Positions 1-64,000 of a stretch of DNA of 64,000 nt are shown in pieces; within the stretch, counting starts at the first letter, position 1; each line of letters begins with the position of its first letter. The stretch spans positions 22,117 through 86,116 of the forward strand of contig JAVVXB010000009.1 in NCBI GenBank assembly GCA_036651815.1, written 5' to 3'. The stretch is from Clostridia bacterium. GTDB lineage: Bacteria > Bacillota > Clostridia > Christensenellales > CAG-138. Below the pieces are notes generated by a model. That model was not told the origin of the DNA. It saw only the letters and a program-made list of their open reading frames with translations, and made no database searches. A program made the translations under genes and the position numbers.

Positions 1-375
1 ATCTTCTTGCTCTCATTTTTCCAGAGCTTATCCCGTTCTTATGAGGAAGCGGCGGCCATTGACGGCTGTCCACCCAAGAAGACCTTCTGGAAAATTATGT
101 TGCCTCTGGCACAGCCCGGCATCATCACCGTGAGTATTTTTAACTTCATCAATGTATGGAACGAATACTTCATGTCCCTGATCTTTGCCTCCGGCGACAA
201 GGTACGTCCTGTGGCAGTCGGTCTGTACAGCATGATCAACTCCATGAAGTATACGGGTGATTGGGCCGGCATGTTTGCGGCAGTCATCATCGTATTTCTG
301 CCCACGTTCATTCTGTATCTGTTCCTGTCGGATCGCGTCATTGCCGGTGTAACCGGTGGTGGAATCAAGGGCTGA
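1..375 (+). CDS. Carbohydrate ABC transporter permease (MalG-like), C-terminal part; 5' end lies outside the window
   Basis: EAA motif 'YEEAAAIDGC...FWKIMLPLAQP', 'WNEYF', terminal 'VTGGGIKG'; frame is open from base 1. Confidence 0.92.
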   Translation: MFLLSFFQSLSRSYEEAAAIDGCPPKKTFWKIMLPLAQPGIITVSIFNFINVWNEYFMSLIFASGDKVRPVAVGLYSMINSMKYTGDWAGMFAAVIIVFLPTFILYLFLSDRVIAGVTGGGIKG

Positions 376-386
376 GAGCGTAATCT

Positions 387-2381
387 ATGGCAAACATCCG
401 CAAGGGAACCATCACACTTTCTGCGTGCGCGTACCCGCAGGAAAACCCACTTCCTCGGTTGCGTGACTGTGCCTTCGACACGAATTTTATCGACAGTGGG
501 CTGCTTTCTGAGGAACGCGGAGGGTTTAATTACAGCACCGGCGTACGTGTGCTACCCTACTGCGTGCAGGATGGCTATGATCGTAGCCGTTCACAAACCA
601 AGCTGGACACGGTGGTGTTGGAGAACGACTGTTTACGGGCAACCTTCCTGCCCCGCTATGGCGGTCGACTATATTCGCTCTATCACAAAATGGAAAGTCG
701 AGAGCTGCTGTTTTCCAATCCTGTTATGCAGACAGCAAATCTCGCGGTACGGGACGCCTGGTTCTCGGGTGGGATCGAATGGAATTTGGGTCAATATGGG
801 CACAGTTCACTGACGGTAGCACCCGTGTATTTTGCCCGCATGACGGATTGCGATGGGCATGCGTTCTTGCGTATGTATGAATATGAACGCATTAAGGGTC
901 TGTTTATGCAGTTGGACTTTTATCTTCCTGAGCATGACAACCATCTTTATGTTCATGCAAAGCTGACCAACCCTCATGACACCCCCCGTTCCTTCTATTG
1001 GTGGACGAATATCGCCGTGCCATTGGAGCGCAATGTACGTGTACTCTCCGGCACCGATCAGGTGATTGCGACCATGCCGATTAGCGGCACACATGCATTG
1101 CAACACGATACGCTACCTTACCTGCACATGCTACCTGGGCATGATGCAAGTTTTCCGGAGCAGTTTCCGTTTTCTGCAGAGTATTTTTTTCAGAACCCTT
1201 CCGTACCGGAATGTGTTTGGGAAGCAGTGGCCTATAACGACGGAACTGCCTTTTATGAACGTTCCACACTGGGTATGGCCTACCGTAAGATGTTTACCTG
1301 GAGCAATCAGCCGGGCGGCCACCACTGGCAGCATCAATTATCCACGGACGATGCGCCGCTGTATCTTGAAATTCAGTCGGGCGTCAGCCGAACGCAGTTG
1401 CATGGCAGCGATCTGCCCGGCGGTGAAACCGTCCGTTTTACACAGGCCTTCGGTGGCACAACCGGTTTGAGTGCCGCATCGTTGCTCAATACTGCATTTA
1501 CATCCGCATGCAAGCAGATGTATGCAGAATTGGAGCATCGACTGCCCTATGCGAAGCTTTCCGTGCTAGACGAATCGTTCACCGCGCTGGAAACCCGGCC
1601 GCCTGAAGAAGTTCTGTTTTCCGGCAGTTGTTGTGCGGCGATCGAAGAGCTACGTGATGATCATTTTATTCCACATGGACTACTCTTTTCCCACGCATAT
1701 ACCCCCGCAGAGGAAGATTGGGCAACGTTCGCTGTCACCGGCACGCTTCCAGAGCTGACGCGGGACGGTTTTCCCGTCTATGTAACTGATGAAGCTTGGT
1801 TGCCACGGTTCGAACGGGCCTATGCGCAGGGCGGTCAACCGCAAGCTTCGTTCTTTCTCGCATTGGCTCTGCATGAAAGCGGATGCTTCCAGCGCGCGGC
1901 GCTGCTGTTCCAACAAGCGGCTGTGGAAATGAACCTGCCAGTGTGCTGGCGGACGCTTGCCATGCACGAGTTAGCGCGTGGAGAAGCCCCCCATGCCTAT
2001 CGTGCCATGGAACGTGCCATTGCCGCAGGCGCGCAGCATCCTGCATATTTTGCAGAGTATCTGGTGTTGCTCAACGCACTTCAGCGTTACGAGCAGGCAT
2101 GGTTTGTATTTGAATCCGCGCCTGAACCCGCCAAGCAAGATGAGCACGTACGGTTACAAGCTGCAAAAGCAGCGCTTGCTTTAAACAGGTTAGACTTCCT
2201 TTCGGCGTTTTTATCCGGAGATTATGCCGGCATTCGAGAAGGCGAAGTTTCGCTGACCGAGTTGTGGTATGGACTACGCGCAAAGCAGCTCGTTCATGCA
2301 CACCCGATTTCCGAAGAAGATGCGCTGCTTCTTGCACAGAATGAAACACCTCCCTATCGTATTGATTTCAGAACCAATTAG
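387..2381 (+). CDS. DUF5107-like protein (mutarotase-like N-terminal domain plus TPR-like helical C-terminus)
   Basis: 'VVLENDCLRATFLPRYGGRLYSL...LLFSNPV...NLAVRDAWFSGGIEWN' and 'YWWTNIAV' are typical of this family; Ala-rich helical C-terminus; 11 bp after the permease. Confidence 0.75.
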   Translation: MANIRKGTITLSACAYPQENPLPRLRDCAFDTNFIDSGLLSEERGGFNYSTGVRVLPYCVQDGYDRSRSQTKLDTVVLENDCLRATFLPRYGGRLYSLYHKMESRELLFSNPVMQTANLAVRDAWFSGGIEWNLGQYGHSSLTVAPVYFARMTDCDGHAFLRMYEYERIKGLFMQLDFYLPEHDNHLYVHAKLTNPHDTPRSFYWWTNIAVPLERNVRVLSGTDQVIATMPISGTHALQHDTLPYLHMLPGHDASFPEQFPFSAEYFFQNPSVPECVWEAVAYNDGTAFYERSTLGMAYRKMFTWSNQPGGHHWQHQLSTDDAPLYLEIQSGVSRTQLHGSDLPGGETVRFTQAFGGTTGLSAASLLNTAFTSACKQMYAELEHRLPYAKLSVLDESFTALETRPPEEVLFSGSCCAAIEELRDDHFIPHGLLFSHAYTPAEEDWATFAVTGTLPELTRDGFPVYVTDEAWLPRFERAYAQGGQPQASFFLALALHESGCFQRAALLFQQAAVEMNLPVCWRTLAMHELARGEAPHAYRAMERAIAAGAQHPAYFAEYLVLLNALQRYEQAWFVFESAPEPAKQDEHVRLQAAKAALALNRLDFLSAFLSGDYAGIREGEVSLTELWYGLRAKQLVHAHPISEEDALLLAQNETPPYRIDFRTN

Positions 2382-2739
2382 CGAATGCCGTTTTGCGGCC
2401 GATTACATGTATCCATACATTTAGAGCATGCTTCAATAATAGCCTTTAATAGACTTTTTGGTTTTGATTGGAAATCTTGTCAGGTCAAGCGGAAAATGTG
2501 TAGGTTTTCGACGGTAAAACTACGACTATGCGCGCAGAAACGGTAAGAAAGCCACCGAATAACGTTTCTATCCGGCACGGCATGGATTTGTGAGCCGCTA
2601 CTCTCATGTCCTCAATCAAAAAATGTCGCGTCTGCGCTAACCTATTTCGCTTCCTACCATTTCCCCATCGTTGGCCACGCAGACCAGGTTACTTTTACAC
2701 CAAACTCCCGATCATTATAGAAGACAGAGGTCATTCTCA

Positions 2740-3843
2740 ATGGATATTCAAGCACTTGCGGAAATTATGGCGGATCTTTTTGCAACCGCCGGAGCACGCA
2801 TGACCATCGCCCCCTATGGCAATGGTCATATCAACGACACCTTCCTGCTGGTCACCCATGCGCCAACCGGACAGCAACGCTATATTCTACAGCGGCTCAA
2901 CGGCAGCGTGTTTCTGCATCCTAAGGAAGTAATGGAAAACATCATTGGCGTCACGCATTACTTAGCAGAACAGAAAAAATTACACGACGATTTAACCCGC
3001 ATGCAGGTGCTGACGCTTGTTCCGGCAAAAAGCGGCGCGCCCTATCTAACGGATACGGATGGTAACGTCTGGCGGCTATATGATTTTGTCGAACACACGG
3101 TTTCTCACGAAAAGCCAGACTCTCCTGAATGGTTTGAAAACTCCGGTTGCGGCTTTGGCGATTTTTTTCGTCTGCTTGGCAGCTATCCGGCAAAAACCCT
3201 GCACGAAACCATCGTTAACTTTCACAATACTCCCGTCCGTCTTGCGCAGTTAGAGGATGCCATTGCACGAGATCCCATGGGACGAGTGAAGGAAGTGTCG
3301 TCTGAAATCGCATTTGTTAAGGGACATCGGGATTTGATCTCAGCACTGCGTAGCCAGCTGGAAGATGGGTCATTGCCGCTGCGCGTAACACACAATGACA
3401 CCAAGCTCAACAATGTTTTGCTTGATGAGCAAACCGGAGAAAGTGTATGCGTGATCGATCTCGATACCGTCATGCCAGGCTTGATTGCTTATGATTTCGG
3501 CGATTCCATTCGCTTTGGTACCAATACCGCCGCCGAAGATGAACAGGACTTGCGCAAATGTCATTTTTCAATGGAATTGTATGAAGCCTTCGCGCGTGGA
3601 TATCTGGCGCATGCAGGCAGCGCGCTAACGGACGCAGAGGTTCTTTCCCTACCCATGGGTGCGATTCTCATGACGCTTGAATGCGGAATTCGCTTTCTAG
3701 CTGACCATATAAACGGCGATGTTTACTTTAAAATTCACCGTGAGGGTCATAACCTCGACCGTTGTCGTACCCAGTTCAAGTTGGTCGCAGAGATGGTTGC
3801 TCAACGTGAAAAAATGGAACAGATCGTACTGTCCCTGCATTGA
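2740..3843 (+). CDS. APH-family phosphotransferase, N-acetylhexosamine 1-kinase (NahK)-like
   Basis: Motifs GHINDT, LQRLN, THNDTKLNN, VIDLDT, DFGDSIR; ATG 2740 follows AGAGG. Confidence 0.8.
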   Translation: MDIQALAEIMADLFATAGARMTIAPYGNGHINDTFLLVTHAPTGQQRYILQRLNGSVFLHPKEVMENIIGVTHYLAEQKKLHDDLTRMQVLTLVPAKSGAPYLTDTDGNVWRLYDFVEHTVSHEKPDSPEWFENSGCGFGDFFRLLGSYPAKTLHETIVNFHNTPVRLAQLEDAIARDPMGRVKEVSSEIAFVKGHRDLISALRSQLEDGSLPLRVTHNDTKLNNVLLDEQTGESVCVIDLDTVMPGLIAYDFGDSIRFGTNTAAEDEQDLRKCHFSMELYEAFARGYLAHAGSALTDAEVLSLPMGAILMTLECGIRFLADHINGDVYFKIHREGHNLDRCRTQFKLVAEMVAQREKMEQIVLSLH

Positions 3844-3955
3844 CGCTGTTCATCCCATATTCTCCCGCCACATGCTGTGCGCAAATCCTCTTTTGTGTGC
3901 AAATGCGGCGGGAGGTTTTGCATGTATCCCTTAATGAACAGTCGCTTCGTAACTT

Positions 3956-4813
3956 TCAAGAATCACTGCTGCCAAAGACCTTCTTCATGAATGCTTCGGT
4001 ACTCAGGTCACCGGGTCGATTGAATCGGCCCAGTCCCCAAAGACTAGCAAAATCACCCACCTTTACGCAACTGATGGATTCATAACAGGTAAGTGTGCCG
4101 ACAAAGCCCATCTCCTTAAGTAGGGACCGGCTCAGTCGATCGATGATACCAAATGGATAGGTAAAGAACTTCGGCGTGATGCCGCAGCGATTGGTCAGTT
4201 CCGTCTGGAGGCGCTGTACATCGGCCGTGAAAACCTTTGTATATTCGGCATCGCTTTCGCCCTTTTTGCGTGCGCTGCCCATGCGACCTTTTTGCCCGTG
4301 CATATCCCAGGAATGGTTTTGAATTTCAAAGCGTTCGTTCAGCATCAGCGCTCGAATATCCAACCAGGTTACATGGGCATAGCTTGGATTTGGATCAGGG
4401 GTTTCCGAAAAGCGTTGGGTATAGGCGCCCACGACGGAAAGAACCGCCCGGCAATCGTACTCCTCTAGGATTGGCAACACATACGTCAGGTTGTTGAGAT
4501 ATCCGTCATCAAAGGTCAATACGACGGGTTTGTCAGGCAATGTCCCGATGCCTTCCACGTAATCAGTGAGATCCTGCATGACCACGGTTTCATAGCCGTT
4601 GTCAAGCAGATAAGCAATGTCCTGCCGCAGCCGATCCGGCGTTACAATAAACTTGCAGGTGCGTGCAGGATCCTTCAGAACGCTGTGATACATCAGGATC
4701 GGAACAGCACAGCTCTCGCCCTCCACCGTCTTGATCACAGGCATCGCTCTCGTACAACCGACGAGAGACAGCAGCAGCGCACAGGCACAAAAACAGATCC
4801 ACAATCGTTTCAT
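3956..4813 (-). CDS. Lipoprotein polysaccharide deacetylase (CE4/NodB family)
   Basis: Signal peptide MKRLW...LVGC (lipobox); PILMYH, TFDDGY, NHSWDMH and YPFG motifs; start moved to ATG 4813. Confidence 0.88.
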   Translation of the reverse strand: MKRLWICFCACALLLSLVGCTRAMPVIKTVEGESCAVPILMYHSVLKDPARTCKFIVTPDRLRQDIAYLLDNGYETVVMQDLTDYVEGIGTLPDKPVVLTFDDGYLNNLTYVLPILEEYDCRAVLSVVGAYTQRFSETPDPNPSYAHVTWLDIRALMLNERFEIQNHSWDMHGQKGRMGSARKKGESDAEYTKVFTADVQRLQTELTNRCGITPKFFTYPFGIIDRLSRSLLKEMGFVGTLTCYESISCVKVGDFASLWGLGRFNRPGDLSTEAFMKKVFGSSDS

Positions 4814-4819
4814 ACACAA

Positions 4820-4846
4820 AAGATATGCCTGAATCCATCCGTTTAT
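4820..4846 (-). promoter_or_regulatory. Candidate sigmaE-type sporulation promoter for the deacetylase
   Basis: Minus strand ATA-N16-CATATCTT, 6 nt before the ATG; resembles the sigmaE consensus ATA-N16-CATAcanT. Confidence 0.4.
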
Positions 4847-5086
4847 GTTGCGGTCGCAGACAGGTATGGTATAATCAAAAAATATACTATATCGGTTAGG
4901 GTGTGTTTTAAAATTTCCAAAAAGCGTGTTCAGTAGCATTTTTGTCAACTCTGTGTCCATACTCCTGAATTTTCCGCCAATTCGTCTTCGAATTCACCGC
5001 TTAAACTGACAAAAAGATTCACTGGAAAATGCAAATTCTTCTTTTAAAAACACGACCTTGAGTAAAAAATTGGGGGGATTATTTGA

Positions 5087-5821
5087 ATGCACAATTTTGA
5101 TGTCAACGATGTTTTCCTGTATGTCATCGTCGCAGTAGTTATCGTGTTTGTCATTCTGGAATCGCTGGTGTTTCTGATCAAAGCATGGAAACGAGGCAAG
5201 CAGATCGGCATGGACACGGCGATATTGAAAAAAACCGTAGCAACCAGCGCAATTTTCACTATTGCGCCTGCCTTCGCCATTCTGCTTGGCGTCATTGCGC
5301 TGAGCAAGTCGCTGGGTTTTCCGCTGCCCTGGCTCCGGTTGTCGGTCATTGGTGCGCTGACGTATGAAACCACCGCTGCAGCCAGCGCCGCTGCAGCGCT
5401 TGGGCACACACTCTCACAAAAGATTACCGATCCAAAGGTCTATTCTGCCATTGCTTGGGTCATGACGCTCGGCATCATTCCCGGTCTGGTGCTTGTCCCG
5501 TTCATCGGCAAAAAGCTGGAAAACGGTATGATCAAACTCAAGAGCAAGGATCAGAAATGGGGCGACATTTTCATGTCCGGTCTGTTTCTTGGTATGATTA
5601 GTGCCTTCCTTGGCGTAGTGTTTGCCACCGTCAATCTGGGACTTGTCGGTTGGATTCCGGTTTTCGTCATGCTAGCAGCGGCAATATTGATGCTCCTGTG
5701 TGGGCTGATCCGTAAACTGACCAACGCACGATGGATTGAGGATTATGCCCTGCCCATCAGCATGCTCGGCGGTATGGCGCTGAGCATCCCGATTACCAGC
5801 TTAATCACATCCATCGCGTAA
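5087..5821 (+). CDS. DUF5058-family integral membrane protein
   Basis: Multi-TM; 'LGFPLPWLRLSVIGALTYETTAA' matches the family pattern as I recall it; GGGGGA RBS. Confidence 0.7.
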   Translation: MHNFDVNDVFLYVIVAVVIVFVILESLVFLIKAWKRGKQIGMDTAILKKTVATSAIFTIAPAFAILLGVIALSKSLGFPLPWLRLSVIGALTYETTAAASAAAALGHTLSQKITDPKVYSAIAWVMTLGIIPGLVLVPFIGKKLENGMIKLKSKDQKWGDIFMSGLFLGMISAFLGVVFATVNLGLVGWIPVFVMLAAAILMLLCGLIRKLTNARWIEDYALPISMLGGMALSIPITSLITSIA

Positions 5822-5834
5822 GGGAGTGAAAGAA

Positions 5835-6503
5835 ATGAAAAGTCAAATGGAAAGAACCTATCGCGATTCAATGCACTTCACCGGCCGTATTTGGTCGTTC
5901 TGTGCGCTACTCATGCTGCTGGCCGTGCCTGCCGCCATCTGCGTTTACTATAATGCATGGCCGCCGATCTCCGGTGTACTCAAGGGTTTTATCAGTGTTG
6001 CACCCATCTTCTGGACAGTCGGGACCATTGAGGTCATCACCTATGTCCCCATGTTGGGCACGGGCGGCTCCTATCTTGGCTTTGTAACCGGGAACCTGTC
6101 GAACCTTAAGGTTCCCTGTGCCCTCAATGCTATGGAACGTGCTTCCGTTCGCCAGGGTACGGACGAAGGCGAGGTCATTTCCACCATCTCCATTGCCACA
6201 AGTGCCATTGTTACCACGGTGATCATCGCGCTGGGCGTGCTGCTGCTGGCGCAAATCCGGCCGTTTCTTGAAAGCACACTGATGCAACCTGCTTTTGACA
6301 ATATCTTGCCGGCGCTGTTTGGCGGTCTGGCGGTGGTCTATGTATCAAAAAACTGGAAAATTGCTCTTGCGCCGCTGATATTTATGGTGGTATTGTTCAT
6401 CTGCGTTCCTTCCCTCACGGGATTGGTCGGTATCCTGGTGCCGGTCGGCGCACTCATCGCCATTGGCGTTGCACGGATTCTCTACCGCAAGGGGCTATTA
6501 TAA
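5835..6503 (+). CDS. Integral membrane protein, partner of the DUF5058 protein (putative second transporter subunit)
   Basis: Multi-TM; 'GSYLGFVTGNLSNLKVPCA...GTDEGEVISTISIA'; AAGGGAG RBS overlaps the upstream stop. Confidence 0.7.
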   Translation: MKSQMERTYRDSMHFTGRIWSFCALLMLLAVPAAICVYYNAWPPISGVLKGFISVAPIFWTVGTIEVITYVPMLGTGGSYLGFVTGNLSNLKVPCALNAMERASVRQGTDEGEVISTISIATSAIVTTVIIALGVLLLAQIRPFLESTLMQPAFDNILPALFGGLAVVYVSKNWKIALAPLIFMVVLFICVPSLTGLVGILVPVGALIAIGVARILYRKGLL

Positions 6504-6616
6504 TACGTTCTGCGGTAAGAACAGCGTTTCAATCATTGCCGCAAATTCAGGCCTATCTTATGTAAACGAGATCGGTCTACAGATGAAGAAAATGATATGG
6601 ATGGAGGAAAACAGAT

Positions 6617-8068
6617 ATGTTCTCATCATGGAATCTGCTGTGGATTATCCCAGCAGGACTGCTCGCATTGTGGCTAATCGTCATTCTAGTGCGCGCCATT
6701 TCATTCCGACCCAAGGTTCAAGCCGCACCGGCTGTGGACGAGGCGGAAGTGGATGAAAACCGCGCCATCGAATCGCTGCAAAAAATGATCCAGTGCAAAA
6801 CAATTTCGTACTTTGACGAGGCTTTAATCGACGAAAGCGAGTTCGACCGCTTCCGTGCACTGCTGGTGGAACGGTTTCCGCGTGTATATGCGGCGTGCAA
6901 GTTCGAGCGCATTGGTCAATCCGGCCTACTCTATACGCTGAAAGGCAAGAAGTCGGATTTACCAAGCGTCTTTATGGCACATTACGATGTAGTACCCGCC
7001 AACGAAGAACAATGGGCAAAGCCCGCATTTGACGGGATCATGGAGGATGACGTTCTCTGGGGACGCGGCACACTGGATACCAAGGGTACGCTTAACGGCG
7101 TGATGGAAGCAGCGGAGATCCTGCTATCGAAGGGCTTTGAACCAAAACAGGATCTATATTTCGCTTTTGCCGGAGACGAGGAGGTTGCGGGCGCAACGCA
7201 GCCCACCATTGTTGAAACGCTGCGGGCGCGCGGCATCAAACCCGCCATCGTTGTCGATGAAGGCGGCGCGGTTGTTGAAAATATATTCCCCGGCGTAAAG
7301 CAGCCCTGTGCGCTGATTGGCATCGGAGAAAAGGGCATGATGAATGCCACAATGACCATCGAGGGTGCGGGCGGTCACGCAAGTGCGCCACCGGCTCATA
7401 CCAGCATTGGGTTGTTGTCCAGAGCCATTACTGAAATTGAAGGCCATCCATTTTCGCGGAAGCTGACCAAGCCCGTTGCTGAGATGTTTGATACACTGGG
7501 CCGGCACAGCAGCTTTGCTTATCGCTTAATTTTCAGTAATCTCTGGTGCTTTATGCCCTTACTGGACAGCATCTGCAAAAAATCCGGCGGTGAACTCAAT
7601 GGCATGATGCGCACCACCTGTGCGTTTACACAAATGGAGGGCAGCGAGGCAATCAACGTGCTACCGCCAAAAGCAAGCGTCGGTGCAAACTTGCGCATCA
7701 TCGGCGGCGAAACACCTCAATCTGCATTGGCCCATCTTAAAAAGCTTGCGGACTGCGAACAGATCCGTTTCAAAGATGCGTACAGCATGGCACCCAGCCC
7801 GTTCTCAGAGACCACCGGTGAAGCTTGGGATAAACTAACTGCGGCCGTACAGAACACCTGGCCGGAAGCACTGATTTCACCGTATCTCATGATTGCGTGC
7901 TCGGACTCCAGGCATTATTGCGCCATCAGCGACCATGTATACCGGTTTTCCGCCATGGCTCTGAGTACGGAAGAGCGCAGTTATATCCATGGCAATAACG
8001 AGCGCATACCCATCAAAAAGATCGTCAAGACGGTACAGTTCTATCTGCGACTCATGCGGTCGTTATAG
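6617..8068 (+). CDS. M20/M25/M40 metallopeptidase, membrane-anchored (PM20D1/Gly-Xaa carboxypeptidase-like)
   Basis: N-terminal TM anchor; AHYDVV, GRGTLDTK, GDEE, DEGG, GGHAS and IHGNNE motifs; GGAGGA RBS. Confidence 0.9.
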   Translation: MFSSWNLLWIIPAGLLALWLIVILVRAISFRPKVQAAPAVDEAEVDENRAIESLQKMIQCKTISYFDEALIDESEFDRFRALLVERFPRVYAACKFERIGQSGLLYTLKGKKSDLPSVFMAHYDVVPANEEQWAKPAFDGIMEDDVLWGRGTLDTKGTLNGVMEAAEILLSKGFEPKQDLYFAFAGDEEVAGATQPTIVETLRARGIKPAIVVDEGGAVVENIFPGVKQPCALIGIGEKGMMNATMTIEGAGGHASAPPAHTSIGLLSRAITEIEGHPFSRKLTKPVAEMFDTLGRHSSFAYRLIFSNLWCFMPLLDSICKKSGGELNGMMRTTCAFTQMEGSEAINVLPPKASVGANLRIIGGETPQSALAHLKKLADCEQIRFKDAYSMAPSPFSETTGEAWDKLTAAVQNTWPEALISPYLMIACSDSRHYCAISDHVYRFSAMALSTEERSYIHGNNERIPIKKIVKTVQFYLRLMRSL

Positions 8069-8111
8069 GAACCGATTCATCCATCAAAAAACAACACAGG
8101 GCTGTTCCTAG

Positions 8112-8269
8112 GGTGTGTTTCCAAAAGAAGAATTTGTGGTTTTAAGTAGATTTTTTTCATTCGTGCAAGCGGAGCATTCACCAGTTCACTGGCAGTATAT
8201 CTTGGATTATGCGCGCAGAGACCACAAAAAGGTACCAACATTTCCTTTCTGGAAATTTGGAAACACACC
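8112..8269. mobile_element. MITE-like element with 14-bp perfect terminal inverted repeats, nested in an outer 9-bp inverted repeat
   Basis: GGTGTGTTTCCAAA (8112-8125) and TTTGGAAACACACC (8256-8269); outer AGGGCTGTT (8098-8106) and AACAGCCCT (8296-8304); no coding capacity. Confidence 0.65.
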
Positions 8270-8511
8270 GCAGCAATGCAGTCGCTTTGCTCCAAAACAG
8301 CCCTAAATTGATTGCTGTCTGTTTTGCTTCGCGCCACACCAATACGGTGGTCCGCTCTATGACCATTGCAAGTGGCCAACCGCTCCGCATTCTGCCAGGT
8401 TTTAATCGAAACGTGCACACAAAGGGAAAACGTATCCCCCACCCCGGCTTGCGTGGTTGTTTTTTTGCATGCTACAATCAGGGTACTTCTAGAATCGGAG
8501 GATCTCGACAC

Positions 8512-9519
8512 ATGCATATGGCAGATGCACTGGTTTCACCAGCGGTTGGCGGCGTTATGATCGCGCTTTCGGGCGCAGCGCTTGCCTACTCGATTGTACG
8601 CAGCAAAAAAGACGACCTCATCGACGACAAAAAGGTTCCACTCATGGGTGTAATGAGCGCATTTATTTTTGCCGCACAAATGATCAATTTTACAATTCCC
8701 GGCACGGGTTCGAGCGGCCACATCGGCGGCGGTATACTGCTGGCGGCGCTCCTTGGCGGCTATCCCAGCTTTATTTGTATGACGGCCGTTCTGCTCATTC
8801 AGTCTTTGTTCTTTGCTGATGGCGGTATTCTTGCACTGGGCTGTAACATCTGGAATATGGGTTTTTATACCTGTTTTTTAACCTACCCGCTGATCTTTCG
8901 TCCCATCCTGAAAAAGAAGTGTACCCCCGGCCGGATTACCCTTGCGAGTGTGCTCTCTGTGGTCGTTGGCTTGCAGCTTGGCGCGTTCTCCGTGGTGCTG
9001 GAAACACTGCTCTCCGGCATTACGGAACTGCCCTTTGGCGCATTTGTCGCGCTCATGCAGCCCATCCATCTTGCCATTGGACTGGTCGAAGGCTTAGTCA
9101 CAGCGGCGGTTCTTGTGTTTGTCTATCAAGCACGCCCTGAGTTGATCGTCTGCGCTTCTCCCACGGAAAACAATCAGCCGCGCATGTCATTTAAAAAAAT
9201 AATTATTATTCTTGCTGTTGTTGCAGTTGTGATCGGCGGCGGACTTTCCCTCGCGGCATCTGCCAATCCGGACGGGTTGGAGTGGGCAATGCTTGGCGTC
9301 TCCGGTCAGGAAGAGCTTGGTGCAACAGGCAATATATATGACGCAGCCGCAGCAGCGCAGGAGTCTACTGCGTTCATGCCGGATTATTCCATTAAGGACA
9401 GCGACAGTCCCGCTGGCACCTCCCTTGCGGGGATTGTTGGCGGAGCAATTCTTGTGGTTGTCTCGGGCGGTGCGGCGTTCCTCATTTCCCGCTGCAAGAA
9501 AAAACGAAAGGCGGCATAA
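8512..9519 (+). CDS. cbiM: ECF-type Ni/Co transporter substrate component, CbiM/NikM fused to a PDGLE (NikN-like) domain
   Basis: N-terminal MHMAD metal-binding start after GGAGG; 'FAAQMINF', 'GSSGH', 'ADGGILALGCN', C-terminal 'NPDGLEW' and 'MPDY'. Confidence 0.9.
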   Translation: MHMADALVSPAVGGVMIALSGAALAYSIVRSKKDDLIDDKKVPLMGVMSAFIFAAQMINFTIPGTGSSGHIGGGILLAALLGGYPSFICMTAVLLIQSLFFADGGILALGCNIWNMGFYTCFLTYPLIFRPILKKKCTPGRITLASVLSVVVGLQLGAFSVVLETLLSGITELPFGAFVALMQPIHLAIGLVEGLVTAAVLVFVYQARPELIVCASPTENNQPRMSFKKIIIILAVVAVVIGGGLSLAASANPDGLEWAMLGVSGQEELGATGNIYDAAAAAQESTAFMPDYSIKDSDSPAGTSLAGIVGGAILVVVSGGAAFLISRCKKKRKAA

Positions 9520-9525
9520 ACGCTT

Positions 9526-10338
9526 TTGTCAACCGGTAAACTTTCGCGGGCTGTGGATGGATTTCATGCACTGGACGAACTCTCCGGGATGGATACCTCC
9601 ATCCACCGTCTGCATCCAATCAGCAAAGCACTGGTCACGCTCCTCTTTGTCGCCGCGGTGGTGTCATCCCCTCGGTTAGACATTGCGGAGCTTTGTCCTT
9701 ATTTTCTTTATCCACTTTTATTCGCTGCGCTCGCCGAAGTACCTGTACGACAGGTCTTCCGCCGGACGTTTCCAGCTTTGCCGTTTGTGCTGTTTGCAGG
9801 GATATCCAACATTCTCTTTGATTCCGCGCCCCATCTGTATCTCGGGCGCATTGCCGTGTCCAGAGGGGTTGTTTCCTGCTTGGTGTTAGTGGAGAAGACG
9901 CTGCTTTCCGTCTCGGCGGTGGTGCTGCTATCCGCCACCACACCCAGCGTGAGCTTACTGGCAGGCATGCAGCGCATGGGCATGCCTAAGATATTAATTA
10001 CTACCTGCATGCTATGCTTCCGTTATCTTTCCCTGCTGATGGATGAAGCCGGCAACATGATGCGTGCCTATCACTTACGCAGCGGACGGCAGAAAGGCAT
10101 CGACATGCGGGACATGGGTTCCTTTGCCGGTCAGTTGCTGCTACGAAGCTTTGATAAAGCAGGCCGGATCTACAGCGCCATGCAATGCAGAGGCTTTACC
10201 GGAAACTATCTGGTCGCGCAGACGGTGCCGGTGCATGCGCCGGATATTATCTATCCGCTGCTGATGGCCGTTATACTGGCGTTCTTTCGATTTTTCGGGT
10301 TTACGCGGCTGTTTGCCGCACTATTTGGAGGGATCTAA
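9526..10338 (+). CDS. cbiQ: ECF transporter T component (CbiQ/NikQ)
   Basis: 'IHRLHPISK', 'SATT', 'FRYL', 'AMQCRGF'; lies between cbiM and cbiO. Confidence 0.88.
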   Translation: MSTGKLSRAVDGFHALDELSGMDTSIHRLHPISKALVTLLFVAAVVSSPRLDIAELCPYFLYPLLFAALAEVPVRQVFRRTFPALPFVLFAGISNILFDSAPHLYLGRIAVSRGVVSCLVLVEKTLLSVSAVVLLSATTPSVSLLAGMQRMGMPKILITTCMLCFRYLSLLMDEAGNMMRAYHLRSGRQKGIDMRDMGSFAGQLLLRSFDKAGRIYSAMQCRGFTGNYLVAQTVPVHAPDIIYPLLMAVILAFFRFFGFTRLFAALFGGI

Positions 10339-10341
10339 TCC

Positions 10342-11037
10342 ATGCTGACGGTTCGAGGCGTTTCCTATCAATATCCGGACGGGGTATCCGCACTCAATCA
10401 AATTACGTTCACCATTCTCGGCAGCGAATCCGTTGGGCTGATCGGTGAAAACGGGGCTGGCAAGAGCACGCTGCTCTCGTTGCTCTGCGGGCTATTGATG
10501 CCAACAAGCGGGCAAATTGCCTATGACAGCATCCGATTGCAGAAGGACACACTGAAAAAAATACGCGAATCTGTTGGCATGGTATTTCAAAACCCTGACG
10601 ACCAACTATTTATGCCCACAATCTATGACGACGTTGCCTTTGGCCTGCGAAACGAGGGGTTGGATGAAGTCACCGTGCGTGCACGCGTGATGCATACACT
10701 GCATCATCTTGGCATTGAACACTTGGCTGACCGGCCGCCCTACCGTCTCTCCGGCGGAGAAAAACGCAGCGCGGCGATTGCCACCGTTGTAGCCATGAAG
10801 CCTGGTATTTTGTTTTTTGACGAACCCACGGCATTTCTGGACGCCAAATCCAAGCGCAACTTGATTCAGCTGCTTCCCTCCATCAACGCCGGCAAGCTGA
10901 TTGTAACCCACGATTTAGATCTGGTGGAGGCAACCTGCTCACGAGTATTGGTATTGCAAAAAGGACGGTTGCTTCGCGATGGTCCCACAAAAAGTATCCT
11001 CTCAGACAAAGCCTTTCTTGCCGAAGCAGGATTATAG
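10342..11037 (+). CDS. cbiO: ECF transporter ATPase (CbiO/NikO)
   Basis: Walker A GENGAGKST, 'FQNPDDQLF', LSGGE signature, DEPT. Confidence 0.92.
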   Translation: MLTVRGVSYQYPDGVSALNQITFTILGSESVGLIGENGAGKSTLLSLLCGLLMPTSGQIAYDSIRLQKDTLKKIRESVGMVFQNPDDQLFMPTIYDDVAFGLRNEGLDEVTVRARVMHTLHHLGIEHLADRPPYRLSGGEKRSAAIATVVAMKPGILFFDEPTAFLDAKSKRNLIQLLPSINAGKLIVTHDLDLVEATCSRVLVLQKGRLLRDGPTKSILSDKAFLAEAGL

Positions 11038-11132
11038 AATGTGGATTTAGACCGAGTGGAGGCCGACAGGTGGCGAATATGTGCATTAGAAAAAGGACGG
11101 TTGCTTCGCAATGGTGCCACAAAAAGCATCCT
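10912..11132 (+). repeat. Degenerate direct duplication of part of the cbiO 3' region (89 bp, 132 bp offset)
   Basis: 10912-11000 versus 11044-11132 align without gaps; AAAAAGGACGGTTGCTTCGC is shared exactly. Confidence 0.8.
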
Positions 11133-11421
11133 TGGAAAACTGGTGGGGTTGTGCATTTTTTTTGCTAGATTGTGTTTTTAGAACATTCAATCGTCCATAT
11201 TTAGAAAACCGATTTACATAGTTCCGATGCGTAGAAGCCATTGTGAGTGATGTACAACCATATGGCATGAGCAAAACCATTTAAAGTCATCACATTGATT
11301 CGCCAGTAGTGATGCATAAGTTTTTTATGAATTTGCCCTGAATCCTCATTTCGTAGAGGTTGCCAACTAAAAGTAAATGTGATATATTGGTGACAATTGG
11401 TTTTATGAAAGGGGTCGTATC

Positions 11422-13512
11422 ATGGACAGAGTTTTTCAAGTTGCGGCAATCTCCATTTCGGCCATTGCCTTTGCATTTGCGGCATGGTTGTTTTTATGGG
11501 TCAAGCGGTTGCCATCCGAAAATGTGAAGATCGCTAAGGCTGGGGATCTTATCAAACGCGGTGCGCGCACCTTCTTACGCAAGGAATACATTGTACTCGC
11601 AAAGTTTGCGGGAGTTGCTGGAATTCTTATCTTCCTGTTTCTGCCGTCGCCCATCTGGAAAGGTGATATTCTCCAAAATGCCATCATGGCTATTGCCTAT
11701 TTCATGGGCAATATCTTCTCCGCCATCGCGGGTAAAATCGGCATCGAAGTATCCACAATTGCGAACGTAAAAGCCGCTGAAGCGGCGAAAAAAGGCATCA
11801 AGCCGTCCTTTATGGCGGGCTTCCGTGGTGGCGCCGTCATGGGCATGGCCGTTGTGGGCGCAAGTCTTTTGGGCGTAACGCTGGTCTTTATGCTCACCGG
11901 CGATGCAACAACGGTGCTTGGTTTCAGCTTCGGCGCAAGCTCGCTGGCATTGTTTGCCAAGGCAGGCGGCGGCATCTTTACCAAGACCGCTGACATCAGT
12001 GCGGATCTTGTAGGTAAGGTTGAACTGGGTATTCCCGAAGACGATCCGCGCAACCCCGCAGTCATTGCAGATAACGTCGGCGATAACGTAGGTGACGTGG
12101 CCGGCATGGGCGCGGACTTGTTCGACTCCAACGTTGCCTCCATGGCAGCGGCGTTGATTATGGCGGTTGCTCTGGATAAAACACTTGGCGTTTCCCGCAA
12201 TGTCGCCATGGTGTTTTGTTTTGCCGCACTGGGACTTTTGGCCTCTATCATTGGAGTCATGACGGCACGGATTGGAAAAAATGGTAATCCAACAAATGCG
12301 CTCAACTCCAGCACCTATGTAACGACCGGCGTCTATATTCTGCTTACCGCAGCAGCTACCGCCGTATTTGGGTTTTCCTGGCGCATTTGGATGGCCTGCA
12401 TCTTTGGTCTTGTTGTAGGCGTCATCATTGGCATCACGACGGACTATTTTACCGACGATCACCGCAAGCCAGTCCACCATGTGGCAAAGGCCAGTAAGTC
12501 CGGCCCCGCATTCACCATTCTCTCTGGTATCTCCTATGGATTTCTAAGTGTGCTGCCTGCCATGATCGGCATTGGCCTTTCTGCGCTAGCAGCATACAAG
12601 CTCTGTGAGCCCATTGATCCCGCCCACCCCCTGGAATTTGCATTGTTTGGCATCTCCATGGCGGCAGTCGGCATGCTTTCCATCGTGGGCATGATCGTCT
12701 CCAACGATGCTTACGGACCCATTGTGGACAACGCGCGTGGTTTGGCTGAGATGGGTAATCTTGGCGAAGATGTGCTTAACATTACTGACGAGCTAGACTC
12801 GGCTGGCAATACGGTCAAGGCCGTTACCAAGGGCTTTGCCATTTCCGCAGCAGGTTTGACCGTCATCGCGCTGTTGGGCGCGTTTATGAGCGAAGTCAAC
12901 GTCGCCGCCGCTGAGCTGGGCGTTGTTGGACTGACGGGCTTTGACATTATGAACCCATTGGTGTTCTTTGGTCTGCTCGTTGGTGCAGCCATCCCCGCGG
13001 TGTTTTCTGCAATGTTGATATTGGGCGTCGATCGCAACGCACAACGTATGGTTGCTGAAATTCACCGTCAGTTCCGCGAAATCATCGGATTGAAGGAAGG
13101 CAAAGAAGGCGTTGAACCGGAATATGACCGTTGCATTGAAATTGCTACCACCGGCGCAATTAAAGAGTTGATCCCCGCTGGATTGACGGCCATCATCGCC
13201 ACGCTCGTGGTTGGATTTGTCGGCGGCGTGCAGGCCATCGGTGGCTTCTTAACGGGTAACATCATCAGCGGAATTCTGTTGGCACTGTTTATGAGCAATG
13301 CTGGTGGGCTTTGGGATAATTCCAAGAAGTATGTGGAATCCGGGCATGAAGGCGGCAAAGGCTCCGACGCGCACAAGGCTGCGATCGTTGGCGATACCGT
13401 TGGCGATCCATTCAAGGACACCGCAGGCCCCTCCATCAATACGCAGATTACGGTTGTATCTCTGGTTGCCTCGTTGATGTCCACCCTGTTCCTCACCTGG
13501 TCGCTATTTTAA
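11422..13512 (+). CDS. hppA: Membrane-bound ion-translocating pyrophosphatase (divergent; K+-independent signature)
   Basis: ADLVGKVE, EDDPRN, DNVGDNVGD, YGPIVDNA and GDTVGDPFKD motifs; GNTVKA carries the Lys of K+-independent enzymes. Confidence 0.93.
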   Translation: MDRVFQVAAISISAIAFAFAAWLFLWVKRLPSENVKIAKAGDLIKRGARTFLRKEYIVLAKFAGVAGILIFLFLPSPIWKGDILQNAIMAIAYFMGNIFSAIAGKIGIEVSTIANVKAAEAAKKGIKPSFMAGFRGGAVMGMAVVGASLLGVTLVFMLTGDATTVLGFSFGASSLALFAKAGGGIFTKTADISADLVGKVELGIPEDDPRNPAVIADNVGDNVGDVAGMGADLFDSNVASMAAALIMAVALDKTLGVSRNVAMVFCFAALGLLASIIGVMTARIGKNGNPTNALNSSTYVTTGVYILLTAAATAVFGFSWRIWMACIFGLVVGVIIGITTDYFTDDHRKPVHHVAKASKSGPAFTILSGISYGFLSVLPAMIGIGLSALAAYKLCEPIDPAHPLEFALFGISMAAVGMLSIVGMIVSNDAYGPIVDNARGLAEMGNLGEDVLNITDELDSAGNTVKAVTKGFAISAAGLTVIALLGAFMSEVNVAAAELGVVGLTGFDIMNPLVFFGLLVGAAIPAVFSAMLILGVDRNAQRMVAEIHRQFREIIGLKEGKEGVEPEYDRCIEIATTGAIKELIPAGLTAIIATLVVGFVGGVQAIGGFLTGNIISGILLALFMSNAGGLWDNSKKYVESGHEGGKGSDAHKAAIVGDTVGDPFKDTAGPSINTQITVVSLVASLMSTLFLTWSLF

Positions 13513-13549
13513 GCAATTGAATTCACGATAATCCCTAACCGCGTTATGA

Positions 13550-13590
13550 AAAACACGGGACTGTTCCGGAATGGACAGCCCCGTGTTTTT
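13550..13590 (+). terminator. Rho-independent terminator after hppA
   Basis: AAAACACGGGACTGT...ACAGCCCCGTGTTTT hairpin with T tract. Confidence 0.75.
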
Positions 13591-14013
13591 ATCGATTGGG
13601 TTTGGCCACGCTGTCAGCGCGATTATCGCTGTTCTACAATTGATGCTCCTTGGTTTTATTGATGGCATTTATCATTTTTTGGCTTACGGTGGATTTTTTC
13701 CCTTGTTTCAATAAAAAATTCTCTGTCTTACTAATGATAAATCCGAAGTTTTAACTTTTTAATGGAAATACAGATATCCGAGGTGCTTAGCTTGGAATTG
13801 AGAAACATCCTCTGTTTCAGATCGTTTGTAACGCAGCTGCTTTCAATATTGGCATTGGTAAGAACGCTCGCTCGCTGCACCTGATTTGCTTACCTGATAC
13901 CATTCAGCAGCACATTCTCACGACGCCGCACTGCCAACAGGAATCTGATGGAAAAATAACAACGCGCCCATGACGAACGCGTGAAAACTGAAAACACGCC
14001 AACCCGATGCTCT

Positions 14014-14685
14014 TTAAATTTGGATATTCACACCAGCAAGCAGTTGTCCCAGCTGGGCAGCTTGTTCCAAATTCACCATGGCACCGCGCAGCTCCTGACC
14101 CATGATGCTAATTCCCCGCAAATCCGAGGTAGATAGGTCGATACCTTTCAGTTCCGTCTGAAACAATTCGCATTTCCCAAGATCACATGCAGAAAAAGCC
14201 ACCTGCTTCAATTGACAACCTGCCAAACTGGCCGAATTTAGATTGCAATTCAGAAATGAAGTATATTTCATCTTCGATCCATTCAAATTCGCATAACGCA
14301 AGAGGCAGTCCTGAAAGGTCACATCCAGGCAATATGCCTCATTCAGGTTAGTGCCAAGCATCTTGCAGTTGTTCATTGTGACACGCTGCAGGGAGGCTTT
14401 GTTCATCTGGCAATTGGACAGATCGCATTGTTCAAAAACGCAATCATCAAAGGATGTCCGTTCCAGCGAGCAGTCCAACAGTTTGCAGCCGATCAGGCAG
14501 CAGCCATGAAATTCCACTCGATCCAACCTTTCGGATGACATGCACAGCCCTTCAAAAAGCAGCTTCTCAAGATCGAGTTCCTCTTGCGCAGATTGCAGCA
14601 ATATGGCCGATAAATTCGGCGGGGATTGCAACATGGTTCGATCCAGACGCGGTGATTTCACTTTGATACCCATCATTTTTTCCAT
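14014..14685 (-). CDS. Pentapeptide repeat-containing protein
   Basis: Tandem 5-residue repeats (CDLSN, TNLNE, ANLNG, CNLNS, ASLAG, IDLST, SDLRG); ATG 14685 lies 6 nt after TGcTATACT. Confidence 0.88.
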   Translation of the reverse strand: MEKMMGIKVKSPRLDRTMLQSPPNLSAILLQSAQEELDLEKLLFEGLCMSSERLDRVEFHGCCLIGCKLLDCSLERTSFDDCVFEQCDLSNCQMNKASLQRVTMNNCKMLGTNLNEAYCLDVTFQDCLLRYANLNGSKMKYTSFLNCNLNSASLAGCQLKQVAFSACDLGKCELFQTELKGIDLSTSDLRGISIMGQELRGAMVNLEQAAQLGQLLAGVNIQI

Positions 14686-14883
14686 GGCTCCAGTATAGCA
14701 CACCCCTGCTGAAGTGAGCAAAATAGATTCGCAGCGTTTGAACGCTTCATCTCAACTCTCAGAAATTACAAACCATCAGGTCTTCTGCCCGTTTGGCTTT
14801 CAACCTGATGGTGCATAGATGATATCAGCAAAATTGGACTGTCGCAGCAGATATATATTAGACGACCGCTACTCCCGGAAACG

Positions 14884-16272
14884 TTACTTTTTTCTGCTGA
14901 CTCTTGGTTTGATCTTGTAGATGAGAAGCATTAGCGCTGCAAAGTAAGCAATCAGCAGCCCGAAGGTGAGCATCAGCATGGTCTCAGACTGGGGAGCCAG
15001 TGAAACAAATGCGAGCATCGGTGCACCAAGAACGATGGCAAAGCTGCTGCCCGTCACAAGATTGTTTGCTGCTGGTGTCCGGTAATACGGATCGATTTCG
15101 CGAAGAAGCAATACGCCAGAGCTAATGGTTCCCGTCATCATGCCGAACATCGAAAAATACCCTTCATAGAAGTACCCGGGATATGTCTTTTTACATACAG
15201 TTTTTAGATAGATATGGGTTACAATGCACCCAGAAACCGCCATCAGGATGAATGGCAACCAGAGATTCTGCATGTCGGAAATATCGATGGAAGCAATGCC
15301 ACAGATAATCATAAAATCAAACGCCGCGCCCGAAATTCGGTTAAGCAAATAACTGTTCTGATACTGCCGCGTCATAATCTTCACCTTGCGCAAGGAGCAA
15401 AATACTGCGCGGCAAGCCATGGCGAGTACCGAGCCAACAATAAAATTGAATCCCCAAAGTATGGAGTTCACGGTTTTACCAATCCCTGGGGCAATTGCAT
15501 TCAGCCCTGTTGTAATGCCCTTAGTGAGTAAGAACGTTGCCAAATAAATCAGCAAGACCAAGGCCAGCTGCACAGAAAAACGATCAACAGACTCCGAAAT
15601 CGGAATTTCATTTTTATCCTCAAAGCAATCTGTGGAGGTTGATCCGGAAAGCTTCGGTGGGTTCTGTATCGCGATCTTGCCTTTTTTCCGTAGAATTGAT
15701 AAATAGATCACCCCAACCGTGCAGGCACAAAGATATCCGGCAGCAGCAATGGAAAGCCCGAAGGATTGCCCGTTTGCAAAGCCCATCTGTTCATACATCA
15801 GACCTACATTATTGGCCTGTCCGGGGCCCTGACCATATCCCATCGGCAGCAGAATGCCGGCTGCTTTAAACAACCCCGGCATGATGGTATAGCCCAGCGT
15901 GACCGTGATTGCAAGTCCCACAATGCCCTGAATGAGATAGGAGCCAATGATAACCGCGCCACTTTTCAACCCGATTAGCTCGCCTTTCAATTCACCGCCA
16001 TCATCGTTTGGCACCCGCAGGGACATGGCAATAAAGCCAATGGCAATGGCATGATAGGTCACGGTTTCCAAAAATTCGGAGGAGATGTTGATTACATTAA
16101 ATTCGCGTAATAACAGCAGCAGAAAACCTGCCAGCACCGGTGTCGGAATCAAAAGCTTGCGGATAAATGCGACTTTACGAAGCAGTACATTGGAGATCAG
16201 CATCATTCCGGCAAGAATGCCATAGGAGATGATTGGATTCCAGAGCGCTGTATTTTCATAAGAAAATATCAT
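14884..16272 (-). CDS. Sodium:glutamate symporter (GltS/ESS) family transporter
   Basis: Multi-TM; 'LLIPTPVLAG', 'PMGYGQGPGQA', 'FGMMTGTISSGVLLLREIDP' re-entrant loop motifs. Confidence 0.75.
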   Translation of the reverse strand: MIFSYENTALWNPIISYGILAGMMLISNVLLRKVAFIRKLLIPTPVLAGFLLLLLREFNVINISSEFLETVTYHAIAIGFIAMSLRVPNDDGGELKGELIGLKSGAVIIGSYLIQGIVGLAITVTLGYTIMPGLFKAAGILLPMGYGQGPGQANNVGLMYEQMGFANGQSFGLSIAAAGYLCACTVGVIYLSILRKKGKIAIQNPPKLSGSTSTDCFEDKNEIPISESVDRFSVQLALVLLIYLATFLLTKGITTGLNAIAPGIGKTVNSILWGFNFIVGSVLAMACRAVFCSLRKVKIMTRQYQNSYLLNRISGAAFDFMIICGIASIDISDMQNLWLPFILMAVSGCIVTHIYLKTVCKKTYPGYFYEGYFSMFGMMTGTISSGVLLLREIDPYYRTPAANNLVTGSSFAIVLGAPMLAFVSLAPQSETMLMLTFGLLIAYFAALMLLIYKIKPRVSRKK

Positions 16273-16428
16273 TTGTATATCCCCCATTTTCAGCGATAAA
16301 AATACCGCGTGCCTATCGGTTTTCAAGTCTTAATTGTCACTCGAATCGTCATCGCCAATGGAAGGGAGGATGTTTTCCCCCCTTCCTTCCAGGTGTACCG
16401 ACCGGGACAATCCAGTTCATTTGCGCAT

Positions 16429-16569
16429 TTATTTATTCTTTTTTGGTTTCAGCCCGGTCAGCCAATTCAGCAAACCAATGCAGAGCATGATGATGCCTGT
16501 TACCAGGAAAATGCCCAGCATTCCTTTTGCCATGACCGGTAGTGTAAATAAAAACTGTTCAATATTCAT
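16429..16569 (-). CDS. 46-aa single-TM protein, OadG-related small subunit (absent from the ORF track)
   Basis: MNIEQFLFTLPVMAKGMLGIFLVTGIIMLCIGLLNWLTGLKPKKNK; 'GM.GIFLV' resembles the OadG N-terminal helix; AGGGG RBS overlaps the oadB stop. Confidence 0.78.
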   Translation of the reverse strand: MNIEQFLFTLPVMAKGMLGIFLVTGIIMLCIGLLNWLTGLKPKKNK

Positions 16570-16579
16570 AGACGTTCCC

Positions 16580-17701
16580 CTATCCCAACAAATTCAGTAT
16601 CAATCCGCCTGCAATGACGGATGCAATCTGCCCGGAGACGTTTGCACCGGCCGCATGCATCAGCAGAAAGTTCTGGTTGTCCTCAGCAAGTCCCATCTTA
16701 TGTACCACACGCGCAGACATTGGGAACGCTGAAATCCCCGCCGCGCCAATCATGGGGTTGACCTTATGCTTGCAAAACAGATTCATAATTTTTGCAAACA
16801 TAACGCCACCAATGGTATCAAAAACAAAGGCGACCAGTCCAAGCCCCAAAATCAGCATCGTGCGAGGATTCAAAAATGCATCTGCCTGCATACGCGCAGC
16901 CACGGTGATCCCAAGAAACAGCGTAATGAGATTGGCCAGCACCTTTTGGGCAGTATCAGAGAGTGAATTCAATACGCCGCATTCGCGAATAAGATTCCCA
17001 AACATGAGGAATCCGATCAGTGCAACGGATCGCGGAGAGACGATGCCCGCAACAATGGTCACCAAGATGGGAAACAAAATGCGCGTGAGCTTGGTGACAT
17101 TCGTCTTTGAATATTCCATTCGAATTCGCCGTTCATCCTTCGTTGTGATCATTCTGATAATGGGTGGCTGCACAATCGGCACAAGCGCCATATACGAATA
17201 GGCTGCAACGATGATCGGCCCAAGATAGTTCGAGTTAAAGTAGCTGGCCACAAATATAGAGGTTGGGCCATCCGCCGCGCCAATGATGGCAATTGAGGCC
17301 GCATCTTTGATTGGAAAGCCCAGCAAAGAGGCTAGGCTCAGCGTGAAAAAAATGCCGAACTGTGCCGCTGCGCCAAACAGCATGAGCTTTGGATTGTTCA
17401 GCAACGGGCCAAAGTCAATCATTGCGCCGATGCCGATAAACAGCAGCAGCGGAAACAATTCGTTGGCTATACCTGAATCAAACAGCACATCAATAATGCC
17501 GATTTCTCGCACACCCTCAATCACCTGTGTAACTGCACCGGACATTGGCAGATTCACCAGAATCGCACCAAACCCCATGGGCAGCAGCAGCGCAGGTTCC
17601 ATATCCTTCTTAATAGCAAGAAAGATCAGCAACCCTCCGATGATCCACATGACAACCTGTTGCCATTGAAGATTCCCTAAATTTCCGAATATTACTTCCA
17701 C
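16580..17701 (-). CDS. oadB: Sodium-translocating decarboxylase beta subunit (OadB/GcdB/MmdB family)
   Basis: 'EPALLLPMGFG', 'GAMIDF', 'IIGAADGPTSI', 'AYSYMALVP', 'GISAFPMSAR', 'GANVSGQIAS'; GTG start after GGAG. Confidence 0.9.
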   Translation of the reverse strand: MEVIFGNLGNLQWQQVVMWIIGGLLIFLAIKKDMEPALLLPMGFGAILVNLPMSGAVTQVIEGVREIGIIDVLFDSGIANELFPLLLFIGIGAMIDFGPLLNNPKLMLFGAAAQFGIFFTLSLASLLGFPIKDAASIAIIGAADGPTSIFVASYFNSNYLGPIIVAAYSYMALVPIVQPPIIRMITTKDERRIRMEYSKTNVTKLTRILFPILVTIVAGIVSPRSVALIGFLMFGNLIRECGVLNSLSDTAQKVLANLITLFLGITVAARMQADAFLNPRTMLILGLGLVAFVFDTIGGVMFAKIMNLFCKHKVNPMIGAAGISAFPMSARVVHKMGLAEDNQNFLLMHAAGANVSGQIASVIAGGLILNLLG

Positions 17702-17733
17702 GTTAGTTCTCCAATCCTTAAAATACCAAGTGT

Positions 17734-17826
17734 ATCATACGATAAAACTACACCGATAGCAATTGCAAATGCTTTTTCTTTAATATGCGCTTGATGTCAA
17801 CGCAAAAATCTTTATGCTGTCTTTAT
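17734..17826 (-). promoter_or_regulatory. sigmaA promoter of the oadB operon plus a candidate OmpR/KdpE-type direct-repeat operator
   Basis: Minus strand TTGCTA-N17-TATGAT (17762-17734); TCTTTAT repeated with 11-bp period at 17809 and 17820. Confidence 0.5.
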
Positions 17827-17934
17827 TCATTTAAATATATTCGCAAAAAATATTTTGCTGCAAATACCGATTTCTTTGTGGATGAAAACTGTGATATAAT
17901 ACATACAGAGTTTATCATTGCAAGGAAATATAGC

Positions 17935-19026
17935 ATGCACCTCAATTCAATTTCAAAGATGCAACGCAGTCCCATCCAAAGATGGCTTCGTGATACGCTT
18001 ATCACTGTCGGCATCCTTACCGCAGCAATCGTTCTGTGTGTGTTGCTCGTCATGATTGATGACGTACATCATGGCGATGCCTATGTCTCCATGGTATTTA
18101 TTCTGGCGGTTCTGCTGACCTCCCGTTTTACAGACGGCTATCCTTATGGCATAATCGCTTCTCTCGTCAGTGTTTTGGCTGTCAACTATTTTTTCACGTA
18201 TCCCTATTGGGCATTCAATTTTTCTTTACCGGGATATCCCATCACTATTATCTGCATGTTGGGTGTTTCTATCACCACCAGCATGCTTACTTCCAGAATC
18301 AAGCAGCAGGAATACCTGCATTATGAAACCGAGTGTGAAAAGATGCGCGCCAATCTGCTGCGCGCGGTTTCCCACGATCTGCGTACACCACTGACCTCCA
18401 TCCTCGGTGCCAACTCCGCCATCATGGAAAACGACGATGTGCTAACCAAGCAACAACGCATGCAACTGTTGCACGATGTAAATGAAGACGCTCAGTGGCT
18501 CATCCGCATGGTCGAAAATCTACTGACCATCACGCGCATTCAGCAGGATCAGTCCGTAGAAATTGTCAAGACGCCCGAAGCCACCGAGGAAGTCGTTGCG
18601 GAAGCTGTTCATAAATTTCACAAACGCTTTCCCGAAGTCGTCATTGCCGTTTCTGTGCCGGACGCATTGTTGATTTGCCCGATGGATGCAATTCTCATTG
18701 AACAGGTTTTGATTAATCTGCTTGAAAATGCTGTGCTGCATGCCTACGGAGCAACGAGCATCGCGCTGTCCGTCACCACGCAAGGGGAAGATGCTGTTTT
18801 TTCCGTCACCGACAATGGCTGCGGATTGACGAAGGATCAGCTTTGCGCTAGTTCGAAAGGAATATTATTCGCCCCTGAGCGCCAAGGCGACGGCAAGAAA
18901 AACATGGGAATCGGGTTATCCGTCTGCAATACGATCGTCCAGGCGCACGGCGGTATTTTTCAATTAGAAAATCGAGCCAGCGGAGGGGCGATCTTCCGTT
19001 TCAAATTACCTTTGAAAGAGGCGTAA
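17935..19026 (+). CDS. DUF4118 sensor histidine kinase (truncated KdpD-like)
   Basis: Four TM helices with 'NYFFTYPY'; 'LLRAVSHDLRTPLT' H-box, 'NLLENA', 'DNGCG', 'GIGLS'; lacks the KdpD N-terminal, Usp and GAF domains. Confidence 0.88.
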   Translation: MHLNSISKMQRSPIQRWLRDTLITVGILTAAIVLCVLLVMIDDVHHGDAYVSMVFILAVLLTSRFTDGYPYGIIASLVSVLAVNYFFTYPYWAFNFSLPGYPITIICMLGVSITTSMLTSRIKQQEYLHYETECEKMRANLLRAVSHDLRTPLTSILGANSAIMENDDVLTKQQRMQLLHDVNEDAQWLIRMVENLLTITRIQQDQSVEIVKTPEATEEVVAEAVHKFHKRFPEVVIAVSVPDALLICPMDAILIEQVLINLLENAVLHAYGATSIALSVTTQGEDAVFSVTDNGCGLTKDQLCASSKGILFAPERQGDGKKNMGIGLSVCNTIVQAHGGIFQLENRASGGAIFRFKLPLKEA

Positions 19027-19028
19027 AT

Positions 19029-19736
19029 ATGGCAAACTGCGATCGCATTTTGGTTGTGGAGGACGAAGCAAACATCATCGGTTTTATGTCAGCTATTCTC
19101 ACCGCCAACAATTATGAGGTGATTAAAGCCGTTACGGGTTCTGAGTCGTTGATGATGATCACCTCGTATTGTCCGGATCTCGTCATTTTGGATCTTGGTC
19201 TGCCGGACACCGATGGACTTAATATTCTTAAATCCATGCGGGAATGGTCGCAGATCCCCATCATCGTGGTATCTGCCCGCTCGCATGAAAAAGACAAGGT
19301 ATCTGCATTGGATCTCGGTGCGGACGATTATGTCACCAAGCCGTTTTCCACAGGTGAACTGTTGGCGCGGGTACGCACGGCACTACGGCACAAAAACCAA
19401 AAAGAAACCATCCTCACCGCTTCTCTGGATGGAATTTTTCGCTGTGATGATTTACTCATTGATTACACAAAACGGCGCGTATTTCTAAAGGGTGAAGAAA
19501 TTCGGCTTACACAGATTGAATACCGGATTGCCGCCTTACTCTCTCAATACGCGGGCCGCGTGCTGACCTATGACTTTCTTCTCAAAAACGTGTGGGGTCC
19601 TAACTCCTCCTTCGACAATCAAATTCTGCGCGTCAACATGGCCAACATCCGCCGCAAAATTGAACAAAACCCCGCCGCGCCTAAATATATTTTTACGGAA
19701 ATTGGCGTCGGCTATCGAATGGCAGAATGCGACTAG
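19029..19736 (+). CDS. kdpE: OmpR-family response regulator, KdpE-like
   Basis: 'ILDLGLPD', 'ALDLGADDYVTKPF', 'LRVNMANIRRKIE', 'TEIGVGYR'. Confidence 0.85.
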   Translation: MANCDRILVVEDEANIIGFMSAILTANNYEVIKAVTGSESLMMITSYCPDLVILDLGLPDTDGLNILKSMREWSQIPIIVVSARSHEKDKVSALDLGADDYVTKPFSTGELLARVRTALRHKNQKETILTASLDGIFRCDDLLIDYTKRRVFLKGEEIRLTQIEYRIAALLSQYAGRVLTYDFLLKNVWGPNSSFDNQILRVNMANIRRKIEQNPAAPKYIFTEIGVGYRMAECD

Positions 19737-20047
19737 AAAATATTTTTTTTAATTTCTGCGCGGTTTATGCCCATCTTTTCTCGTCAATGGCCGCGCAAAA
19801 TCGTTAAAATAGTCGCGTCATTTTATGTGTTGCCAACATCGAAGCGGAAAAAATACGCTGATTTAATGCGTTTTAGTGCAATAATCCTGCTCAAATGGAA
19901 TGACATTATAAATTCTTTATACAAAACGACACTTTTTTAACAGCAATTTGCATCCCCTGTCCTGCATACTGTGTAGGGGGGGATGTCTTTCTATTTTGTT
20001 TCCCTCAGCAGATCTGAACATACAAATATTTGGAGGAGGTATCAATC

Positions 20048-21427
20048 ATGTCAAACGACAACAAGGCAACAGGTTACCTACCGGATGAACGGCCGCCATT
20101 TTGGAAACTCCTGCTGTATGCTGTGCAACAGATTATCGTCATGTTCCCCGCAACCATCCTAGTTGCACTGATCACAGGGTTCCATCTGTCCACGACCATC
20201 TTTGCCAGCGGTCTTGCCACGTTAGGATTCCTGTTTGTTACCGGAAGAAAAATTCCTCTGTACTACGGTTCCAGTTTTGCATACCTGTCCGCCATTATCG
20301 GGTTATCCGGCGGCGTTGAGTTTGGGCAGGTTCTGCCAGACGCCACAATTTCCGTTGTGCAGTTCGGCATTATGGCATCCGGTCTTGTCTCCATTGTCGC
20401 AGGTCTGATTGTTAGACGATTTGGCCGGGAAGCCATTGAAAAAGTGCTGCCTCCCACAATCACGGGACCGGTAGCCATCATCATCGGACTGACGCTTGCA
20501 GGCAATGCGCTGACCGACGCTGCACCGGCTGCGGGCGGCACGGGCATTACTGCCACGAACTTCGTCTGGGTAGTATCCTTAGTCACATTGCTGGCCACCA
20601 TCTTGTTCTCCGTCTACCTCAAAGGTGTATGGGGTCAGATTCCGCTTCTATTGGGACCGATCGCAGGTTGTCTGGTTGCAGGTGGAATTCTACTTTTCAC
20701 CGACCAGTCGATGTTCCGTGCCCTGCCTCCTGCAGCGTACAGCGGAACACCCCTGATCCCCGGGTTCCTCTCCTTACCGCACTTTACCCTGCCAATGCCC
20801 AGTTGGGCCGCCGTGCTGGCGATTATGCCCATTGCCATCGCCACCATCCCTGAATCCACGGCGCATGTGTTCCAGCTGGATATCTACGTCAACAATCTGG
20901 CTAAGAAAAAGAAGACCGGCAAAACCTATGATATTGGCGATCGTCTCGGTTCGAACCTCATCGGCGACGGCATTGGCGACATCATCTCCGCAGCCATCGG
21001 CGGTCCCGCCGGCACCAACTATGGTGAAAATATTAGCGCCATGGCCATCACCCGCGTATTTTCCGTCCCGGTATTGATGACAGCAGCCATCGTTGCCATG
21101 GTATTGGCATGCGTTACGCCATTGGTCAACGTGATTTACGCCATTCCTCAAGCCGTTATCGGCGGTATCGAGATCTATCTGTTTGGCGCAATCGCAGCTC
21201 AGGGCATCGCGATCATGATTGAAAGAAAAGCCGACATGTTTGATTCCAAGAACATTGCAGTCATCGCGGTCATCATGATCATTGGCATCGGTGGACAATA
21301 CGCATTTGGCGGTAGCATTCCGTTCTTTGGTCTGAAAGTACCCTGCGTCGCGGGTGCCGCGGTTGCAGGTATTTTGCTCAATCTTCTCCTGTCAATCGGA
21401 AAGAAGCGCACCACTTCCGAAGATTGA
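20048..21427 (+). CDS. uraA: NCS2 uracil/xanthine permease, UraA/PyrP-like
   Basis: 'YGSSFAY' and NAT signature 'TNYGENISAMAITRV'; GGAGGAGG RBS. Confidence 0.82.
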   Translation: MSNDNKATGYLPDERPPFWKLLLYAVQQIIVMFPATILVALITGFHLSTTIFASGLATLGFLFVTGRKIPLYYGSSFAYLSAIIGLSGGVEFGQVLPDATISVVQFGIMASGLVSIVAGLIVRRFGREAIEKVLPPTITGPVAIIIGLTLAGNALTDAAPAAGGTGITATNFVWVVSLVTLLATILFSVYLKGVWGQIPLLLGPIAGCLVAGGILLFTDQSMFRALPPAAYSGTPLIPGFLSLPHFTLPMPSWAAVLAIMPIAIATIPESTAHVFQLDIYVNNLAKKKKTGKTYDIGDRLGSNLIGDGIGDIISAAIGGPAGTNYGENISAMAITRVFSVPVLMTAAIVAMVLACVTPLVNVIYAIPQAVIGGIEIYLFGAIAAQGIAIMIERKADMFDSKNIAVIAVIMIIGIGGQYAFGGSIPFFGLKVPCVAGAAVAGILLNLLLSIGKKRTTSED

Positions 21428-21472
21428 TTCTGGAGATGGCAAACTACCTCCTAATTAGGTTCTCCATTCCCA

Positions 21473-21514
21473 AGAACAATGCCCGGCAGCAAATAAGCTG
21501 CCGGGCATTGTTCT
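21473..21514 (+). terminator. Strong hairpin, probable terminator after the permease
   Basis: 18-bp perfect stem AGAACAATGCCCGGCAGC / GCTGCCGGGCATTGTTCT. Confidence 0.8.
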
Positions 21515-21570
21515 ATCCCTCATTGCCACAGAACATTGAAATGTCAGACCCATTCCTGTACAATAGACGC

Positions 21571-21780
21571 TAGACGTATTTTCAAAGGAAGAATTTAGAA
21601 ATTTGAGTGGCTTTTTGTCCGTACAAGCGATAAATTCATAGGTTTGCTGACAGTCGTTAATGGCGTCGAAACACTGGAGTGGCCAAAATGATACCGATTT
21701 GTTAGCGGTAATTCATGGAACCGACATGCAGCAGCAAAAATAGATACCGAAACTGCTTTTCGAGAGAATTGCGAAACACA
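21571..21780 (+). repeat. Degenerate copy of the MITE-like repeat seen at 8112
   Basis: AGACGTATTTTCAAAGGAAGAATTT...CGTACAAGCG...CTGACAGT aligns with GTGTGTTTCCAAAAGAAGAATTT...CGTGCAAGCG...CTGGCAGT; ends TTGCGAAACACA. Confidence 0.6.
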
Positions 21781-21835
21781 TGCACATGTGAACACTACGT
21801 TTTACAAAGCGCATTTCAGGAAAGGACCATGAGCA

Positions 21836-22411
21836 ATGAAAGTCATCTGCCTCGGTGACAGCCTCACCTATGGCTTCGGTGTCCTGCGCAACCAAGTTTG
21901 GACGACGCTTTCCGCCGAACAAACCGGTTTCGAAATCATTAATGCAGGCATCAACGGCGATACGACCAGTGGCATGCTGGCACGGTTCGCGCAGGACGTT
22001 GCTCAACCGCATTCTGACACCGTGCTAATTATGGGCGGTATCAATGACCATATCGCCGGTTGTCCAGCCGGCGTGATGCAGTCAAACGTCATGGCCATGG
22101 TGCAGCAAGCAAGTGCGCTGGGCATCCAGCCAATCATTGGGCTGCCAATTCCCGTCTGCACGGAATTGCTACCGCCAAATTGGGCATCGCTTTGGCGGCT
22201 GAGGGGAGCGGATGCAGAATTATCTACCTATCTGAATTGGCTGCCTATTTTTGCGCAAGCTTTTTCCATTCCTTTGATTGATTTTAGACAGCCGTTTTTC
22301 GCTGCCGCCCAGAGCACGCTTTCTCAGCTCTATCTTGATGGCATCCATCCAACGCCATTCGGTCACAAGCTGATGGCAAAAACCTTCATTTCTTCAATCC
22401 TTATGCTTTGA
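21836..22411 (+). CDS. GDSL/SGNH hydrolase (lipase/acylhydrolase)
   Basis: Blocks GDSLT, NAGINGDT, GGIND, DGIHP. Confidence 0.92.
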   Translation: MKVICLGDSLTYGFGVLRNQVWTTLSAEQTGFEIINAGINGDTTSGMLARFAQDVAQPHSDTVLIMGGINDHIAGCPAGVMQSNVMAMVQQASALGIQPIIGLPIPVCTELLPPNWASLWRLRGADAELSTYLNWLPIFAQAFSIPLIDFRQPFFAAAQSTLSQLYLDGIHPTPFGHKLMAKTFISSILML

Positions 22412-22452
22412 TCCATCAAGCAGCTGCAAATTTGGCCGGAAAAGCAGCGGCC

Positions 22453-22755
22453 TCAGGCTGTGGCATTCGGTGCTTGTTCTTCACAAAAATGAAAGCCAAT
22501 GAATTTGCGCATGGCACAACTATCGTAGATCGCGTCTTCAAAGCCTTCGAACGAAAGATTGAATCACGGCTTGCAGCAGAACCATCCGCAACATCTTTTT
22601 GATCCCCATTGGCGGACGTTCCCGTTTGCCATTTAGGCAATAGGGGCCGAATTAGCGCAATCAATCATCCCATGGAATAATCCCATTCATGACATCCACA
22701 AATTGTTCCCGCTTCATCGTTTTTCCCTTGTGCGATACTCAATATCCGAAACCAT
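22453..22755 (-). pseudogene. IS5-family transposase N-terminal remnant (frameshifted, truncated)
   Basis: Joined frames read SDIEY..KREQFVDVMNGIIPW..LIRP/Y..GKRERPPMGIKKMLRM.LLQ/FNLS.EGFEDAIYDS.AMRKF, the IS5 transposase N-terminus. Confidence 0.8.
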
Positions 22756-23038
22756 CAGCAGATACAACGCCTGCGCTCACTTTTTTCTATGATTCCATGA
22801 ATTACAATGCTTGATTTCATCAGCGAGACCTTAGCTCTTTCTTGAGCGTCGCAAAGAAGGACTTCTTTCTCGCGTTATCATAGCAACATCCGGTTCGTTC
22901 CATGCTCTGACGTGCAGCGTACTTTTGTAATGCTCCTCTGAAAACTCGGCTTGTGTACGAACTGTCGAAGTGACTATGTAGCGTCTATTGAATAATAGAC
23001 ACTAATTGAACCCGCAAACTCCTCTTTTGAAATACGTC

Positions 23039-26000
23039 TTATGCATCCAGCACCGTACAGCGCATCACCTGATGCAAAAACTCCGGCATCGCTGTGGCAA
23101 GGGTCTGTGCATCCACGTTCTTCTGCTTAACCCGAATGCCAGGCGGCTCCGTGGCAATCAGCTGTGCGCCCTGCATTCTGCTGATGGCTGCAATGAGCCT
23201 ACCGCCATCGATGCGAGCCTCCCCATCAAATCTCAGCACAGCCTCACCATCCCGCACGGTAACGGCTTGGATAAAGCCCCGCGCAGCATAGGCTTTGATC
23301 AGCGCAATGCGCATGAGATTTTCAACAGCCTCCGGCGGTTCTCCATAGCGGTCAATCAATTCCTCCGTCACATCCAGCAATGCATCACGCCCGTCGATAT
23401 CCGCAATTCTCCGGTACACCTTCAGCCGCTGCATCTCGGAATGAATATAGGTATGCGGAATATGCGCATCCAGTGGAATATCCACCGTCGGGTCCACCGC
23501 GGGCGGCAATTCCTTACCTTGGGCTTCATCCACCGCCTGCCGAACAAGCTTTGTATAGTATTCATAACCCACGTCGCTGATATGGCCATGCTGCTCCGCG
23601 CCTAGCAGGCTGCCCGCGCCACGAATTTCCAAGTCACGCATAGCCAACTGAAACCCTGCACCAAATTGGGTAAATTCCCGGATAGCCATGAGGCGCTTAG
23701 CCGCCTTTTCATTCATGGTTCTGTTCGCTTGTACCGTGAAGTATGCATAGCCAAGGCGGTTACTGCGCCCTACACGGCCACGCAGCTGATACAATTGTGC
23801 AAGCCCCATCCGGTCGGCATCGATGACCACCAACGTATTGACGTTGGCAATATCCAATCCACTTTCAATGATGGTTGAGCACAGCAGCACATCTGCCTGA
23901 TTCTGCATAAACTCCAGCATGGCATTTTCAAGCTGCGTCTCCGCCATCTGCCCGTGCGCCATGATAATCCGCACCTCCGGCACCAGCTTTTCAATCCGCC
24001 GCGCCATGCTTTCCATCGTCTGCACATGGTTGGAAACCACATAGGTCTGTCCGCCTCGCGCCATCTCGCGGGAAATGGCGTCGGTCAGCAGTGCATCCGT
24101 ATATTCCAGCACAAAGGTCTGCACCGGATAACGCTCCTCCGGCGGCGTCTCAATGACGCTGATATCCCGAATGCCGGAGAGCGACATGTTCAGCGTGCGC
24201 GGGATGGGCGTTGCCGTCAGCGTCAGTACATCCACAGTTTTTTTGAGTTCCTTCATCTGCTCCTTATGATTGACACCAAACCGATGCTCCTCGTCAATGA
24301 TGAGAAGTCCCAGATCTTTAAACTTCAGATCCTTTGCCAGCAGCGAATGCGTTCCCACCAGAATGTCAATGTCCCCATCAGCAGTGCGCTTTTTGATCTG
24401 AATCCGCTCTTTTGCCTGTTGAAAACGCGATAGGCACGCAGCCTTGATCGGGAAATCAGAGAATCGTGACACAATGGTATTGTAGTGTTGTTGAGCCAGG
24501 ATCGTGGTCGGCACTAGAATCGCCACCTGTTTGCTATCCTGCACCGCTTTGAACGCCGCCCGCATGGCAACCTCCGTCTTTCCATAGCCCACGTCCCCGC
24601 AGAGCAGCCGATCCATCGGCCGGCTTTTTTCCATATCCGCCTTAATATCCGCTATACTCTGAATCTGATCGGGTGTTTCCTCATAGGGAAAGCGATCCTC
24701 AAATTGCTTTTGCCACGCAGTGTCCGCCGCAAAAGCATGTCCCTTCTCCCCTGCCCGCGCGGCATATAGTGCGGCAAGATCAACCGCCAGTTTTTTAGCT
24801 GCTGATTTTGCCTTGCTCACACGGTTTTCCCAATCCACACCACCAAGTTTGCTCAGCGAAGGCAGCGTCTCCTCGTCTCCGCCACCAATATATTTTTGAA
24901 TGCGATCAAGCTGATCGGTCGGGATATACAGCCGGTCGCCACCCTTGTATTCGATGAGCAGATAATCCCGGGTATTGCCCTGCACCGTCAACGGCTCTAC
25001 CTTGACAAAACGGCCGATGCCATGAGCCTCATGCACAATATAATCCCCGACATTCAGTTCTGAAAACAGCAGATGGTTCTTGCGCTTTATACCCCTGATC
25101 CCACGTTCCTGTTTACCAAACAGTTCATATTCCGCAAGCGCGGTGACTTTCAACGTTGGATACGCAAATCCCTGCCCCAGCCGCACCTCATAGATAACCG
25201 ATGAGCCTGCCTGCGGCAGCCGCGTCATCGTCTTGAGTACCGGCAGTTCCACGCCATGGTCCGTAAGCGCCGTCTGTACCCGTTCGGCAAACTCCCCGGC
25301 AAAGATCAGTATGGTTTCACCATTCGTCTGCGCACGGGTTACGTCACGTGCAAGTTCATCAAAATTGCCGAGATATTGGGCGGCATTGCGTGCAGGAAAC
25401 TGCACGACTTCGCGGGGTGAAAATGCGGGATGTGTACGCGAGAGCGCATAGGTCAGCAGTGTGCGGGGCGTATCCAGTTTCTCCATGGTTTCGGATGCAC
25501 TTCTGAGCAACTTTACCTGCTCCGGCGCCCCTTCTCCGCGCTCCAGCATCGCAGAAACCAGCTCGCAAAAACGAGTCTGCTCCGTGCGCGCCGCCTCATC
25601 CACCATCAGCGCCTCATCAATGAGCAGAATTGCGTCCTTGGGCAGATAATCTAATACGGTTTCGGTCTTGGAAAATAGCAGCGGCAACAGTACATCCCCG
25701 CCAGAGCAGGCCATTCCCTGTTCCCAAGCCGATTTCTGCTCCGAAAATCCGATTTTCCCATCGATCTTCTGCAGCGCGCGCTGGATACCCTCCGGCGACT
25801 GCGGCGTCTCAAAAGCAGGTGGCAGTGACAGTAGTTGCACCTGCTCAATGGCACGTTGCGTCACGGGATCAAACGTGCGCATTTGGTCGATTTCATCCCC
25901 AAAAAACTCAATGCGCACCGGGTAACGTTCCTGCATGGGATACACATCCACAAGATCGCCTCGCGCGGCAACCTGCCCACGACCTTCCACCAACTCCACC

Positions 26001-26494
26001 CGTTCATATCCTGCCCGCGTCAACCGTTCCAGCAACGCACGCGGCTCCAGTGCTTCACCGGTATGAATATCGATAATTTGTTCAGCGAAAGCACGCTTTG
26101 GCGCCAACGCCTGCATCGCGGCTGCCGCTGAACAGGCCACAACCGCCCGTTCATTGCGCACCAGCAACGTCAGCGCCTGTATACGATCCGACTCGCGCTC
26201 GCCGGATGCGGCGCGCACATAGGTCAGCGGTGTTTCACGTGGCAGCAATAGCGCCGTCTCAACGCCCATCAGCCTTGCATCATCCCGCAATTTTACCGCA
26301 TTCGTATCCGTGGCAGTCATCACAAGCACCGTGTGGGCACGGCTCAGTGCCGCCGCCAGATGTGCACGGTGCGCCGCAGGCAGACCAAATACCGCAACCG
26401 GGCCTTTGCCCCCCTCCAGCGCTTCCTGTATGCGCCGGAACTCTGTTGCGGAATCCAGTATGTTCAGTATAGAGTTGTCAAGAGTATGCGTGAT
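23039..26494 (-). CDS. mfd: Transcription-repair coupling factor Mfd (first ATG/GTG at 26329, but the frame and apparent homology extend to ~26494)
   Basis: UvrB-like region '[19 protein letters not shown]', RID 'VHEAHGIG', Walker [32 protein letters not shown] 'DLEIRGAG'. Confidence 0.97.
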
Positions 26495-26531
26495 GGATCA
26501 CCTCAAATTTCAGAACCTGCACAGCATCAAA

Positions 26532-27122
26532 CTATTCTTTGCTGCCAGTTCCTTGATGTTTTTTGTTGTATTTCGCCTGTGCATCTGCAATTCGACCCGC
26601 TAGGATCATTTTTACTGCATCGGCAGCCGCGTCAAACGCATCTGAAAGCTGTGCTTGTTCCGCCTTGCTGGGCTTTTTGAGCACATAGTCCTTGAGCGCA
26701 TCGCCTTGGTTGCTGCCAACCCCAATGCGTACGCGGGGAAACTGATCGCTGCCCACGCAGGCAAGCACGGATCGCATGCCATTGTGCGTACCCGCACTGC
26801 CACTGCTACGAATACGAAGCCCGCCCACCGGCAGGTCAATATCATCGTAGAGTACAATCAGATTTTCCGGCGGCACCTTGTAAAAGTGCAAAATCGACTG
26901 CACACAGTCGCCGGATAGATTCATGTACGTTGTAGGCTTGACGAGGATCACCCGTTGCCCATTTTGATTTCCTTCGCCATATAAGCCGGAAAAGCCACGC
27001 TTGTTAAACCGGACGCCCATGCACTCCGCAAGACGTTCGACAGCTTGGAAACCGGCGTTATGGCGTGTTTTTCGATAGATCAGCCCGGGATTTCCCAAGC
27101 CCACAATCATATAAATTTCCAT
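26532..27122 (-). CDS. pth: Peptidyl-tRNA hydrolase
   Basis: IVGLGNPG, TRHNAGF, KPTTYMNLSG, GTHNG, RVRIGVG; conserved pth-mfd synteny. Confidence 0.97.
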   Translation of the reverse strand: MEIYMIVGLGNPGLIYRKTRHNAGFQAVERLAECMGVRFNKRGFSGLYGEGNQNGQRVILVKPTTYMNLSGDCVQSILHFYKVPPENLIVLYDDIDLPVGGLRIRSSGSAGTHNGMRSVLACVGSDQFPRVRIGVGSNQGDALKDYVLKKPSKAEQAQLSDAFDAAADAVKMILAGRIADAQAKYNKKHQGTGSKE

Positions 27123-27152
27123 AGTCTTTTATTTTATCATTGAAATGCGCTC

Positions 27153-27182
27153 TTGACAACCACTCTGTTTTTATGATAAAAT
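27153..27182 (+). promoter_or_regulatory. sigmaA promoter for the T-box/metG leader
   Basis: TTGACA-N18-TAAAAT with extended -10 TG. Confidence 0.7.
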
Positions 27183-27194
27183 GCGCACATTCTA

Positions 27195-27472
27195 TATAAG
27201 CGATGACGGAAAGAGTAAGCGGTAATACCTCTTGGCAGAGAGTCGGGCACTGGGCATGGATTCCCATGGTGCAAGCCCGGCAGAGGCGTCCCGCCGAACA
27301 TGGCTCCCGAGCTTCTCGTAGTGAACGCTTCATTTGCCTGAACGCGAGCGGGTACGGCCCGATACAGCCTGAACTTATGCCCCCGGTCTCGGGGAAGTAG
27401 GGTGGCTTACAAACAGTGGTGTCTTTGGGTGCATACTGTCCTTACAGGATGGTATGCACCTGTTTTCTTTTA
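27195..27472 (+). ncRNA. T-box riboswitch, Met specifier
   Basis: Stem I elements AAGAGTA, CAGAGAG, GGTGCAA; specifier loop GAAC-ATG (27300-27302); terminator 27428-27460 plus T tract; directly upstream of metG. Confidence 0.85.
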
Positions 27473-27543
27473 TGGAAAAGTTTCGTGAACCACCATGCAC
27501 GCTTTTTACGTACTTGCATTAAAATTTAGGAGGAAATCATACC

Positions 27544-29532
27544 ATGGCAGAGCGAAAACCTTTTTACATTACCACACCGATCTATTATCCAAGCGCAAAC
27601 CTGCACATTGGCCACGCATATTGCACCGTTGCAACCGATGCCATAGCCCGTTACAAACGTCAGCGAAATTACGATGTGTTTTTTTTAACCGGCTCCGACG
27701 AGCACGGCCAGAAAATCGAGCGCAAAGCCAAGGCGGAAGGCGTTACCCCGCAGCAATATGTGGATAAAATTGTCGTTGGATTTAAAGAGTTATGGCAGTT
27801 ACTGGATATTTCTTATGACAAATTCGTCCGCACCACCGATGATTACCACATCAAGACCGTTCAAAAAATCTTTAAGCAGCTATATGACCAGGGCGATATT
27901 TATAAGTCCAAATATGCCGGGCATTACTGCACCCCTTGCGAAAGCTTTTGGCTCGAGCGACAGGTCAAGGATGCCAACGGCGTCTGCCCGGACTGCGGCG
28001 GTCCTGTGGAGATGGTGGAGGAGGAGAGCTATTTTTTCCGGCTCAGCAAATATGCCGATCGTCTGATCCAGTATATCAAGGATAATCCAACATTTATTCA
28101 GCCCGTGAGCCGCACCAACGAAATGCTAACCAATTTTCTGTTGCCAGGGCTTGAGGATCTCTGCGTCAGTCGTACAAGTTTTAAGTGGGGAATTCCCGTA
28201 ACTTTTGATGACAATCACGTCGTATACGTTTGGCTTGATGCGCTTAGTAACTATATTTCCGCTCTTGGATGGGGAAGCAGCGACGATTCCCTATATCAAA
28301 AATATTGGCCTGCGAACGTTCACATCGTTGGCAAGGAAATCGTTCGGTTTCATACGATCATTTGGCCGATCATGCTCATGGCATTGGGTCTCCCGTTGCC
28401 CAAGCAGGTTTTTGGTCACGGTTGGCTTGTACTGGATGGCGGAAAAATGAGCAAGAGCAAGGGAAACGTGGTGGACCCCGTCAAGCTTTGCCAACGCTAC
28501 GGCGTGGATGCCATACGCTACTTCCTACTGCGCGAAGTTCCCTTCGGCAGTGACGGCACGTTCTCCAACGAAGCCCTCATTGGTCGCATCAATACGGATT
28601 TGGCCAACGATCTTGGCAACCTTCTCTCCCGCACCATTGCTATGATCGACAAGTATTGCGATGGCAGACTGCCCTCGCCGGGTCTTAGTGCGGACGAAGA
28701 TTTGGCGCTGAGCCGGCAAGCGATGGAGCTGCCCACCAAGGTGGACGCGCAGATGGACGAGTTGCATATTCCGGATGCACTGGCTGAAATCTGGAAGCTT
28801 GTAGGCGCATGTAACAAGTACATCGATGTCACCGCCCCCTGGATTCTTGCTAAAACGGAGGAAGGCAAGCTGCGACTCTCCAGCGTGTTGTATCATCTCG
28901 CGGAATGTCTGCGCATCATTGCCATTCTGTTGAAGCCTTATCTAACCGCAACGCCCGGGCTGATGTTTGAACAGCTCGGCACGCCCACCCATCTGCAATC
29001 GCTCGAAACCGTCAGCTGGGGCGGAAGTGCAGCCGATACGCCCGTGCATAAGGGCGATGCCATCTTTCCCCGCATCGACGTGCAAAAGGAGCTTGCTTAT
29101 CTGGAGGAGGAAACCGCCCGACAGAAAGCGGACGCACAAGCAAAACTGGGCATCGTTGAAACACCTGCCGCCACAGCCACCGTTCAAGAAGACGCTTCGC
29201 TTCCGGAGATTGATTACGAAGATTTCGCAAAGATTGAGCTGCGCCTTGCCAAGGTTGTCGCCTGTGAGGAGATCAAGCGCAGCAAAAAGCTGCTCAAGCT
29301 CACCGTAGAGGTGGGTGAAGAATTACGCACGGTGGTTTCCGGTATCAAAAAATGGTATGCGCCAGAGGACCTCATTGGAAAAACAGTGGTTCTCGTTGCT
29401 AATCTCAAACCCGTCACGCTCTGCGGCGTGGAAAGTCACGGCATGATTCTCTGTGCCTCTGACGATGCGGACGAAAATCTCTCCGCCATCACGACGCTCG
29501 CCGAAATGGGCAGCGGTTTGAAGGTGCGATAA
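27544..29532 (+). CDS. metG: Methionyl-tRNA synthetase with C-terminal tRNA-binding domain
   Basis: HIGH, Zn knuckle CTPC/CPDC, KMSKS, C-terminal OB domain 'NLKP...SHGMIL'. Confidence 0.98.
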   Translation: MAERKPFYITTPIYYPSANLHIGHAYCTVATDAIARYKRQRNYDVFFLTGSDEHGQKIERKAKAEGVTPQQYVDKIVVGFKELWQLLDISYDKFVRTTDDYHIKTVQKIFKQLYDQGDIYKSKYAGHYCTPCESFWLERQVKDANGVCPDCGGPVEMVEEESYFFRLSKYADRLIQYIKDNPTFIQPVSRTNEMLTNFLLPGLEDLCVSRTSFKWGIPVTFDDNHVVYVWLDALSNYISALGWGSSDDSLYQKYWPANVHIVGKEIVRFHTIIWPIMLMALGLPLPKQVFGHGWLVLDGGKMSKSKGNVVDPVKLCQRYGVDAIRYFLLREVPFGSDGTFSNEALIGRINTDLANDLGNLLSRTIAMIDKYCDGRLPSPGLSADEDLALSRQAMELPTKVDAQMDELHIPDALAEIWKLVGACNKYIDVTAPWILAKTEEGKLRLSSVLYHLAECLRIIAILLKPYLTATPGLMFEQLGTPTHLQSLETVSWGGSAADTPVHKGDAIFPRIDVQKELAYLEEETARQKADAQAKLGIVETPAATATVQEDASLPEIDYEDFAKIELRLAKVVACEEIKRSKKLLKLTVEVGEELRTVVSGIKKWYAPEDLIGKTVVLVANLKPVTLCGVESHGMILCASDDADENLSAITTLAEMGSGLKVR

Positions 29533-29547
29533 AAGGATGGTATTTCC

Positions 29548-30084
29548 ATGCAAACATACCCATTGGCGGACGGGCGGACGCTTGTGCTGCGTACCCCTGC
29601 GGTGACCGACGCGGAGAACTGCATTGCTTTTCTCTGCGCTGCCGGCGGCGAAACCGACTATTTGTTGTGCGATGAAAACGGAATCCCGGGCCTCACGCCA
29701 GAGGGGGAGCGTACCTACTTGTCCGACACGCTTAATGATCCACGCATTGGCATGACCCTTGGCTTTGTAGACGGGAAACTGGTCACCGTGTTCGATATAC
29801 GCCCAAGGCTCCGCCAGCGGCAGGCCCACACCGCAATCGTCTCGCTGGTCGTGCGCAAACCTTACTGGCATCTCGGCATTGGCAGTGCAGCCATGCGAAC
29901 AATGGTTGACTTTGCGCGCAGTAGCGGCATGTTCAAGCACCTTCATTTGGATGTTCGCGCCGACAACGCGCGCGCCATTGCGTTGTATAAACGCTTCGGC
30001 TTTGTTCAATGCGGTCGTCTAAAGGATGCCATCTGCGTGCATGGCCTATATTATGATCAACTGTTAATGGATTTGGAGTTATAG
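29548..30084 (+). CDS. GNAT family N-acetyltransferase
   Basis: 'YWHLGIGSA' acetyl-CoA motif, 'NARAIALYKRFGF'. Confidence 0.88.
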   Translation: MQTYPLADGRTLVLRTPAVTDAENCIAFLCAAGGETDYLLCDENGIPGLTPEGERTYLSDTLNDPRIGMTLGFVDGKLVTVFDIRPRLRQRQAHTAIVSLVVRKPYWHLGIGSAAMRTMVDFARSSGMFKHLHLDVRADNARAIALYKRFGFVQCGRLKDAICVHGLYYDQLLMDLEL

Positions 30085-30858
30085 ATGAACATGAATCTTT
30101 TCGATACCCATACGCACCTGCTGGATGAACAGTTCAGTGAGGAACGAAATGCCCTAATCCCTTCTCTGCCGAACTGCGGCGTGAGCTGTCTTGTTGAAGT
30201 GGGCTGTGAGATGGACGATATTCCGAAAATCTGCGCACTGGTCGCGCTCTACGATCACGTATACGGTGCGGTGGGTATTCATCCGCACACAGCGCATACG
30301 GTGACCCCCGCGGTGCTACGGCGCATTGAGTTGACGATGGCGTTCCCGAAGATCGTTGCCGTCGGTGAAATTGGACTGGATTACCACTATGATTATTCTC
30401 CGCGCGCTGTGCAGAAGCAAGCTTTTGCCGACCAAATTGCCATTGCCAAGACCTATCGCAGACCCATCATTATCCATGACCGAGAAGCCCACGGAGATAC
30501 GATGGACATTCTCCAATCGGAGAAAAACGGATTGCTTGGCGTTTTACATTGTTATTCCGGCAGTTACGAGGACGCTTGCCGATACATCAATATGGGGCTG
30601 TATATCGGCCTAGGCGGTGCGTTGACCTTTAAAAACGCGGTCAAACAGCGAGAGATCGCCGCGAAGCTTCCGCTGGAGCGCATCGTAATTGAAACGGACT
30701 GTCCTTATATGACGCCGGAACCGCACCGTGGCGAGCGTAATGACCCGCGACTGCTGCATCTGACGCTTGAAAAGCTAGCGGAAGTGCGCAATATGAATGC
30801 CGACGTACTAGCGGCTGTCACCACGGAAAACGCCAAACGATTGTTCCACATTGATTGA
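30085..30858 (+). CDS. tatD: TatD family DNase
   Basis: DTHTH, GIHP, GEIGLDY, IHDREAH, HCYSG, ETDCPY; metG-tatD synteny. Confidence 0.95.
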   Translation: MNMNLFDTHTHLLDEQFSEERNALIPSLPNCGVSCLVEVGCEMDDIPKICALVALYDHVYGAVGIHPHTAHTVTPAVLRRIELTMAFPKIVAVGEIGLDYHYDYSPRAVQKQAFADQIAIAKTYRRPIIIHDREAHGDTMDILQSEKNGLLGVLHCYSGSYEDACRYINMGLYIGLGGALTFKNAVKQREIAAKLPLERIVIETDCPYMTPEPHRGERNDPRLLHLTLEKLAEVRNMNADVLAAVTTENAKRLFHID

Positions 30859-31103
30859 TTGAATATGTGTAAGAAACGCTACAGCGAGCACTTTTGCAAT
30901 AAATTGCAATGCTGTGAAAGAGGCGATTCCATACCGTACGAAACACATGTTCCCACGCAGGGGCGAAATATAGCGCAGCCTTAATCGAAGTTTTTATTAT
31001 TGGCATCATCAAATGAGTTTTAATGCTGCCAAAAATATAACGCAAGTAGTGCCCAACGAACAGCCGCAAATTCAAACCGAAGCGGCGTTTTCTTTTGTGC
31101 TTT

Positions 31104-31311
31104 TTGATGGGGGACGGACATAATTCCGAACAAACGAAAACAGGTCCGCATATATGCGCAGAAGCAGGAAGAACGAATGCTGGCAGCGTTTGAGCGAATA
31201 GGATCAGCAGTACGAACGATAAGATAGCAGGGATATCCTACGCTTTCGACGCTCTACCGATGGTTTGAGCGATGGAAAGCAGGGCTAGACCACAATTTCA
31301 TGGACATGTGA
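31104..31311 (+). pseudogene. IS3-family remnant: probable left end plus decayed transposase HTH
   Basis: TG-initiated end TGATGGGGGACGGACATAATTCCGAACA, then YAQKQEERMLAAFERIGSAVRTIR*QGYPTLSTLYRW with an internal stop. Confidence 0.65.
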
Positions 31312-31664
31312 AGCAGTCCGTAGCAAACAGTTCGTATTCAGGCTGCAAAATCTTTTTGATGAAGACATTCTCAGTGAAGTTCGAGTAAAGCATATCTCCG
31401 GCTTGCGGAAACATATGCTTGTTTATTATCTTTTCAATGCGTTTCAACGAAGTTGGTTTCAAGGTTGACTTTAAAGAAAGTACCTTTGCTGCCATCTGTT
31501 TCTGATTGCTTTCCGAATTGTAAGTACTTGTTTTTTTGTTCTTCTGGAACATGATTTGCTATCAACAAATTCAATTTATCGCTGGCTTTTATAGCGTACC
31601 ATGTAGGAACCAACCACTCTTTTGGGGGGATTAATCCAGTTCCTTTTGCTCTTCGTTTAGCCAT
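31298..31664 (-). pseudogene. Frameshifted low-GC hypothetical gene
   Basis: Two overlapping ORFs (31434-31664 and 31298-31552) appear to join near 31460; AT-rich; family not recognised. Confidence 0.4.
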
Positions 31665-31794
31665 TCAATCACTTCATCTGGATCATATTTTGAGATACAT
31701 GCTACCCCATGATTAATAATGGTATTTTATGGGCAATGGCAGGCTTAGATGGCAAAAGATTCTTGTGTAAATGGTTTGGATTCTATATCAAAAA

Positions 31795-31833
31795 ATGCCC
31801 TAATCACCGAACATTCCAGATGATTAGGGCATT
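31795..31833 (-). terminator. Terminator downstream of tRNA-Trp
   Basis: AATGCCCTAATCA / TGATTAGGGCATT stem followed by a T tract on the minus strand. Confidence 0.7.
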
Positions 31834-31841
31834 GTGATGAC

Positions 31842-31915
31842 TGGCAGGGGCAGAAGGACTCGAACCCTCAAGAACGGTTTTGGAGACCGCTATGTTACCA
31901 TTACATCATGCCCCT
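31842..31915 (-). tRNA. tRNA-Trp (CCA)
   Basis: AGGGGCA/TGCCCCT acceptor stem, anticodon loop CT-CCA-AA, TTCGAGT T-loop, encoded 3' CCA; 74 nt. Confidence 0.97.
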
Positions 31916-32070
31916 GCGTAGAAAATCCTGCATATTTTGGTTGTACTTTATAATACGCCTTGTACTATTATCTCTTCCCGGCAATCGATGACCGGATAAT
32001 GAGAAATTCTCCACACGAGATCAGCTCTTTTCCCTAGAAACACTCGTTGTTTCAACAACTTGCAAGCCGT

Positions 32071-32099
32071 AGTATAACTGATTCAAAGATAATTTGCAA
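32071..32099 (-). promoter_or_regulatory. sigmaA promoter upstream of tRNA-Trp
   Basis: Minus strand TTGCAA-N17-TATACT. Confidence 0.6.
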
Positions 32100-32182
32100 G
32101 TTTTTTTGCTGATAATATGACTTTCTATTTTTTATAAAGTACCGGATATCGTACAAAATCGCATTGAACGACTACAATAAAA

Positions 32183-32473
32183 TGAAGCACCTGTAAAAGA
32201 AAAACATGGTGCTATAAAAAGTGGGCAGTGTCGAAACGGCAAACAACTACAGTGGTGAATTTTAGGATCAAGCGTTGGCGTTAGTGGCGGAGGCCAGCGC
32301 ACCGCAAGCAAGCCAAAGGCTTAGCGTGTCAGCTTTGGATGGTGCGCCAAGAGAAATGGCTTGCACAAGCATCTGAAATGGCACCAATCGATTTTGGGAC
32401 GCAAATTCGCGGGCTGCAATAGAAAGCCAAAAAATTGTGGCAACCCAACCTGATTATTAAGAAAGCATTGTGA
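32183..32473 (+). pseudogene. IS3-family orfA remnant
   Basis: TGAAGCACC... end; NYSGEF*DQALALVAE...ASQRLSVS then QIRGLQ*KAKKL..NLIIKKAL (HTH plus leucine zipper, with stops). Confidence 0.65.
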
Positions 32474-32534
32474 GGCGTGAAGAAAAGAACACCGTTGAAT
32501 TTATGTCGTGCACCCCCCCCTCATCTGCAGACCG

Positions 32535-33740
32535 TCAAAACAACGTGACAAGGTGCAAAAGGATCTCTACGATTTTCTCCATCGACTGCACGCTAATAAA
32601 TTCATAACGTCCATGGGAATTATGCCCGCCGGTACAGAGATTCGGGCAAGGCAATCCCATAAAAGAGAGTCGGGCGCCATCCGTTCCGCCACGAATGGGG
32701 GCAAGCTCCGGCTGAACGCCGACCGCAAGCATGGCAGACTTGGCTGCTTCAATCAACCGTGGATCTATTCGTTCCTTCATGTTGTAATAGGAATCGTGCA
32801 GCGAAAGCGTGACAGTGCCTTCGCCATATTTTTGATTTAAATCAGCACACGCCTGTGTGAACAGCGCTTTCTTCTGTGCAAACAGCTGACGGTCATGATC
32901 GCGGATGAGATAATAGGCCTCTGCATGATCCGTGCAGCCACTGATCCGTTCCAAATGAAAGAAGCCCTCGTAACCCTCCGTGCAGGCCGGCGTGCAATCG
33001 CGAGGCAATCGTGCATTCAATTCCATGGCCAGCAACGAGGCGTTCACCATGCGCCCTTTGGCGCTGCCAGGATGGATACTGATGCCGCGGATGGTCACGA
33101 CAGCGGACGCGGCATTAAAGTTTTCACCGTTGATTTCGCCAAGCGCGCCGCCATCGATGGTATAGGCCACATCCGCGCCAAAAGCGGCAATATCAAAAAA
33201 ATCTACCCCACGGCCAACTTCTTCGTCCGGCGTAAAACAGATTCGGATTGGCCCGTGCGGCGGTGCCTGCGGAGCAAGCAGCCGTTCAGCAAGCGTCATA
33301 ATTTCCGCAACGCCCGCCTTGTCGTCCGCACCCAGCAGCGTTTCACCATCGGAACAGATCATTTCGTTGCCAATATACTTGCACAACGCGGGGTATTCAA
33401 CCGGGGACAGAACCAATGCACCGCCCATTTTGATATTCCCGCCATCATAATTTGTGGTAATAACCGGTTGCACATTTGCGCCGCTGACTGCGCTGGATGT
33501 GTCCATATGTGCAATCAGCCCAAGAACGGGCGTTGCTTTCCCGTTGTTCGCAGGAATCGTAGCGGTGACATAGCAATGCTCGCTAAGCTGTACATCCTGT
33601 GCGCCAAGCGCATCCAATTCAGAAACAAGTAGGCGCGCCAGATCAAATTGTTTCCGCGTGCTGGGTACCTTGGTGACGTCATCCTCAGACTGGGTATCGA
33701 TCTGAACATATCGTAAAAAGCGTTCTTTGATCGTGGTCAT
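32535..33740 (-). CDS. pepT: Peptidase T (tripeptide aminopeptidase)
   Basis: 'RFLRYVQIDTQS', AHMDT, LGADDKAG, FTPDEEVG, HPGSAK, IRGGTDG. Confidence 0.96.
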   Translation of the reverse strand: MTTIKERFLRYVQIDTQSEDDVTKVPSTRKQFDLARLLVSELDALGAQDVQLSEHCYVTATIPANNGKATPVLGLIAHMDTSSAVSGANVQPVITTNYDGGNIKMGGALVLSPVEYPALCKYIGNEMICSDGETLLGADDKAGVAEIMTLAERLLAPQAPPHGPIRICFTPDEEVGRGVDFFDIAAFGADVAYTIDGGALGEINGENFNAASAVVTIRGISIHPGSAKGRMVNASLLAMELNARLPRDCTPACTEGYEGFFHLERISGCTDHAEAYYLIRDHDRQLFAQKKALFTQACADLNQKYGEGTVTLSLHDSYYNMKERIDPRLIEAAKSAMLAVGVQPELAPIRGGTDGARLSFMGLPCPNLCTGGHNSHGRYEFISVQSMEKIVEILLHLVTLF

Positions 33741-33887
33741 GTTCTCTCCCTGACTTTCAATTTGTTTTTATTAGCATATCACGATTTTATGAAGTAAAAC
33801 AGACTATTTTGCATTGCCGCTGAAAACGCGTATAATGGTAGAGAAGCATCAGGACAACCTACTATTTGGAAGGGAGCTCTGCATATC

Positions 33888-35468
33888 ATGGATAAGCTAT
33901 ATTATGGTGGAACAATTCTCACAATGGAAAACGGAGCAGCGGAGGCAGTGCTGGTAAGGGACGGCAGGATTGCTGCAGTCGGGACATTTTATGCGCTGCG
34001 AAAATCCGTTTCCGAGGTGCAGCTCATCGACCTAGCCGGTCGCACAATGCTGCCTGCGTTTCTGGATGCACACAGCCATTTTACCGCCGTTGCCAACGCG
34101 TTGCTGCAGGTACCGCTGGGCGAGGCAGATTGCTTTTCATCCATTACGGCTCGTATCCAGCGGTATATTGCGGACAATGATGTCCCGTCTGGTCAATGGG
34201 TAATTGCCAGCGGCTATGACCATAATCAGCTTGCCGAGAAACGCCATCCCGACATCGCATTGCTGGATGCCTGCGCACCGAATAACCCGCTGTTGCTCCA
34301 GCATAGATCGGGGCATTTTGGCGTGTTGAATTCAGCCGCTCTGCAAAAGCTTGGCGTAACGGCGGAAACCGTATCGCCTGAAGGCGGAATCATCGAGGTT
34401 CGCGATGGAAAGCTCACAGGCTATATGGAAGAGAACGCATTTATTCACTATATGCGTCAAGTACCCATGCCGGATGGCAACGCGCTGATGGCGGCGTATG
34501 TAAAAGCGCAGCAGATCTATGCGTCCCATGGCATCACAACCATTCAAGAGGGCATGATGGTGCGAGAGCTGGCGCCGCTGTATCAAGCGCTGATGCAAAA
34601 TAATTTGCTGAAGCTGGACGTCATTTGTTATGTTGCTCTTGCGGATGCAGACCTGCTGACAGCAATGTTTCCAGATGCCGTGAAGCAATATGACCGCGGA
34701 TGTAAGATTGCTGGTTATAAAATTTTTCTCGATGGTTCCCCGCAGGGACGAACGGCCTGGATGAAAACGCCCTATGTCGACGCTGTAAACGGGGACTGCG
34801 GCTACGGAACCATGCAGATGGACGATGTGGTGCATGCCGTGGAAACTGCATCTGACAAGGAGATGCAGTTGCTTGCCCACTGCAATGGCGACGCTGCGAT
34901 CCAACAATATATTGACGCAATCAAGATGGTTGCGCGAAAGAATAGCCAGATTACCCGTGCACGCCCGGTGATCATCCACGCGCAGTTACTGGATTACAAC
35001 CAGATGGCGGATGTGAAGGCGCTAGGTCTGATCCCGTCGTTCTTCATCGCGCACGTGTACCACTGGGGCGATATCCATGTGCAAAACTTTGGCATGCAAC
35101 GGGCTGAGCGCATCAGTCCGGCGGCCTCAACGCTGAAACACGACATTCCCTTTACCTTTCATCAGGATGCGCCGGTGATCGAACCGGATATGCTGGAAAC
35201 CATCTGGTGCGCGGTAAACCGCATAACGAAAAGCGGCGTACGACTTAACCAAAAGGAACGCATCTCCCCTTATGAAGCCATTCGAGCCGTGACGATTAAC
35301 GCCGCGTATCAATATCACGAGGAACGAGAGAAGGGTAGCATTGCGCTAGGCAAGCGTGCGGATTTCGTTATTTTAGACGGCAATCCGCTGACGGTTATGC
35401 CGGAGCGCATTCGTGAAATCCGCGTGCTGGAAACCATCAAAGATGGACAGACGATCTATCTGCGGTAG
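33888..35468 (+). CDS. Amidohydrolase family 3 protein (YtcJ-like)
   Basis: DAHSH, 'KIFLDGSPQGRTA', HCNGDAA, IHAQ, 'GSIALGKRADFVIL'. Confidence 0.9.
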   Translation: MDKLYYGGTILTMENGAAEAVLVRDGRIAAVGTFYALRKSVSEVQLIDLAGRTMLPAFLDAHSHFTAVANALLQVPLGEADCFSSITARIQRYIADNDVPSGQWVIASGYDHNQLAEKRHPDIALLDACAPNNPLLLQHRSGHFGVLNSAALQKLGVTAETVSPEGGIIEVRDGKLTGYMEENAFIHYMRQVPMPDGNALMAAYVKAQQIYASHGITTIQEGMMVRELAPLYQALMQNNLLKLDVICYVALADADLLTAMFPDAVKQYDRGCKIAGYKIFLDGSPQGRTAWMKTPYVDAVNGDCGYGTMQMDDVVHAVETASDKEMQLLAHCNGDAAIQQYIDAIKMVARKNSQITRARPVIIHAQLLDYNQMADVKALGLIPSFFIAHVYHWGDIHVQNFGMQRAERISPAASTLKHDIPFTFHQDAPVIEPDMLETIWCAVNRITKSGVRLNQKERISPYEAIRAVTINAAYQYHEEREKGSIALGKRADFVILDGNPLTVMPERIREIRVLETIKDGQTIYLR

Positions 35469-35602
35469 CCCTCTGATCAATGTTTTTTTGCGGAAGCGTA
35501 ACCAGCTCAGTGCAAAAACCGAACATTTCTCGGATTGCACCCCAGCTCTCGGCGTGTTATGATGAAAAAAATCAAATAGAATCGAATTGGAGAGCCTATT
35601 AA

Positions 35603-36028
35603 ATGAAAAAGTTTTTTACAGAGTTTAAAGCGTTTATTGCAAAAGGCAACGTAGTGGATATGGCCGTTGGTATCATCATCGGCGGCGCATTTAAAACCAT
35701 TGTAGATTCTTTGGTAAAGGATATCATCTCTCCGATCATCGGGCTTGTTGCCGATACGAATTTTAATGATTTGGTATGGAGTATCGGCGGCGTCACCCTT
35801 GGCTATGGCGCATTTCTGACCGCAATCATCAATTTTCTCATCATGGCGGCTGTGCTATTTCTGCTGATCAAAGGCATTAACAAAGCCCAGGAGCTAGGTA
35901 GCCGTCTACATGGAGGCGTGCATGATGCTCCCGCGCCCGCACCAGTTACCAAGCTCTGTCCCTTCTGCAAGAGCGAGATATCCATTGACGCAACCCGCTG
36001 CCCGCACTGCACCTCCACGCTCGAATAA
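35603..36028 (+). CDS. mscL: Large-conductance mechanosensitive channel with C-terminal Cys4 zinc ribbon
   Basis: 'EFKAFIAKGNVVDMAVGIIIGGAF', 'YGAFLTAIINF'; CPFC...CPHC tail. Confidence 0.95.
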   Translation: MKKFFTEFKAFIAKGNVVDMAVGIIIGGAFKTIVDSLVKDIISPIIGLVADTNFNDLVWSIGGVTLGYGAFLTAIINFLIMAAVLFLLIKGINKAQELGSRLHGGVHDAPAPAPVTKLCPFCKSEISIDATRCPHCTSTLE

Positions 36029-36051
36029 CCCGAAAGGAAACGAAAATCATT

Positions 36052-36990
36052 ATGCCGCTTGTTACCATTATTTGCCCTTGCTATAACGAGGCCCCTATGT
36101 TGCGTCTGTTTTATGATGCGATGCAGGAACGTGTGGTAAAAAAGCTACCGCAGGCGACATTCGAATTGTTGTTTATCAATGATGGTTCCAAGGACGATAC
36201 GCTGTCCATCATCAAGGAATTGGCCAAAGTAGACAAGCAAGTCAAGTACATTTCCTTTTCCCGCAACTTTGGTAAGGAAGCCGCCATGTATGCCGGGCTT
36301 AAAAAAGCATTGGGCGATTATGTTGCCATTATGGACTGTGATTTGCAGGATCCTCCGGAACTGATCGCAACCATGTTGTCCATGCTGGAGAACAACCAGT
36401 GTGATTGCGTTGCAACACGCCGTGTGACAAGAGCCGGCGAACCAAAAATCCGCAGTGCGTTTGCCAGGGCGTTTTACCGTCTGATCAACCGAATTTCGGA
36501 TACTGAGTTTGTTGACGGCGCCCGTGATTATCGGTTGATGCGGCGGCAAATGGTGGATGCCGTGCTGCAGCTGCCAGAATATCATCGATTTAGCAAGGGT
36601 CTGTTCATGTGGGTAGGCTTCGATACCCAGTGGCTCGAATTTGAAAATGTCGCCCGGGCGGCTGGCGAGACAAAATGGTCGTTTTGGAAGCTGTTTCAGT
36701 ATGCCATTGAGGGCATTGTTTCGTTTTCCACCGTTCCACTGCGCATTGCAACCTTCGTGGGCTGCTTGGTTTCGGTACTGGCGCTGTTTTACATGATCAT
36801 CCGCGTTGTCATCGCCATGTTCGTTGGCAATCCCGTTGCAGGTTATCCTTCGTTGCTGGCGTTCATGCTGTGCCTTGGCGGCTTTATTCTGTTGGCATTG
36901 GGCATCATTGGAGAATATGTAGCCAGAACCTATATTCAGGTCAAGCAGCGGCCGATTTATATTGAACGGGAAAACAATCTTGACTACTGA
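36052..36990 (+). CDS. GT2 polyprenol-phosphate glycosyltransferase (GtrB/YkcC-like)
   Basis: PCYNE, NDGSKD, FSRNFGKEAA, DCDLQDPP, two C-terminal TM helices, 'GEYVAR...RPIY'. Confidence 0.92.
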   Translation: MPLVTIICPCYNEAPMLRLFYDAMQERVVKKLPQATFELLFINDGSKDDTLSIIKELAKVDKQVKYISFSRNFGKEAAMYAGLKKALGDYVAIMDCDLQDPPELIATMLSMLENNQCDCVATRRVTRAGEPKIRSAFARAFYRLINRISDTEFVDGARDYRLMRRQMVDAVLQLPEYHRFSKGLFMWVGFDTQWLEFENVARAAGETKWSFWKLFQYAIEGIVSFSTVPLRIATFVGCLVSVLALFYMIIRVVIAMFVGNPVAGYPSLLAFMLCLGGFILLALGIIGEYVARTYIQVKQRPIYIERENNLDY

Positions 36991-37001
36991 ATCGCTAACC
37001 T

Positions 37002-37030
37002 AAAATCCCGGCTCAACAGCCGGGATTTTT
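37002..37030 (+). terminator. Rho-independent (probably bidirectional) terminator
   Basis: AAAATCCCGGCT / AGCCGGGATTTT. Confidence 0.8.
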
Positions 37031-37119
37031 GAATGCCATGTTTTTTCTTTAGATTTGTTGTTTCCCCTCGTTGGAAAACACACTCGCTTTCCAGACAGGG
37101 GCTTCTTTCTGTGGAAGAC

Positions 37120-37795
37120 GCCGGTCAGCACCAGAAAAAATGCGGTTTTCGTGACATCCAATATGGCCTAAGGATAACATATCCGATTCCAAACGTCAGA
37201 ACTGCAAGCAATGCCCCGCCGATAAAACTCACCTCGAGACAGAACAGGCGCTCGCTGTCTTCGTACATCAGCCGTGAGGACATGTGGATGGCCTCGTTGA
37301 CGGTGATATTGGATTTTCAGCCGTGAGATCGGGCGCCATTGCATATCGTTAAGGCACAATGATTCCCCAAACAACAAAAAGGCAGCGTCCAGCAAAGAAT
37401 CTTCAGCGTCATCAGCACACGCAGTCCAAGTGCGCAATCAAAGATACGAAACCATTCAAACAGGTTGGTGATTGCCGGATGCCCTTGCAACACAAACAGA
37501 TTGTATCCCAATTCTACCGCGCCGCCAAGAATAAACATCGCAATTGCGAAAATCAGCAAAATATCGCCAATAAAACGGTAATGACAAGAATCAAATCCGC
37601 GCACTCTGGGTTGTTGGGCAGATATGCCGGCAGATGAGGTGTCCTGATAATGTCATTGTCCAGCTGATAAGTTGTCATGGTTCTTTCAGCCGCTGTTCCA
37701 CACAACAGCCCCACAATGAGTGACATCAATAATGCCTGCCAATAATGTCCAGTCAGTACTTTACTGCCTCAGCACGCAATGATTTTGAATGGCTT
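37120..37795 (-). pseudogene. DUF975-family membrane protein pseudogene
   Basis: Fragments LRAEA/VLTGHYWQA, GGAVELGY, CWTL, RYAMAP..AENP/NITVNEAIHMSSRLM...LFCLEVSFIG...FGIGY..RPY across several frameshifts and stops. Confidence 0.7.
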
Positions 37796-37821
37796 GTCCG
37801 GTTAACCCTCCCCCGAAAAAG

Positions 37822-38712
37822 CTATTTTATTGTCACCCAATATTTTTCAATCATCCGAATGGGACGATACGCAAGCTTGGAATAACGCAGCCCTTCCTCG
37901 CCGGAATCATCCTCGCGATTGATAAATTTTGTGTTTGGTTCAGCAGCAAACGCGGCAAACTGAGATACGATCGCCTGATAGGCCCCCGCATAATCCACCC
38001 GGGCCTTCTCCACATGTACATACAGCGTATCTGCGACGATCTCCCCCACCGCCAGCGCAACAATAATCCCTCCGGCCTCGATATAGCCGGCTTTTTGTCC
38101 CAGCGTCAGCGCATCGGCCAGCAACTCCTTGCTGCGGATCATCTCCTCGGCTTCGATGTTTTTATCCACCGGAACATGCTGTGCGTAATCATTCAAAAAC
38201 GCTTGAGCCAGCGGCAGTGTTTCCGCCGTGACCGGCACAAAGCGGCTGTCTTCATTATCCTTCAAAAAGCGGTTGAGGTGATTGCGTTGCGTGTGGTAGC
38301 GTTTCCCCGGGAAATTGATAAGATCTTCCATCTGATAGAGATAATCGGCCCAGTCACGGCGGCTGGAAATCTCACAGTCATTCCCATAGCGGGCGCGCAG
38401 CACCGTCAAGCTCTCCTCTGGAACGGCGGAAAATATGAGCCGCCGGCCGCTTTCCGCAGCGTCTTGTTCGATGGTGGACAACGCGTCAGCCAGATTTCCG
38501 AAGCCAACTGGGTAAATATAATACGAGCCTTCGCCAGGGTATTCTGCCCGCATGACAAGCATGTCTGAAACAATGGCGAATACAGAGCGAAAATAAGCGC
38601 GCCACTCGAAGATGGCGCCGATGGTATAGTCACATGTTCGATAAGGTTGTCCCAAAATATACGGGCAGAGCTGATGGATGTTATCCAGTGTAATCGGTGA
38701 AAACGATATCAT
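37822..38712 (-). CDS. DUF2156 / aminoacyl-phosphatidylglycerol synthase C-terminal-like protein
   Basis: 'DYLY...GKRYHTQRNHLNRF', 'VHVEKA...GAYQ', 'INREDDSGEEGLRYSKLAYRP'. Confidence 0.85.
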   Translation of the reverse strand: MISFSPITLDNIHQLCPYILGQPYRTCDYTIGAIFEWRAYFRSVFAIVSDMLVMRAEYPGEGSYYIYPVGFGNLADALSTIEQDAAESGRRLIFSAVPEESLTVLRARYGNDCEISSRRDWADYLYQMEDLINFPGKRYHTQRNHLNRFLKDNEDSRFVPVTAETLPLAQAFLNDYAQHVPVDKNIEAEEMIRSKELLADALTLGQKAGYIEAGGIIVALAVGEIVADTLYVHVEKARVDYAGAYQAIVSQFAAFAAEPNTKFINREDDSGEEGLRYSKLAYRPIRMIEKYWVTIK

Positions 38713-38787
38713 AAACTCCTCTATTCATACCATGAGTTAATTGCGCAGGCACAGTATATCACGTTTTTTCGCGCCTCGCAATGTCGG

Positions 38788-39807
38788 TCAGCGAGGTAAG
38801 CAGACACGGTATGCCGTTGGCAACGCCATTCGTTCCTCAAGCATTATCCAGCCCTCCGGCCAATGGGATAAGTCCGTCTCAACCTCTGCTGCGCAAACGC
38901 GCATGTGCCACTCAATATGCGTAAAAATATGCTTGCGCGCATAGATCAGCAGATCGCCTGTGGGACGAACGCCCCATATGGAAAGCTGACCGGCAATTGC
39001 CTCGTCGCTGAGGATGCCGTCAACCTCCGGCAGCTGCCATAACCCCGCCAGCAGCCCGGTTTCAGCACGTTTGCTGCCAATATATTGGCCCTGTGCAGAA
39101 AGGGCAAATACGGTCTTTTCCACCATACGTCGCGCTTTTTTACTGCTTTTGACTGGCAACTGCCCCACCGTGCCCATCAAGTACGCGCCGCAGCATGCCT
39201 GCACAGGACACGTCTCGCAGTGAGGTGCCCCGTTTGGTACGCAAATCATCGCTCCCAGTTCCATGAGTGCAGAATTGAATGTGCCTGCATCGTCCGGCAA
39301 TATCGGAAGCAGCGCACTACGTACGGCCTGCTTTGTTTTCGGGTTTGCAATGTCCCGAGAATCGTTCAACAGCCGTGCCATAACGCGCAAGACATTGCCA
39401 TCCACGGCAGGCACGCGCACCCCGCCCGCAATGGAAGCAACCGCGCCGGCTGTATATTCGCCAATACCCGGCAAAGTCATCAATTCTTCATAACGCAACG
39501 GAAGTTGACCATCAAAACGCATCATCACGTCGCTCGCGGCTCGTTTCAAATTTCGCGCGCGACTATAATAGCCTAATCCTTCCCAGAGTTTCTGCAGACG
39601 CTCATCATCCACGCGTGAAAGCGCCGCAACATTGGGAAGTTCCTCCAAAAATCGTATATAATAAGGAATGACCGTGCTAACGCGGGTCTGCTGCAGCATG
39701 ATTTCGCTGATCCAGACGGCATATCCCTGCTTGTTTCTACGCCAAGGCAGGTCGCGCGCTTGCGCCCGGTACCAATGGATCAATGGTTCGACAAACTCTG
39801 AATTCAT
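38788..39807 (-). CDS. mutY: A/G-specific adenine glycosylase
   Basis: RDLPWR, SEIMLQQT, GLGYYSRARNL, HhH LPGIGEYTA, VDGNV, Fe-S motif C-X7-C-X2-C-X5-C, C-terminal NUDIX-like domain. Confidence 0.95.
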   Translation of the reverse strand: MNSEFVEPLIHWYRAQARDLPWRRNKQGYAVWISEIMLQQTRVSTVIPYYIRFLEELPNVAALSRVDDERLQKLWEGLGYYSRARNLKRAASDVMMRFDGQLPLRYEELMTLPGIGEYTAGAVASIAGGVRVPAVDGNVLRVMARLLNDSRDIANPKTKQAVRSALLPILPDDAGTFNSALMELGAMICVPNGAPHCETCPVQACCGAYLMGTVGQLPVKSSKKARRMVEKTVFALSAQGQYIGSKRAETGLLAGLWQLPEVDGILSDEAIAGQLSIWGVRPTGDLLIYARKHIFTHIEWHMRVCAAEVETDLSHWPEGWIMLEERMALPTAYRVCLPR

Positions 39808-39869
39808 ATGTACAGTATAACACATTACTGGTATAATACAGTCTCGGAGAATAGAAAGGATCAAGTACA

Positions 39870-40439
39870 ATGGATTTTCAGGAGATTACAAACAGCGCGC
39901 GCCGCGCAGCGGAAATATTGGTCGAATCCGGGCATCCGAAAATCGGCGAAATTTTCGTCGTTGGCTGCTCCACCAGTGAAGTGATGGGCAAGCGAATCGG
40001 TTCCGCCAGCAACGAAGACGCCGCCGCCGCCATTATGGACGGCATTCTACCCATTATCATGGAAGCAGGGTTGCATCTTGCCGTGCAGGGGTGCGAACAT
40101 ATCAACCGTGCCCTATGCGTGCCTCGCGTCTGCATGGAACGTTACGATTTGCAGGAAGTCTGGGTACGGCCATGGCTGCATGCGGGCGGCGCCTTCGCAA
40201 CAGAAGCGTACAAGCGCATTATGGATGCCGTTATGGTGGAGGATCTTCGTGGTCGCGCGTCCTTGGGCATTGATATCGGCGGTACGCTCATTGGCATGCA
40301 TTTGCATCCCGTCGTCGTGCCCGTTCATACGGATCTACGCAACATTGGCAGCGCCACGGTGGTGCTTGCCCGTTGTAGGCCCAAATATGTCGGCGGCCCT
40401 CGCGCACAGTATGACAGCTTGGACGGCAATCATCGGTGA
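39870..40439 (+). CDS. ywlG: TIGR01440 / UPF0340 (YwlG) family protein
   Basis: 'VVGCSTSEV', 'QGCEHINRAL', 'HAGGA', 'GIDIGGTLIGMH', 'RPKYVGGPRAQY'. Confidence 0.88.
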   Translation: MDFQEITNSARRAAEILVESGHPKIGEIFVVGCSTSEVMGKRIGSASNEDAAAAIMDGILPIIMEAGLHLAVQGCEHINRALCVPRVCMERYDLQEVWVRPWLHAGGAFATEAYKRIMDAVMVEDLRGRASLGIDIGGTLIGMHLHPVVVPVHTDLRNIGSATVVLARCRPKYVGGPRAQYDSLDGNHR

Positions 40440-40877
40440 CACAATCACAGGTAGCAGATTGGGGCGGCTCTCGCGCGCAGTAGGACAGTGTGAACATCCC
40501 CCATTGATCATGCCTTGATTGGCTTATGCTATCCGCAGCGAACGTCAATACCTGACGTTCGCTGTTTTATTTAGGCTCTTAACATCACTGTTCATGACGG
40601 TGTCAACGCAGGTTATGACGCTATACAGTTTTGTGGGCAATACAAACCCTTCTCCTACTGAAGTGAAACGTACATTGGTGGTCTCTTGCCGGTTTGCATG
40701 TTTTAAACAATTTTTAACGCCCAACCTTTGGCACCCCCGCCAAAACAGCGTCCTTACTGCCCGGAGGCTGGGCGATAGCAATCAAACAACAATGCCCTCA
40801 TATTGATTCGCCAAGCAATTGCGTCAACCAGCAATTCCCGCAACAATGCATCAAAGGACTCGACAAGGGTTTTGCCC

Positions 40878-40943
40878 CTGCGAATCCTTTTTGTCTGCTT
40901 ATGCTGCAGGCTGCGAACCTTTTTTGTTTGCTTATGCTGCGGG
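40878..40943. repeat. Two 33-bp tandem copies spanning the sortase stop codon
   Basis: CTGCGAATCCTTTTTGTCTGCTTATGCTGCAGG versus CTGCGAACCTTTTTTGTTTGCTTATGCTGCGGG. Confidence 0.75.
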
Positions 40944-41531
40944 CGAAGCGACTACCACACACCGCTCCGGCGCGGGTCCAACGAAAAGGAAGGGATAACA
41001 CGTAACCAGTGTCAACAACGTTTCCTCCGTCTCGTCATAGATATGGGGATCGTCTGGATCTGTGATATAGATGCTACGCACCGTATAGGTTACGACGCTC
41101 TCGGCCGTCTCCACCGTTAAGGCGTCCCCCTCGGTCAGATTAGCCAACTCCCGCAGACCCGAATCCCTATGACCAAACAGCACAGCATTGCCCGACGTGT
41201 TCAGTTTCGCCGTATCCTCCGCCTGCCCCACGCCTTTTTCCAGTACCTCTGCACAAGTGCCGTAAAAAACGGGCGTCGCGGTGCGTTCGTCCCCCCGAAA
41301 CACTAAAATTCCAACCGCTTGATCTTCGGAAAGATCCGGCGCCCGTTCCGAGGAGCCACCCGCCGCACCGCTGTTGCCGCGGCTTTGCGTCAGTTGTGAA
41401 CGAGTGCGCGCCGCCCCGTCCTCCAGCGTTTTATCAACGGCAATTAGCTGATAGGCCCCCGTACCCAGCACCACTAGGGACGCGCCCATTGTAAACGACA
41501 GCAATGCGCCAAGCGGATGGATTCGTCTCAC
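40932..41531 (-). CDS. Class D-type sortase
   Basis: N-terminal TM; GHRDS, catalytic TLVTCYPF and ERCVV; start overlaps the upstream stop (GTGA). Confidence 0.9.
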   Translation of the reverse strand: MRRIHPLGALLSFTMGASLVVLGTGAYQLIAVDKTLEDGAARTRSQLTQSRGNSGAAGGSSERAPDLSEDQAVGILVFRGDERTATPVFYGTCAEVLEKGVGQAEDTAKLNTSGNAVLFGHRDSGLRELANLTEGDALTVETAESVVTYTVRSIYITDPDDPHIYDETEETLLTLVTCYPFLFVGPAPERCVVVASPAA

Positions 41532-43384
41532 GGCGTGGGCTTCCCAATCAGCTTCTTGCGGAAGACCAGTAGCAGCGTGCCGGTCAGCGTTACCGCGCCA
41601 AGGCCGATCAGCAGCAGCAAGCCATAGTTCCCGGCAGTGTCAATGCGTTGGCGGTTACGGAAGGTAACAACCTCCGTCTCGCCTTCCTCCAGCTGAACTT
41701 CCACAATTTGGCACGCAGGATTGATGATATAGCCGTCAGGCGCTTCCAGTTCCTTTACATAGTAAGTGCCCGGTAGCAGCAGCTCGGAAAACTGTGGATT
41801 ATCCTTGCTCGTTTCAAACACAGCCAGTTGGTTTTCACAGTTTCCATCCGAATACAGGCCTACCTTGCAGCCATCCAGCAGTTGCTCTGTGGTGTAATCC
41901 GCCTTGGCCACGCCGATTTTGCCGCGCACCACCTGCTTGTTTACCATAGTCACCGTCACCGTCTCATGTGGATTGATGGTTACGGTCTCCTCATTATCTA
42001 CGGCCATGTGGTAACCAATGGGCGTTGCCGTTTCCACAATGACATAGGAGCCTGGCTCGATGCTGCCCTGCAGAATAATCCCGTTTTCATCAGTTATCAG
42101 CCCCGTGTACAGCCGATTGGCATCCTTCTTTTCTGTTTTATAGATATCGAAGGTTGCGCCTTGTACAGGAACGTTCTCTTCATCAACCTTGAGAATGCTG
42201 ATCTGACCATAATGGGTATTCTTAAATCGAATCACGTCCAGCGGTTCTTCATCCACATAGAAATCATAAATTTTGACATCCGGAATATAGCCGATCGGCG
42301 CTGTCTTCTCCTTAAGATACCAGGTACCCTTTGTCAGTCCTGTAAACTCCACGTATCCATTCACATCCGTGGTCTTTTCATAAACGGTTGGATCTGTAAA
42401 TTGCGAATTGTTGGCAAGCTGGAACACGGCGCCTTCAATCCCTTCAAGCGTAGTAGAATCGTACTTCTGTATTTTCATATTAAAACCATCTGGGATTTCA
42501 CAGGTGAACGGAGCACTCGCATACAGCTTCGTCTTTCCCTCAAACGCGCCCACTAGACTCTGGGAAGCCAAACGCCCACCCTGTGGATTATAGAAATACG
42601 CGCCAAATTGCACCAATTGCATGCCTTGTACATAGAATGTATAATCTGCATCCGTAGGCAATCCGCTGACACGCACGGTGGTCATGCCTGCGCTGTCCGT
42701 GCTGCTTTCCACCGTTGCGTTCAGTGTGGCCAGATCTTTTGTGAACCCATGCTCAAGTGCAACAAGCGTTCCATCAGCTTGCAGCGACTTTGTAGAATAG
42801 CGATATACAGCGCTGCAAGTTCCGTTGTTGTTGTAGACAGTGTCCGCTGTAAGTGAAATGCTGCCAACCGGCACGGCGTACTCGATCATGGGCGGCAGTG
42901 CCCGATACCAGTTGTATAGGGCCGCCACCGTGCCTTCCAGATTTGTGAATGTCTTGCCGTTGGCCGCATTCCAGATGGCCAGTTGCGCAGCGGTGATCGC
43001 TTGTCTGCTCGTAAGTGTCGCAATACCGCAGCGTGAGCGTACGGCGTCAATCGACACGAACGGATATGCATTGTGTACAATAGCGCGGATGATCTGCGCT
43101 TTGTCCGGCGTAAAGTAATCCGCATCCTCCAGATTGACCCGTTCATACCAGCCGCCATCCACAATATACGTATCCGAGTCCATACAATAGGCCAGCGATT
43201 CCTTCTGCGCATCCGTCAGCCGAAACAACGTCGTTTGCATGTTGCCGACGGCATATCCGTTCTCCCCGAGTCCAACATACCGGTGATCATAACCACCCTC
43301 CGCCAATGCCGGAACGCACAATGCCAGCAGCATCAACGTTCCCAGAACACTGGCAATCCATTTTGTCCATTTCCTCGTTTTCAA
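41528..43384 (-). CDS. Cell-wall-anchored thioester-domain (TED/TQXA) adhesin with three SpaA/CnaB-like domains
   Basis: TTG start after AGGAGG; signal peptide; AYCMD, AQLAIW, SQSLV; three K...E-x-x-[AT]P-x-GY...N domains; C-terminal TM plus RKK tail. Confidence 0.85.
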   Translation of the reverse strand: MKTRKWTKWIASVLGTLMLLALCVPALAEGGYDHRYVGLGENGYAVGNMQTTLFRLTDAQKESLAYCMDSDTYIVDGGWYERVNLEDADYFTPDKAQIIRAIVHNAYPFVSIDAVRSRCGIATLTSRQAITAAQLAIWNAANGKTFTNLEGTVAALYNWYRALPPMIEYAVPVGSISLTADTVYNNNGTCSAVYRYSTKSLQADGTLVALEHGFTKDLATLNATVESSTDSAGMTTVRVSGLPTDADYTFYVQGMQLVQFGAYFYNPQGGRLASQSLVGAFEGKTKLYASAPFTCEIPDGFNMKIQKYDSTTLEGIEGAVFQLANNSQFTDPTVYEKTTDVNGYVEFTGLTKGTWYLKEKTAPIGYIPDVKIYDFYVDEEPLDVIRFKNTHYGQISILKVDEENVPVQGATFDIYKTEKKDANRLYTGLITDENGIILQGSIEPGSYVIVETATPIGYHMAVDNEETVTINPHETVTVTMVNKQVVRGKIGVAKADYTTEQLLDGCKVGLYSDGNCENQLAVFETSKDNPQFSELLLPGTYYVKELEAPDGYIINPACQIVEVQLEEGETEVVTFRNRQRIDTAGNYGLLLLIGLGAVTLTGTLLLVFRKKLIGKPTP

Positions 43385-43740
43385 TTGTAACCCTCCTGCT
43401 CGTACGAATTGCCGCCGCTTCGATTTTTTCTCTGTTCGGTGACAATCCATCCTATGCATCAAGCAGCAGGAACAGTCGTGCCTTGTTGCCCGTTTATTAT
43501 GCATACATTTGTAAATATAAGTTGTAGGGAACACACATTACAAAAATTGCCATTATTTCCATGCATGAACTGTGTTTTAATTAGATTTCTGCGCTTTTTT
43601 ATGATTGATTGAAAAAAATACTGCAGATTATCATTGCTATTCTTGCTTTTTTCCTCTAAGATTGTTAACATAAAGTAATTCTAACGTGGGATCATATAAC
43701 TGTCCCAACAAAACAATTGGAAACGAGGGATGACAACAGC

Positions 43741-44652
43741 ATGTGGAAATATGCTCTCAAGCGTATATTGCTCGCCGTCGCCACGGTGTTTATCATCATC
43801 ACCATTACGTTCTTTGCCATGAACGCTATTCCTGGCGGCCCCTTCCAGAAGGAAAAAGCGCCCGACCCAGCCGTACAAAAGGTGCTGGAAGCGCGTTTTC
43901 ACTTGGATAAACCCGTAGGAGAACAATTTTGGATCTACCTCGGCGATATGCTGCACGGTGATTTTGGAATCTCGCTCAAGAGCGGCCGCGAAATCTCCAG
44001 CATCATCAGTGAGTCCTTTGTTGTCTCCGCAAAGCTCGGCGGGCTCGCAATCCTGTGCGCAGTTTTTTTCGGACTCATCTTGGGTTCCATCGCCGCACTG
44101 ACACGCAACAAATGGCCTGATCGAACGATTATCTTCTTTACTACGTTGTTTGTATCCGTTCCATCCTTTGTGTTAGCAACGCTGCTATTATTGATTTTTT
44201 GTCTCAATTTGGGTTGGTTCCATGTTTGGAGCGCCACCAGCAACTCCTATTTTCTCCCGGTTATTTCCCTTGCGCTGTACCCGATGGCGTACATTACGCG
44301 CTTGACCAAGTCCAGTATGCTGGACGTTCTCGGGCAGGATTACATCCGCACCGCACGCAGCAAGGGACTTAAGGAAAGCGTGGTCATTTTTAAGCACGCG
44401 CTGCGCAATGCGCTCATCCCAGTCATTACCTACGTTGGCCCCATGACCGCCTACATTCTGACCGGTTCCCTCGTGGTGGAAACGGTGTTCACCATCGGTG
44501 GACTTGGCAGCAAGTTTGTTTCCGGTATTACCAACCGCGACTACCCCATGATCATGGCGACAACCATTTTTCTCGCCACGCTCATGGTTATTATGACGTT
44601 AATTTCGGATTTGATCTACAAGGTTGTCGATCCGCAAATTAGCTTTGATTGA
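43741..44652 (+). CDS. oppB: Oligopeptide ABC permease
   Basis: 'IPGGPF', 'GDFGIS', 'DYIRTARSKGL...KHALRNAL', 'NRDYP'. Confidence 0.93.
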   Translation: MWKYALKRILLAVATVFIIITITFFAMNAIPGGPFQKEKAPDPAVQKVLEARFHLDKPVGEQFWIYLGDMLHGDFGISLKSGREISSIISESFVVSAKLGGLAILCAVFFGLILGSIAALTRNKWPDRTIIFFTTLFVSVPSFVLATLLLLIFCLNLGWFHVWSATSNSYFLPVISLALYPMAYITRLTKSSMLDVLGQDYIRTARSKGLKESVVIFKHALRNALIPVITYVGPMTAYILTGSLVVETVFTIGGLGSKFVSGITNRDYPMIMATTIFLATLMVIMTLISDLIYKVVDPQISFD

Positions 44653-44666
44653 TGGAGGTGTCATAA

Positions 44667-45752
44667 ATGGACAAGAAAAACTACAGCGCGGATATGGTTC
44701 CCAAAAAACGCCTTCTCAGTCTGCAGCTCGACCTATCCAAGTTTGAGCCAGCCTCCAATGACGAAAAAGAGCAGCATGCCCAGATGCGTGAATCCACAAC
44801 CTTTTTTAAGGACGGCATGAAAAAGCTGTTTAAAAACCCGTTGGCGGTTGGCAGCCTGATCATTTTATTGATTGTTTTGCTAACGATCATCTTTGCACCA
44901 ATGATCGTGCCTTACGGATATGACGAGATGATTACCGTCAATGGCAAGCGGGACAAGAGCGCAAAGAATCTCGCGCCCTTCTCCTATTCCAAAATGGAGC
45001 AAAAAGCCATTGATGGCGGTGCAGAGATCTATCCGCACCTATTCGGCACCGACGAGTTGTGCCGTGATTACTTTGTCCGCGTCATCTATGGTACGCGTGT
45101 GTCTCTGCTGGTTGGCCTATTTGCAAGCATCATCGTGTTGATTATCGGCCTCGTTTACGGATCGATCTCCGGCTATGCGGGGGGCAAGGTTGACCTAGTG
45201 ATGATGCGAATTGTTGACATCATCTATTCTCTGCCCGACATGCTGATGATCATTCTGCTGTCGGTCGTACTGGATTCTGTGCTGGGCGTCGCCTTGACCG
45301 GAACCGTATTTGAAAAAATCGGCACCAATATGATTTCTCTGTTTATTGTGTTTGGTCTGCTGTATTGGGTGGGTATGGCACGCTTGGTACGTGGCCAGAT
45401 TCTCTCCGTGAAAAAGAATGAATATGTGCTGGCTGCCCGCGCACTGGGCGCAAAACCCGGACGCATCATCAAAAAGCACATTTTGCCCAACTGTATGAGC
45501 GTCATCATCATTTCCACCGCGCTGCAAATTCCATCGGCCATCTTTACAGAGAGCTTTTTGAGCTTTGTTGGTCTGGGTGTGCAGGCGCCGATGCCCAGCC
45601 TTGGCTCGCTGGCCAACGCCGCACGGGGCGGATTGCAAAGCTTTCCCTACAAGCTGGTTTTCCCTTCCATCATGATCTGCCTGATCGTGCTGTCGTTCAA
45701 TTTGCTTGGCGATGGTCTTCGTGATGCGTTCGATCCGAAACTCAGGAGGTAA
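44667..45752 (+). CDS. oppC: Oligopeptide ABC permease
   Basis: 'FGTDELCRD', 'ARLVRGQ', 'EYVLAARALGA', 'ESFLSFVGLG', 'GDGLRDAFDPK'. Confidence 0.93.
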   Translation: MDKKNYSADMVPKKRLLSLQLDLSKFEPASNDEKEQHAQMRESTTFFKDGMKKLFKNPLAVGSLIILLIVLLTIIFAPMIVPYGYDEMITVNGKRDKSAKNLAPFSYSKMEQKAIDGGAEIYPHLFGTDELCRDYFVRVIYGTRVSLLVGLFASIIVLIIGLVYGSISGYAGGKVDLVMMRIVDIIYSLPDMLMIILLSVVLDSVLGVALTGTVFEKIGTNMISLFIVFGLLYWVGMARLVRGQILSVKKNEYVLAARALGAKPGRIIKKHILPNCMSVIIISTALQIPSAIFTESFLSFVGLGVQAPMPSLGSLANAARGGLQSFPYKLVFPSIMICLIVLSFNLLGDGLRDAFDPKLRR

Positions 45753-45757
45753 GTCAA

Positions 45758-46765
45758 ATGAGCGAAGCATTATTGCAGGTTAAAGACCTTCATACATCAT
45801 TTTTTACGGAATCAGGCGAAGTGAAAGCCGTCAACGGCGTCTCCTTTGACTTAGAAAAAGGAAAGGTGCTGGGAATCGTCGGCGAATCCGGCTCTGGAAA
45901 AAGTGTCACAGCTTATTCGATTCTGCGCATACTCGTCGATCCCGGCAAGGTCGTCGGTGGAGAAGTCCTGTTTAAGGGCGAGAACGTGCTGGATTTTTCC
46001 AAGCACCAGATTCGCTCCCTACGCGGAGAAAAGATCAGCATCATTTTTCAGGATCCGATGACCAGCCTGAATCCGGTTTATACCATTGGCAATCAGCTGA
46101 TGGAGGTCATCCTGCTGCACACCGACCGCAACCGTGCGCAAGCCAAAGCACGCGCCATTGAAATGCTCACACTCGTGGGTGTCAATGAGCCAGAGAAACG
46201 CGTCGCCCAGTATCCCTACGAACTGTCCGGTGGTATGCGGCAGCGCGTGATGATCGCCATGGCTTTGGCCTGCGAACCTGATATTTTGATTGCGGATGAA
46301 CCAACGACTGCGTTGGACGTGACCATTCAGGCGCAGATTCTCGAGTTGATGCAGGACCTGCAAAAGAAGCTCGGCATGGCCATTATCCTCATCACACACG
46401 ATTTAGGTGTTATCGCCGATATGTGTGACGAAATCATTGTTATGTATGCCGGACGTGTCTGCGAACGGGGAACTGCAGATGAGATTTTCTATAACCCCAA
46501 GCATGAGTACACCAAGGGTTTGCTACGCTCCATTCCGAGCATTGTTGGCAAACAGGGTCGTTTGATCCCCATTGCGGGATCACCAGTTGACCAGTTGAAC
46601 TTGCCCACGGGCTGCGCGTTTGCCTCCCGCTGTGACAAGGCCATGAAGATCTGTCTCAATCAATGCCCAGAGGAAATTCCCATCAATGCCTGTCATATGG
46701 CGTCCTGTTGGATGAACGTCAAGACTGTCTATGAAGAAAACGCAGACGGAGGTGACGCCAAATGA
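45758..46765 (+). CDS. oppD: Oligopeptide ABC ATPase
   Basis: [35 protein letters not shown]-terminal Cys cluster. Confidence 0.94.
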
Positions 46766-47721
46766 GCGACACGCTGGTTGAAGTCAAGCATCTGAAACAA
46801 TATTTTCCCGTGAAAAACGGGTGGTTTTCCACCAAACCGCTCAAAGCGGTGGACGACGTTTCGTTCAGCATCAATAGCGGTGAGACTCTCGGCCTTGTTG
46901 GCGAATCCGGCTGCGGCAAGACAACCATCGGCCGTTCGTTGCTTCATCTATATAAACCCACCGCAGGTGAGGTTTGGTATGACGGCCAACTGATTACGAC
47001 GCAAAACATCCGCAACTTCCGCAAGGATATGCAAATTGTCTTCCAGGATCCCTATTCCTCGCTGAATCCGCGCATGACCGTCGGCGATATTATTGGCGAA
47101 CCACTGGATATTCATAACCTCTGCGCAACAAAAAAGGCGCGTGCCGACCGCATTGCGGAATTGCTGGAGCTCGTCGGGCTTTCCAGTGAGCACGGCCGCC
47201 GCTATGTCCACGAGTTTTCCGGCGGTCAGCGTCAGAGAATCGGCATTGCACGCGCACTGGCCGTCAACCCAAAATTCATCGTTTGCGATGAACCGGTCTC
47301 GGCACTGGACGTCTCCATTCAGGCGCAGATCATCAATACCTTTGAAGATTTGCAGAATAAGCTCCACATTACGTACCTGTTTATTGCTCACGACCTGCTG
47401 ATTGTTCACCATATGTCCAATCGAATTGCGGTCATGTATCTTGGCAAAATTGTTGAGCTTGCAAATGCGGATGACCTCAACACCCACCCAATCCATCCTT
47501 ACAGTGTATCGCTGCTCTCCGCCGTACCGATTCCTGATCCGGAACTGGCAAAAAAGCGTCAGCGCATTGTGTTGGAGGGTGATGTCCCCAGCCCGCTTAA
47601 TATGCCGAGCGGTTGTTCCTTCCGTACCCGTTGTCGGTATGCCACCGAGCAATGTGCATTGGCATGTCCACCTTTGACGGATCGGGGCGATGGGCATCAG
47701 GTTGCCTGTTGGAATAAGTAA
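46762..47721 (+). CDS. oppF: Oligopeptide ABC ATPase
   Basis: [34 protein letters not shown]. Confidence 0.94.
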
Positions 47722-47727
47722 GTGCCG

Positions 47728-47796
47728 TTGACAGCACCATAAAATATTGTTAAAATGATATATAATTTGCAATCCGGTCTTGTATCGGATTGCAAA
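47728..47796 (+). promoter_or_regulatory. Internal sigmaA promoter for oppA followed by a 5' stem-loop
   Basis: TTGACA-N17-TAAAAT with extended TG; hairpin TTTGCAATCCGGT / ATCGGATTGCAAA at 47766-47796. Confidence 0.75.
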
Positions 47797-47818
47797 CAAA
47801 TAATAAGGAGGAAATAAG

Positions 47819-49594
47819 ATGAATTTCAAAAAGCTATTCGCCCTGCTGACTGTGGTCCTCATGATCGCAGGATGCTTTGTTGCATGCGCACCCGCTGCAA
47901 CCACCACCCCCACCGAGCCAACCACGGAAGCGGCGCCCGCTGAGGAAGCAACCGAAGCGCCCGTCGTTGCTGCGGAAGTCGTTGATCCCACGAAGGGCTG
48001 GGGCGAATCCTATGACGCCCTGCTCACGCAGATCAAGACCACAACCGATTTTGAAGAGCGCGCAAAGCTGATGCATCAAGCTGAGGACATCCTCATGAGC
48101 ACCGGCGCAATCTGCCCGATCTATTACTACAACGACCTGTATATGCAGAAGCCCACAGTGGAAGGCTTCTATGCCAACGCATATGGCTTCAAATATTTCC
48201 TGTATTGCACCAATGCTGATTCCAAGACACTGCGCATCAACATCGCTTCCGAACCGGATCGTCTGGATCCCGCTCTGAACAGCTCCGTTGACGGCGCCTG
48301 CTTGGCAGTCAATAGCTTTGGCGGCTTGTACACCTACAGCCCGGAAGGCAAGCTCGTTCCGCAGTTTGCAACTGACTTTACCATGAGCGAAGATGGCCTG
48401 ACCTACGTGTTCACCATCCGCGATGGCCTCAAGTGGAGTGACGGTTCCCCGCTGACGGCAAAAGACTTCGAATACTCCTGGAAGCGTGCTGCTAATCCCG
48501 ATACGGCTGCTGACTATGCTTATATGTTCAACGCCATCAAGGGTTACGGCGCACCTGAGGGAATCGACGTCACCGCTTCCGAAGATGGCAAGACGCTGAC
48601 CATCGTGCTGAACGCACCTTGCGCATACTTCCTTGACCTCGCCGCTTTCCCGGCATACTTTGCCGTCAAGCAGGATGTTGTCGAGAGCGCAAAAGGCTAT
48701 AAGGATGCCGCTGGTGCCATCATTGATGCTGGCGCATGGGCAACCGAAGCCGGTTTTGTGTCCTCCGGCGCTTACACCCTCAAAGAATGGAAGCACAACG
48801 AGAGCATGACCTATGTCAAGAACCCCAACTACTACGATGCAGAGAATGTCAAGATCGAAACCATCGAGTATATGCTCTCCGCTGACGATACGGCAATCTA
48901 TGCAGCCTATCAGGCTGGCAACCTTGACTTCATCGACACCGTACCCGCTGATGAAATTCAGGCACTGCTCACCAACCCAGAGTTCCATGTAATCGATCAG
49001 CTGGGTACCTATTACATCGTCATGAACGTAAAATCCAAGCTGTTTGACGGCAAGACCCCCGCCGAAGCAGCTGCGATGCGTCGTGCCCTCAGCATTTTGA
49101 TCGACCGCAGCTACATCATCGAGACCGTTGCGCAGACCGGACAGAAGCTCGCAACCAGCTTCCTGCCGCTGAACATGCTCGATGGTAACGGCAAGGCCTT
49201 CAAGGATGCCGCAAACTGGGAGTATCCGAATGGTTCCGATGGTTACTACAGTGAAGAAGTGGATGTTGAAGGCGCAACTGCTCTGCTTAAGAGCGCTGGC
49301 TTCAAATTCACCGATGGCAAGCTTGATGCTTCCAACCCGATTACCTTTGAGTATCTGACCAACGATGGTTCTGCCCACGTTCAGATTGCAGAGTGCGTAC
49401 AGCAGGATCTGGCGGCTGTCGGCATCACCATGACGGTCAAGTCCGTTGACTGGGATACCTTCCTTGCAGAACGTAAAGCCGGTAACTACGACATCGCTCG
49501 TAACGGTTGGATTGCAGACTTCAGTGACCCGGTCAACATGCTGGAAATGTGGGGCACCGACAGCGGCAATAACGACGCACAGTTCGGCAGATAA
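47819..49594 (+). CDS. oppA: Oligopeptide-binding lipoprotein, apparently circularly permuted
   Basis: Lipobox FVAC plus Ala/Pro/Thr/Glu linker; SEPDRLDPA, 'FTIRDGLKWSDGSPLTAKDFEYSWKR', SSGAY, KNPNYY, GWIADF. Confidence 0.93.
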   Translation: MNFKKLFALLTVVLMIAGCFVACAPAATTTPTEPTTEAAPAEEATEAPVVAAEVVDPTKGWGESYDALLTQIKTTTDFEERAKLMHQAEDILMSTGAICPIYYYNDLYMQKPTVEGFYANAYGFKYFLYCTNADSKTLRINIASEPDRLDPALNSSVDGACLAVNSFGGLYTYSPEGKLVPQFATDFTMSEDGLTYVFTIRDGLKWSDGSPLTAKDFEYSWKRAANPDTAADYAYMFNAIKGYGAPEGIDVTASEDGKTLTIVLNAPCAYFLDLAAFPAYFAVKQDVVESAKGYKDAAGAIIDAGAWATEAGFVSSGAYTLKEWKHNESMTYVKNPNYYDAENVKIETIEYMLSADDTAIYAAYQAGNLDFIDTVPADEIQALLTNPEFHVIDQLGTYYIVMNVKSKLFDGKTPAEAAAMRRALSILIDRSYIIETVAQTGQKLATSFLPLNMLDGNGKAFKDAANWEYPNGSDGYYSEEVDVEGATALLKSAGFKFTDGKLDASNPITFEYLTNDGSAHVQIAECVQQDLAAVGITMTVKSVDWDTFLAERKAGNYDIARNGWIADFSDPVNMLEMWGTDSGNNDAQFGR

Positions 49595-49632
49595 CTCTCC
49601 CCGTTCTTTGCGAAAATACAACGCGTATTTTA

Positions 49633-49665
49633 CAAAAGCTCCGGACATAACGTCCGGAGCTTTTG
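49633..49665 (+). terminator. Rho-independent terminator of the opp operon
   Basis: CAAAAGCTCCGGAC / GTCCGGAGCTTTTG perfect 14-bp stem. Confidence 0.85.
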
Positions 49666-50105
49666 TTAGTCCGCCAACGAAATATCATCGGCAGATCAAG
49701 GCATACTTCCCTCCCCCATCCGTTCCAGCATGGGCGTCATGAACACCAAAAACGGATGTGCAATTAGGAGCGGAAGTTTTGTGTGTTTTGATGGCCGTAC
49801 AGTTTCCAACATCGAAAACAACACTGGATAAATACGATTCGCCACCCGAAAAGCAAGTTGTTAGACAGTTTGACAAATGCTTTATCTCTCTGAACCATCG
49901 TTCGTATGTCTCCACAAATTCTGTTTCAACCCTGCAAAATTTCCCGATTTTCCTGCTTGCACATCTTTCGCTCCTGTTTGCCTGCATCCGCGGCTCTAAA
50001 GACGGATTGTATGAACCGTATTTCAGAATATATTGCCCGGAACGAATTGACACGCTACCACAGTGCGGTCTATCATTATGATATCCTGATGGATGGAGTG
50101 ATTTG

Positions 50106-51185
50106 ATGAAACTATTAGTAATCAATCCCGGAGCAACTTCCACGAAGATTGCCGTGTTCGAAGACGAGCAAGAGATCTTTCGTAAAAGCATTGCACACGC
50201 CGAAGCAGAGCTTGCCCAATTTTCCCACATCATCGATCAACTAGATGTCCGTATGACGCTGGTCAAGCAAGTTTTGGCCGAAAGCGGATTTGCCGTGGGG
50301 GACTTTGACGCCATCTGTGGGCGCGGCGGCCTGCTGCGCCATATTCCATCCGGCACCTACTGCATCGATGACCACGTCATCCACGACATCTACAATCCCC
50401 CTTATGGTGAACATGCCAGCTCACTTGGACCGGTTATGGCAAAGACCTTGGCCGACAGCGCTGGGATTCCCTCGTATCTGGTAGATCCAGTGTCCGTTGA
50501 CGAACTGACCGATGTAGCCCGTATCTCTGGTTTTGCGGGCATGGAGCGAGAGAGTTTTTTTCATGCGCTCAACCAAAAAGCCACCGCCCGTAAGGCTGCT
50601 GCACAGCTTGGCCATGCCTACGAGGAAGTTAATCTGATCGTCGTCCACATGGGCGGCGGCGTATCGGTCGCAGCCCATCAGCGAGGACGTGTGGTGGATA
50701 TGTTCAATGTCAAGGATGATGGCAGTTTCTCCATTGACCGCGGCGGCGCGCTGCCCGTCAACGCGGTGATCAATCTTTGTTTCAGCGGCAAAACCAAGGC
50801 AGAAATCAAACGCATGCTGGGTACGGAAGCGGGCGTTTTCAGTTATCTTGGCACGCGCGATTTCCGCGAGGTTGAAACGCGCGCCTTCTCTGGCGATACG
50901 CACGCCCGACTGATCTTCGATGCCATCGCCTATCAGCATGCCAAGGACATCGGTGCAATGGCTGCTGTGCTACACTATGATATTGACGCGATTGTCTATA
51001 CCGGTGGCATCGCTTTTTCCGACCGTCTGTGCGACGCCATCACCGAATATGTTGGTCAGCTTGCGCCTATCCTACGTTTGCCAGGCGAGGAAGAGATGCG
51101 CGCGCTAGCAGACGGCGCGCTACGCGTTTTACGAGGGGAGCCAGCAAAAGACTATTCGCAATTTTTCCCGCGGCCAACTGCATGA
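50106..51185 (+). CDS. buk: Butyrate/branched-chain carboxylate kinase (divergent)
   Basis: INPGATSTK, GRGGLL, VDPVSVDE, HALNQKA, HMGGGVSV, TGGIA, PGEEEM. Confidence 0.9.
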   Translation: MKLLVINPGATSTKIAVFEDEQEIFRKSIAHAEAELAQFSHIIDQLDVRMTLVKQVLAESGFAVGDFDAICGRGGLLRHIPSGTYCIDDHVIHDIYNPPYGEHASSLGPVMAKTLADSAGIPSYLVDPVSVDELTDVARISGFAGMERESFFHALNQKATARKAAAQLGHAYEEVNLIVVHMGGGVSVAAHQRGRVVDMFNVKDDGSFSIDRGGALPVNAVINLCFSGKTKAEIKRMLGTEAGVFSYLGTRDFREVETRAFSGDTHARLIFDAIAYQHAKDIGAMAAVLHYDIDAIVYTGGIAFSDRLCDAITEYVGQLAPILRLPGEEEMRALADGALRVLRGEPAKDYSQFFPRPTA

Positions 51186-51237
51186 CGGCACCCCATCTAT
51201 TAAAAATATGATATCGCTCGATTGGAGGCTTGCAACT

Positions 51238-52989
51238 ATGGAACAACAACTCTTGACCGGCAACGAGGCCGTGGCACGCGGCGCTTATGAAGCAGGCGTA
51301 CGGATATGCTCCGCCTATCCTGGTACACCCAGCACAGAGATTTTTGAAAATCTACCCCAGTATCACAATGTGCTGTATGCGGAATGGGCACCCAACGAAA
51401 AAGTCGCGGTTGAGGTTGCTTATGGCGCTTCCATTGCCGGCGCACGTTCACTGGCCGCCATGAAACATGTCGGCGTAAATGTAGCTGCCGATCCCATCTT
51501 TACCGCAGCCTACAATGGCGTTGGCGGTGGATTCGTCATTGTCTCGGCGGACGATCCCGACATGCATTCCTCCCAGAATGAGCAGGACAACCGCTATTAC
51601 GCAAAGTTTGCAAAGCTCGCGATGATTGAACCTTCCGATTCTCAGGAATGTAAGGATTTTATGCAGGAAGCCTATGCGGTTTCCGAACGCTTCGACATTC
51701 CGGTGCTGTTTCGTCTGACCACGCGGGTCTGCCACAGCAAAAGTCTCGTGACCATCGGGGAGCGTACCGAACAAACCTATGCCCCCTATCAGCGCAACGT
51801 AGCCAAATATGTCTGCACGCCGGCCAACGCCAAACGACATCATCCACGTCTTGAAAAAAGGCTGAAGGAACTGTTCGAATATGCCAATACCAGCCCGCTC
51901 AACGTCATGGAACTCAATGGACGAAAGACGGGCGTAATCAGCGCCTCCATCGCCTATCAATACGCAAAAGAGGTTTTCCCAGCCGATACCTCCTTCCTGA
52001 AGCTTGGTTTTACCAATCCGCTGCCCATGGATCTCATTCGAGATTTTGCCGCACGCGTGGATACACTGTATGTGATCGAAGAATTGGAACCCTTTATGGA
52101 GGAACAGATCCAAGCGGCCGGAATTGCCTGCACCGGTAAAGCCTTGATTCCCAACATGTTTGAACTGAACCCGGAGGTTGTCCGCCGGAGCATATTTGGC
52201 ACAGAGCCTGCCACCGTCCAAGTGGATTCCGACATCGTCGCCCGACCGCCCGCGCTCTGCCCCGGCTGTCCTCACCGCGGTTTCTTCTACACGATGAGCA
52301 AACATAAGAATTTCATCATAGCCGGTGACATCGGTTGCTATACCCTCGGTTGTTCCGCCCCATTGTCCGCCATGGATTCCGTAGTCTGCATGGGTGGTGG
52401 ATTCTCGGTCGCCATGGGCATGTCCAAGGCGTTCGAAGCCGTTTCTGATACAACGCACAAAATTTTCGGTGTGGTCGGTGACTCCACTTTTTTTCACAGC
52501 GGCATGACCGGTGCGGCGGAAATTATCTATAACAAGGGTCGGTTGATTCCCTGCGTATTGGATAATTCCATCACGGGCATGACTGGACATCAGGAAAATC
52601 CAGGTAGCGGCATGACGCTCAACGGGGAAATTGCCGACAGAATCGTCATTGAGGACGTACTTACCGCTTTCGGCTATCAACAAATATTTATCGTTGACCC
52701 GCAGGACCTAAACGCCATGCAGAAGGCCGTGGACGATGCGCTTGCGGCAACCGAACCGGCCGCCATCATTGCGCGGCGACCCTGCCTACTGATCAAACGG
52801 ATGCATCACAAAATCGGTCTGTGCGAGGTTAACCCACAAACATGCCGCGGCTGCAAAAAGTGTCTCTCTGTCGGCTGTCCGGCCGTCTGTATCCACAACG
52901 GAAAATCGGTCATTGACCCGACGCTCTGCGTTGGCTGCACGGTGTGCGCGCAGGTTTGCCCATTCCATGCCATTGAAAAAGTGAGGTAA
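51238..52989 (+). CDS. iorA: Indolepyruvate:ferredoxin oxidoreductase alpha subunit
   Basis: GNEAVARG, YPGTPSTE, NEKVA, KHVGVNVAAD, SSQNEQD, LCPGCPHR, GDIGCY, GDSTFFHSG, C-terminal 2x[4Fe-4S]. Confidence 0.95.
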   Translation: MEQQLLTGNEAVARGAYEAGVRICSAYPGTPSTEIFENLPQYHNVLYAEWAPNEKVAVEVAYGASIAGARSLAAMKHVGVNVAADPIFTAAYNGVGGGFVIVSADDPDMHSSQNEQDNRYYAKFAKLAMIEPSDSQECKDFMQEAYAVSERFDIPVLFRLTTRVCHSKSLVTIGERTEQTYAPYQRNVAKYVCTPANAKRHHPRLEKRLKELFEYANTSPLNVMELNGRKTGVISASIAYQYAKEVFPADTSFLKLGFTNPLPMDLIRDFAARVDTLYVIEELEPFMEEQIQAAGIACTGKALIPNMFELNPEVVRRSIFGTEPATVQVDSDIVARPPALCPGCPHRGFFYTMSKHKNFIIAGDIGCYTLGCSAPLSAMDSVVCMGGGFSVAMGMSKAFEAVSDTTHKIFGVVGDSTFFHSGMTGAAEIIYNKGRLIPCVLDNSITGMTGHQENPGSGMTLNGEIADRIVIEDVLTAFGYQQIFIVDPQDLNAMQKAVDDALAATEPAAIIARRPCLLIKRMHHKIGLCEVNPQTCRGCKKCLSVGCPAVCIHNGKSVIDPTLCVGCTVCAQVCPFHAIEKVR

Positions 52990-52994
52990 GTACC

Positions 52995-53591
52995 ATGACG
53001 AATGAAGTAACAAGCATTTTGTTGGCCGGTGTGGGCGGTCAGGGCACCATTCTTGTGAGCAAAGTGCTGACCCTCGGCCTCATACGCGCTGGCTATGACG
53101 TGAAAATGAGCGAAATCCATGGTATGGCGCAGCGCGGCGGCTCGGTGAGTACGCAGGTGCGCTATGGCAGGAAGGTTTGTTCCCCCATCATTGGCGGGGG
53201 CGAGGCCGATGTACTGGTTGCATTTGAAAAGATGGAAGCCGTCCGCTATGCACGGTACTTAAAGCCCTCCGGTGCAGTGGTCATCAATGAATATGAAATC
53301 ATGCCCATGACCGTCGCCAACGGCAGCGCGTCCTATCCCGAAGGAACCATTGAAGCCATGCGAAAAGCTTTCCCCGGAGCGGGACGCTGCGTGACCTTGC
53401 CTGCCGCGGCGATTGCGACGGAACTTGGTAGCCCACGCTGTATGAACATTGTCCTCTTCGGGGCATTGGTGCAGATGCTGGGTCTCAACGGTATCGATTG
53501 GAACGAAATATTATCCGAAATTCTACCAGAGAAGGTGCTGGAGCTGAATCGAAAGGCATTCCGCGCCGGGCAGGAGGCATGCAATGGTTAA
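52995..53591 (+). CDS. iorB: Indolepyruvate:ferredoxin oxidoreductase beta subunit
   Basis: GVGGQG, SEIHGMAQRGGSV, 'NRKAF'. Confidence 0.95.
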   Translation: MTNEVTSILLAGVGGQGTILVSKVLTLGLIRAGYDVKMSEIHGMAQRGGSVSTQVRYGRKVCSPIIGGGEADVLVAFEKMEAVRYARYLKPSGAVVINEYEIMPMTVANGSASYPEGTIEAMRKAFPGAGRCVTLPAAAIATELGSPRCMNIVLFGALVQMLGLNGIDWNEILSEILPEKVLELNRKAFRAGQEACNG

Positions 53592-54786
53592 TCACGACAT
53601 GCTCGCACTGGGTACTTGCCGTAGCGCCATACGCGATATGTTTGAATATGGACGGCAGCGCGCCAAGATTATCGGTGCTGAAAACGTATTTGATTTTTCA
53701 TTGGGCAATCCGTCCGTTCCTCCCCCGGATGCCGTGACCGAAGCATTTTTGGACACTCTGAAAACCGGCTCTCCCATCGACATCCATGGCTATACCAGTG
53801 CGCCGGGCGCGGACGATGTGCGCGACGCCATTGCCCGCAATCTGAATTTTCGCTACGGCACGGATTTTACCAGCCGCAACCTCTATCTCACGTGCGGCGC
53901 AGCCGCGGCGCTGACCTGCGTATTTCGCGCACTGACGCTGCACCCGCAGACGGAATTTATTGCGTTTGCCCCTTATTTTCCGGAATATGCATGTTTTTGT
54001 GCCACCGGTGGCGCGAAGCTCCGTGTCATTCCGGCGGACACTGCGCAATTTCAGATTCGGTTTGATGCATTGGAGCAGGCCATTACCCCCGAGACACAGG
54101 GCGTGATCCTCAATTCCCCCAATAATCCATCCGGAACAATCTATGGGTCAGAAACGATACGCCGCCTTGCCACACTGCTGACGGAAAAAAGCCGCGACTA
54201 CGGTCATCCGATCTATCTAATATCCGATGAACCGTACCGGGAACTGATCTACAGTGGTGAACCCTACCCACTTCCAACACAATACTACGCCAACACGATT
54301 ATCTGCTATTCGTACTCAAAGAGTCTGTCGCTGCCCGGAGACCGTATTGGATACATTCTACTCGGCAATGCGGTCGAGCAGTTTGAGGACGTATTCAGCG
54401 CCTTTGCTGGTGCCGCTCGAAGCCTTGGTTATGTTTGCGCACCCAATATTCTGCAGCAGGTCGTCAAACGTTGCTCCTATCTGGACGTGCAGCCCGATCT
54501 TACGCCTTATCGAAAGAACCGTGATGCCCTGCAATCGGGTCTGACTGCCGCCGGCTACCGTTGTGCACCGCCGGACGGTGCGTTCTATCTATTTATAGAA
54601 GCGCCCGGCGGCGATGGAGATGCCTTCTGCGCTGCTGCACGTCAGCAGGATGTGCTGCTGGTTTCCGGGAAATCGTTCGGATGCCCAAGTTTTGTTCGGC
54701 TTTCCTACTGTGTTTCCTACGAAACCATTTTGGGTGCACTGCCACGGCTACGCACGCTGTACCCAAGCGTTGCAAAGAATGCTTAA
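53584..54786 (+). CDS. PLP-dependent class I/II aminotransferase
   Basis: 'FDFSLGNP', NSPNNPSG, SDEPY, SYSKSLSLPGDRIG (PLP lysine); overlaps the iorB stop. Confidence 0.93.
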   Translation: MVNHDMLALGTCRSAIRDMFEYGRQRAKIIGAENVFDFSLGNPSVPPPDAVTEAFLDTLKTGSPIDIHGYTSAPGADDVRDAIARNLNFRYGTDFTSRNLYLTCGAAAALTCVFRALTLHPQTEFIAFAPYFPEYACFCATGGAKLRVIPADTAQFQIRFDALEQAITPETQGVILNSPNNPSGTIYGSETIRRLATLLTEKSRDYGHPIYLISDEPYRELIYSGEPYPLPTQYYANTIICYSYSKSLSLPGDRIGYILLGNAVEQFEDVFSAFAGAARSLGYVCAPNILQQVVKRCSYLDVQPDLTPYRKNRDALQSGLTAAGYRCAPPDGAFYLFIEAPGGDGDAFCAAARQQDVLLVSGKSFGCPSFVRLSYCVSYETILGALPRLRTLYPSVAKNA

Positions 54787-55058
54787 AATTCGCCCGCAGC
54801 TTTCTTATATATTTTAATTTTCTTGTGCTATGAGGCATCCGTTTGAAGACGTGCCCGCGCGATTCATATACGCGATCAGCCAAACGAACACATTGCCCCG
54901 GCAGTGAAGCGGATTGACGCTTTGCTGACCGGGGTGCTATTTGTAGAAGTGTCATGCGCGCAGCAACTTGCTGTTAAGACGCAAAGTTGCGCACTACGCC
55001 GCTGTTGATGCAAAATAATTCACTTGCCCTCACTGTTTTGGACCGATATGATAGACTC

Positions 55059-56234
55059 ATGAAAAAAATTATCATGGCCCTGATAACCTTTGCTTGGCTG
55101 TTCATCGCCGGCTGTTTTCCCGCGCTGAATCCGGTGGATTCCAAGACCAGCGAAATGGTATCGCCACCCGCAGTAGCGGAATCCCCCGCGCCTTTCCACT
55201 CACCCAATCCAGCCCGCGATACGGAGCTTCTTACACATACACAAATTGCCGGGCATATAAGCAACCAACAGGTGCTGGCGGTTATGCGTTATCTGGACGG
55301 CAAGTTTATGTCGGCTTGTGATCCACAGCATGATTATCTCAGTTGGTTGGCCAGCTTCGACGATCGTCCGGTTCGGTTTTATCGGTCGCTTCCCTTCGGG
55401 CAGGGCGCACTGGTGCTGGCCATGGAACCGGGGGACGGCGAAACTGATGCGGAACTTTTTTATGTTGTCGATGACGTGGTAATAGCGCAGACCGATTCTG
55501 CCGATTGCTGGTCTGTTGATATGGTGCGCTTTCTGGATAAGACCATCGTATTTGGCACATCATTTGCGTACGAATCCGACACAACCGATATTACTGCCAC
55601 ATTTTTCGATGGTCAGCAGGTGTCTCAGTCCTTACTGTTTCAGACCAAGCAGCCCGGTATGAGCCAAGGATACATTTTGGTTGCTGATGGCATGCCGGAT
55701 TTACAAACCATATCCATTGCAAACAACGGCGTTTCTGTCTCCGACCAGGAGGAGTTCCTCTTTGGTCTTGGTTGCGCGAACTATGCATGGGCTGGCACGC
55801 CTTGCAATATTTTCTACATTACGCACCTGTGCACCTTTGTCGCCGCCGGGCAGCCAAAGGAACCAGTGCCCCAAATCACGCTCAGCGGCAATGCAAGCGG
55901 CATCTGCGACTTTGATTTTTCGGGTTATTCCAAAGAGGTTGATCATTGGAAAGCATCAGATGCATGGCGGAACAACAATGCCTTGTATTGCAGCACCAGT
56001 GTATCGGTCGGCACGGTATTGACAATGAACCACCTGCCCGCCGATATCACCCGCGCGTATCTGGTTTTTCCTGAGTTCGATGACGGCACTGAAGCAGGTA
56101 TAAATCGAGCCGTCGAAGACATCTTATTACAAAACAACAGCATAACCATCCCGGATCTTACCGGCCATACTGAAATCCGCTTTGTTATTGAAACCCCCAC
56201 AACTGCAAACGTGCTGACACTCAGCGTTCACTGA
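55059..56234 (+). CDS. Hypothetical lipoprotein
   Basis: MKKIIMALITFAWLFIAGC lipobox, Pro-rich linker; TTGCCC-N17-TATGAT promoter ends 6 nt before the ATG. Confidence 0.7.
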   Translation: MKKIIMALITFAWLFIAGCFPALNPVDSKTSEMVSPPAVAESPAPFHSPNPARDTELLTHTQIAGHISNQQVLAVMRYLDGKFMSACDPQHDYLSWLASFDDRPVRFYRSLPFGQGALVLAMEPGDGETDAELFYVVDDVVIAQTDSADCWSVDMVRFLDKTIVFGTSFAYESDTTDITATFFDGQQVSQSLLFQTKQPGMSQGYILVADGMPDLQTISIANNGVSVSDQEEFLFGLGCANYAWAGTPCNIFYITHLCTFVAAGQPKEPVPQITLSGNASGICDFDFSGYSKEVDHWKASDAWRNNNALYCSTSVSVGTVLTMNHLPADITRAYLVFPEFDDGTEAGINRAVEDILLQNNSITIPDLTGHTEIRFVIETPTTANVLTLSVH

Positions 56235-56384
56235 CTCACCCTCACGAAATCGCTCTCCCCTCGATCAGAACAGTAGCGCTCTGGCGATGCTCCTGAACCA
56301 ATTCACAACTCTTCCGGCAGGCTGGCGACAGAATTTTTAGGCTGTTGCCTTTTGATTGTTAGGCCGCGGCTCTCTTTGTGTTTT

Positions 56385-57605
56385 CTACAGTAGCCAGAGT
56401 AGCAGCGCGGCAGCAAGCGTCACAGTTCCATACAGTGCCCGCTGCGCGCCATCCCGCAGGAACAGGCGGGAATACAGTACAATGGCCGTTAAAAACAGTA
56501 GGTACGCAAATGCGTCCGGCGTGCGTACGCGCATTGTCCAATCTCCGCCTGCATTCGAAACCGCCACAATCAAATTGAGCGCAAACCGTCCCGGTATTGC
56601 AATGATTTCGGCAATCGGCAACGATAAAAACGACACGACTGTAGCCAAAAATGCAGGCACTAGGAAAAATGGCGCCATCGGTAGCACAAATAAATTTGTC
56701 AATAGAGACATAAAGGACAGCTCGCGAAAATGCAACGCCATTGCCGGCGCAGTTGCCACAACGACCGCGCAGGATCCCGCAATGAGTCCTGCCGCAGTGC
56801 TGCCAAATCGCGCAAGCGGACGTGCAAACAACGGCTCCAGCAACATTAGCCCATACACTGCCAGAAACGAGAGCTGAAACCCTGTTCGAAATAACGTCAG
56901 TGGATTGACGCCCACGATCACTATAAATGAAAATGCCAGTGCGCTTGGCCCATCCGGTCTCCGGCGCAAAGGAAACGCCAAATACCAATAGAGCAGCATC
57001 AACGAGGCTCGTAGCACGGAGGCCGAAAATGCCGTCAGCGCGGCATATCCTGCACAAAATATCGCCACCGCTGCAAACCGCACCCAAGGATTCCGCCGGA
57101 ACAGCAGCGCAAGCGCGCCCGCCAGCACCGAAACGTGCAGCCCTGACACCGCCAGCAGGTGCAGCACGCCCACGCGCCCAAATTGCTCCATCGTCGCCGC
57201 ATCAATATCATCCTTTTCTCCAAGCAGCATGCCCTTAGCCACTGCGCCATTTTCCGGAAACAGCAACCGAATTCTTTCGCCGACCAAATCACGCACCGTA
57301 CAGAATCCTGCAGATACACGCGGTTGTGAAACGGTAACAACCGGTCCGCTTTTCGGGATCGTTCCGTCCGCAGGCAGGTGAAACGCCGCATTCAATAGCC
57401 CAAGCGCCATACAACAAAACAACAGCAGGAACCGCCGCTTATGAAAAATCGCCGCACTCAATGCAACCATCAGCAGTAGCGCCGCCGCAAGAACGGCCTG
57501 TTCCGTTGCGATAATCCGAATCATGAGTACGCCAAGCAACAGCCCAATTGCAATGATGCATAGGGGACGTTCGTGAAACCAAACGTTTTTCTGACAACTC
57601 TTCAA
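56385..57605 (-). CDS. comEC: ComEC/Rec2-family protein, competence domain only
   Basis: 'GMLLGEK', 'HLLAVSGLHV', 'SVLRA', 'GFQLSF'; no OB-fold-sized region and no C-terminal beta-lactamase domain. Confidence 0.85.
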   Translation of the reverse strand: MKSCQKNVWFHERPLCIIAIGLLLGVLMIRIIATEQAVLAAALLLMVALSAAIFHKRRFLLLFCCMALGLLNAAFHLPADGTIPKSGPVVTVSQPRVSAGFCTVRDLVGERIRLLFPENGAVAKGMLLGEKDDIDAATMEQFGRVGVLHLLAVSGLHVSVLAGALALLFRRNPWVRFAAVAIFCAGYAALTAFSASVLRASLMLLYWYLAFPLRRRPDGPSALAFSFIVIVGVNPLTLFRTGFQLSFLAVYGLMLLEPLFARPLARFGSTAAGLIAGSCAVVVATAPAMALHFRELSFMSLLTNLFVLPMAPFFLVPAFLATVVSFLSLPIAEIIAIPGRFALNLIVAVSNAGGDWTMRVRTPDAFAYLLFLTAIVLYSRLFLRDGAQRALYGTVTLAAALLLWLL

Positions 57606-58013
57606 TATTTGCCCGAGCCCTTGATTGCTTTGTTGATCGCTTAACGGTTGTTTGTTGCGATTGACATGCAGTACATTGCCACTGCGCCATCATAAAATGA
57701 GTTGATCGGCTGACATTTATTCTATATTGATTGTATCCAAAGGAAACGATGTCCGCAAGGTTATCTGATCAGCGCAAGATCTCTATTGTCCCTTCAACAT
57801 ATTTTCATTTTTTACCATGGCTATAACCTGCGCGCATCTGTTCAAATTGGAGCAATGGACGTGCCGTTCAGATTCATGACGCGCGCTTCCCAGTTTACGC
57901 ATGAAAAGAAACCGTCCAATAGATTGGTCGCCTAGCGCACCTTTTGAAACGGTGGTAGACATCAAGCAAGTTCTGCAGCAGCAACTACCATAGCCAATTG
58001 TTTTTTCAAAATA

Positions 58014-58036
58014 AACGGCAGGGCTCACCTGCCGTT
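58014..58036 (-). terminator. Terminator after divIB
   Basis: AACGGCAGG / CCTGCCGTT stem followed by TATTTT on the minus strand. Confidence 0.6.
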
Positions 58037-58047
58037 CACCAGATCGA

Positions 58048-60360
58048 TCAACCGGAGAAATCATCCGAAGCCCCGCCCGGTACGCGCGGTGTAGACGTAG
58101 GTATAGGCGTAGGCGTTGTGCCTGGCTGCGGCGTTCCGATGGGTTCACCTGTCAAATCATCAAATCCGTCTTTATTATCATCAATGGCGTTCGGATTCAC
58201 TGGGATCGTCGGATTGTCTGTATCTACGGTTCCCGGCACAACAGATGTCTCTGCGGACGGCGGGGAATACACCGTTCCGCCCTTTGCGGAGAGATAGAGC
58301 GTACCAACGTTGATGTCCTGTTTGAGAAACTGGGGCAGCAGCTTTTTGAGCGAAGCCATCTTGGCATCCAGATCCGTCGACTGACCTAGATGAACTTTCA
58401 TCCCGTTTTTAGCCGTCATGGTAATGGCCAGCGGGGTGGTTAAATCGATCGCCTTTACCTCGTCCATCAGTTCATACTGCTCTAACTTATCGATGATCTG
58501 AATCAGCGTAGCTGTTGAAAAATCGTTTCCTTCACCCAGCCGCTGTCCAAGTTGAAATCCCGTCATGCTTATGCCCGTAACCTGCATCAGATTACTCAGA
58601 TCGGTGCCGCCACTCATGGAAAGCACGTAACCATTTTTATCAATGATGACGTTGTAATCCAGCCCGATGATTCCTGCAACCTCTTTGCGTTCCGTCACAA
58701 TGATGCGAATACGGCTTGGAAAAATATAGTTGATCTGCTCAACCTGAATATAGGGGTCTTCGCTGATATTCTCTTTAGCTTCGTCCAAATTGCACAGCAG
58801 CATATGCCGTCCAAGCTTCAGTCCGGATTGTTTGATTATGTAGCCGCTCTCATAGGTTTCGTTGCCCATGACCACGATATCCGAAAGCAGGAATCCATAG
58901 TATAGTGCTACAAGCATTGCAACGATAAAAAACAGCACGAAGGCTACATTACCAAAGAGCTTTTTGAGTGTTGCCTGGCGTTTTTTATGTTTATTCTTTT
59001 TCTCCACATAGGCTTCATGCTTTTCATGGGCTGCACGGGCGCGTGCCTTGCGCTCCGCATTCTCGATGCGGAGTGTCTCTTCCGTCTCATTGAGGTGGAT
59101 ACGGGTCGTAGAATCCGTGCCTGTACGAAAAATTCGGGTGCGGGTCGTGTCCCCATTGCGGCGCGCGGTGGTATCCGCATCGTCGTCATCGAACAAGCGA
59201 AAATTTTCTTCATAACCCTCGAAATCGTTCGGGATCTCCTTCGTAGGCTGTTCCGCCGCCACGTCCGCCCAGGTGCGTTCCTTCGTTTCACCATGGTTCG
59301 TCAGTTGTTTGGCAAAAGGGCTGACGTTATCCGTTTTTTCGGTTCCAGCCGTGTGCGCCTCCGTAGGCATCCTATGCTCTGCCTCGGAATATTCATACGG
59401 GTTTGCGTTGGGCAATGCCGTATTTCTGCGGCGCTTTGGCCGATAATCCTCCGGCGATGCGTATTCTGCCGCTGGCTGCACCGGCTGGCGCAAATCTGGT
59501 CCCTGCGCAACAGCGGCTCGAGGCTCCTCTATCGAACGCTCATACGGATTTCCATTTGCACTGCCCACATTCCTGCGATGTTTCGGTAAATAATCCTCCG
59601 GCGATGCGTATTCTGTCGCTGGCTGCACCGGCTGGCGTAATTCTGGTTCCTGCGCAACAGCGGCTCGAGGCTCCTCTATCGAACGCTCATACGGATTTCC
59701 ATTTGCACTGCCCACATTTCTGCGATGTTTCGGTAAATAATCCTCCGGCGATGCGTATTCAATATCCGTTTCGACATCGTTCGTTTGATGCGATAGGCCG
59801 GCGGAACGTTCATCGTCCGCAATATGTGCTCTTGCAGTGTCTTCTCGGCTACGTTCGAATTCAGACGATTCAGCATCGCTAGAATTTCCATGTGCGCTAG
59901 AAGCATCCCGCGGAGCATCGTAAGCACCTCTGCGTCGATATTTTGGAATAAACTCCTCTGGAGATGCGTACCGCGACGGCGATACGGAAGACCTTTCGGA
60001 ATCACCAGTCATTCGCTCACGCGTGGTATTCTGATGGGGGCGACCCAGGTTGTCCGCATCAGGAATGCTGTTTAAAACTGGTTCGCCATCACTCCAGATG
60101 AGTGAAGCAACAGCAGCCCGATCTTCTTGCTCGGAAAACTCCAGTTCTTCATCCGTAAATCCACGCGCCGGTGTGGCGGGCTGCGGCGGTTCCCCGTATT
60201 GGCGACCATCAAAATCATCATCAACGTCAAAATCACACAGTCCATCTTGATCTTCAGGCACAGGCTCAAAGAAATGCGACCAAAAACTTTTTTTCTCCTT
60301 TGGTTTCTTGCTACTATGTACGGACAAATTATCCGTTTTTAGGCCAAAGAGTTTTTTCAT
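58048..60360 (-). CDS. divIB: FtsQ/DivIB-like protein with very long disordered N-terminus
   Basis: Basic stretch plus single TM, POTRA 'IVVMGN...PYIQVEQINYIFPSRIRIIVTER', beta domain 'IIDKNGYVL'; downstream of ftsW-murA. Confidence 0.82.
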   Translation of the reverse strand: MKKLFGLKTDNLSVHSSKKPKEKKSFWSHFFEPVPEDQDGLCDFDVDDDFDGRQYGEPPQPATPARGFTDEELEFSEQEDRAAVASLIWSDGEPVLNSIPDADNLGRPHQNTTRERMTGDSERSSVSPSRYASPEEFIPKYRRRGAYDAPRDASSAHGNSSDAESSEFERSREDTARAHIADDERSAGLSHQTNDVETDIEYASPEDYLPKHRRNVGSANGNPYERSIEEPRAAVAQEPELRQPVQPATEYASPEDYLPKHRRNVGSANGNPYERSIEEPRAAVAQGPDLRQPVQPAAEYASPEDYRPKRRRNTALPNANPYEYSEAEHRMPTEAHTAGTEKTDNVSPFAKQLTNHGETKERTWADVAAEQPTKEIPNDFEGYEENFRLFDDDDADTTARRNGDTTRTRIFRTGTDSTTRIHLNETEETLRIENAERKARARAAHEKHEAYVEKKNKHKKRQATLKKLFGNVAFVLFFIVAMLVALYYGFLLSDIVVMGNETYESGYIIKQSGLKLGRHMLLCNLDEAKENISEDPYIQVEQINYIFPSRIRIIVTERKEVAGIIGLDYNVIIDKNGYVLSMSGGTDLSNLMQVTGISMTGFQLGQRLGEGNDFSTATLIQIIDKLEQYELMDEVKAIDLTTPLAITMTAKNGMKVHLGQSTDLDAKMASLKKLLPQFLKQDINVGTLYLSAKGGTVYSPPSAETSVVPGTVDTDNPTIPVNPNAIDDNKDGFDDLTGEPIGTPQPGTTPTPIPTSTPRVPGGASDDFSG
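59390..59760 (-). repeat. 147-bp (49-aa) in-frame tandem repeats inside divIB
   Basis: TAATCCTCCGGCGATGCGTATTC recurs at 59444, 59591 and 59738; two near-identical full units plus a partial third. Confidence 0.95.
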
Positions 60361-60376
60361 ACGTTGTTAGCCATTG

Positions 60377-61630
60377 TCATTCCTCTCTTTTGATCTGTGC
60401 GCCTAAGTTGATCAACATCTCGTCTAAGCGCTCATATCCTCGGTCAATGTGGCCGCTATCTTCCACAACGGTCTGCCCTTGCGCACGTAACCCCGCCAAT
60501 ACCAGCGCAGCGCCGCCGCGCAGATCGTGGGCGGTTACATGTGCGCCCATCAGGGTCTCGACGCCACGAATGACCGCCGTACAACCTTTTACAGTGCTGA
60601 CGGCCCCCATACGGTTCAGCTCCTGCGCATGCTTAAATCGATTTTCAAACACGTTTTCAACAATCATGCTGGTGCCATCCGCCACTGTACAAAGTGCAAA
60701 TATCTGTGCCTGCATATCAGTCGGAAACCCCGGATGTGGCAGTGTTTCCACCAATTTAAGTTCGCGTGGCCGCTTTGGCGCAACCAACGCAATGCTGTGC
60801 TCCGAACGCGTAATACTGCAGCCGCTTTCGGAAAGCTTTGCAAGCATACCGGCCATATGTTCGGCAACGACATTTTCCACCGTAAGCGAGCCGCCCGTAA
60901 TCGCTCCCGCAACTAGTAACGTGCCTGCCACAATCCGATCGGGCATTACTGTGAACTCCGCTACTCTCGGTACACAGCCGCCATCTACGACAACGGTGGA
61001 TGAGCCTGCGCCACGCACACAATAGCCAACCGCTCGCAAAAAGTTTTGCAAATCGATGATCTCCGGTTCCCGCGCAGCATTGCGAATGACCGTACTTCCT
61101 TCCGCCGATACAGCCGCCATCATGATGTTTTCGGTGGCACCCACGCTTGGGTAGTCTAGATGTATATCCGCGCCCACCAAACGTTCCCCATTGCAATAGA
61201 TGCGGCCGCCCTCCTCGCGGATCTCAACGCCCAACTGCCGCAGGCCTTTTAGATGCAGATCAATGGGGCGATTCCCAATCTCACAGCCGCCCGGATAGGT
61301 CACGACTGCGCGGCGAAATCTGCCCAGAACCGGTCCCAATAAAAAAATCGAGCTACGTAGTTCCTTGCTGAGCGGCTCCGGCATCTCAAAGCAGTTGGCG
61401 CCCGAAGCATCAATCGCCAGCATCGTCCCGTTCCGCTGTACCTTGCAGCCGAGCGTGACGAGAATGCGTACCATATTCTCCACATCCGTCAAACACGGAC
61501 AATCCAATAGTCGAACAGGTTGGCCGGTTAATACGCATGCTGCCAAAATCGGCAAAACTGCGTTTTTTGCTCCGCCCACCCGGCAGCAGCCGGAAAGCGG
61601 AGTTCCACCCGTGACGATCAATTTCGCCAT
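60377..61630 (-). CDS. murA: UDP-N-acetylglucosamine 1-carboxyvinyltransferase
   Basis: GAKNAVLP, PGGCEIGNRPIDLH (catalytic Cys), SVGATEN, PGFPTDMQ, DLRGGAAL, HIDRGY; GGAGGTG RBS. Confidence 0.96.
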   Translation of the reverse strand: MAKLIVTGGTPLSGCCRVGGAKNAVLPILAACVLTGQPVRLLDCPCLTDVENMVRILVTLGCKVQRNGTMLAIDASGANCFEMPEPLSKELRSSIFLLGPVLGRFRRAVVTYPGGCEIGNRPIDLHLKGLRQLGVEIREEGGRIYCNGERLVGADIHLDYPSVGATENIMMAAVSAEGSTVIRNAAREPEIIDLQNFLRAVGYCVRGAGSSTVVVDGGCVPRVAEFTVMPDRIVAGTLLVAGAITGGSLTVENVVAEHMAGMLAKLSESGCSITRSEHSIALVAPKRPRELKLVETLPHPGFPTDMQAQIFALCTVADGTSMIVENVFENRFKHAQELNRMGAVSTVKGCTAVIRGVETLMGAHVTAHDLRGGAALVLAGLRAQGQTVVEDSGHIDRGYERLDEMLINLGAQIKREE

Positions 61631-61654
61631 GGAACACCTCCCACGCATAATAGC

Positions 61655-61681
61655 ATTGTATGCTAAGGAAGGTAGGAATGT
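61655..61681 (-). promoter_or_regulatory. Candidate sigmaE/sigmaK promoter for murA-divIB
   Basis: Minus strand ACA-N16-CATACAAT. Confidence 0.4.
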
Positions 61682-61792
61682 TCCAAATCCATCCATTTCT
61701 GCCGAATCTGCAATCTGCCCATAATGCAGCCCAAGCCAGAAAGCAAGCTTGTGATAACGCAATCCGACGTTGTTTCCGCACACCTTAAAAAG

Positions 61793-62920
61793 TTACACGT
61801 TGGTGGACCGCGAAATATTCAGCAGTACGCCCATTGCGGCAAGGAAGATCATCATTGACGAGCCGCCCGCGCTAATAAACGGAAGCGCCTGGCCAGTTGT
61901 GGGTAAAAGTCCAGTGCAAACGCCAATGTTCACAAACACCTGCAAGCCAAAAACCACCGTGATACCACCAGCCAGCAAACTTCCAAACCGATCACGGCAG
62001 CGCAGCGCAATGCGAATGCCACGGTACACAATGAAACCATACGCAGCAAGTACCAACAATCCGCCCACAAGTCCCAGCTCTTCGCAAACAATTGCATAGA
62101 TAAAATCGGATTCTCCATAGGTCATATACAACAGCTTTTGCTTGCTGTTGTTGAGTCCCACGCCGAACAGGCCACCTGAACCCAGTGCATAATAGGACTG
62201 AATGAGCTGATAACCATCCCCAAGCGCGTCTGCCCAAGGGTTTGTAAAGGACGTCAAACGAGCGAGACGATAAGGTTCTATGATCGCGAGTAACGCAAAC
62301 ATGAGTACCAGCATGACAAACAGCAGTAGCATCTGCTTCGTATCGCAGCCGCCGATAAACAGCAGCGCATATCCCATCAGCCCCATAATAACGGCCATGG
62401 ACATGTTCGGTTGCAGCATGACAAGGCCGCAGATGACCCCGATGACCATCAGCATCGGCAGCATACCCTTACTGAAGTTCTGCATGATGGCATGTTTTCG
62501 ACTCATAAACGAGCACATGTAGAGCATCATGCCAAATTTGGCAATTTCGGACGGCTGAATACTCTGGCCGCCGATGACAATCCAACGCTTTGCGCCGTTT
62601 GTTTCCTGGCCAAATATCAACACCGCCACAAGCAGAACGATAGAAACCAGAATCGCAACGACCTTGAATTTTTCGATCCGTCGATAATCAAACAGTGACA
62701 GAATCAGCATAATCGGAAAACCGATCAGCAGATAAACCGCCTGTTTTCGGATATAATAGTATCCATCATAGCCCACAGCGGCGGTATTTTGCGCGTAATA
62801 ATAGCTTGCTGAAAAAACCATCACGAGGCCAAAAGCGCATAGCAATGCCACAGTCATCAGAATCGGATAATCGAGATGACCCATCTTTTTTCGTTGCTTT
62901 TTTTGCGCACGTGTTTCCAT
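61793..62920 (-). CDS. ftsW: SEDS peptidoglycan polymerase FtsW/SpoVE
   Basis: 'GLVMVFSAS', NGAKRWI, QPSEIAK, GYQLIQS, SDFIYA..EELG, LPFISAGGSS. Confidence 0.93.
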   Translation of the reverse strand: METRAQKKQRKKMGHLDYPILMTVALLCAFGLVMVFSASYYYAQNTAAVGYDGYYYIRKQAVYLLIGFPIMLILSLFDYRRIEKFKVVAILVSIVLLVAVLIFGQETNGAKRWIVIGGQSIQPSEIAKFGMMLYMCSFMSRKHAIMQNFSKGMLPMLMVIGVICGLVMLQPNMSMAVIMGLMGYALLFIGGCDTKQMLLLFVMLVLMFALLAIIEPYRLARLTSFTNPWADALGDGYQLIQSYYALGSGGLFGVGLNNSKQKLLYMTYGESDFIYAIVCEELGLVGGLLVLAAYGFIVYRGIRIALRCRDRFGSLLAGGITVVFGLQVFVNIGVCTGLLPTTGQALPFISAGGSSMMIFLAAMGVLLNISRSTNV

Positions 62921-63146
62921 TTGCGCTCCGTTTCTTCAGGAAAATCACCTGGTTTAGGCTTTGTGTATTATACATAAATATATATGCTCTGACAAGCAAA
63001 GTGAGCCTTGCAAGCGGATTGTTTTCAGAATCTTCTCATAAATATTACGAATATGACATTTCCTTTTCAGCTACACGGGGGCTTTTTCTTCTTTCGTCGT
63101 TGCGATGGTATTCCCTTATATGCGTAAAAGTCAAATGACAAATCAT

Positions 63147-63177
63147 GTATATTGTATCGACCCTGTCGGCCATACTA
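63147..63177 (+). promoter_or_regulatory. Candidate sigmaF/sigmaG forespore promoter
   Basis: GTATA-N16-GGCCATACTA resembles the consensus GyATA-N15-GGnnAnAhTA. Confidence 0.5.
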
Positions 63178-63196
63178 GCAATCGAGGTGATTTTTC

Positions 63197-63916
63197 ATGA
63201 TCGAAGAGAATCGAAATTTTGAATCTAAACCCCGGGATTTTCTCAAAAAGCAAGGTTTCTATGTGGTGCTGTTCATCTGTTTGCTCATTGTTGGCACTGC
63301 CATTGTACTCACAGCGCTCCCGCGTGAAAGCGCACAAGCTCCAAACGCGCAGCAGACCGCTCAGCAGCCCGTCGTCGTTGAGACCCGCAAATCCGACGAC
63401 GAAACACTTAAGGCAAAAAATAGCCCTTTACCAACCGCAACGCCGTTTGCAACCCCTTTGCCCACCGCGACACCTAAGCCCGCCTCTTCTACAAAGAGCA
63501 TCAAAAAAGGCGCTGCGCCCGTAAAAGGGGAGATCATCTGGGCCTATGCTTCCGATCAGCTATTGTATTCACGCACGTTGAATCAGTGGACAACCCACGC
63601 AGGGCTGGATCTTGCCGCTGAAGTTGGTTCCGATGTAACGGCCAGTCTTGCCGGCACCATAGAGAAAATCTATGAGGACGACGCTCTGGGTCAGGTTGTT
63701 ACTATTGCCCATACCAACGGACGCACCAGTTTATATGCAAACCTTGAACCTACGGTTTCCGTGAAGCAAGGGCAAAAGGTCAACGCAGGTGATGTAATCG
63801 GCAAAATTGGTACCTCCTCCATTTCGGAGTGTGCCGACCTACCCCACCTACACTTTGGATTTCTAGTGGATGGCAAGACCGTCAATCCAACGGACTATGT
63901 GACCATTCCCCATTGA
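63197..63916 (+). CDS. spoIIQ: M23/LytM metallopeptidase with N-terminal TM anchor, SpoIIQ-like
   Basis: 'GFYVVLFICL' anchor, Pro/Thr linker, 'YSRTLNQWTTHAGLD' (HxxxD), PHLHF; sigmaF-like promoter. Confidence 0.75.
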   Translation: MIEENRNFESKPRDFLKKQGFYVVLFICLLIVGTAIVLTALPRESAQAPNAQQTAQQPVVVETRKSDDETLKAKNSPLPTATPFATPLPTATPKPASSTKSIKKGAAPVKGEIIWAYASDQLLYSRTLNQWTTHAGLDLAAEVGSDVTASLAGTIEKIYEDDALGQVVTIAHTNGRTSLYANLEPTVSVKQGQKVNAGDVIGKIGTSSISECADLPHLHFGFLVDGKTVNPTDYVTIPH

Positions 63917-64000
63917 TCATTCGCATCCCCGCAGCCAAGAAGTGTCTGCCCCGCCGAAGGCAATCCGAGTGGCTTCTCCATTAGCACGCCGCACATTGCA

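Follow-up and report, generated by a model that had tools for sequence, protein, structure and literature searches.

A naturally circularly permuted OppA-type putative lipoprotein of Clostridia, in a family whose chain start seems to have moved repeatedly

Can a complete oligopeptide-binding protein begin with what is usually its end? This question is raised by an OppA-type open reading frame found at positions 47819-49594, on the + strand, of a 64,000-nucleotide stretch of DNA from a Clostridia bacterium (hereafter the window, meaning the whole stretch analysed). A sequence-only reading had proposed that the C-terminal ~70 residues of OppA are located here at the N-terminus of the protein. 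The open reading frame contains 591 codons specifying 591 amino acids and is closed by a TAA stop at 49592-49594. The peptides and coordinates on which the proposal was built are exact in the sequence. In the translation, residues W61 to T131 correspond to nucleotides 47999-48211, TLRINIASEPDRLDPA begins at residue 137, and the C-terminus reads SGNNDAQFGR, immediately followed by TAA.

The protein can be divided into five parts, all encoded on the + strand. A putative lipoprotein signal peptide (residues 1-23; 47819..47887) was recognised from a hydrophobic N-terminus and two lipobox-like motifs, IAGC (C19) and FVAC (C23). It is followed by a low-complexity tether rich in A, T, P and E (residues 24-59; 47888..47995), as judged from its composition and from a pLDDT below 50 at residues 17-53. 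Segment S (residues 60-131; 47996..48211) is the relocated part and corresponds by homology to the last ~70 residues of a canonical OppA. A short joint, NADSK (residues 132-136; 48212..48226), closes the gap between the former C- and N-termini, which both lie in domain I; its limits were taken from alignment ends, and pLDDT block means over residues 121-140 are 87 and 96. Finally, the core (residues 137-591 and the stop codon; 48227..49594) corresponds to canonical residues ~19-450 and ends in the GNNDAQFGR loop, in domain III. In what follows, chain orders are described with S for residues 60-131 and with a, b and c for the three thirds of the core, so that the present protein is S-abc. A loose lipobox regular expression matched in only 110 of the 166 S-abc relatives, many of them perhaps incomplete sequences; the Cys-to-fold distances derived from it are unreliable and were not used.

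The permuted oppA is the final gene of an oppBCDF-A operon, straight downstream of oppF. The four preceding genes, also on the + strand, encode an OppB-type permease (43717..44652; Pfam BPD_transp_1, 1.4e-39, and BPD_transp_1_N), an OppC-type permease (44667..45752; BPD_transp_1, 3.4e-34, and OppC_N, 3.6e-13), an OppD-type ATPase (45758..46765) and an OppF-type ATPase (46762..47721), the last two each with ABC_tran and oligo_HPY domains. This association with permeases of the OppBCDF type and oligo_HPY ATPases is as expected of an OppA-type receptor. Peptide contacts were also considered. Residues R561, W564 and D567 align to R413, W416 and D419, which hold the termini of the ligand in StOppA, and are invariant in an alignment of 26 sequences. 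A docking and molecular dynamics study of 1B58 places Arg413, Trp416 and Asp419 among the ligand contacts, together with Tyr485, Leu504 and Asn506 (PMC6305025); the last three fall in the part of the fold that is relocated in the permuted OppA. Taken as a sequence-based prediction, the protein is most likely the peptide receptor of the adjoining Opp importer, with the usual Venus-flytrap closure, and we infer from this peptide specificity and normal transport function.

A role mainly in signalling, as a receptor for peptides or pheromones resembling PrgZ or acting with a kinase, rather than in nutrient uptake, was weighed against this prediction. The permuted module is fused to Ser/Thr kinase domains in five representative proteins, and is also fused to SLH, DUF6709 and coiled-coil regions; PrgZ is found among the structural matches of the present protein (Z 26.4). 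However, the gene studied here is a stand-alone gene for a putative lipoprotein, placed right after oppBCDF, as it is in 59 of 80 relatives, and no kinase or regulator gene adjoins it among the open reading frames examined in the window. A predominantly signalling receptor is therefore unlikely at this locus, though it is the best placed of the alternatives to the peptide receptor of an importer.

The sequence-only reading had credited the gene with its own promoter and terminator and with a strong codon bias, and candidate features of this kind are present. The spacer between oppF and oppA, 97 nucleotides long, carries on the + strand a promoter-like TTGACA-17-TAAAAT with a TG element (47728..47756) that agrees with the consensus at 11 of 12 positions; it is a consensus match only, the region holding 4 such sites as compared to 2.6 expected from shuffled sequences. 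A Shine-Dalgarno sequence, AAGGAGG (47805..47811, + strand), can be read 7 nucleotides 5′ of the ATG. Downstream of the gene, a hairpin of the intrinsic-terminator type (49632..49666, + strand) has a 15-bp stem with an A-run on its 5′ side and a U-run on its 3′ side. Its folding energy is -31.1 kcal/mol (z -8.6), a value equalled by none of 200 shuffles. The pattern scan passed over this hairpin, probably because the T-run lies partly within the stem. The codon bias of the permuted oppA, with an ENC of 39.7, is stronger than that of eight neighbouring genes (47.3-53.3). The gene may thus be highly expressed, which the ENC fits but does not prove.

To compare the chain with proteins of known structure, PDB sequences were searched with phmmer. 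With B. subtilis OppA (8ARE), residues 135-587 matched chain positions 19-450 (i-E 3e-59) whereas residues 60-127 matched positions 451-519 (i-E 5.2e-5). With DppE (8AY0), residues 134-584 matched 20-443 and residues 60-124 matched 447-512 (i-E 7.6e-9). Two offset diagonals are therefore observed with both proteins, as expected if the C-terminal ~70 residues of OppA have been moved to the N-terminus. A like pattern was obtained, weakly, with MppA (3O9P; i-E 0.2), and StOppA gave one significant stretch only. None of the 60 PDB sequences listed among the matches is collinear with residues 60-591.

Profile searches placed the protein in the same family. Pfam PF00496 (SBP_bac_5) scored 287.7 bits for a cut-off of 32.4, with residues 178-585 aligned to positions 1-367 of the 368 of the profile. 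The NCBIfam OppA model NF011684 matched in two stretches, the better one aligning residues 133-589 to positions 36-467 of 543. The cut-off of this model, which describes the E. coli-type OppA equivalog, was not reached (218.9 versus 947 bits), and all 12 NCBIfam matches lie below their curated cut-offs. Because all NCBIfam equivalogs score far under these cut-offs, the substrate class is without curated-model support. Segment S shares 68.7% identity with residues 505-571 at the C-terminus of P0029, a relative of canonical order. A whole-genome search detected no second copy of segment S in the genome of origin; beyond one full match, it returned a paralogue of 26% identity and two hits confined to the signal peptide and linker. 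The canonical chain starts in domain I and ends, after the GNN motif, with helices and a crossover strand; the permuted OppA does neither. According to the alignments, this difference in chain order reflects a variant topology rather than a lack of homology.

The structure was predicted with AF2 (mean pLDDT 83, pTM 0.79). Using VIA-align, residues 134-586 of the model superposed on 18-449 of 8are_A (Z 29.8, rmsd 2.7, 411 residues aligned), residues 129-591 on 1-443 of 1ola_A (Z 28.5) and residues 135-591 on 30-454 of 4gl8_A. Foldseek gave an E value of 2e-33, full-length TM was ~0.72, and the model has the three-domain fold of OppA. All structural and sequence matches listed are cluster C proteins. 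In segment S, whose pLDDT ranges from 86 to 93, two helices (62-74 and 78-94) belong to domain III and are followed by a strand (98-110) crossing into domain I. Homology, secondary structure and prediction confidence together suggest that segment S sits where the C-terminal part of a canonical OppA would be. As the sequence-only reading had it, the fold is complete and not truncated: nothing continues past the stop codon, which is followed by the terminator hairpin. These data confirm that a complete family-5 fold has here undergone a real, natural circular permutation.

Should one see instead a truncated or decaying OppA, a non-functional remnant that has lost its C-terminus and carries an unrelated helical extension at its N-terminus? 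The limited Pfam coverage (residues 178-585 only) and the single significant stretch with StOppA would agree with such a remnant. However, residues 60-127 match the C-termini of OppA and DppE (i-E 5e-5 and 7.6e-9), and the similarity of segment S to the C-terminus of P0029 (68.7% identity) also argues against an unrelated extension. Moreover, residues W61, D77, R81, H86, E89, P100, Y102, Y104 and D106, among others, are invariant in segment S in the 26-sequence alignment. With a confidently predicted fold, conserved synteny and strong codon bias in addition, a decaying remnant is very unlikely, and a complete, permuted receptor is retained.

Where was the chain cut? StOppA domains are defined as residues 1-44, 189-269 and 487-517 for domain I, 45-188 for domain II and 270-486 for domain III (PMC6305025). 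Likewise, domain III of BbOppA4 comprises residues 286-503 (PMC5736914). By these definitions, the cut maps near St 441/442 and Bb 454, some 45-50 residues ahead of the crossover from domain III to domain I. The other inter-lobe crossover is at St 270, to which q395 aligns. The alignments thus place the cut in a variable surface loop within domain III, so that both crossovers, at q~395 and in the strand q98-110, stay intact as unbroken chain and hinge connectivity is unchanged. In this respect the sequence-only reading is not supported: it had proposed an altered hinge connectivity, whereas segment S still forms the crossover strand.

The same reading had the protein tethered to the membrane through the opposite lobe, and here the mapping agrees with it by inference. 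Since the new N-terminus lies in domain III and that of canonical OppA in domain I, the lipid tether would be shifted from domain I to domain III, and this would be the sole physical change. In the mechanism that we propose, a signal peptide with a lipid-modified Cys would lead through a disordered tether of ~36 residues into the last ~70 residues of the fold. From there the chain would continue over the five-residue joint, which bridges the former termini in domain I, and through the usual first ~450 residues, and would end in a surface loop of domain III right after the GNN motif. With both inter-lobe crossovers intact, such a protein should close around peptides and reopen as other OppA proteins do, and should dock on OppBC. 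Overall, the gene very probably encodes the substrate-binding lipoprotein of the oppBCDF importer, a complete three-domain OppA-type receptor of cluster C in circularly permuted form.

The conservation of the permuted order was then examined. A search for homologous proteins gave 7,992 matches, the best 120 of which were classed by order. The S-abc order was found in 118 of these 120 protein clusters (57-73% identity); the remaining two were one S-abc-S protein (P0014) and one protein of canonical abc-S order (P0029). A scan of species-representative genomes yielded 604 matching stretches, 570 of them confirmed as relatives, from which 80 loci were kept. In all 80, collinearity with the query begins no later than residue 76 and extends to residue 591. 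Their hosts are Clostridiales, Christensenellales (Limiplasma, Pullichristensenella, Faecivicinus), Oscillospiraceae, Lachnospiraceae and a few MAGs labelled Chloroflexi. The exact oppBCDF-A gene order is present in 59 of the loci, the rest being mostly clipped by contig ends or containing an extra gene. The permuted order is shared by numerous Clostridia of gut and rumen. Even sampling of the taxonomic order to which the source genome belongs gave a collinear match in 7 of 151 genomes, including the source genome itself, and the distribution is therefore patchy. The conserved place in the operon, the invariant residues and the retention of peptide-contacting residues make the gene look functional, as had been anticipated. 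An artefact of assembly or gene calling (contigs joined wrongly, or two tandem oppA genes merged into a chimera), which a draft genome in 59 contigs and the occurrence of tandem oppA paralogues in relatives might bring to mind, is the least probable explanation of all, given the S-abc order of 118 of the 120 best clusters and of all 80 independently assembled genomes, its collinear occurrence in the 3.46-Mb chromosome-level record L017, a signal peptide and tether running directly into segment S, a clean stop with a terminator, and a genome of origin lacking a second copy of segment S.

Other chain orders exist among the relatives. In a representative survey of 1.84e9 proteins, 42,688 matches were obtained. 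The best 150 were distributed between S-abc (59), canonical abc-S (53), c-S-ab (13), bc-S-a (2), fused doublets (3; P0124, P0193 and P0248), multi-module giants (2; P0179 and P0235) and fragments or partial orders (18). In the c-S-ab and bc-S-a proteins, the lipoprotein signal runs straight into mid-fold sequence, which defines further cut sites near q412, q480-505, q246 and q295. A cut at the hinge was considered for the q~412-type permutants and rejected: because q395 corresponds to St270, their cut lies ~10 residues inside domain III.

Different orders are also found at the same place in the operon. In the same-order genome G044 (locus L085), a gene encoding 591 amino acids right after oppD-oppF starts at q~507. 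The model of its product (pLDDT 83.5) superposes through residues 210-590 on residues 1-357 of 1OLA (Z 29.0), which places the cut of this rotation near StOppA 357. At the equivalent operon position, genomes G008 and G142 have genes of canonical order. The OppD and OppF proteins of these three genomes are ~69-72% identical to those of the window. Orthologous-looking operons therefore hold three different chain orders. Within the clade of the permuted OppA itself, P0029, P0129 and P0134 have the canonical order. Canonical members of the clade have a long, variable loop behind GNNDxQFG[RK]; in P0029 the linker reads QFGK-TTSAAA-PDW, which may be a scar of re-permutation. It is after this motif that the S-abc forms stop, the loop being retained at their N-terminus.

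Phylogenetic trees were built on the a+b region (q135-410). From 163 proteins, 24 without the full domain were left out, giving 146 domain rows. On the 146-row trees (FastTree; IQ-TREE quick), the S-abc label changed 15-16 times, 6-7 of the changes being forced by starred branches. A careful tree of 45 rows, picked after the first tree in such a way as to include mixed pairs, showed 10 changes, at least 6 of them forced. With this set, not one tree out of 200 bootstrap replicates grouped S-abc as a single clade. When a single S-abc origin was put to the AU test, the outcome was only marginal (p 0.0465, despite a log-likelihood difference of 393), again with rows picked after seeing a tree. Several mixed groups are well supported: canonical P0182 with S-abc P0183 (support 100/99, 65% identity), canonical P0184 with c-S-ab P0200 (100/99), and S-abc P0196 with canonical P0211 and P0221 (100/100). 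P0029 falls within a clade (support 100/97) that also contains the query, P0002, P0024 and P0082; it is 69-73% identical to the permuted OppA over the a+b region, yet has the canonical order. The trees being unrooted, they do not fix the direction of the switches. Overall, close relatives seem to have changed chain order repeatedly, with at least 6 switches required by the trees.

Duplicated intermediates, for which the sequence-only reading had proposed a survey, were found in several forms. L052 has S-abc genes in tandem, all with a signal peptide of their own, and two adjacent A genes are present in 5 of the 80 loci. The fused proteins are S-abc-S-abc (P0124), abc-S-abc-S (P0193 and P0248) and S-abc-linker-S (P0014). 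We propose that binding-protein genes were duplicated in tandem and fused in frame, and that the permuted order then arose as one part was lost from each of the two ends. The tandem S-abc genes, the fused doublets and P0014 fit this route, which would seemingly have been run repeatedly, and in both directions, in the clade. On balance, the data favor the view that clostridial OppA-type proteins form a permutation-prone family. The chain start would have moved repeatedly within one clade, even at the equivalent position of the oppBCDF operon, with at least 6 switches and at least 5 cut sites (q~59/591, ~246, ~295, ~412 and ~480-505), an apparent reversion (P0029) and a likely tandem-fusion route.

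The permuted module is also observed in larger proteins. It is fused C-terminal to Ser/Thr kinase domains in five representatives (P0137, P0139, P0140, P0142 and P0145). Fusions to SLH, DUF6709 and coiled-coil regions were seen as well.

How does the protein compare with known systems? It resembles canonical OppA, DppE and MppA (8ARE, 8AY0, 1OLA/1B05), with Z values of 28-30 over ~410-420 residues and ~30-34% identity, retains the equivalents of R413, W416 and D419, and is a predicted lipoprotein encoded with oppBCDF. It differs from them in that the last ~70 residues come first, domain III rather than domain I holds the termini, and a five-residue joint closes the old ends. The known precedent, of another kind, is Tp0684/TpMglB-2 of T. 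pallidum, described as a circularly permuted ABC binding lipoprotein, 'Type Ic / Cluster Bc' (PMC4990184). Both proteins are natural permutants and occur mostly in organisms with tethered binding proteins. However, TpMglB-2 is a sugar-binding protein of cluster B, its permuted part is poor in sequence similarity, and N-lobe strands moved to its C-terminus add a fourth hinge crossover (PMC4990184). The moved part of the permuted OppA is, in contrast, clearly homologous, and the number of its crossovers would be unchanged. The listed matches of the permuted OppA being all of cluster C, it does not belong with TpMglB-2 in 'Cluster Bc'. In the literature searched, with subscription journals largely outside, no description of a permuted OppA, DppA or other family-5 protein was found. 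MALISAM (PMC2238938) was the only match there that joined circular permutation with OppA.

We conclude that the permuted OppA is real and conserved, a rearranged topology within a known family, and that its predicted function is an ordinary one. What makes it interesting is the frequency with which the fold has been cut anew and the number of sites used. Among the receptors of ABC transporters, those of cluster C are textbook examples, and they are common biosensor scaffolds. In annotations the permutants pass for ordinary entries of the type 'peptide ABC transporter substrate-binding protein', and only the middle of their chain is spanned by Pfam, so that tools for modelling or domain boundaries based on the canonical order would mis-handle thousands of gut and rumen sequences. 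Tandem genes, fused doublets and the S-abc-S protein offer living intermediates for the duplication-and-truncation model of permutation. A large set of functional natural permutants with several cut sites would reveal which loops tolerate new termini and would suggest that docking on the permease is independent of the point at which the tether leaves the receptor. If the permutation-prone reading is true, the position of the lipid tether would be functionally free, and the permuted module would have been re-used as an extracellular sensor of Ser/Thr kinases.

A second permutation of the OppA-type fold was found at the operon position that the permuted oppA occupies in the window. In a genome of the same order (G044), the rotated gene (locus L085, 4339-6114, minus strand) lies directly after oppD-oppF. 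The protein that it encodes is cut near StOppA position 357 and gave an AF2 pLDDT of 83.5.

Pairs of adjacent oppA genes occur in 5 of the 80 related loci. Locus L052 carries two tandem permuted paralogues (4070-5755 and 5857-7599), each with its own signal peptide. In the permuted protein P0183, the joint between the relocated C-terminal segment (S) and the core (FFYG-CSGS-FTACIAS) resembles the lipobox and linker at the N-terminus of its canonical sister P0182 (AGC-GSSSG-...TVCIAS). This likeness may be the scar of a gene fusion, or else chance.

Close permuted homologues, 60-65% identical, are also present at five loci (L046, L050, L053, L055 and L059) of MAGs that come from rumen or gut samples and bear the label Chloroflexi, Anaerolineaceae or Flexilinea. 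Their presence there could reflect either horizontal transfer or mis-binning.

In the window itself, a 604-aa antisense ORF (47834-49648, minus strand) covers the whole permuted oppA and exceeds the real ORF in length. This frame merely shadows a gene rich in GC3, and it could mislead gene callers that pick the longest ORF. Also on the opposite strand from the opp genes, a sortase gene adjoins the gene of a 668-aa SpaA/thioester-domain (TED) surface protein (40932-43534, minus strand).

Among representative proteins from the best 150 of 42,688 matches, P0208 (3278 aa), P0228 (3366 aa), P0179 (2704 aa) and P0235 (2843 aa) are giants. They carry either a C-terminal module in a rotated order (c-S-ab, with a, b and c the thirds of the core), placed after Big_2 or LRR repeats, or at least four tandem family-5 modules; P0235 additionally begins with BTAD and AAA_16 domains. 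A module in the order of the window protein, S-abc, is found fused to SLH (P0127), to DUF6709 (P0122) and to apolipoprotein-like coiled coils (P0123, P0125). In five further representatives (P0137, P0139, P0140, P0142 and P0145), the S-abc module forms the C-terminal end of a protein with a Ser/Thr protein kinase domain at the N-terminal end, which suggests that in these fusions the module serves as an extracellular sensor.
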